The notes below the pieces were generated by a model. It made no database searches. It was not told the origin of the DNA and saw only the letters and a program-made list of their open reading frames with translations. Positions 1-23,076 of a stretch of DNA of 23,076 nucleotides are shown here, one piece after another. Within the stretch, counting starts at the first letter, position 1, and every line of letters starts with the position of its first letter. A program made the position numbers and the translations under genes. Source of the DNA: Promethearchaeota archaeon (GTDB taxonomy: Archaea; Asgardarchaeota; Lokiarchaeia; Sigyniarchaeales; SOKP01); contig JAFGGO010000125.1 of assembly GCA_016930515.1 (NCBI GenBank), forward strand, positions 1 to 23,076. Reading direction: 5' to 3'.

Positions 1-53
1 ATTAATATTATTAAATTCGCGACATTTTAAAATCAAATAAAATTGAGTTTCTT

Positions 54-1340
54 ATGCTATATATTGATGCCGAAAATTCAGGAATATCGGGAGATATATT
101 TCTCGCTGGATTATTGGGTTTAATTTCAAACCCTAACGGTTTGATAGAAGAACTAATTGAATTAAAAAATTATTTATCTGGAATATCGAAACTTGAAATT
201 AAATTAAATAAAATCAAACGCCATGGTCTCCTCGTGAACCAGCTTGAAATCAATTTAAAAGAAAGCAAAAAACACAGATCGGCAAAAATTATAGTAGAAG
301 CTCTTAATAAATTCTTAGAAGATAAAAAATACTCCGAACCCGCGAAATCTTACGCTCGAAATGTTTTAAACTCTTTAATTCAAGCAGAACAAAAAGTTCA
401 TGGGAATTTATCAGATAGTATTCACTTGCATGAATTAAGTTCGGTTGACACTTTAATTGATATCCTGGGAGTTACTAAGGTTTTAAGTCAGTTGGACATA
501 TTTGGAAAAGAAAATATGGTTGCGTGCAGTAGAATTCCATTGGGAAGAGGAACGACAATCGGTGCTCATGGAATATTACCAGTTCCCGCTCCTGCCACGC
601 TAAAAATTCTTGAAAAATCAGGTCTCACGCTTCTTAATGGCCCTGTTGATGCAGAATTAGTCACACCAACCGGGGCAGCTCTCTTAGTAAATTTACATCC
701 TATTACGAATATTAAAGAGATATCTCCAGAAAATATCGTAATGAGTACTGGGCAAAAGGAATTCGACAAATTTCTCAATGTTTTGAGAATAGTTTTAGGA
801 AATAAGCAGGTTTCTGGGAATAAGGATTTAGAGAGCGATTATCTAAGTAATTATGTAAAAAACGTAACAGTTTTAGAAACAGCAATCGACGATGTCTCTG
901 GCGAAATAATCGGTAATCTAGCGAAGGCTCTTGAAAACGAAGAAGTAATGGATTTTCAAATTTTGCCAAGTATTACAAAAAAAAACAGGCCAGGTTATAT
1001 AATAAAAGTATTATGCCATCCTAACCTTAAATATCGAATAATTGAGCTCCTGATTGCTAATTTAGGCACGTTAGGTGTAAGATTTAATACAGTAAAAAGA
1101 ATATGCGTGGAAAGAACAATTCTTAGAGATAAAGTTGAAATTAATTCTAATTTTTACGATATCTCATATAAAATTTCTTATTTTAATACAGATAAAGGGA
1201 AAAAAATCGTGAATATAAAACCCGAATACGAAGATATTCAAAAAATAGCAACGGATACGGGACTTTCGATTGTTGAAATCCAAATTCGAGCCCAATCTCA
1301 ATTATCTGCTCTTTTTAATAAGTTTAAACAAGATAAATAG
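54..1340 (+). CDS. larC: Nickel-pincer nucleotide cofactor biosynthesis protein LarC (nickel insertase), single full-length ORF
   Basis: Motifs SGISGD at the N-terminus, HLHELSSVDTLIDI, AHGILPVPAPAT, ELVTPTGAALL, LETAIDDVSGE, KKNRPG, TLGVR and KPEYED; larB lies nearby. Confidence 0.93.
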   Translation: MLYIDAENSGISGDIFLAGLLGLISNPNGLIEELIELKNYLSGISKLEIKLNKIKRHGLLVNQLEINLKESKKHRSAKIIVEALNKFLEDKKYSEPAKSYARNVLNSLIQAEQKVHGNLSDSIHLHELSSVDTLIDILGVTKVLSQLDIFGKENMVACSRIPLGRGTTIGAHGILPVPAPATLKILEKSGLTLLNGPVDAELVTPTGAALLVNLHPITNIKEISPENIVMSTGQKEFDKFLNVLRIVLGNKQVSGNKDLESDYLSNYVKNVTVLETAIDDVSGEIIGNLAKALENEEVMDFQILPSITKKNRPGYIIKVLCHPNLKYRIIELLIANLGTLGVRFNTVKRICVERTILRDKVEINSNFYDISYKISYFNTDKGKKIVNIKPEYEDIQKIATDTGLSIVEIQIRAQSQLSALFNKFKQDK

Positions 1341-1392
1341 ATTATTAAAAAAATTTGGAAAAAAAAATAATATTATCTTAATAGATAATAAA

Positions 1393-1941
1393 TTAGAACT
1401 TATCTACATGAAATTTATGTAGTATATACTCGTCTTCTACCATTTCTTTTGAAAACTTGTTAAGTCTGGCAATTTCTTTTTTTAATTCTTTTTCTTTTCT
1501 TAGCTTTCCTAATTCGTGGTAGATGCTTGCTGCGTCTGTGAACATTTTAATGCATTCGGAGTAGTTACCGGAAATTTCGAGGTCTTCTGCGAGAAAGACA
1601 AGCCCTTCAGCAACATCTTTTTTGTTTCCCAGGCTTCTCTGGATTTTTAAGGACATTTCGTGGTATTTTAAACTTTCAACATACCGTTTAAAAATCGAGT
1701 GTGTCCTTCCGAGTGATCGAAGTACGAAGGCTTCCTGTTCTTTTAGTGAGTTATCCCTGCAATGCTTGAGTATCTTCTCCAAAAAAGAAATATATTCACG
1801 ATTCCTGCTTTTTTCCTTTATAGGATCGATGTGTATGATTGCTTTTTCGAATTCTTCGAGTGTATTGTTTATATCTCCTTCTTCGAAAAATTGTTTTGAT
1901 TTTTCAAAAAAGTTTTCCATAATCGCGACCATTGGTCTCAA
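1393..1941 (-). CDS. Tetratricopeptide-repeat (TPR) protein; the real start may be the ATG at 1932 or 1920
   Basis: Helical repeats of about 40 aa: EAFVLRSLGRTHSIFKRYVESLKYHEMSLKIQRSLG and VAEGLVFLAEDLEISGNYSECIKMFTDAASIYHELG. Confidence 0.8.
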   Translation of the reverse strand: MRPMVAIMENFFEKSKQFFEEGDINNTLEEFEKAIIHIDPIKEKSRNREYISFLEKILKHCRDNSLKEQEAFVLRSLGRTHSIFKRYVESLKYHEMSLKIQRSLGNKKDVAEGLVFLAEDLEISGNYSECIKMFTDAASIYHELGKLRKEKELKKEIARLNKFSKEMVEDEYILHKFHVDKF

Positions 1942-2040
1942 CTAGGCTTTTTGATAGGTTTTTATTTTTGTGATTTAATAAAATAAGTTCAATAATTATA
2001 ATAATCAAATACCTTTAAATACTTATTGATCGTTAACGTC

Positions 2041-2231
2041 GGTAATAGGTATGGGCGAAAGGGCTAATTTGTGTTAAATAAATGTCCTAGGCTTGTTGGA
2101 GGGATTTCGTCAAATACATATTCATTTTATTAAATGGGTGTTTAACATAAACTAGAGTGATAAAAAATAGTGCTTCACGCGAAGTATTAAGAATTAGAGT
2201 TAAAAAAAAGAAGTATGATATAATCCTTTTC
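2041..2231 (+). ncRNA. Candidate structured non-coding RNA, family unknown
   Basis: Stems that pair only through G-U wobbles on the + strand: 2064-2080 with 2139-2155, 2121-2127 with 2132-2138, and 2168-2176 with 2181-2189. TTTAAATA lies at 2014-2021 upstream. No sizeable ORF. Confidence 0.35.
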
Positions 2232-2259
2232 AAAATATTTATAAGTTATTTATCTTATT

Positions 2260-3333
2260 TTAGATTAGGTTGAGTTTTGAATTAATTTCTTGCGTTTTAT
2301 TAATAATATTTCGTAATTCGTGCAAATCCTCGTCGAACATATTTTTCAGCAAGTATAACTTGAGTTTTTTTATTTTTTCCATCATTAATAAAAATTTAAA
2401 TTGGCAATCGCTATAAAGCTGATTGAGCTTGCCGTAAAGAGTTTTTGCGTGAGTTTGATCGTATTTTTCCAAGTTTATGATTAAATGCTTGAATTCTACT
2501 AAATAAACATATTTATTTAATTCTTTGAGCATCTCTCGACCGAGCTCGTTTAAATGGGCGATATTGTCGACTATTCCCGTTTTTAAAGTTAATTCAAAAT
2601 CTTGTTTGTACTTGCTAAACAATACGCCAAAATAATCCTTAATCTTGTCGTTTATGGCCTCTAAATTAATCTTAGGATTGATAAAAAAAGTAATAGTGTA
2701 TTTATTGTAACTAAAGGTTTGAAGTTTCATGTTAATGCCCGTCATCCTAAGCTCACTAAGTTCTTGCATATTTATGTTTTGGGAAAATTTCTCCAATGCA
2801 CTCACGAACATGGGAATGAGTTCAATATCAAATTCGGGATTTATTTCTTCTGCTTGTCCTTTAATGCATTCTTCTAGTGCTCCCTCGTATAGCTCGAGCG
2901 TAAGAAGCGTTTTTCCTCCCTTGTCAGCAATAAAACATCCTACTAAAGAGGGTTTCTTATCATCTGTGTTAGCAAAAGCGTTATTCTCGCTTTCTAAGGA
3001 TTTTAACAATCCCCCAAGTTCACCATTTGCATCTAAATCTTTTAAAACCACATTAAAATCACGTTTCGCCTTGTCAGATAAACTATAGAGATCTACATCG
3101 TTAACCGTCATTACTTCTAAAAAACCATTCTTTAGTAAGTAATCGAAGGCAGAATTAATTTCTTTTGCTGAGAGCTTGAGTTTAATGGGTAAACCCTTTT
3201 TTGAGACCACGATCTCGTGATTCACGCAATAAAGAACTTTAATGACGCTATCTAATTGAGTTTCTTTTAAAATGCCGGTATTAATTTCGTTAATCAAATG
3301 ATTCAAATCTAATGATTGGCTCTCGTTGGGCAT
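2260..3333 (-). CDS. Hypothetical protein: N-terminal winged-helix-like domain, central longin/roadblock-like domain, C-terminal helical region
   Basis: Start revised to ATG 3333 (MPNESQ), which has GAGG upstream. wHTH-like segment KLSAKEINSAFDYLLKNGFLEV...YSLSDKAK. Longin-like pattern GCFIADKGGKTLL...DIELIPMFVSALEKFSQNINMQELSELRM...KYTITFFI. Confidence 0.6.
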   Translation of the reverse strand: MPNESQSLDLNHLINEINTGILKETQLDSVIKVLYCVNHEIVVSKKGLPIKLKLSAKEINSAFDYLLKNGFLEVMTVNDVDLYSLSDKAKRDFNVVLKDLDANGELGGLLKSLESENNAFANTDDKKPSLVGCFIADKGGKTLLTLELYEGALEECIKGQAEEINPEFDIELIPMFVSALEKFSQNINMQELSELRMTGINMKLQTFSYNKYTITFFINPKINLEAINDKIKDYFGVLFSKYKQDFELTLKTGIVDNIAHLNELGREMLKELNKYVYLVEFKHLIINLEKYDQTHAKTLYGKLNQLYSDCQFKFLLMMEKIKKLKLYLLKNMFDEDLHELRNIINKTQEINSKLNLI

Positions 3334-3446
3334 CTTAACAAACCTCGTCAATATAATTATAAAAGAGGTGTTTAAAAAAGTGTTCAAATTTTTAATGGTT
3401 TGTTACCATAGAACGAATATGGAATTAAAAGGAGTCTCGTTAAAAA

Positions 3447-4226
3447 TTACCTAGCTATTTTGTTAGCAATCAATGCTGCAGAGGCTCCAGCACCAAATCC
3501 GTTGTCAATATTTACAACCAACAATCCGGGAGAACACGATTGAAGCATCGTAATCAACGCACCTTTTCCATTTGCTCCCATGCCATAACCGCTGGAGATA
3601 GGAACTCCAATGACGGGTATATCGACTAATGCCGCAACCACTCCTGGAAGCGTCCCCTCCATTCCAGCACATACAATAATCACATTTACATCTCTTTCGA
3701 CCATTTCCTTAAGAGGATTAAAAATTCGATGCATTCCCGCTATTCCAATGTCGTAGCTGGTGATAACTTCGCACCCCATTACTAATAAGATCTCTTTAGC
3801 TTCTTCGGCAACTGTAATGTCTGAACTACCTGCCGTTATGATTCCTACCAATCCGCCTTTTTTTTGAAATCCAAAACTCTTTTCTTTAATAACGAGTATT
3901 TTCGCCAATTCGTTTATGTGAACATCGTATTTATTATCAATTCTGTATACTTCGAGTAAACGCGATTTTTGGTCTTCTAAATAACGAGATACTATTGCAA
4001 ATTTTTTATTTTTTAAAAAAGAGTCGACAATCTTAGCTAGTATTGAATATTCCTTATTTTGAGCAAGAATTACCTCGGGGACGCCTGTCCTAGTTTTTCG
4101 AAACACATCTAACTTGGCAAGTTCTCCTACTTCCTCGATAAAATTAGCTTTCAGTAATTTACCTGCTTCTTCCACACATAATTCTTTTTTAAGCAATTTT
4201 TCGAGAATATCGTTTACATTGTCCAT
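3447..4226 (-). CDS. larB: Nickel-pincer cofactor biosynthesis protein LarB (NaAD carboxylase/hydrolase, PurE-like)
   Basis: Motifs AKLDVFRKTRTGVPEVI, TAGSSD, AEEA, DIGIAGMHR, AGMEGTLP, PVIGVPISSGYG and MLQSCSPGLLVVNIDNGFGA. Confidence 0.95.
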   Translation of the reverse strand: MDNVNDILEKLLKKELCVEEAGKLLKANFIEEVGELAKLDVFRKTRTGVPEVILAQNKEYSILAKIVDSFLKNKKFAIVSRYLEDQKSRLLEVYRIDNKYDVHINELAKILVIKEKSFGFQKKGGLVGIITAGSSDITVAEEAKEILLVMGCEVITSYDIGIAGMHRIFNPLKEMVERDVNVIIVCAGMEGTLPGVVAALVDIPVIGVPISSGYGMGANGKGALITMLQSCSPGLLVVNIDNGFGAGASAALIANKIAR

Positions 4227-4454
4227 TTTAAACTCATCTTCAAATTAATTCTTTTAGTTTTAATTAATATTTTTTATCACTTGATATTAAACTCAATCAC
4301 GGGATTCAATAATGCATAATGTAAGATGATTTTTAAGTAAGTCCAAGACAATAAAAAACTAACGCAAGGAAATAATAAATAATTATATGGTAAAACAATT
4401 AAAAACTTGAGTTGATTATAGATCGTTATTACAAAAAATAATTATTAGCAAGAA

Positions 4455-5684
4455 GTGAACAATGTGAAAATAGATTACACATCGTATAAAGATGTTGATT
4501 TAAAAGGAAAAAAAGTCCTCATGCGCGTGGACATTAACTCTAATATTGATCTGGAAACAAACACTATCAGGGATTCTCCTCGAATTCGAGCGCTCGTACC
4601 TGCTCTTAACGAGTTAATAAACAGCGCTATTATCATATTAGCCCATCAATCAAGACCTGGTGATCCCGACTTTACTAATTTGGACATTCACGCCAAGGAA
4701 ATTGAAAACCAACTCGGTCGTCCAGTACAATTCGTGGAAGATATATATGGGAAAAAGGCAGTTACCGCTATTAAAAATTTAAAACCTGGAGAAGTGCTTG
4801 TACTCAATAATGTTAGAAAATTCGAAGGAGAAATGAAAAATTACAAGGATTTTGCAGAGGCTGAAAAAACCGATATGATACAGACTCTCTATCCCTTGGT
4901 AGATTATGTTATTGTTGACGCGTTTGGTGCGGCGCATCGAGCTCACGCGTCAATAGTCGGATGGCCTAAAATGATGGCTGGGCCAATTACTGCTCAAGAA
5001 TTATTTGCATTAAAGAAAATAATTGACGAACCCGATAAACCAATGGCCATGATCATTGGGGGCGCAAAAGCAATAGACAAGTTCAAGGCAATGAGATATA
5101 ATTTTGATAACGGAAAACTAGATTACGCTCTGTGTTCTGGACTGACTGCAATCTTAATTATGGAAGCAATGGGCATGAAATCGGGAGAGCCGAATAGAAA
5201 GCTGATTGCCAAGGATTTAGAAGAAAACAAGAATTTAATCGTGGATACCTACCAAAAATATGAGGCCAAAATAGTGCTTCCTGTTGATTTTGCGATTAAC
5301 GATAAAGGATATAGGAAAATAATACCCTTTGTCGAAGCAGAAGAAGCAGCCTCCACGACGGGTGATGTTGGTCCAGAAACAGTCGAAACCTTTAAAAGAA
5401 TCATTATGAAGTGCAGGACTATTGTTGCGAACGGGCCTCCTGGTATTTTCGAAGAGGAAGTCTTTAGGGAGTCCACAAACGAGCTTGTTGAAATAATGGT
5501 AGAGGCCACGCAAAAAAATGGAGCTCTTTCGATCATTGGAGGTGGAGAAATGGGCGCGGCGGCTTCAATGGCTGGTTTAGCTGATAAGGTTTCATTCATC
5601 TCCACCGCTGGTGGAGCAATGCTCGAAATACTTTCGGGAAACGACCTTCCGATGATAAAAGCTCTAAGAGAAAAGAAATATTAA
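4455..5684 (+). CDS. pgk: Phosphoglycerate kinase, archaeal type
   Basis: Motifs KKVLMRVDINS, AHQSRPG, LNNVR, DAFGAAHRAHASIVG, IGGAK, NGPPGIFE, IGGGEM and ISTAGGA. Confidence 0.96.
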   Translation: MNNVKIDYTSYKDVDLKGKKVLMRVDINSNIDLETNTIRDSPRIRALVPALNELINSAIIILAHQSRPGDPDFTNLDIHAKEIENQLGRPVQFVEDIYGKKAVTAIKNLKPGEVLVLNNVRKFEGEMKNYKDFAEAEKTDMIQTLYPLVDYVIVDAFGAAHRAHASIVGWPKMMAGPITAQELFALKKIIDEPDKPMAMIIGGAKAIDKFKAMRYNFDNGKLDYALCSGLTAILIMEAMGMKSGEPNRKLIAKDLEENKNLIVDTYQKYEAKIVLPVDFAINDKGYRKIIPFVEAEEAASTTGDVGPETVETFKRIIMKCRTIVANGPPGIFEEEVFRESTNELVEIMVEATQKNGALSIIGGGEMGAAASMAGLADKVSFISTAGGAMLEILSGNDLPMIKALREKKY

Positions 5685-5832
5685 AATCTAATGACTTATA
5701 ATTTCCATTTTTTTAGTTTAACATTCTTTTTACATACTAGAAATTGAATTGTATATTCGATAATTTAAAAACGAGAGAAAACTTCTTTAAGCTTATAGTC
5801 TTAGTTACAGTATACTTTCTAAAACATTATAA

Positions 5833-5905
5833 GAGCCCATGGTCTAGTGGTTATGACGTCCGCTTGACGTGCGGAAGGTCGGGAGTTCAATCCTCCCTGG
5901 GCTCA
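5833..5905 (+). tRNA. tRNA-Val(GAC), intronless, CCA not encoded
   Basis: Acceptor stem GAGCCCA/TGGGCTC plus discriminator A; D arm GTCT-AGTGGTTA-TGAC; anticodon stem TCCGC/GCGGA with loop TT-GAC-GT (anticodon 5866-5868); T arm GGGAG-TTCAATC-CTCCC. Confidence 0.97.
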
Positions 5906-6113
5906 TATTTTAATCGTTCTTATTTAACATTTCAAATAAATTTATCTCAATTTTCTAAATTCGGATAAATCTTTAAGATTTTTTTAATTAAATGCTATTT
6001 TACGATTACTAATATTCCTAATAGGCCGCTGCATAATGCAAGATTAAGAATAAGAAAATTAAATTACCCGAATGAAATCCTTAATTAATATTTAATCGAT
6101 ATGCACTTTCATT

Positions 6114-6135
6114 CATAATGCTTAAATAACTTTCA
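6114..6135 (+). promoter_or_regulatory. Putative BRE/TATA promoter of module 1 (CATAATGCTTAAATAACTTTCA)
   Basis: TTAAATA TATA-like box about 50 nt upstream of the 6176 CDS; near-identical to the element at 11502-11522. Confidence 0.6.
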
Positions 6136-6175
6136 TTGTTATTTTAACTTAATTTTTTAAAAATAGGAAATTTGA

Positions 6176-6739
6176 TTGAAAATGGAAAAAAAAAAATTAT
6201 ATTCAATAGCCGCAGTCGTAATCGTTGCTGCAATTCTCGTCCCTTCTATAATTGTTGCTGTCGTTCTTTTAACTCCTGCCGCAGTAGATCCCTGTGCTGG
6301 CGAAGAAGATATTTTATTATTTACAGGAAATGGATTAAAAAACAACTATACATATAGTGTGTGTGATTTACAAAAATCCACATACCAACAATATACAAAT
6401 GTAAATTTGAGTTATACAACAAAGGTAGAAACTACATATGCAATAGTCTCTGGAGTATCTCTTTGGGATTTTATAAATAAAAATCATATTTTAAAAACAG
6501 GTATAGATTCCGACACTACAAATGTGACCTTTGCTGCTTCAGGCTACACCATTACTTTGAATCTTACGACGGTTCAAACTTATCCCGCCGACATCATTAT
6601 AGTATATGGTGGAGATGATTTTGATCCTATCGTAGATGGACCTTTAAGATCTGCAGTCTCCAATAATGTTCTTGGTTTGCCTACAAGAACTAGTAAATAT
6701 TGGGTTTCGAACTTAGAAAACATCACCATATCTGTCTAA
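6176..6739 (+). CDS. Membrane-anchored extracytoplasmic protein with a sulfite-oxidase-like molybdopterin-binding domain, lacking the Mo-ligating Cys
   Basis: N-terminal basic patch plus TM helix; SGVSLWDFI, VTFAASGY, IIIVYGG and DGPLRSAV...SKYWVSNLENITI match the Oxidored_molyb pattern; several N-x-S/T sequons. Start TTG 6176 or ATG 6182. Confidence 0.7.
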   Translation: MKMEKKKLYSIAAVVIVAAILVPSIIVAVVLLTPAAVDPCAGEEDILLFTGNGLKNNYTYSVCDLQKSTYQQYTNVNLSYTTKVETTYAIVSGVSLWDFINKNHILKTGIDSDTTNVTFAASGYTITLNLTTVQTYPADIIIVYGGDDFDPIVDGPLRSAVSNNVLGLPTRTSKYWVSNLENITISV

Positions 6740-6750
6740 TTTTAAAAACC

Positions 6751-6762
6751 TTTTTTTTTTTT
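6751..6762 (+). terminator. Oligo-T tract, possible archaeal intrinsic terminator or attenuator inside module 1
   Basis: Run of 12 T beginning 12 nt after the 6739 stop codon. Confidence 0.4.
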
Positions 6763-6787
6763 AATTTTCATTATATATTTTATCACG

Positions 6788-7963
6788 ATGAAACGCAAGG
6801 ATTTAATTATTGGAATAGTATTAGTTGCTGCATCGATATCTGCGGGAATCATCGGTTATGCCGTTGTAGTGCTCTTAACTCAAGATAATACGGAAGATGT
6901 TTTCATACCTGGCTTGCCCGACGATTTTGAAGGTGCTCCTATCGGGGCAAATATAATTATCAGCAATGGTACTGACACTATGACAATATCTTTTGGCGAT
7001 ATCTTAGAGGGTGTAGAGTTATGGATGGAACAAGAAGTCACGGGCTTACAAATAAACGAGGAAAAGGATATCGTGGCATTACATGCTTATGACGATAAAG
7101 AAATTGGAAAAAGAATAACGGGCGTGGATATATTAGATATCCTTGAGATGTCTGGTATGAATTTTGCGTGGAACCTTGTTTTTAGCTCTACAAACGATGG
7201 AGAAACCAAAGCGCTTTCAAGAACAACAGGAAACATAATAGATGACGCAGCAGGGAGCTATCGACCGACTTTTATTGCCTTAGCAATTAATAAGAAATGG
7301 ATAAAGGACACTGCATATGCTGGGGAATGGGGGAACTTCACGGTTGTAGGTCGAAATCTCTCTGAAAAATTGTTTGACCTCCAGCAGATTAATATTATGT
7401 CTGAATGGAATGTAGATATTATCATAAACGGTGTAAAAAGTCCGTTTTCTATAAATACAACAAACATGTGGTATAATGCCGTTTGCCATAATTATTCCTA
7501 TTATCGAAGCGATTATTGGAACTTTAACAGGTCTTATATTGGAAGAACTATAGACGATATAGTAAAAAATGCCACTTATGGGATGGGTTTTACCGATTGG
7601 AATGTTAGTTTTGCCTGTGCCGATGGACTCGTTGATCCAAACCCTCCCTATAATAAATCTGAGATCGAAAACGGAATGGCAAACGATGGTTCTCTCACCA
7701 TACCCCGAAACAACGATGATAAAGTGAATATTACTGGCGGAGGTACTGGCGTTGGACTACCAATAACGAACCAAAAAATGGTATTGGTGTTTCGGTTAAT
7801 GCAATACGTCGAGGGTAACGCTGCTACGAATTCTTGGGATCCTGCTTGGGAGAATTATCATTATTGTGGGTATAGGCATGGGCCTTTTACCATTTATGTT
7901 CCGGGACGGACGAGATCGAACTTTCCAAAATATATCACGCAAATTATAATTGAGGCTTCCTAA
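6788..7963 (+). CDS. Membrane-anchored extracytoplasmic protein with two tandem, diverged sulfite-oxidase-like (molybdopterin-binding) domains
   Basis: N-terminal TM helix. Domain 1: ITGVDILDILE...LVFSSTNDG...IALAINKK...WGNFTVVG...LQQINI. Domain 2: YIGRTIDDIV...VSFACADG...MVLVF...HGPFTIYVPGRTRSNFPKYITQIII. About ten sequons. Confidence 0.6.
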   Translation: MKRKDLIIGIVLVAASISAGIIGYAVVVLLTQDNTEDVFIPGLPDDFEGAPIGANIIISNGTDTMTISFGDILEGVELWMEQEVTGLQINEEKDIVALHAYDDKEIGKRITGVDILDILEMSGMNFAWNLVFSSTNDGETKALSRTTGNIIDDAAGSYRPTFIALAINKKWIKDTAYAGEWGNFTVVGRNLSEKLFDLQQINIMSEWNVDIIINGVKSPFSINTTNMWYNAVCHNYSYYRSDYWNFNRSYIGRTIDDIVKNATYGMGFTDWNVSFACADGLVDPNPPYNKSEIENGMANDGSLTIPRNNDDKVNITGGGTGVGLPITNQKMVLVFRLMQYVEGNAATNSWDPAWENYHYCGYRHGPFTIYVPGRTRSNFPKYITQIIIEAS

Positions 7964-7966
7964 TTC

Positions 7967-8824
7967 ATGGAACTCAAAAAAAAAGCCCCATTTTTTTTTT
8001 TAATTATTTCCTTTTTTTTATTTTCGGGTATTATTACTAAACAAGCTATTGCATATCCCGGTTGGGAAGGAGATTGCGAGGCCCATCACGGAATTGGATC
8101 GGTTATCTCTAATTACGACGCTTCGGCACGGATCGTGCTTGATGGGCAATCTGACGAGAAATTCTGGTTAACCTATTCTAACAACAAGGCGTTCATTCCG
8201 TTGGCAACGGATATAACTAAGTCCGGAGGGTTTAACGTCACGCTCAACCTGACTTTTGTTCACAATAACAATTACTTATATATTTTATGCGAGTGGGAAG
8301 ATAACACTACCGTTCCTGCTGGATTTAATTACGATGGCTTGTTTTTTTGCTGGAACATTGATGTTCCTAATTTTACCGCAGATTTTTTAAGCGATATGAG
8401 CACCGATCACATGGGTAGTGGTAACATCGATTCTTGGAATTGGATCTACGACGATGATTTTGCCCTGGATAAGTGCTTCGGAGAAAAAGGATGGTTCGAT
8501 TCGAGCCTTGAAGCTCAAGACATTGAAGTGGCGTATTCCCTCGTTGAAAACGAATCTTATACCTTAGAAATACGAAGAGCGCTCACGACGGGCGATCAAC
8601 ATGATGTTAAATTCGATAAAACCGGGCTCTACGAGTTCAACCTTGCAATATTAAACGATGGAAGGCACGAAAACCACGCAATTTCGTGGACATACGCGTT
8701 GAACTTAAAGTTGCCTGCAAACGAGTTTCCAGTAGTAGTTGTTATAGTTATTGCGATTGTTAGCATCGCTGGAGTGGTTGTTGTCATTGGTGTGGTTTCT
8801 TATAGGAAAAAAAGAAGAAATTAA
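7967..8824 (+). CDS. Secreted, C-terminally anchored DOMON-like (ethylbenzene dehydrogenase gamma-type) putative heme-binding protein
   Basis: Signal peptide; IVLDGQSDEKFW, YLYILCEWED, M...GNIDSWNW, YTLEIRRALTTGD.HDVKF and FNLAILNDG..ENHAIS fit a DOMON/EB_dh pattern with candidate Met and His ligands; C-terminal TM helix plus RKKRR tail. Confidence 0.7.
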   Translation: MELKKKAPFFFLIISFFLFSGIITKQAIAYPGWEGDCEAHHGIGSVISNYDASARIVLDGQSDEKFWLTYSNNKAFIPLATDITKSGGFNVTLNLTFVHNNNYLYILCEWEDNTTVPAGFNYDGLFFCWNIDVPNFTADFLSDMSTDHMGSGNIDSWNWIYDDDFALDKCFGEKGWFDSSLEAQDIEVAYSLVENESYTLEIRRALTTGDQHDVKFDKTGLYEFNLAILNDGRHENHAISWTYALNLKLPANEFPVVVVIVIAIVSIAGVVVVIGVVSYRKKRRN

Positions 8825-8885
8825 AATAGATTTAAATCTGATATTAATCATATTAAATGATAAATAGAGTTTATTTCAAGACATC

Positions 8886-9512
8886 ATGAACGAAATTGAG
8901 AAGAAGGAAAACTTAACAGAAGAACAAGAAGACTTCGTTCCGACGGGCTTAGGTATTGATTCTCACAATAAGTTAAACAATCTCGACTTCATCTACTGCA
9001 TGATCATTGGTGTCATAGGGGGAATCATATCTAGCTTGGTTCCCTTTTCGTTACTCATTAAAGTCTGGTATCCGCTCACGGGAGGCACTCAACTCGTCAG
9101 CGGCCACCACCTAATTTGGGGGGCGCTCATATACGGGCTAACTAAGAAGAAAAAAACGATTTTAATTACAATGACGGCAAAAGGACTCCTGGAGTTTTTA
9201 TTTAACGATCCATGGGGGCTTATCATCGTGTTCGTAAACATACTCGAAGCTTCGTTCTTAGCGTTAGGCTTTATTCTCGTTGAACGGTTCCAAGAAGGAG
9301 ACAGTCGACTTGGTTGGGCCGTGGCAGGTGGTATCGGAAATTTCGTTCAAGCTCCCTTTTTTTGGATATTGAATCAGCGATTTTACTTGAATTGGATATT
9401 ATGGGTATTAGCGTTTACATTCGCAATTATATCAGGCATGTTAATCGTCGGAATCTTGGGAAGGGCTCTTAAAAATAGTCTTATCAAGTCAGGCGTTCCC
9501 ACTATTTTTTGA
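8886..9512 (+). CDS. ECF transporter substrate-binding S component, YkoE-like (paralog 1)
   Basis: About 200 aa with roughly 6 TM helices; DFIY.MI.GV.GGI, KGLLEFLFNDPWG and GGIGN; its paralog at 12223 is adjacent to ECF ATPase and T genes. Confidence 0.75.
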   Translation: MNEIEKKENLTEEQEDFVPTGLGIDSHNKLNNLDFIYCMIIGVIGGIISSLVPFSLLIKVWYPLTGGTQLVSGHHLIWGALIYGLTKKKKTILITMTAKGLLEFLFNDPWGLIIVFVNILEASFLALGFILVERFQEGDSRLGWAVAGGIGNFVQAPFFWILNQRFYLNWILWVLAFTFAIISGMLIVGILGRALKNSLIKSGVPTIF

Positions 9513-9576
9513 TATGAGAAATTCATCAATACAAATTAACAATAAAAAAAATACTATAAAAATTCTTTAATTAGCT

Positions 9577-10905
9577 TTAGTTCAGTCCTTTTTTCTCTTT
9601 TATTTTTTCAATGAGAATGTTAACGATTTCCCTGTCAGAGAGTAAGCCTTCGGGAGCGTCTTTTACCTTGCGCAACATTATAGGGATGTTATCCATGCGA
9701 TATGCCGTACCCTCGCATTCTACGCCGCATATCTTTACGGGAAAGACGATATCCGCGTATGCGGATGTGGGGGTCTCGTGAGGCTCTACCGAAATCATTG
9801 GATGTTTTAAAAGATTCTCTACTGCCGCAGCAGGTAAATTAAGCACGGGATCTGTTGCAATGATGAAGGAGACATCTATTTCGTTGCGAATAAGGCATGG
9901 TACCGTCGAAAATTCACCCATGTTATAACGTGGAAATCCTCGCGAAAAATCAATAGCGAGAGGGTATCCCGTATTCCACGAAAAGACGATGTTCGATCCT
10001 GCCACATTGTAATGCCCCCTCATTGGTTGGATGACAAATTTAGTGTAATCGTTTAGTTCTCTCGTCAAGCAGATTGCTGTGTCTACGTTTCTATGGTGTC
10101 CTTCCGAGTGTGTTAGACCCAATCCAAAGAATATAACTCCGAAATTAGCGCTTTTTAATCTTTCAACGAGCTTTTTCATGTCTTCTATGGGAACACCGGC
10201 CACTTGCTTGGCGTCTAATTCAACCCCTCGAAGCATTGCTCGAAGGGCGTTAAACAACTCGTAATCCTCGCTTGGATTTACTTGAATGTGCAGGTCCGCA
10301 ACTTGAGCCGTGTGCGTTTTTCGTGGGTCGACAACGATCATGTATCTATCGTTGCGGCCGTTTTTTGTAAAGCTTCCACGAATGAAGCTACTATATCGTC
10401 CCAAATGGCGAGGATGAGCGTGAATTGGGTTGCAGCCCCAGAATATCACCAAATCTGCTCGATTTCTATATTCTCCAAGAGTAGAACTGGGTATGCCCAC
10501 GTCCTGAACCGCCAGAAGGCTTGGCCCGTGGCAAATGGAAGAGCAATTATCGAGAATTCCGCCCGTGATTTCTGCCAGCTCTACGCCCCTGCTGATGGCT
10601 TCAGCTTCCGTGCTAGACCATCCATACAACAAGGGTCTTTTAGCTTTTGCTAACAAATCTGCAGTTTTATCCAAGGCTTCCTCCCAGGTTACCTCCACGA
10701 GCTTACCATTTTTTCTAATCATGGGTTTTTTATATCGATGGGCATTGCTTTCGTTCGAAGCGAAATAAATTTGCGTTCCAATTTGGCAAGCGTTTCTAAC
10801 TTCCACGACTTCGTTATTTACTATGTCCACTTCCAAGTCATCGCATAAGCTCCCGCAAAATGGGCAAACAACATCGGTTTTGGTTTGAATTTTTCCTTGA
10901 ACCAC
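9577..10905 (-). CDS. fwdB: Formylmethanofuran dehydrogenase subunit B (Mo/W-bis-pterin catalytic subunit), Cys form
   Basis: CPFCGSLCDD...C Fe-S motif, DNCSSICHGPS metal-ligand motif, NRADLVIFWGCNPIHAHPRH, MRGHYNV and GTAYRMDNIP. Start revised to GTG 10905, preceded by AGGAGG directly after the fwdD stop. Confidence 0.95.
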   Translation of the reverse strand: MVQGKIQTKTDVVCPFCGSLCDDLEVDIVNNEVVEVRNACQIGTQIYFASNESNAHRYKKPMIRKNGKLVEVTWEEALDKTADLLAKAKRPLLYGWSSTEAEAISRGVELAEITGGILDNCSSICHGPSLLAVQDVGIPSSTLGEYRNRADLVIFWGCNPIHAHPRHLGRYSSFIRGSFTKNGRNDRYMIVVDPRKTHTAQVADLHIQVNPSEDYELFNALRAMLRGVELDAKQVAGVPIEDMKKLVERLKSANFGVIFFGLGLTHSEGHHRNVDTAICLTRELNDYTKFVIQPMRGHYNVAGSNIVFSWNTGYPLAIDFSRGFPRYNMGEFSTVPCLIRNEIDVSFIIATDPVLNLPAAAVENLLKHPMISVEPHETPTSAYADIVFPVKICGVECEGTAYRMDNIPIMLRKVKDAPEGLLSDREIVNILIEKIKEKKGLN

Positions 10906-10918
10906 TTTTTTTCTCCTC

Positions 10919-11323
10919 CTATATTTGTTGTTCCACCTTGTATTTTTTGACAACTTCTAGGGAATCCAACACTTTTCCGTTTTGTACTACTTCAAGCTTG
11001 GCTTTTAATCCCTTGTATCCTGGAGTACCCATTCCGTCTGTAATGGGGCTAACAATTTGGTTTGCCCAAGGTCCTGCGGGAATGAAGATCACACCTGGAT
11101 GTGGCCCTTCTTCTGTAATTCTCGAGTAGACCAATACCTCACCGTGATCGGTAGTCACGCGAACTGGTGTCCCTGGAATGCAATCAAGTTTGATAAAGTC
11201 ATCCCTATCTATCATACATACCGCTGCTGCTCGAACATAATTTCTCTTAGTCTTTCCCGATTCTAAAGCAATACCTTGATCAATATTTTGACCCGTTATG
11301 AGTATTAGATTGTCCAATCTCAA
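10919..11323 (-). CDS. fwdD: Formylmethanofuran dehydrogenase subunit D (molybdopterin dinucleotide-binding)
   Basis: Motifs LITGQNIDQG..LESGK, V.VTTDHGEV, GVIFIPAGPWAN and TDGMGTPGYKG; TTG start with AGGAG upstream; directly upstream of fwdB. Confidence 0.92.
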   Translation of the reverse strand: MRLDNLILITGQNIDQGIALESGKTKRNYVRAAAVCMIDRDDFIKLDCIPGTPVRVTTDHGEVLVYSRITEEGPHPGVIFIPAGPWANQIVSPITDGMGTPGYKGLKAKLEVVQNGKVLDSLEVVKKYKVEQQI

Positions 11324-11418
11324 TTTTATGACTCCTATCCGTTTAGTAATGAGATATTTGTTTTTCTAATGATCTGAAAAAAAAATATTTTAGTTTGAGC
11401 TGATAAAGGCTAAAAAGA

Positions 11419-11522
11419 ATATAAAACTTGCGGTTATGTCCGTTAGTACACAACGCTCAGGTAATGCCATTATCACTTGATGGGCGATGCGAACAGCCGT
11501 ACATAACGCTTAAATAATTTCA
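11419..11522. promoter_or_regulatory. Divergent promoter region for fwdDB (- strand) and module 2 (+ strand)
   Basis: The - strand reads ACATAACCGC-AAG-TTTTATA (11440 down to about 11420). The + strand reads ACATAACGC-TTAAATA (11501-11516). A palindrome TATCA-CT-TGAT lies centrally at 11471-11481. Confidence 0.55.
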
Positions 11523-11668
11523 ATTATTTACTTGAATAATATTAAAAAATAAATTAGTTACTACGAGAAATCGAGAGCTAATTCCCACTATATGGCGCAC
11601 ATCAAAATCAAGTTGCTAATTGAGAAAATAGGTTAATTAAATAATCTTAAAACATTATAAATCTAAAA

Positions 11669-12226
11669 ATGAATCGTAGGAACTTTTACATCTTAATCTT
11701 TTGCATAATTTTTGGTAATTTCGTGTTTTGGATAAATGTATATGCGTTCGTACTATTTGATGTAGATTTATTCCAAGTAAACAACGGTACCATAGTTATC
11801 AAAGGAGAGGGTGTGAAAAACGAATTCAGGATCTCCCTGACCGAGCTAAAATCTGAGGAATACCTTCAAATCGTCGACAAAGAATTTAACTTTCTAAATT
11901 CGGTCGGTAATCAATACTCCGAGATCTATTCAGGAGTCTCTTTAGGAAGTCTTTTACAGGTAAAAGACATGCTACTCGAAGACCCTGCGGAGCTCACTTT
12001 TCGTTTTTATTCTTTAGATGGATATGTGAGCCCAATGGCACTTAATTTGTCTTTAGCAACGACTTATATGGAAGACGTGATTTTAGCATACGAGTTAGAC
12101 GGATCGTCGATGGATCAATATACAGGACCAGTTAGGTCGGTAATTAATAGAAATGTAATCCCAGATCTAGCAAATTCTCAATATGCCGTAAAGCAACTGA
12201 ACCAGATTTTAATTGAGATCGTATGA
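11669..12226 (+). CDS. Membrane-anchored sulfite-oxidase-like molybdopterin-binding domain protein, lacking the catalytic Cys
   Basis: N-terminal TM helix; ISLTELK, YSGVSLGSLL, FYSLDGY, VILAYELDG and GPVRSVI...SQYAVKQLNQILI; homologous to 6176..6739. Confidence 0.75.
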   Translation: MNRRNFYILIFCIIFGNFVFWINVYAFVLFDVDLFQVNNGTIVIKGEGVKNEFRISLTELKSEEYLQIVDKEFNFLNSVGNQYSEIYSGVSLGSLLQVKDMLLEDPAELTFRFYSLDGYVSPMALNLSLATTYMEDVILAYELDGSSMDQYTGPVRSVINRNVIPDLANSQYAVKQLNQILIEIV

Positions 12227-12945
12227 GTGGTGGGAAAATAATTAGTTCTGATATTATTCTCGTTAATGACTTTTTAACAACTATACGAGGCAAATATATA
12301 TTGACGGAAGCAACATCAATCCCTTCCATTTTAGATAACCCCGAAGAAGTCGAAGAAGTTCAAGAATACGAAGCAACGGGACTTGGAACGGACGATTCGA
12401 AACGATTGACGAATTTGGATTTTATTTATGCGATGATTTTTGGAGTGTTAGGTGGAATTATATCCAGTTTAGTGCCATTCAGCCTACTAATTAAAGTGTG
12501 GTACCCTTTCGTTGGTGGAGCTCAATTTGTTAGTGCCCATCACGTGATATGGGGGGCACTTGTTTATGGACTTACAAAAAAGAAAAATAACATAATGCTT
12601 GTGATGTCTGTTAAAGGAATATTAGAATTCTTGTTTAACGATCCTTGGGGCGTACTCATCATCTTTGTAAATCTATTTGAAGGGGCCTTCTTGGTATTAG
12701 GATTTATATTGGCGGAAAAATTTAAGGAAGGAGACACTCGTCTTGGTTGGGTCGTAGCAGGAGGGTTCGGAAATTTCTTTCAAGCGCCATTTTTCTGGCT
12801 CTTAAACCAGAGATTTTACCTTCATTGGGTTTTATGGGTCATTACCTTCTCATTTGCAATCATTTCTGGAATGTTGATAATTGGTATCATGGCCAGATCT
12901 CTAACGAATAACCTCATCAAGGCTGGAGTTCCAACAACATTTTGA
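12223..12945 (+). CDS. ECF transporter S component, YkoE-like (paralog 2); alternative start TTG 12301
   Basis: Aligns without gaps to 8886..9512 over the core (about 70% identity counted by eye); directly upstream of ECF ATPase and T genes. ATG 12223 overlaps the previous stop (ATGA), while TTG 12301 has GAGG upstream and matches the paralog's length. Confidence 0.8.
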   Translation: MSGGKIISSDIILVNDFLTTIRGKYILTEATSIPSILDNPEEVEEVQEYEATGLGTDDSKRLTNLDFIYAMIFGVLGGIISSLVPFSLLIKVWYPFVGGAQFVSAHHVIWGALVYGLTKKKNNIMLVMSVKGILEFLFNDPWGVLIIFVNLFEGAFLVLGFILAEKFKEGDTRLGWVVAGGFGNFFQAPFFWLLNQRFYLHWVLWVITFSFAIISGMLIIGIMARSLTNNLIKAGVPTTF

Positions 12946-12991
12946 TAGTCGAGGTGCTATAAAAATCATAAATCGCCCTTTAGCAATCAAT

Positions 12992-14764
12992 GTGAATAAC
13001 TTCTCGTTTATTTATGGTGATGATAAAAATGCCATCCCTGTAGTTTCAGATGTTTCCTTCAAGGTTCACGAAGGAGAAACCTTAGTCATAGCGGGACCGA
13101 GTGGAAGCGGGAAATCAACCATTAGTTATGCCTTAAATGGGGCAATACCGTGGAGAATAAAAGGTTTTGCTAAAGGACAGGTTGAGATAATGCAAAAAAA
13201 CGCAAAAGAGTACAAATTCTTCGAACTATCTAAGCTAGTTGGATTGGTGTCTCAAAATCCCTTGGATCAATTGGTTACGTTTAATGTCTACGACGAAATC
13301 GCTTTTGGACTCGAAAACTTGCTCGTACCAAAAATACAAATTGAGTCTGAAATCGAGGAAATTGCTCAATTTATGGGCATTCATCACTTGCTTGAAAGAG
13401 AGATCGACCAGCTCAGCGGAGGTCAAATGCAACTGGTACTTCTAAGTTCGTTTCTCGTAATGAAGCCTCGAATTCTCATTTTAGACGAGCCCATGGCGTA
13501 CTTGGACCAAAAATCGGAAAGCTTACTATTGGAAAAGTTAAAATTACTGAAGAATTCTAAAAACTTTAACTTAACCTTAATAATTATCGAACATAGACTT
13601 TCTAGAGTGCTTGATCTTACTGATAAGATCCTCGTTTTAGATGTAAATGGTAAAGTAGCTCTTAAGGGGAAAAAGAAAGATGTTATAGGTTATAATTACG
13701 ATCAATTACGTCAATGTAACCTTAGAATACCCTGGATGTTAGAATTATTAAACGATCTAAAAGAAAATATCCCTATATTTCAATTAACCCAAGAACCAAT
13801 TAAATATAACTCTCTTTTAGAACAATTAAATTTCCTCAATCAAGAAGAACTAATGCTCATTCGCAATTATTTATATAATACGATCATAAATCCTCTTGAA
13901 TTTCAAAAATACGATTCTTACGAAAAAGAAATTCAATTTCAAGAGCTTTACATTAAATCGTTGAAAAATAAGTGCCTACGAAAAAATATAACACCAACTA
14001 AATCTTTTCAAGAACCTAATGATGTCATTTTAGATATAAGAAACTTGTTCTTCCAATACCCAAACTCAAGTGTCCTTGCGATAAATGGCCTGTCTTTCAC
14101 TGTTGAAAGAGGTGATTTTATCGGTCTTGTTGGACCGAATGGGGCTGGAAAAACTACCCTATTGTATGTATTAGCGAATCTATACAAGCCCACTTCTGGA
14201 GAAATATATTACAAGGGAAATAACTTGGCAAACATCGATTCATTCAAGTTTTCAAAAGATGTGGGATTTATATTTCAAAATCCCGAAAACATGATCTTTA
14301 AGAATACAATACAAAGCGAGCTATTGTATGGCCCAGAAAACTTTAACATTCTTGAAGATATAACGGAAGAATACATACAAAAATTAATGCTTTTAATAGG
14401 CGAAAAAGACGAAAATAAAAATCCGTTTAATTTAAGCTGGGGACAAAAACGAAGGTTAAATCTTAGCTCCGTGTTTATTTACGATCCCGAAATAATCTTA
14501 CTTGATGAGCCTTTTATCGGGCAAGACCAAAGAACGATAGATTTTCTCATTGAAACGCTTTACATAGAAAACAAGCGTGGAAAAACCATCATCATATCTT
14601 CACACGACTACCAATTGCTCCTCAAATACACGAAAAAAATCATGGAACTAAACAAGGACGGTTCGTTGAGAACCTATGAAAACAAAGAAGCTTATTTTAA
14701 AAAACACAAAAATTTGGGACCAATACAATTATTAGAAAAATTAAATTCCTTGATTAAAGAATAG
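12992..14764 (+). CDS. ECF transporter ATPase with two fused ABC domains (YkoD-like); the true start is probably slightly upstream
   Basis: Domain 1: GPSGSGKST, QNP, LSGGQ, ILDEP, IIEH. Domain 2: GPNGAGKTT, FQNPE, LSWGQKRR, LLDEPFIGQD, SSHD. Confidence 0.92.
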   Translation: MNNFSFIYGDDKNAIPVVSDVSFKVHEGETLVIAGPSGSGKSTISYALNGAIPWRIKGFAKGQVEIMQKNAKEYKFFELSKLVGLVSQNPLDQLVTFNVYDEIAFGLENLLVPKIQIESEIEEIAQFMGIHHLLEREIDQLSGGQMQLVLLSSFLVMKPRILILDEPMAYLDQKSESLLLEKLKLLKNSKNFNLTLIIIEHRLSRVLDLTDKILVLDVNGKVALKGKKKDVIGYNYDQLRQCNLRIPWMLELLNDLKENIPIFQLTQEPIKYNSLLEQLNFLNQEELMLIRNYLYNTIINPLEFQKYDSYEKEIQFQELYIKSLKNKCLRKNITPTKSFQEPNDVILDIRNLFFQYPNSSVLAINGLSFTVERGDFIGLVGPNGAGKTTLLYVLANLYKPTSGEIYYKGNNLANIDSFKFSKDVGFIFQNPENMIFKNTIQSELLYGPENFNILEDITEEYIQKLMLLIGEKDENKNPFNLSWGQKRRLNLSSVFIYDPEIILLDEPFIGQDQRTIDFLIETLYIENKRGKTIIISSHDYQLLLKYTKKIMELNKDGSLRTYENKEAYFKKHKNLGPIQLLEKLNSLIKE

Positions 14765-14775
14765 AGAGATGTCAA

Positions 14776-15654
14776 GTGGGAAAGAATAAAGTTGAAAATC
14801 TGGACAAGAAAAAGCTAATATTCGCTTATTATCCTGGAAATTCTTTCATGCACGGATTAAACCCTCTTTCTAAGTTATTTTTTCTTATTATCTTAACTTT
14901 TATCGTATTTATTATAAGGAGTCTTATCTTACTGAGTGTTATCTCGCTTCTAATAATCTTTACCGCACTAGGCTCAGGTATTTCGCTTAAAAATTTAGCA
15001 CATAAACTGAAATTCATGGTTATACTCATAGTTTTTAGCGTCATTATTAACATTTTCTTCAATGCCAGTTATATAAATGGCGAAATATTGTTCTACTTGT
15101 TTGGTCTTGATTTTCTGCCCATTCGACGTCTGGCATTATATTATTCGTTAAGAGTATTCTTTAGCGTGTTGTCTCTTTATACATCCACCATCATTTATAC
15201 GAGCACCACGCACATGAAGCATTTCGTTTATGCCTTGATGAAACTCAAAATTCCTTATACATTTTGCTTTCATTTTATGGTCGGGATTCGATACATACCG
15301 ATGATTGAAAAAGAGGTAAAAACAATCGCTTTGGCTCAAAAAGCCCGTGGATCAAGATTAGAAAAAGTAAATAGTGTGAAAAAGGCTTATAATTTCATAT
15401 TTGATCGTTTAAATTCCGCATTAGTATCCATATTGAGAAAGGGATATACTACGTCTCTTTCCATGGAAAATCGCTGCTTCGGTATTTATAAGACGAGAAC
15501 GAACATTACTGAAATCAGATTTAGGTCTCGGGATTTTTTTTTCGTATTAATTTCGTTAATTTTATTTGTTTTTCTTTTGCTATATAACCTAATTGCACTC
15601 CCCATACCTCAAGTTCCTTCGCTATATCAAATTTTTGTTGATTTTTTAAGCTAG
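14776..15654 (+). CDS. ecfT: ECF transporter transmembrane T component
   Basis: SFMHGLNPLSKL, IRYIPMI, AQKARG and SMENRCF coupling-helix motifs; multiple TM helices. Confidence 0.92.
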   Translation: MGKNKVENLDKKKLIFAYYPGNSFMHGLNPLSKLFFLIILTFIVFIIRSLILLSVISLLIIFTALGSGISLKNLAHKLKFMVILIVFSVIINIFFNASYINGEILFYLFGLDFLPIRRLALYYSLRVFFSVLSLYTSTIIYTSTTHMKHFVYALMKLKIPYTFCFHFMVGIRYIPMIEKEVKTIALAQKARGSRLEKVNSVKKAYNFIFDRLNSALVSILRKGYTTSLSMENRCFGIYKTRTNITEIRFRSRDFFFVLISLILFVFLLLYNLIALPIPQVPSLYQIFVDFLS

Positions 15655-15850
15655 AATTTCATAAATTCTCTATAACCCGTCCTTGATAAAATTAGTTCAT
15701 TAGATTAATAGACCGATTGTTTTAAAAAACTATTTATAACACAATCAAATTTCATTCCCATATTGTTTAAATTTCAATTAGTTTTAATTTGGTTGAATAA
15801 TTATTATTTTATAATTTTATATTGAAAAGAATAAGATTAGATTCGAAAAT

Positions 15851-16336
15851 ATGCCCCTTAGAATACTATGGAAATCAAACGAATACCTGCCATTTGCCTT
15901 AATGATGTTAGGTGCCTGTGGATTGTATCAGTGGCTTTTTATATTTGTTGCACAGTATTTATTACATATCGGAGACTATTTGATAATCTTGGTGATTCCC
16001 ATAGCCATTACGGGAGCACTTTTTCTTTCAACTAAAATCCTTTTCGAAGGTTACGCCCAAGTCAAAAGACGGAAAAAATTAAAAAATCAATTCATGAAAA
16101 AAGGTATTTTAGACACAAGAGCTCAAAAGATATTAGCGTTTCCTATTTCAAAACCCCTATTAATCGTATTCGCTTTATTCACGGGTGTTTTTATTGCAAC
16201 CTACGCTATCTGCGCCGCTGCTGCCTCGTTAGATGTGATCTTGAGCTTCTTGATTTCTGAAAATGTAGGTGCGATTTGCTGTATCTTTTTCGCAAATTAT
16301 TTCGAAAGAAATTACGCAAAAATCAGGAAATTTTAA
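15851..16336 (+). CDS. Hypothetical membrane protein (about 4 TM helices with a basic loop)
   Basis: Four hydrophobic stretches and a KRRKKLK loop; no family recognised. Confidence 0.7.
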   Translation: MPLRILWKSNEYLPFALMMLGACGLYQWLFIFVAQYLLHIGDYLIILVIPIAITGALFLSTKILFEGYAQVKRRKKLKNQFMKKGILDTRAQKILAFPISKPLLIVFALFTGVFIATYAICAAAASLDVILSFLISENVGAICCIFFANYFERNYAKIRKF

Positions 16337-16420
16337 TTTTTATAACTAATTAAAAGTCTAATTTACAAATTGAGGCACAATTATAATCCTTGAAAAAGAA
16401 AACCTCAAATTATCAATATA

Positions 16421-16906
16421 TTATTTGTATCTTGTGTTTAATTGTATCCCAAATTTAATTGCGTCTTCAGTCCCTAACTTGAATAATTTTCTGAAAACAT
16501 TTTGATTTATCACTCTTGCTCCCTTCTCCTCGACCTTGTCTTTCATGTGATAAAGTGCCTTCTTTCCCGTAATACGCGCGGTGGTAAAAACGACTGCCTC
16601 TTTTCCACTCAAATTTTTTCCTTTTGAAACAATTTCTTCGAAAATCTTTGGAGGAAATCTCCCGTGCGTGGGCATGCCGAATAATAATATATCAAAGCTG
16701 GAAAAATCAATATTATTTAATATTGTTTCAAACAAGGAGAAATCATTTTTCCGCATACTAGCCAAATACTTTTTTTTTTCGCTCGAATTACCATTTAATT
16801 CTATTGGAAGGAAACTTACATCGAATACCGAAAGTTTGCTCGCAATTGCTTCGGCTGTCTGTTTAGTTCTCCCAGTCATCGTAAAATAAATGATGAGTGC
16901 TTTCAT
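16421..16906 (-). CDS. Flavodoxin-like protein
   Basis: Start revised to ATG 16906. MKALIIYFTMTGRTKQTAEAIA is an FMN phosphate-loop motif; FDILLFGMPTH and LSGKEAVVFTT follow. Confidence 0.85.
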   Translation of the reverse strand: MKALIIYFTMTGRTKQTAEAIASKLSVFDVSFLPIELNGNSSEKKKYLASMRKNDFSLFETILNNIDFSSFDILLFGMPTHGRFPPKIFEEIVSKGKNLSGKEAVVFTTARITGKKALYHMKDKVEEKGARVINQNVFRKLFKLGTEDAIKFGIQLNTRYK

Positions 16907-17160
16907 AATTTCATTTAAGCTAAATAATTTAATAAACATTTTAGTTTTTACAAATAATTTCACGGCATTTGATCCTATTTCGTTAAAATAAGTTTTCAAG
17001 TTCAGAAAAATTATTACTCAAATATAATCAAGAATATGAATCAAGCAAAGAGTATAAGAGAATTATGGAGTTTAGAACGAATATTTAAATGAACATTAAT
17101 TATTTAGACTAACAAAACTCGTTTCGAGTAAATTATTTATAATTAATTAGAGGTCATATT

Positions 17161-17676
17161 ATGAAAGAAAAACCAGATTATGAAAAATATCCCATAAGCG
17201 ACGAAGAAATGGGCGAACGATACAAAAATTGGACGGAATCCCTTTCCAGGCAAATGCTCGTGCTCTATAAAATAGGTAAAGAAGTTGGAGGTCAAAAGTT
17301 CGTCGAAAGACTCAAGGAAGAATATCGAAAAATGGGCCAGAGAGATGCTGGAATGTGGACGAAGTTAGTTGGCATGAGCCCGGAAGAATTCAAGGATTGC
17401 TCAAACTTACCCAAGGTCTACAATTGCATTGATGATAGGTTTGCAAATTTCTGGAACGGTTACGTTGAGAACACGCCAAAGGCTTTTGAGAAAGAATTGT
17501 ATACCTGCCCCGTTGCAAGGCCGTGGTCGAGGGAACCCGAAATATGTGAGCTTTTATTAGGTGAAGCGCTTAAAGGGATGGCCGAAACGCTCAACCCGAA
17601 GTTTAAATCTGAAGGATTCACGAAATTACTCGTTAAGGGCGATAAATGCTGTCGCTACAGGGTCGAGATGGAGTAG
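17161..17676 (+). CDS. L-2-amino-thiazoline-4-carboxylate hydrolase-like (V4R-related) Cys-containing protein
   Basis: Cys pattern TCPVARPW...EICE...LNP...LLVKGDKCCRYRVE; GAGG upstream of the ATG. Confidence 0.65.
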   Translation: MKEKPDYEKYPISDEEMGERYKNWTESLSRQMLVLYKIGKEVGGQKFVERLKEEYRKMGQRDAGMWTKLVGMSPEEFKDCSNLPKVYNCIDDRFANFWNGYVENTPKAFEKELYTCPVARPWSREPEICELLLGEALKGMAETLNPKFKSEGFTKLLVKGDKCCRYRVEME

Positions 17677-17683
17677 GATTGAA

Positions 17684-18178
17684 TTGGCGAATGATCAAAA
17701 CATGGAAGAGCAGCTAAAGAAACTCGAACAAAAAGCTGGTGATTACGAACAGCTGTTCCAAAATTGCGCCCAAGGAACATTATTAGCGCTACAAGAACAT
17801 TTTGGTCTTGGAGATTCAAATACTCTAAAAGCAGCAACGGCCTTCCCCGGCATAGCGCTCAGGGGAGAGACCTGCGGAGCAGTTATTGGATCCATCATGG
17901 CACTCGGACTCGCCTTCGGACGCGATAAACCTGAGGATCTTGCCTCATTACAACGCACGATTAGCGCTGCTCGGAAGTTATGTCACCTCTTTGAGAAGGA
18001 ATTTGGTAGTTGCAATTGTCGAGATGTTCAACATTGCTTGTTTGGTCGAAATTACGATCTCATGAAACTAAAGGACCAACAAGAGTTTATTAAATCCGGA
18101 GACGCTAAAAAATGCCGAATCGCGGTAGGAAAAGCTGCAAGAATCACAGGAGAAATCATATTAAACGGCCTGGAGTGA
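17684..18178 (+). CDS. C_GCAxxG_C_C family putative redox protein (start TTG 17684 or ATG 17702)
   Basis: NCAQG, GETCGAVIG, FGSCNCRD and C-terminal KKC. The upstream part of the track ORF overlaps the previous gene and is probably not translated. Confidence 0.88.
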   Translation: MANDQNMEEQLKKLEQKAGDYEQLFQNCAQGTLLALQEHFGLGDSNTLKAATAFPGIALRGETCGAVIGSIMALGLAFGRDKPEDLASLQRTISAARKLCHLFEKEFGSCNCRDVQHCLFGRNYDLMKLKDQQEFIKSGDAKKCRIAVGKAARITGEIILNGLE

Positions 18179-18226
18179 GATTTATAAATTGAATCAAATT
18201 AAAAATATTAAACAATTTGGGAAGGT

Positions 18227-19216
18227 TTGCAAATGGTAAAGATCAACACTGTTCTAGGTCCTATTGATCCAGAAGATATGGGTTTAACATTGCCCCATGA
18301 ACATATATCCGCAGGTTATCCTGGATGGGAGTGCGATCCGCTCTCGAGACCTTACGATCGGGAAAAGATAGTTAATGTCTGTATTAAGAACCTCGAACCA
18401 ATTAAGAAATATGGCGTTAAAACCATCATTGATGCCACTCCTCTGGATCTCTCAAGGGATGTCGAAGTAATGAAGGCCGTGTCGGAAAAACTTCAAATTC
18501 ATATCATCTGTTCAACGGGGCGCTACAAGGAAAATGGTGGCAAGTGGTTCTATTTTCGTCAGAGAGAGGAAGGAAAAATCGGCGAAATGAAGACCGAACT
18601 CTACGAGGGGTTCATGCGGGAATTAACCCATGGTATTGGTCTGACCGGTATCAAGCCAGGAGTCATTAAGGTGGCATCCGGATTAAATCAAATATCTTCG
18701 TGCGAAGACGCTTCATTGAGGGCAGCCGCTCGTGCCAGCAAGGAAACCGAAACGCCCATCATGACCCACACGGAAGATGGAACGATGGGACCCGAGCAGG
18801 CAGATCTTCTCATTAGTGAAGGTGTGAAACCACATAAGATCGTAATTGGTCACATGTGTGGCAACCCTTCATTAGAATATCAAGAGGATGTATTAATTCG
18901 AGGCGTATATATCGCTTTCGATAGGTTTGGAATCGAGATGCTGGTTCCCGATAAAGTTCGCATCGCCATGTTGGTCGAGCTCTTGAAAAAAGGATATGAG
19001 GATCGCATAATGCTCTCGCAGGATTTCATTGGTTGCAGTTTTGGAAGGGGCGGTAGAATGCCTGAAGAAATGTTAAAACTGGTTATGAACTGGTCTTTTA
19101 CGAATATTTTCCATAATGTAATTCCTGCTCTTAAAAAAGCCGGAATCAGCGACAAACAAATCAACACTATGACGATTGACAATCCAATGCGCTATTTAAG
19201 TGGTATTTCGAGTTAA
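18227..19216 (+). CDS. Phosphotriesterase/lactonase-family amidohydrolase (PHP/PTE)
   Basis: INTVLGPI...LPHEH, DATP, IKVA (carbamylated Lys position), THT, GHM, FDRFG, LSQD and DNP. Confidence 0.92.
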   Translation: MQMVKINTVLGPIDPEDMGLTLPHEHISAGYPGWECDPLSRPYDREKIVNVCIKNLEPIKKYGVKTIIDATPLDLSRDVEVMKAVSEKLQIHIICSTGRYKENGGKWFYFRQREEGKIGEMKTELYEGFMRELTHGIGLTGIKPGVIKVASGLNQISSCEDASLRAAARASKETETPIMTHTEDGTMGPEQADLLISEGVKPHKIVIGHMCGNPSLEYQEDVLIRGVYIAFDRFGIEMLVPDKVRIAMLVELLKKGYEDRIMLSQDFIGCSFGRGGRMPEEMLKLVMNWSFTNIFHNVIPALKKAGISDKQINTMTIDNPMRYLSGISS

Positions 19217-19237
19217 ATAAAAGAGGAGGAATAACTC

Positions 19238-19549
19238 ATGGGAAAATGTAAGATTACGGTGTTAGAGACCCAATTTAACGAAAAACTTGCCAAGGAATAT
19301 GGTGTTGCAAATATCGGTCCGTGCCCGGTCCACGAGGTTGGACAGGTTTTTATAACGGATCATTTTAGACCCGAAGACTTTTGCCCCGAAGCTTGGAAAT
19401 CAATCCAACATTATGTGTTCGCACTAGTTCATGGCATGAAAGGAACATTTTTCGACAATCGATGGGTGCGTTTTGAAGGAGTATCCATCAATAGCTGTAA
19501 CGATGGGCTTCGCCCTGTTATTTTTAAATTAGAACAGCTGGGGGATTAA
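19238..19549 (+). CDS. TIGR04076-family Cys-containing protein
   Basis: KCKITVL, GPCP, FCPEAW and SCNDGLRPVIFKLE; GAGGAGG ribosome-binding site. Confidence 0.85.
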   Translation: MGKCKITVLETQFNEKLAKEYGVANIGPCPVHEVGQVFITDHFRPEDFCPEAWKSIQHYVFALVHGMKGTFFDNRWVRFEGVSINSCNDGLRPVIFKLEQLGD

Positions 19550-19552
19550 AAG

Positions 19553-19803
19553 ATGGATTCAATAAAATAAAATAAGGAAGAACTCAAGAAACTTGAAATT
19601 AATGCCAATAAACATCCTATAGTGCTGTTGAATCTACTAAAATTTACCCCTCGAGGAGATATCAATTGTATTCGCTATATGAAGGGTGCAGCTTTAGTTG
19701 TCGAAAAAGGGGTGAAAGTGGCTTTTATTTAGGAAAAATCATGGAACAAGCTATTCAATACACATCAATTCCTGTAAAAACAATAGATCCAACAAGTTCT
19801 TAA
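19553..19803 (+). pseudogene. Degraded DUF1330-like gene
   Basis: Reads MDSIK*NKEELKKL...HPIVLLNLLKF...RYMKGAALVVEKG with an in-frame TAA at 19568, then changes frame to YLGKIMEQAIQYTSIP*; much of the central part appears deleted. Confidence 0.65.
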
Positions 19804-19926
19804 AAAAACTTCGATTTTTTTATCTAATTTCAGGATTAAGAGGATATTCAGCTATGTCACTTTTTTCGTAAAAGGCAGCTTTCACGATCTTTGATCTTTA
19901 TACAAATTTTGCTTTTGAAAATTCAT

Positions 19927-20067
19927 CTATTCTTCGTATAAACAGAAAAATCTACCATCGTACTTTGAATAAATGATTTTGATATTTGGGTGTTCTGCGA
20001 AAAATCCGTTAATTAGCGCTTCTTGTTTTGAATAGCTCAGACTATTTATAATCTTGCATTTTATCAT
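19927..20067 (-). CDS. Small 46-aa protein, absent from the ORF track (Cse60/DUF2758-like pattern)
   Basis: MIKCKIINSLSYSKQEALINGFFAEHPNIKIIYSKYDGRFFCLYEE*; TTTAAATA on the - strand at about 20122-20129. Confidence 0.55.
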   Translation of the reverse strand: MIKCKIINSLSYSKQEALINGFFAEHPNIKIIYSKYDGRFFCLYEE

Positions 20068-20205
20068 TTTATTTTACCATTTAGTGTTTTATACATTTGA
20101 TGTTTTAATCATCATACGCAGTATTTAAATTCGTGTGGTTAAAAAGTGAATTGTTAAGTGTAAAAAAAAGATTGAATATAATTATTTAAGATTAAATGAT
20201 AAGAT

Positions 20206-21078
20206 TTAATTTTTAATTTGCCTCCGTTGAAACCGAATTAATGCTAAAAAAAGCATTATCGCCGTGAATATGGACATTCCAAAAAGAGCGCCTAATTCTG
20301 ATGGAGTTGTCCACGAGTAATAAGTTGCTCCTGGATATTCGTATATTTCGTATCGAGGATCTGGGATGCCTATCAACGAATAGTAAATGATGTATTGGTA
20401 ATATGCTGGATTGTATAATGGTTCAAACTCAGGTATAAAAGCCTTTATGAATGTGAATATCAAATTAAATCCCATCACCATCAAAAAAACGGTGAAAATT
20501 ACGCTAAAAGCCGTTGATTTTACCATACTACTATACAAACACCCTAAAGAAAAAACCATTAAAGCATATAATAGCTCCCAACCCATTGAATTCCACAAAA
20601 CGGCCGGTACTTTCTCGTATTTTGCAAAAGTGATCGAAGCGATTAGTACATAATATAAAATAATGATGCTAACGATTAGCGTATATCGCAAGATCGTTCT
20701 TCCCAAGAAAAGGCGAGTCCGGGTTGTTTTAGGAAATAATAAATTCCCCGTGTTCTTTCCAAAATCCTCGGCAATAATGGAACCACCAAATATGGCTGAA
20801 GAAATTGTAATAAACATCGTTAGAAACGCTCTCAATGGCTTTATGTATTCAATAGGTTCTTCAGGTAATGGTATTCCCTGTGAAAATCCTATTTCCATTG
20901 ATGTTAATTGCCCTATAAACATTAATATGGCTACAACAACCATGAAAATAAATAACTTTAGATTTTTCTTGAAATCAAAAGCAAAAATATCGCTTATCTG
21001 AATCAGGCCTTCTTTTAATGTTAACTTCTTCTTTTTGAAAAAGCTTGTGCCTGATATAAGTTGTTCACTTTTCATCAT
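20206..21078 (-). CDS. ABC-2 type exporter permease
   Basis: About 6 TM helices; GGSIIAEDFGKNTGNLLFPKTTRTRLFLGR motif; C-terminal FQRRQI; directly downstream of an ABC ATPase. Confidence 0.88.
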   Translation of the reverse strand: MMKSEQLISGTSFFKKKKLTLKEGLIQISDIFAFDFKKNLKLFIFMVVVAILMFIGQLTSMEIGFSQGIPLPEEPIEYIKPLRAFLTMFITISSAIFGGSIIAEDFGKNTGNLLFPKTTRTRLFLGRTILRYTLIVSIIILYYVLIASITFAKYEKVPAVLWNSMGWELLYALMVFSLGCLYSSMVKSTAFSVIFTVFLMVMGFNLIFTFIKAFIPEFEPLYNPAYYQYIIYYSLIGIPDPRYEIYEYPGATYYSWTTPSELGALFGMSIFTAIMLFLALIRFQRRQIKN

Positions 21079-21083
21079 AATTT

Positions 21084-22100
21084 TTACACCTCACTTAATT
21101 CTTTTTCGTTTGTTAATTCAATAAATAAATCCTCCAAAAGGCCCATTTTTGGAACCGAGTATTCTAATAATTCATAACCAGATTCAAATAATGCTTTATG
21201 GATTTTTGTTTGATTTTTTGGATCTCCATTGAAAAATACCTTGAATGTTTGGAAATCGTTATCGAATTTGACCCAATTTTCTTCTTCTTTCAATCCTGTC
21301 AAGGGAATTATTATCTTATTCAAATTATCGATAACATTCTCAATTTTTAAATCTTGCAATTTAAACATTTTGAATTGGATGACTCTCCTCACTTTTTTTC
21401 GTTCTAAATTATCCAAAGAGTCAAAAGCAATAAGTTTACCTTCACGAATAATTGCGATTTTATCTGCGATTTCGCTTATTTCATAAAGCAAATGACTACT
21501 TAAAAAAATTGTCTTACCTAGTTTTTTTTGATTCAGGATGAAATCTCTCAATTCTTTCCTAGTTTTCGGATCTAATCCAGATTGTGGTTCGTCTAAAACC
21601 AAAATATCAGGATCGTGGACAACAGCGGAAATCACGCCAATCTTTTGCGTCATTCCCTTCGAAAAAGAACCAAGCTTCTTATTTTTCCATTCGAGCATTC
21701 CAATCATTTTTAACACCTGGTCTATCCTATCGTTTATGAGTTTTCTGGGATATCCTTTTAGTCTTGCAAAAAATTTTAAAATTTCTTGAGGAGTCATCTT
21801 TTTATAAAATTTAGGTGTTTCTATGAGGAATCCAAGGTTCTTCAATAAGTAATGCTTATTATTGCTACTCATTTTTTGGAGTTCACCATTTGCTCTTATC
21901 CACACTTCACCTTCATTAGGTTTTAGCAATTGTGCCATAATTTTCATTGTTGTACTTTTCCCTGCGCCATTAGGTCCCAAAAATCCTATAATTTTACCTT
22001 TTGGTATGTCTAAATTGAATTCTTTTACGGCATAATGCTTTCCAAATTTTTTAGTTAAATTCTTAAATTTTATAACTACTTCTTGATTTATTTCACTCAT
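21084..22100 (-). CDS. ABC exporter ATP-binding protein
   Basis: GFLGPNGAGKST, FSKGMTQK, LVLDEPQSGLDP and SSHLL. Confidence 0.95.
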   Translation of the reverse strand: MSEINQEVVIKFKNLTKKFGKHYAVKEFNLDIPKGKIIGFLGPNGAGKSTTMKIMAQLLKPNEGEVWIRANGELQKMSSNNKHYLLKNLGFLIETPKFYKKMTPQEILKFFARLKGYPRKLINDRIDQVLKMIGMLEWKNKKLGSFSKGMTQKIGVISAVVHDPDILVLDEPQSGLDPKTRKELRDFILNQKKLGKTIFLSSHLLYEISEIADKIAIIREGKLIAFDSLDNLERKKVRRVIQFKMFKLQDLKIENVIDNLNKIIIPLTGLKEEENWVKFDNDFQTFKVFFNGDPKNQTKIHKALFESGYELLEYSVPKMGLLEDLFIELTNEKELSEV

Positions 22101-22206
22101 TTTCCTTCATTTTTTTGTTCTTCTTTTTTCAATTGATTGATGTTTAAAACCTATTTTGATAAATTTCTAGCTCTTATAATGTTTTTAATAAAAATTGTTA
22201 TTCTTA

Positions 22207-22527
22207 TTAGAGAATTCCTTTCATTAATTTACGATATTCTTCAAACGCTTTTCTTCCAGCTTCGGTGAGGGCCAACATCGTGAAAGGCTTCTTGTTCTTA
22301 AACTTTTTTTCTACTTCGATGTATCCCGCTTCTTCTAACTTGGCGATGTGAGATCCAAGGTTTCCCCATGTGAGGCCTATTTGGTTTTTTAAAAACAACG
22401 ATTCTGCTCGTTTTACTAAATATAAGTTGGCCATTATCAGTAATCGAGCGGGTTCGTGAATGAGTTTATCGAGTCCTTCTAATGTGGGTAATTCTTCTCG
22501 ATTATCGTTTTTGACCAATAGAATCAC
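22207..22527 (-). CDS. Winged helix-turn-helix transcriptional regulator (ArsR/MarR-like, HTH_34 type)
   Basis: LDKLIHEPARLLIMANL...LTWGNLGSHIAKLEEAGYIEVEKKF..KKP.T...LTEAGRKAFEEY. Confidence 0.9.
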   Translation of the reverse strand: MILLVKNDNREELPTLEGLDKLIHEPARLLIMANLYLVKRAESLFLKNQIGLTWGNLGSHIAKLEEAGYIEVEKKFKNKKPFTMLALTEAGRKAFEEYRKLMKGIL

Positions 22528-23075
22528 TCCTTTTCTAAATTTTCATTAATAAAGAGGCGTTGTTTACCTTTTAAAACATTCAAGGCATCCTTTTTTAGAT
22601 CTTCGTCAGGGAGTGGATGGGTTTTAAAAAATTGAATTAAATAATATATTCCTATTGAAATAATGCTTAAACTCATGATCGTGAAAATTAACAATCCTAT
22701 CTCGACATACGGACCATAATTAAGGTAAGTCAATTCAAAGATACCATAAGCAACAATAAAAAATATCGAGTAGTAAACATAACGATAAAATTTGGCAAAA
22801 TACGCGAGCACGGCAGAAATGGAAGGTATTATTAAAAGTGTAACATATATTCCCTGAATGCTTCCCTTTATTTCATCTGGATTCGCCCTTCCCGATCCTC
22901 CAAACAATAAAAATAATAGTAAGGCCATAGATATTGAAGCCAACAATTTACACTTCACATTCAATTTATTATTTTTAATCCCTTTACGAGGTAATACGAG
23001 ATACTTTCTGATACTATAAAAAAATAAAATTATTAAGATGATTTCAATGAAGATTATTATTATTTTATATTCTTT
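22524..23075 (-). CDS. Membrane protein, 5' end cut by the window edge
   Basis: The frame is open upstream of the track start (22964) all the way to the edge: KEYKIIIIFIEIILIILFFYSIRKYLVLPRKGIKNNKLNVK. Multiple TM helices; its stop overlaps the wHTH start (GTGA). Confidence 0.75.
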   Translation of the reverse strand, partial: KEYKIIIIFIEIILIILFFYSIRKYLVLPRKGIKNNKLNVKCKLLASISMALLLFLLFGGSGRANPDEIKGSIQGIYVTLLIIPSISAVLAYFAKFYRYVYYSIFFIVAYGIFELTYLNYGPYVEIGLLIFTIMSLSIISIGIYYLIQFFKTHPLPDEDLKKDALNVLKGKQRLFINENLEKE

Positions 23076-23076
23076 A

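Follow-up and report, generated by a model that had tools for sequence, protein, structure and literature searches.

Ten genes and three putative operators make up the locus, which lies within the 23,076 nucleotides analysed as a whole (the window); a check of open reading frames found all ten genes where a previous sequence-only reading of this DNA had placed them. Module 1, on the plus strand, encodes SO1 (6176-6739), a single N-anchored, Cys-less SUOX-fold domain; SO2 (6788-7963), an N-anchored protein with two SUOX-fold domains in tandem, neither of which has the metal-ligand Cys, as judged by hhalign, AF2 models and orthologues; a DOMON/EbdC-like surface protein with a C-terminal anchor (7967-8824); and S1 (8886-9512), a YkoE-like ECF S component matching PF09819 above cut-off. 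Second copies of fwdB (9577-10953; TIGR03129, E 2e-180) and fwdD (10919-11323; PF01568) follow on the minus strand. Module 2, again on the plus strand, encodes SO3 (11669-12226), another N-anchored Cys-less SUOX-fold domain (PF00174, E 1e-5); S2 (12223-12945), a PF09819 S component just below cut-off with an S-G/A-H-H motif; AA (12992-14764), a fused double ECF ATPase (A-A') matching TIGR04521 and TIGR04520 above cut-off; and EcfT of the CbiQ family (14776-15654; PF02361, E 2e-26). Positions 5963-16500 are matched with zero differences by a Logan contig that probably derives from the source run, and the gene layout is therefore not a mis-assembly. The divergent promoter region proposed for fwdDB and module 2 was confirmed, as the 345-bp gap between the divergent fwdD and SO3 genes contains two ModE-type boxes. 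An Rfam search of the window returned tRNA only, and no TPP riboswitch.

Each of the three SO proteins has a single hydrophobic anchor at its N-terminus, together with several N-x-S/T sequons. The sulfite-oxidase likeness first noticed in the sequence held up in HMM and structure comparison, through the PF00174 match of SO3 and the SUOX Moco-binding fold of the AF2 models of SO2 and SO3. The SO3 model (pLDDT 97) aligns with SorA (2blf) at Z 16.7 and rmsd 2.1 over 133 residues, and with PruR (7rkb) at Z 15.1. In the model of SO2 (pLDDT 86.5), whose position as first gene of the cassette is conserved among orthologous loci, the N-domain matches SoxC (2xts; Z 13.0, rmsd 2.8, 124 aligned) and the C-terminal part matches 2blf (Z 11.2, rmsd 3.1, 127 aligned). 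SO1, paralogous to SO3 (27% identity, E 1e-14), has a divergent pocket in which the GPxR Arg aligns but the DGY Asp and the Lys are missing. Relative to the catalytic domains of the sulfite oxidase family (SorA 2BLF, SoxC 2XTS, MsrP/YedY 1XDQ), the fold is shared (Z 12-17) and the GPxR and VK motifs of SorA align, but the SO proteins here lack the Mo-ligand Cys, the N-terminal pocket segment and the dimer domain, and occur as single or repeated anchored modules. The Cys site of SO3 is Asn77, an Asn in 22 of 24 orthologues, and none of 111 aligned domains has a Mo-ligating Cys in this hairpin-tip column. The hairpin is nonetheless full-length, its Asn77-Gly89 spacing equalling the Cys-Gly spacing of a catalytic SUOX neighbour. 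Pocket residues D117, Y119, R156 and K175 of SO3 are conserved in 24, 23, 19 and 14 of the 24 orthologues, respectively. Two observations count against binding of a cofactor: the K175 position is Gln in 9 of 24, and the missing N-terminal part of SUOX enzymes also contacts the pterin.

The S components match those of a group I ECF system, a PF09819 protein with its own A-A' and T directly after S2, in an order repeated in 25 of 26 related loci; the His-His motif (S-G/A-H-H) is conserved in the clade. YkoE (5edl) was the sole relevant solved match (E 0.035), and in the register of that match its thiamine ligands Y46, W49, E77 and Q95 (PMC5037267) correspond to S72, H75, E103 and E121. Like the cassette, the operon for the group I ECF thiamine importer YkoEDC of Bacillus subtilis (PDB 5EDL; PMC5037267) encodes a PF09819 S component together with T and a fused double ATPase. 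The cassette differs in having Ser and His where YkoE has Tyr46 and Trp49, in a ModE box in place of a THI box, in its additional anchored SUOX-fold and DOMON proteins, and in tracking the loss of Moco synthesis. Modelling of S2 with SO3 gave an ipSAE of 0.76 (best of three controls, 0.00), a mark reached by 58 of 80 solved and 2 of 110 mismatched pairs, with runs agreeing on at least 96% of contacts and partner pLDDT of at least 87. In the modelled complex, residues 77-81 and 115-120 of SO3 contact the outer loops of S2. No S-SO fusion occurred among 148 representative matches.

Cassette order is conserved across the class as tandem SO-fold protein, optional DOMON protein, SO-fold protein, S, AA and T. 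SO3 lies directly upstream of S in 25 of 26 loci, which bears out the linkage of this S clade to SO-like genes that the sequence-only reading had proposed to survey. In four genomes the cassette is directly upstream of the moa operon (with tupABC between in G151, where the 345-aa gene after the cassette is TupA-like), and in three others (G062, G063, G089) it is upstream of moaD/moaB remnants. Moco riboswitches (four RF01055 matches) precede two bacterial loci that encode a phosphodiesterase, a PF09819 S component, an SO-like protein, A, A, T and mobB; because the bacterial S components are 16-17% identical to the cassette S and lack the HH motif, this riboswitch link is one of architecture, not orthology. 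Bacterial homologues elsewhere adjoin FMN-binding and Fer4_5 proteins, and three further loci (P0240, P0264, P0267) had no ECF context.

Across 161 genomes of the class, the S component and cofactor synthesis (moaC or moeA) are nearly exclusive, in a check that the sequence-only reading had proposed: 11 genomes have both, 52 S only, 75 synthesis only and 23 neither (OR 0.065; the genomes are related, so p-values are overstated). The alternation recurs inside genera, with 1, 10, 39 and 4 genomes in these classes in g11 and 0, 20, 12 and 10 in g12, and also inside g5 and g18. S-only genomes retain FwdB (41 of 52) or AORs, and moaE was absent from all five tested. Three single-contig genomes, G013, G016 and G021 (MK-D1), lack moaC, moeA, moaE and mobA and have 6-7 AORs each; a mobA-like gene is kept in both FwdB-containing genomes tested. 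A TupA-like protein or WtpA occurs in 27 of 28 synthesis-only and 0 of 38 S-only genomes, as scored with a TupA protein query, since neither WtpA, a rare protein, nor PF12849, which matches further binding proteins as well, separated the groups alone. Against the pattern stand the 23 genomes with neither, FwdB being present in many of them; completeness is 61-92% for most, although G143 has a rating of 100%. Relatives with the importer are mostly unable to make the cofactor although they retain its client enzymes, and so probably take it up ready-made.

A ModE position weight matrix trained on sites of relatives, with the motif as in PMC12327845, identified three operators of the RTTATGT-N8-RCATAAY class, none assigned a strand. 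That of module 1 (6097..6120; score 18.6, sixth-best non-coding site in the genome) is directly followed by the TATA-like TTAAATA, that of fwdDB (11432..11455; 23.2, second-best) adjoins a minus-strand TATA-like element, and that of module 2 (11485..11508; 20.0) precedes TTAAATA. The remaining three of the top six sites lie at wtpA and, twice, at the fdh operon, and shuffled sequences gave no site above 17. A 15-mer is shared by 6114 and 11502, two occurrences where 0.02 would be expected. The motif was found 5' of the cassette in 21 of 21 relatives. A GC-richer stretch at 11430-11510, considered as a structured RNA, was rejected on weak folding (z -1.2, -2.1) and the lack of an Rfam match, and consists of two ModE-type palindromes. 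In the archaeal ModE regulon of Methanosarcina acetivorans (PMC12327845), the same box precedes Mo/W ABC transporters and formylmethanofuran dehydrogenase; the targets in its Table 1 include no ECF/SO-fold cassette, and the candidate regulator here, unlike that ModE, is a short HTH protein encoded on contig C130 (E 2.5e-9, below cut-off) whose homologue matches ModE structures. In one relative a ModE-like gene flanks the cassette.

It is quite likely that the cassette imports a metal-loaded W/Mo-pterin cofactor, with binding and transport predicted. Import through an ECF system, with non-catalytic proteins of SO fold capturing a Mo/W-pterin cofactor, was the core of the sequence-only reading; it is thus retained, backed by gene profile, regulation, pocket residues and the modelled SO3-S complex, whereas the centring on fwdDB and the supply of Fwd are not. 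The proposed system would be a group I ECF importer dedicated to W/Mo-MPT or bis-MPT, in which anchored Cys-less SUOX-fold domains may capture the labile cofactor extracellularly and protect it, with no covalent bond to the metal. SO3, held to the S component through its anchor helix, would offer its pocket at the mouth of S, and EcfT and the fused ATPase would power the usual ECF release on the inside. The imported cofactor could pass to AOR-family enzymes directly, or via MobA to Fwd and Fdh; a ModE-type regulator would co-control cassette, tungstate uptake and W/Mo enzymes, and the DOMON protein may keep the cofactor reduced.

Import of bare tungstate or molybdate in place of TupABC/WtpABC would agree with the ModE boxes, which typically control oxyanion uptake (PMC12327845), with the missing TupA/WtpA of S-only genomes and with the conserved His-His motif. 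A bare metal would, however, be unusable in S-only genomes because moaC, moeA and, where tested, moaE are missing; in addition, SUOX-fold capture domains suit a pterin and not an oxyanion, and this genome also has wtpABC, and the oxyanion reading is held to be improbable. Equally improbable is a metal-free cargo, whether a simple pterin or an MPT precursor. PruR (PDB 7KOS, 7RKB, 7KP2, 7KOM; PMC11194511), like SO3 a small extracytoplasmic Cys-less SUOX fold, is periplasmic and binds monapterin and neopterin; an equivalent of its N-x-Y pair is retained in SO3, with the stacking Tyr as Y119, and moaD and moaB remain next to the cassette in g11. PruR, however, has a Trp at the Cys site (PW motif) and a shortened hairpin, in contrast to the Asn and full-length, catalytic-type hairpin spacing of SO3; it signals to DcpA, whereas SO3 is membrane-anchored, keeps the Arg and Lys and is coupled to a transporter, its partner genes being ECF parts and not of dcpA type. 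RFAP synthase, a methanopterin control, occurs with or without the cassette (36 of 38 S-only, 27 of 28 synthesis-only), and ModE and Moco-riboswitch control indicate Mo/W. A pterin precursor, which the sequence-only reading had allowed as cargo, is not a likely one: S-only genomes have no MoeA, without which metal insertion is impossible, and MoaE was absent wherever tested.

The chance is smaller still that the cassette imports haem, using the DOMON protein as a haemophore, or forms a redox complex at the cell surface. His41 and His237 of the DOMON protein are invariant and Met144 is present in 14 of 16, its Pfam EB_dh/DOMON matches are weak and below cut-off, and it matches NxrC (7b04) at E 6e-5; the FMN-binding and Fer4_5 neighbours of bacterial homologues and the absence of hemB from 65 of 66 genomes of the class tested would also fit. 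But the DOMON protein is an optional part, absent from 7 of 19 cassettes, hemB is missing from carriers and non-carriers alike (present in 0 of 38 S-only and 1 of 28 synthesis-only genomes), and the exclusion with moa/tup genes and the ModE boxes would be left without explanation. A CxxHH motif of this protein, tried as a conserved HH, was rejected, with His40 in only 4 of 16. Least credible of all is a YkoEDC-like thiamine/HMP importer with unrelated SO-fold neighbours, since PF09819 membership, the YkoE match and some database names of thiamin/HMP permease are set against the replacement of Trp49 and Tyr46, the window without a TPP riboswitch, thiC loss that is unrelated to S (11 of 63 carriers, 12 of 98 others, p 0.37) and the SO3 gene immediately 5' of S.

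The literature searched, with most subscription papers outside its scope, yielded neither an ECF or other prokaryotic Moco importer, as the sequence-only reading had stated for ECF importers of pterin cofactor, nor a published description of the cassette; a T11SS preprint merely speculated on molybdopterin uptake. According to a 2021 review (PMC9026282), uptake of Moco is beyond most organisms and the free cofactor is chemically labile; both points, and the question of an extracellular source, count against the import reading. The sole exception in that review is C. elegans, by an unknown route: dietary uptake of protein-bound Moco there (10.1101/2020.10.08.332338) likewise uses cofactor made by other organisms, with no transporter known, whereas the cassette is a defined prokaryotic candidate with named parts, operator and predicted contact surface. 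We lean towards the broader view that Asgard archaea including Promethearchaeum syntrophicum MK-D1 are W/Mo-cofactor auxotrophs that take intact metal-pterin from other cells via an ECF transporter in which the S component acts together with a Cys-less SUOX-fold subunit dedicated to capture, the cofactor being a vitamin that anoxic communities exchange. Roughly one in three Lokiarchaeia-class genomes, including MK-D1, would then rely on neighbours for their W-enzyme cofactor. For the syntrophy and cultivation of Asgard archaea this would be a new dependency open to testing, and the capture domains may serve as Moco/Wco carrier proteins.

The present genome departs from this pattern. One contig (C47) carries moaC-moaA-moaD-moaE-moeA-moaB-moeA and wtpABC; the host is thus not an auxotroph, a circumstance that counts against the import reading, and uptake here would be optional salvage. 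The cassette has moved out of its usual slot beside the moa operon, with S duplicated and a second fwdDB gained, and would operate next to de novo synthesis. This fwdB is intact, with the [4Fe-4S] cysteines and CHG ligand present in alignment and 600 bits against a TIGR03129 cut-off of 328; it is 66%, and fwdD 60%, identical to the copies on another contig (C150). The system is not built around fwdDB, which is absent beside the cassette at all 26 loci in other genera and reduced to a fwdB remnant in the sole congener; fwdDB here is a genus-level insertion. Nor does supply of Fwd describe its role, as MK-D1 and other complete genomes combine the cassette with AORs and lack FwdB. S1 and S2, 70% identical, form one clade with both congener copies (support 100/100), and by this sequence phylogeny S1 is an extra S copy from duplication within the genus.

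ORF calls and family matches agreed in placing ten genes where the sequence-only reading had put them: the sulfite-oxidase-like (SO) genes SO1 (6176-6739) and SO2 (6788-7963), a DOMON gene (7967-8824) and S1 (8886-9512), fwdB (9577-10953) and fwdD (10919-11323) on the reverse strand, then SO3 (11669-12226), S2 (12223-12945), a fused double ATPase (AA, 12992-14764) and EcfT (T, 14776-15654). The window covers an entire contig of a 4.0-Mb genome that is 94% complete, and 5963-16500 is spanned, with zero differences, by a contig that probably comes from the source run. The system had been thought to be built around fwdDB; comparison with relatives (Promethearchaeota, including P. syntrophicum MK-D1) instead identified the cassette as the conserved unit. 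Across 26 loci of other genera, two ending at contig borders, the genes run tandem SO, optional DOMON, SO3, S, AA and T, with SO3 immediately 5' of S in 25/26 and fwdDB adjoining the cassette in 0/26. In the congener G033 both S genes recur, separated only by the 3' end of fwdB (L001:1577-1987); because fwdD and most of fwdB are deleted and the operator is joined to that 3' end, the inserted fwdDB is decaying there. S1, S2 and both G033 copies form a single clade (support 100/100), which together with the G033 layout places both duplication of S and insertion of fwdDB within the window's genus.

The same genome carries a main fwdDBC operon on contig C150 and a divergent fwdBDA on C38. Its C47 holds moaC, moaA, moaD, moaE, moaB, two moeA copies and wtpABC, and the genome also encodes four AORs as well as mobA-like genes. 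Because it is able to make the cofactor, it is an atypical carrier of the cassette, and the S duplication, inserted fwdDB and shared ModE boxes are additions peculiar to the window. In G052, G151, G153 and G154, which keep both systems, the cassette immediately precedes the moa operon (tupABC intervening in G151); that it sits away from this usual slot in the window could be due to relocation at a tRNA locus. A tRNA-Val(GAC) occupies 5833-5905, and the module 1 operator lies 190 bp downstream of it.

Among 161 genomes of the class, the S clade (E < 1e-40) was found in 63 and synthesis genes (moaC or moeA) in 86; 11 genomes have both, 52 S only, 75 synthesis only and 23 neither, the last counting as a doubt on the import reading. 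Kinship among genomes inflates the p-values of this profile. Since the alternation recurs within genera g5, g11, g12 and g18, the exclusion is not one ancestral split, and the control markers thiC (thiamine), RFAP synthase (methanopterin) and hemB (haem) showed no such pattern with S. Tungstate binding proteins are encoded by 27/28 synthesis-only genomes and by 0/38 S-only ones; because the capacities to build the scaffold, insert the metal and take the metal up are lost together, the profile points to the finished cofactor as the imported species. FwdB is kept in 41/52 S-only genomes. The single-contig genomes of MK-D1, G013 and G016 have 6-7 AOR-family genes each and none of moaC, moaE, moeA, mobA or FwdB, and a mobA-like gene is kept in both FwdB-positive S-only genomes tested. 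AORs use W-bis-MPT without a nucleotide, whereas Fwd requires the guanine dinucleotide form, a difference that fits this loss and retention of mobA. Downstream of the cassette in G062, G063 and G089 come a catalytic SUOX-cytochrome b gene, moaD and moaB. Such MsrPQ-like genes (L003:12206-13252, L047:12210-13268, L062:5039-6085) fuse a catalytic SUOX domain, its Cys kept, to a DUF4079/cytochrome b561-like membrane part; lying 3' of the cassette in genomes unable to make Moco, the fusion is a likely client of imported cofactor.

The SO3 model (pLDDT 97) has the sulfite-oxidase (SUOX) Moco-binding fold, matching SorA 2blf (Z 16.7, rmsd 2.1, 133 residues) and PruR 7rkb (Z 15.1), with the next unrelated match at Z 5; SO1 is its paralogue, and SO2 consists of two such domains in tandem. 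None of 111 SO domains has Cys at the metal-ligand column. SO3 Asn77 sits 12 residues before Gly89, equal to the Cys-Gly spacing of the catalytic SUOX neighbour, and SO3 retains D117-x-Y119 as well as R156 and K175, which align with SorA Arg and Lys, residues that hold the MPT phosphate in SUOX structures. PruR, also a Cys-less SUOX fold, binds simple pterins with the ring stacked on Tyr104 beside Asn102, but has Trp at the Cys column and a shortened hairpin (PMC11194511), unlike the Asn77 and catalytic-type spacing of SO3. An S2-SO3 complex model scored 0.76 (best control 0.00), a mark reached by 58/80 solved and 2/110 mismatched pairs, with contacts agreeing at least 96% between runs and partner pLDDT at least 87. 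In it, the SO3 anchor packs against the final helix of S, and SO3 residues 77-81 and 115-120 contact its outer loops; the model supports, and does not show, a putative cofactor hand-over from SO3 to S. Where YkoE stacks thiamine on Trp49 and Tyr46 (PMC5037267), the alignment register gives S His75 and Ser72.

Position 6114, where the sequence-only reading had the system begin, falls inside a palindrome matching RTTATGT-N8-RCATAAY, the archaeal ModE box established by gel shift in Methanosarcina (PMC12327845), and a ModE-type box lies 5' of the cassette in 21/21 relatives. With a matrix trained on those 21 upstream regions, its seed pattern taken from them by eye, the six best non-coding sites genome-wide were window 11432, 11485 and 6097, the wtpA promoter, and C166:23244 and C166:27927, flanking formate transporter-hdrC-hdrB-fdhA; nothing in shuffled sequence exceeded 17, and the moaC site scored 10.6. 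Because the seed was read from cassette upstream regions, the wtpA and fdh matches are the independent part of the operator evidence. C130 carries a short ModE-like gene, a homologue of which adjoins the cassette in G010. Two low-GC metagenome loci from bacteria have SO-domain homologues in operons with a phosphodiesterase, a distant PF09819 S component (16-17% identity), a small SO-like gene, two ATPases, T and mobB; a Moco/Wco riboswitch heads each of these operons (four RF01055 matches). In bacterial loci L065 and L066 the riboswitch-led operons encode large multi-SO proteins anchored to the S-layer, alongside FMN-binding and Fer4_5 (NapH/NosR-like) partners, an arrangement that hints at a redox step on the surface tied to capture of the cofactor.

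The cassette encodes a transporter of the known ECF type whose proposed substrate and capture subunit are undescribed; a literature search found no prokaryotic Moco importer, and according to a review C. elegans is the sole known case of Moco uptake (PMC9026282). Quite probably, anchored SO domains would capture W/Mo-pyranopterin, SO3 would pass it to S, and ATP-driven release would deliver it to AORs directly or, after conversion by MobA, to Fwd/Fdh, the import system being under ModE-type control. Ligand, transport and DOMON role we infer in each case. Doubt attaches to so labile a cofactor having to come from outside, and to a DOMON protein carrying candidate haem ligands while the class is without hemB. 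hemB (ALA dehydratase) was found in 1/66 genomes of the class, in which conserved DOMON proteins of haem type are common.

In MK-D1 and relatives (L007, L057, L058, L068) the double ATPase and EcfT form one fused protein of 850-880 aa, and G157 (L059:8567-9274) has a divergent S component 6 kb from focA-hdrCB homologues, with no SO, A or T genes beside it. Elsewhere in the window, 17161-19549 holds a 171-aa gene of no assigned family, a C-GCAxxG-C-C protein, a phosphotriesterase-like protein and a TIGR04076 protein, and the gene at 2260-3387 appears, judged by eye, to have a winged-helix-like N-terminus and a longin/roadblock-like middle.

Follow-up and report, generated by a model that had tools for sequence, protein, structure and literature searches.

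Cysteine-less sulfite oxidase-fold proteins as probable subunits of an archaeal ECF importer

We analyzed a stretch of 23,076 nucleotides from a Promethearchaeota archaeon, the whole of which is referred to here as the window, and found that four domains related to the sulfite oxidase (SUOX) fold are most likely non-catalytic, extracytoplasmic capture or accessory subunits of a vitamin-type (ECF) transporter rather than Mo enzymes. This reading was reached because the domains are Cys-less and surface-exposed, because their genes adjoin those of an ECF importer, and because one of them is predicted to dock on an S component. In full, the domains are probably non-catalytic descendants of the SUOX molybdopterin-binding fold that serve, together with an EB_dh/DOMON-like protein, as dedicated subunits of a group-I ECF importer composed of a YkoE-like S component, a fused EcfA-A' ATPase and EcfT. 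The conserved six-gene operon that joins SUOX-like genes with an ECF importer is new here, and we found no report in the literature that links a SUOX-like protein with an ECF transporter.

Fold and hairpin of the four SUOX-like domains

The SUOX-fold relatives comprised the whole of two small proteins and both halves of a larger one; these genes, like all others described below, lie on the forward strand. SUOX-A (187 aa; 6176–6739) and SUOX-B (185 aa; 11669–12226) each have an N-terminal signal anchor and one Cys-less SUOX-fold domain on the outside, and the two-domain protein (391 aa; 6788–7963) consists of a signal anchor, an N-domain (approximately residues 49–207, nt 6932–7408) and a C-domain (approximately residues 208–391, nt 7409–7960). 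SUOX-B matched Pfam PF00174 with 25.7 bits against a cut-off of 24. Foldseek revealed that its AF2 model (pLDDT 82) was similar to the Moco domains of sulfite dehydrogenases and oxidases (SorA and chicken SO; E 4e-8) and to the PruR pterin-binding proteins (E 1e-6), with TM-scores of 0.64–0.67 when normalized to PruR as the target. SUOX-A was found to be a paralogue of SUOX-B, with a sequence identity of 27% (E 7e-14), and the family profile scored it at 236 bits. VIA structural alignment of residues 49–207 of the two-domain protein gave a Z-score of 13.1 and an rmsd of 2.2 Å over 118 residues with PruR, and Z-scores of 12.5–13.7 with SO and SoxC, the value for SoxC being 13.7.

The two halves of the larger protein were also compared with a domain profile built from 310 copies using hhalign, which matched the N-terminal half with a probability of 96% and the C-terminal half (residues 205–391) over the full domain with a probability of 98% and an E-value of 9e-13. 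A first hhalign comparison, of A1 with A2, had been weak (probability 19%), and significance was reached only with the 310-copy profile; the Atlas lead for the C-domain was likewise weak, with PF00174 in 11% of one cluster. A profile of 52 family members retrieved SorA (E 1e-6) and PruR (7kom; E 5e-6) by sequence, and only noise was obtained when the PDB was searched with single sequences or with the A2 profile. The preliminary description of this DNA had proposed a sulfite oxidase-like fold for all four domains, which is borne out by the Pfam match, Foldseek, structural alignment, hhalign and paralogy, and the peptide segments that it quoted were all found in the respective genes.

The N-domain of the two-domain protein lacks the tyrosine of the DGY element and the GPxR motif; the C-domain retains ADG and GPF...PGR...KY..I. 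Orthologues of this protein were found in Promethearchaeota and Hodarchaeota metagenome-assembled genomes. Across the family, the domain occurs in single, two-domain, tandem and multi-copy architectures, and it is also present in giant SLH-anchored bacterial surface proteins, which contain five to eight copies each and have no ECF partner. Such giant proteins are just as compatible with a general-purpose module for binding or adhesion.

In the SO/MsrP family of enzymes, Mo is ligated by a conserved Cys located about 12 residues before the (W/Y)xGVxL motif. We found no Cys in the hairpin that bears this ligand in any of the four domains, as had been reported in the preliminary description, and the hairpin was nearly Cys-free and shortened throughout the family of about 310 domain copies, as it is in PruR. 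Specifically, hairpin columns 70–86 contained no Cys in 80 of 81 single-domain copies, 78 of 79 mid-size copies and 146 of 158 giant-protein copies, and the segment between the aligned blocks measured 17 residues, compared with 32 in SorA, by profile alignment. In SUOX-B, the hairpin spans residues 67–88 (nt 11867–11932), and the only Cys of this protein, C12, is located within the membrane helix.

The possibility that another cysteine takes the Mo-ligand position had been raised earlier, and in the alignments these residues appear to lie away from it. The hairpin tip was free of all cysteines of the three proteins: in SUOX-A, C40 belongs to the linker and C63 aligns with T58 of SUOX-B, where 3 of 274 residues are Cys; in the two-domain protein, C233, at the start of the first hairpin strand, was present in 1 of 10 orthologues, C277 in 2 of 10, and C360, five residues ahead of the GP motif, in 6 of 10. 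The suggestion that Ser could replace Cys as the ligand was not supported, since conservation is lacking at the equivalent column; the tip columns varied (S, A, R, K, T and others) both in close orthologues and across the family.

Export and operon context

The preliminary description placed the domains outside the membrane behind simple anchors, which agrees with the N-terminal signal anchors found here, and reported no clear twin-arginine signal. The latter statement requires correction in one respect: the N-terminus of SUOX-B, MNRRNFYILI, does contain twin arginines. Nevertheless, the pair is not conserved, since the orthologues have SRN, KRN or TRN, and neither TatC nor TatA was found in the genome of this archaeon, which is 94% complete. 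TatC was also not found in any of 41 searched genomes of the order (this genome and 40 relatives, three of them single-contig assemblies). Because of this, the proteins must be exported by Sec and, as had been proposed, unfolded and without cofactor. The anchor helix is retained among SUOX-B orthologues (RNFYILI...FW...YAF). N-glycosylation sequons (N-x-S/T), which had also been pointed out, were present at about twice the expected number in three of the four surface proteins (5 versus 2.3, 10 versus 4.1 and 5 versus 2.4). As the hairpin is short (17 residues) and Cys-free and no Tat system was found, it is very unlikely that the proteins bind Moco or catalyze redox reactions, and the database labels that they carry, "molybdopterin-dependent oxidoreductase" and "YedYZ catalytic subunit", are almost certainly wrong for this family.

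The two-domain protein is followed by an EB_dh/DOMON-like surface protein (285 aa; 7967–8824) with an N-terminal signal peptide, after which a GDCxxHH motif with invariant His was observed, and a C-terminal membrane anchor. It scored 23.8 bits for Pfam EB_dh and 22.2 bits for DOMON, both under the cut-off; PF09459 was present in 26 of 30 Atlas neighbors, and a weak match to NxrC (7b04_C) was found. The next gene encodes the first S component (S1; 208 aa, 8886–9512; PF09819/YkoE-like, 28.2 bits), which is 72% identical to the second (S2; 240 aa, 12223–12945), the start of which overlaps the stop of SUOX-B by 4 nt. PF09819 was matched in seven of eight members of this S-component family; the family is distant from any characterized S component, its profile matching YkoE (5edl) with an E-value of 0.038. 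Downstream of S2 lie a fused EcfA-A' ATPase (590 aa; 12992–14764; TIGR04521, 336.8 bits against a cut-off of 330) with two ABC_tran domains and EcfT (292 aa; 14776–15654; PF02361 CbiQ, 93.8 bits); the genome contains three EcfT genes in total. The S component, EcfT and two EcfA domains are thus encoded together in a conserved gene order, which defines a dedicated (group-I) ECF module. A riboswitch search across the window gave no hits.

The conserved operon contains six genes, which encode the two-domain SUOX-like protein, the EB_dh/DOMON-like protein, a small SUOX-like protein, the PF09819 S component, EcfA-A' and EcfT. In each of the 19 genomes whose S-component match was strong (at least 264 bits), a SUOX-like gene was located directly upstream of the S-component gene, and the SUOX system as a whole was frequent yet patchy, with a match in 24 of the 41 searched genomes. 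That the SUOX-like genes open a conserved ECF-transporter operon had been overlooked in the preliminary description. In this genome, the operon is split and duplicated into module 1 (SUOX-A, the two-domain protein, the DOMON protein and S1) and module 2 (SUOX-B, S2, EcfA-A' and EcfT), between which fwdB and fwdD are situated. Five genomes of the same genus were searched and the operon was found in only one, L004, which is also the only other genome in which fwdB adjoins it; in every other relative, the small SUOX-like gene comes immediately after the DOMON gene. The fwdDB pair is an insertion confined to the genus, and a functional link to it was rejected as unconserved among relatives. Proximity to LarC/LarB was set aside as well, as no matches were found in the contexts of six relatives. 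The flanks of these six operons shared no theme and contained coiled-coil proteins, a PAS kinase, PAP2, ribosomal proteins, a methyltransferase and a radical SAM protein. A search of genome contigs for related loci with a single protein gave no matches.

Predicted docking and proposed role

The complex of SUOX-B with S2 was predicted with an ipSAE of 0.73, compared with 0.01 for the best control; this ipSAE mark was attained for 58 of 80 solved complexes and for 2 of 110 mismatched pairs, a calibration that is only approximate here because the prediction used its own small alignments. The prediction runs shared at least 95% of contacts, and the partner pLDDT was at least 88. On the SUOX-B side, the predicted interface consists of cleft residues 77–83, 115–122, 151, 168 and 171 together with the anchor helix; on the S2 side, it consists of loops 88–97, 141–145 and 194–201. 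Among the predicted contacts are those of S2 residues 96, 200 and 207 with SUOX-B residues 117–119, 23 and 26. Thus, the former cofactor cleft of SUOX-B is predicted to sit on the outer loops of the S component.

ECF importers are the textbook "binding-protein-independent" transporters, and loops L1, L3 and L5 of their S components gate the substrate site. In the mechanism that we propose, the SUOX-like proteins would be exported by Sec and held by the N-terminal anchor with the domain on the outer membrane face. In the small protein, the anchor helix would pack on TM5/TM6 of the S component, and the short former cofactor cleft (N77–Y83, D117-G-Y119, Y151 and Q171) would cap L1, L3 and L5. From the cleft, a bound small ligand could move on to the S component and be imported with consumption of ATP. 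Of this picture, the fold, the missing Cys, the lack of Tat in the searched genomes and the strict gene linkage are established, the docking is a prediction, and the capture and hand-over are inferred.

A related possibility is that the domains are obligatory structural or gating subunits, as CbiN is for CbiM, with no small ligand involved and the cleft serving as a protein interface. The cleft may indeed be a mere protein–protein surface because the predicted interface, formed by the cleft residues themselves and the anchor helix, buries it against the S-component loops; the strict linkage of SUOX-like and S-component genes and the precedent of CbiN and NikN (PMC2667541) point the same way. 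Nevertheless, D-G-Y, GPxR and N77 are conserved in tandem and giant SLH-anchored proteins without an S component, which argues for a ligand site that does not depend on the partner, and we consider a purely structural role rather unlikely.

With regard to the capture reading, a non-catalytic binding or partner role is the best-supported function by analogy with PruR, its solved precedent, and the earlier proposal that these are binding proteins is upheld to that extent. The nature of the ligand can only be guessed: a pterin-like heterocycle is suggested by the PruR precedent and the retained stacking and hydrogen-bonding residues. In the profile alignment, the PruR pterin contacts N102, Y104 and W160 correspond to D117, Y119 and Y172/W173. 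These columns rank among the most conserved in every architecture, and PruR groups C and D likewise have D in place of N at this contact (PMC13259868). Genes for MoaC, MoaE, two MoeA, an MptA-type GTP cyclohydrolase and Pterin_bind proteins are present in the genome, whereas a search of it for FolE-type cyclohydrolase I gave no match. An argument from pterin or Moco auxotrophy was rejected, since with these synthesis genes present no such auxotrophy is obvious. The most specific form of our reading, that an Asgard ECF importer recruited its capture subunits from the SUOX Moco domain and the EB_dh heme-b gamma subunit, both of them folds associated with molybdoenzymes, and that a pterin-type or other heterocyclic cofactor is handed to the S component via the former Moco cleft, is put forward tentatively and is open to considerable doubt.

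The EB_dh family normally bears heme b in periplasmic Mo enzymes. The conservation of an EB_dh-family gene in the operon, and the invariant His behind its signal peptide, could therefore indicate that the SUOX-like and EB_dh/DOMON proteins form a surface redox module that reduces or oxidizes a substrate such as an oxidized pterin or metal chelate before uptake, in the manner of MsrP-MsrQ or DOMON-cytochrome reductases but with no cofactor or a different one. However, the Mo ligand is absent, no electron input module was encoded in the operon in the contexts examined, and the EB_dh gene is missing from the operon of at least one relative (G018), so that such a module is improbable. Capture and import of a Mo/W-pterin cofactor for the formylmethanofuran dehydrogenase encoded by fwdDB would fit the position of these genes between the two modules and the ancestral binding of molybdopterin by the SUOX fold. 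This is highly improbable, as fwdB adjoins the operon elsewhere only in a genome of the same genus, with the DOMON gene in that place in other relatives, the genome has its own MoaC, MoaE and MoeA genes, and the hairpin and cleft are cut down as in PruR, which cannot hold Moco (PMC11194511). We find it scarcely credible that the domains are PruR-like sensors that signal, when ligand-bound, to a membrane regulator rather than a transporter: PruR is the closest solved small relative and a PAS histidine kinase lies downstream of the operon in one genome (L024), but this neighbor is not conserved, no DcpA- or DTB-type partner is encoded, and the ECF S component is the constant neighbor. Finally, activity as Mo/W enzymes with another ligand, be it Ser (as at the NSVG tip of SUOX-B), Asp or C360 near the GP loop, hardly merits consideration given the variable tip column, the short hairpin, the occurrence of H, V or L in place of C360 in 4 of 10 orthologues and the failure to find a Tat pathway that would export a cofactor-loaded protein.

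If the docking of the capture subunits on the S component is true, ECF transporters gain a substrate-capture partner that is absent from their accepted mechanism, and the idea embodied by PruR, in which a Moco fold is reused for ligand binding, extends from bacterial signaling to archaeal transport. Because the system is frequent but patchy in relatives, the family may also mark a cofactor exchanged in the syntrophic lifestyle of the closest archaeal kin of eukaryotes. The soluble domains, of about 150 aa with few or no cysteines, are simple to test.

Comparison with known systems

Among ECF systems, YkoEDC (YkoE, 5edl) belongs to the same S-component family, PF09819, and has the same dedicated-module layout, whereas YkoE has no extracytoplasmic partner of the SUOX-like kind. 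CbiN, NikN and NikK/NikL are likewise small anchored or extracytoplasmic proteins from a dedicated ECF operon, which the transporter requires beyond its S, T and A components (PMC2667541). Those systems use the CbiM/NikM S components and transport metal ions, in contrast to the YkoE-like S component found here, and no kinship in sequence or fold is expected. The SUOX Moco enzymes (sulfite oxidase, SorA/SorT, SoxC and YedY/MsrP) share the fold and clear homology with the present family, in which the motifs (W/Y)xGVxL, DG(Y), GPxR and K..I are retained. The family differs from them in having no Mo-ligating Cys, no dimerization domain and no heme domain, and, whereas extracytoplasmic members of the enzyme group are exported folded by Tat, no Tat system was found here.

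The closest likeness was to PruR of Proteobacteria (7kos, 7kom, 7kp2 and 7rkb), which is also a small, stand-alone, extracytoplasmic, Cys-less SUOX fold (PMC11194511, PMC13259868). Its hairpin is truncated (PMC11194511), and both systems combine a short hairpin with a membrane-protein partner encoded next door; alignment places putative counterparts of the PruR stacking Tyr, C-terminal aromatic residue and Asn/Asp in the archaeal family. Some differences were present. PruR carries a PW motif in which Trp replaces the Cys, whereas SUOX-B has F75 at the aligned column and the tip N-S-x-G, and this column varies across the family (Y, L, F, S and I). PruR is soluble and bacterial, whereas the family described here is archaeal (Promethearchaeota/Lokiarchaeia) and membrane-anchored and also occurs in two-domain, tandem and multi-copy forms. 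The partner of PruR is a DcpA/DTB regulator encoded in a two-gene operon; here, in each of the 19 genomes with a strong match, it is the gene for an ECF S component that follows downstream.

Gene organization and conservation of the ECF operon

The window comes from an archaeal MAG of 4.0 Mb (94% complete), and its proteins have close homologues annotated as Promethearchaeota, Hodarchaeota or Lokiarchaeia archaeon. We found two transporter modules, both on the + strand. Module 1 encodes small SUOX-like protein A (6176-6739), a 391-aa two-domain SUOX-like protein (6788-7963), an EB_dh/DOMON-like protein anchored at its C terminus (7967-8824) and, last, an ECF S component (8886-9512). Module 2 encodes small SUOX-like protein B (11669-12226), a second S component (12223-12945) that is 72% identical to the first, a fused EcfA-A' (12992-14764) and EcfT (14776-15654). 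The stop of 11669 and the start of the second S-component gene share 4 nt, and the product of the latter carries an N-terminal extension of ~32 residues relative to the paralogue; the true start could be further downstream than annotated. An AT-rich motif of ~25 nt (GCTTAAATAAyTT.CA.T..TTATTT, a pattern derived from these same two sites) is common to 6120-6144 and 11508-11532 (+), ~30-160 nt ahead of the two small SUOX-like genes, for which it may act as a shared promoter or operator.

The operon context was the main new result of the analysis. When the window proteins were searched by tblastn against fetched loci of relatives, the recurrent order was two-domain SUOX-like, EB_dh/DOMON-like, small SUOX-like, S component, EcfA-A' and EcfT. 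Matches to the family profile were present in 24 of 41 related genomes. A separate S-component profile search gave a strong match (at least 264 bits) in 19 genomes, and a SUOX-like gene lay immediately upstream on the same strand in all 19; the two were generally absent together, the exceptions being weak, non-adjacent matches. These tests agree in upholding the ECF link. The genome contains three EcfT genes, so the ECF module of the window is a dedicated one. The S component family matched PF09819 in 7/8 members and showed remote similarity to the thiamine-binding YkoE (E 0.038). In two loci from the second family of the order, L024 (6036-8597, -) and L025 (5903-8527, -), the operon ATPase gene encodes 853-874 aa and is followed by no separate EcfT ORF, which suggests an EcfA-A'-T fusion.

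Upstream of module 1 lie LarC (54-1340, +), a TPR protein, an unknown protein, a LarB-like protein of the AIR carboxylase family (3447-4226, -), PGK (4455-5684) and tRNA-Val (GAC) (5833-5905, +). LarC and the LarB-like protein belong to nickel-pincer cofactor synthesis; neither had a match in the six relatives' operon contexts checked, and the operon flanks in six relatives had nothing in common.

The EB_dh-like partner has its origin among heme-b gamma subunits that serve Mo enzymes of the periplasm, so the system may also have a redox or tetrapyrrole role. Just past its signal peptide, residues 35-42 include GDCxxHH, in which H41 is invariant and the Cys is kept in 4 of 5 aligned relatives, and its C-terminal anchor carries a basic tail. 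The gene at the DOMON position in one relative's genome (L025, 9950-10828, -) is divergent and has an NDGY-type motif; its product may be a further SUOX-like protein instead of an EB_dh homologue.

Fold and former cofactor site of the SUOX-like domains

The preliminary description had reported four sulfite-oxidase-like domains, and the peptide segments that it quoted were all located in the genes named. Protein 11669 passed the Pfam Oxidored_molyb cut-off (25.7 vs 24 bits), and its AF2 model (pLDDT 82, pTM 0.73) matched sulfite dehydrogenase SorA and chicken sulfite oxidase (E 4e-8 to 1e-6) as well as the pterin-binding PruR proteins 7kom, 7kos, 7rkb and 7kp2 (E 1e-6 to 1e-5, TM 0.64-0.67 on target). 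A 52-member family profile also found SorA (E 1e-6) and PruR 7kom (E 5e-6) by sequence, and 6176 and 11669 are paralogous (27% identity, E 7e-14). In the AF2 model of 6788 (pLDDT 78), residues 49-207 aligned with PruR with a Z-score of 13.1 and an rmsd of 2.2 Å over 118 residues, and with SoxC and SO at Z 12.5-13.7. As the first domain masked the C-terminal half in the structural search, a profile of 310 domain copies from the exhaustive family search was compared with each half of the 6788 family alignment, giving a probability of 96% (E 1.5e-9) for the N-domain and 98% (E 9e-13, full domain covered) for the C-domain. Secondary-structure elements of the latter follow one another as in the 11669 model, apart from one insertion at ~residues 296-331. 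All four SUOX-like domains are therefore real.

As had been proposed, the hairpin Cys is absent from all four domains. The alignment with SorA skips the block holding the Mo-ligating Cys, which spans 32 residues in SorA and 17 in the SUOX-like family; the same truncation shortens the Cys-bearing hairpin in PruR structures (PMC11194511). The Trp that replaces the Cys in PruR falls on F75 of 11669, where the hairpin tip is N77-S-V-G-N81. Across the family, Cys occurs in columns 75-81 at one in ~290 residues per column, and columns 70-86 are wholly Cys-free in 304 of 318 domain copies. The sole Cys of 11669 (C12) lies within the membrane helix; in 6176, C40 lies in the linker and C63 in a column with 3 Cys among 274. 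In 6788, C233 opens the first hairpin strand (1/10 orthologues), C277 is present in 2/10, and C360, five residues before the GP motif, in 6/10. The replacement of C360 by H, V or L in orthologues argues against an essential ligand. The proposed Ser ligation is unsupported, since the tip column is variable (S, S, S, A, R, A and K in the seven closest sequences). A Mo/W link through fwdB (9577-10953, -; TIGR03129, 600 bits) and fwdD (10919-11323, -), which lie between the modules with other fwd subunits absent nearby, was rejected: fwdB adjoins the operon only in L004, the locus from the single same-genus genome, of five searched, in which the operon was found, and in other relatives the small SUOX-like gene comes immediately after the DOMON gene; the fwdDB genes are thus inserted in an operon that is duplicated and split, and do not belong to the system.

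Export, cleft and predicted docking

All three SUOX-like proteins have an N-terminal basic stretch followed by ~25 hydrophobic residues, and in the DOMON protein a signal peptide is combined with an anchor at the C terminus. The claim that no clear twin-arginine signal exists needs amendment, as 11669 begins with MNRRNFYILI (11669-11700), whose twin arginine resembles a Tat motif; orthologues have SRN, KRN or TRN, with a single Arg. TatC and TatA were not found in the source genome (94% complete), nor was TatC in any of 41 genomes of the order, three of them single-contig, while control genomes gave matches. The proteins must therefore be exported unfolded through Sec, a route that is not compatible with Moco loaded beforehand. 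Overall, the observation in the preliminary description was confirmed and its interpretation supported in part, with export unfolded and without cofactor upheld and Ser ligation not. The N-glycosylation sequons that it noted occur about twice as often as expected in three surface proteins out of four.

The SUOX-like proteins are probably non-catalytic surface subunits of the importer. Controlled complex prediction from paired S-component and small SUOX-like alignments gave ipSAE values of 0.73, 0.75 and 0.73, against 0.01 for the best control; the ipSAE mark is reached by 58/80 solved complexes and 2/110 mismatched pairs, a calibration that is only rough with our own alignments. The runs agreed in at least 95% of contacts, with partner pLDDT of at least 88. 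The small SUOX-like protein is thus predicted to dock on the S component, in a topology that fits the positive-inside rules for both proteins. We know of no similar complex, so the score is unlikely to reflect one solved earlier. In the predicted complex, residues 4-34, which make up the anchor helix, lie alongside TM5/TM6 of the S component (174, 203-214), and the outside domain contacts loops 88-97 (the invariant WYP..GG.Q region), 141-145 and 194-201. The contacting SUOX-like residues are the hairpin tip (77-83), D117-G-Y119 and neighbours (115-122), Y151, A168 and Q171, which in the model together form the former cofactor cleft.

The best-conserved family columns are G46, N77, G80, G89, D117-G118-Y119, A140-Y141, G153-P154-x-R156, N169 and Y172/W173, and they are kept in single-anchored, tandem and giant bacterial SLH-anchored (5-8 copies) proteins. 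Conservation across all architectures points to a ligand site that does not depend on the partner. In the alignment, D117, Y119 and Y172/W173 fall on N102, Y104 and W160 of PruR, where these residues sandwich neopterin and form hydrogen bonds with it (PMC11194511); the N-to-D change is also seen within PruR, in groups C and D (PMC13259868). A reasonable guess for the ligand would thus be a pterin-like heterocycle. The genome encodes MoaC, MoaE, two MoeA, an MptA-type cyclohydrolase and Pterin_bind proteins, which count against a salvage need. We infer both the ligand and its hand-over to the S component.

Comparison with known systems

The exhaustive search of 1.84 billion proteins gave 209 representatives at E <=1e-3 and 98 at E <=1e-10, with database names such as "hypothetical protein", "molybdopterin-dependent oxidoreductase" and "YedYZ catalytic subunit". 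Giant bacterial surface proteins among the matches (P0030, P0124, P0077 and others) reach 2800 aa and contain 5-8 Cys-less SUOX-like repeats alongside SLH anchors, propeller repeats of the Reg_prop type and CARDB domains; some are labelled YedYZ catalytic subunits. We found no paper describing a SUOX-like/ECF linkage.

The SUOX-like proteins linked to the ECF importer are a new form of already known systems. In their mode of action the domains would come closest to PruR, whose Cys-less SUOX fold takes up a ligand and acts on a membrane protein next to it; two features of PruR are missing here, namely the PW motif and a DcpA/DTB partner. The domains share ancestry with the SUOX enzymes but lack three of the features that define that family, the Cys, the long hairpin and Tat export, and their resemblance to the transporter parts CbiN, NikN and NikK/L (PMC2667541) is in role only.
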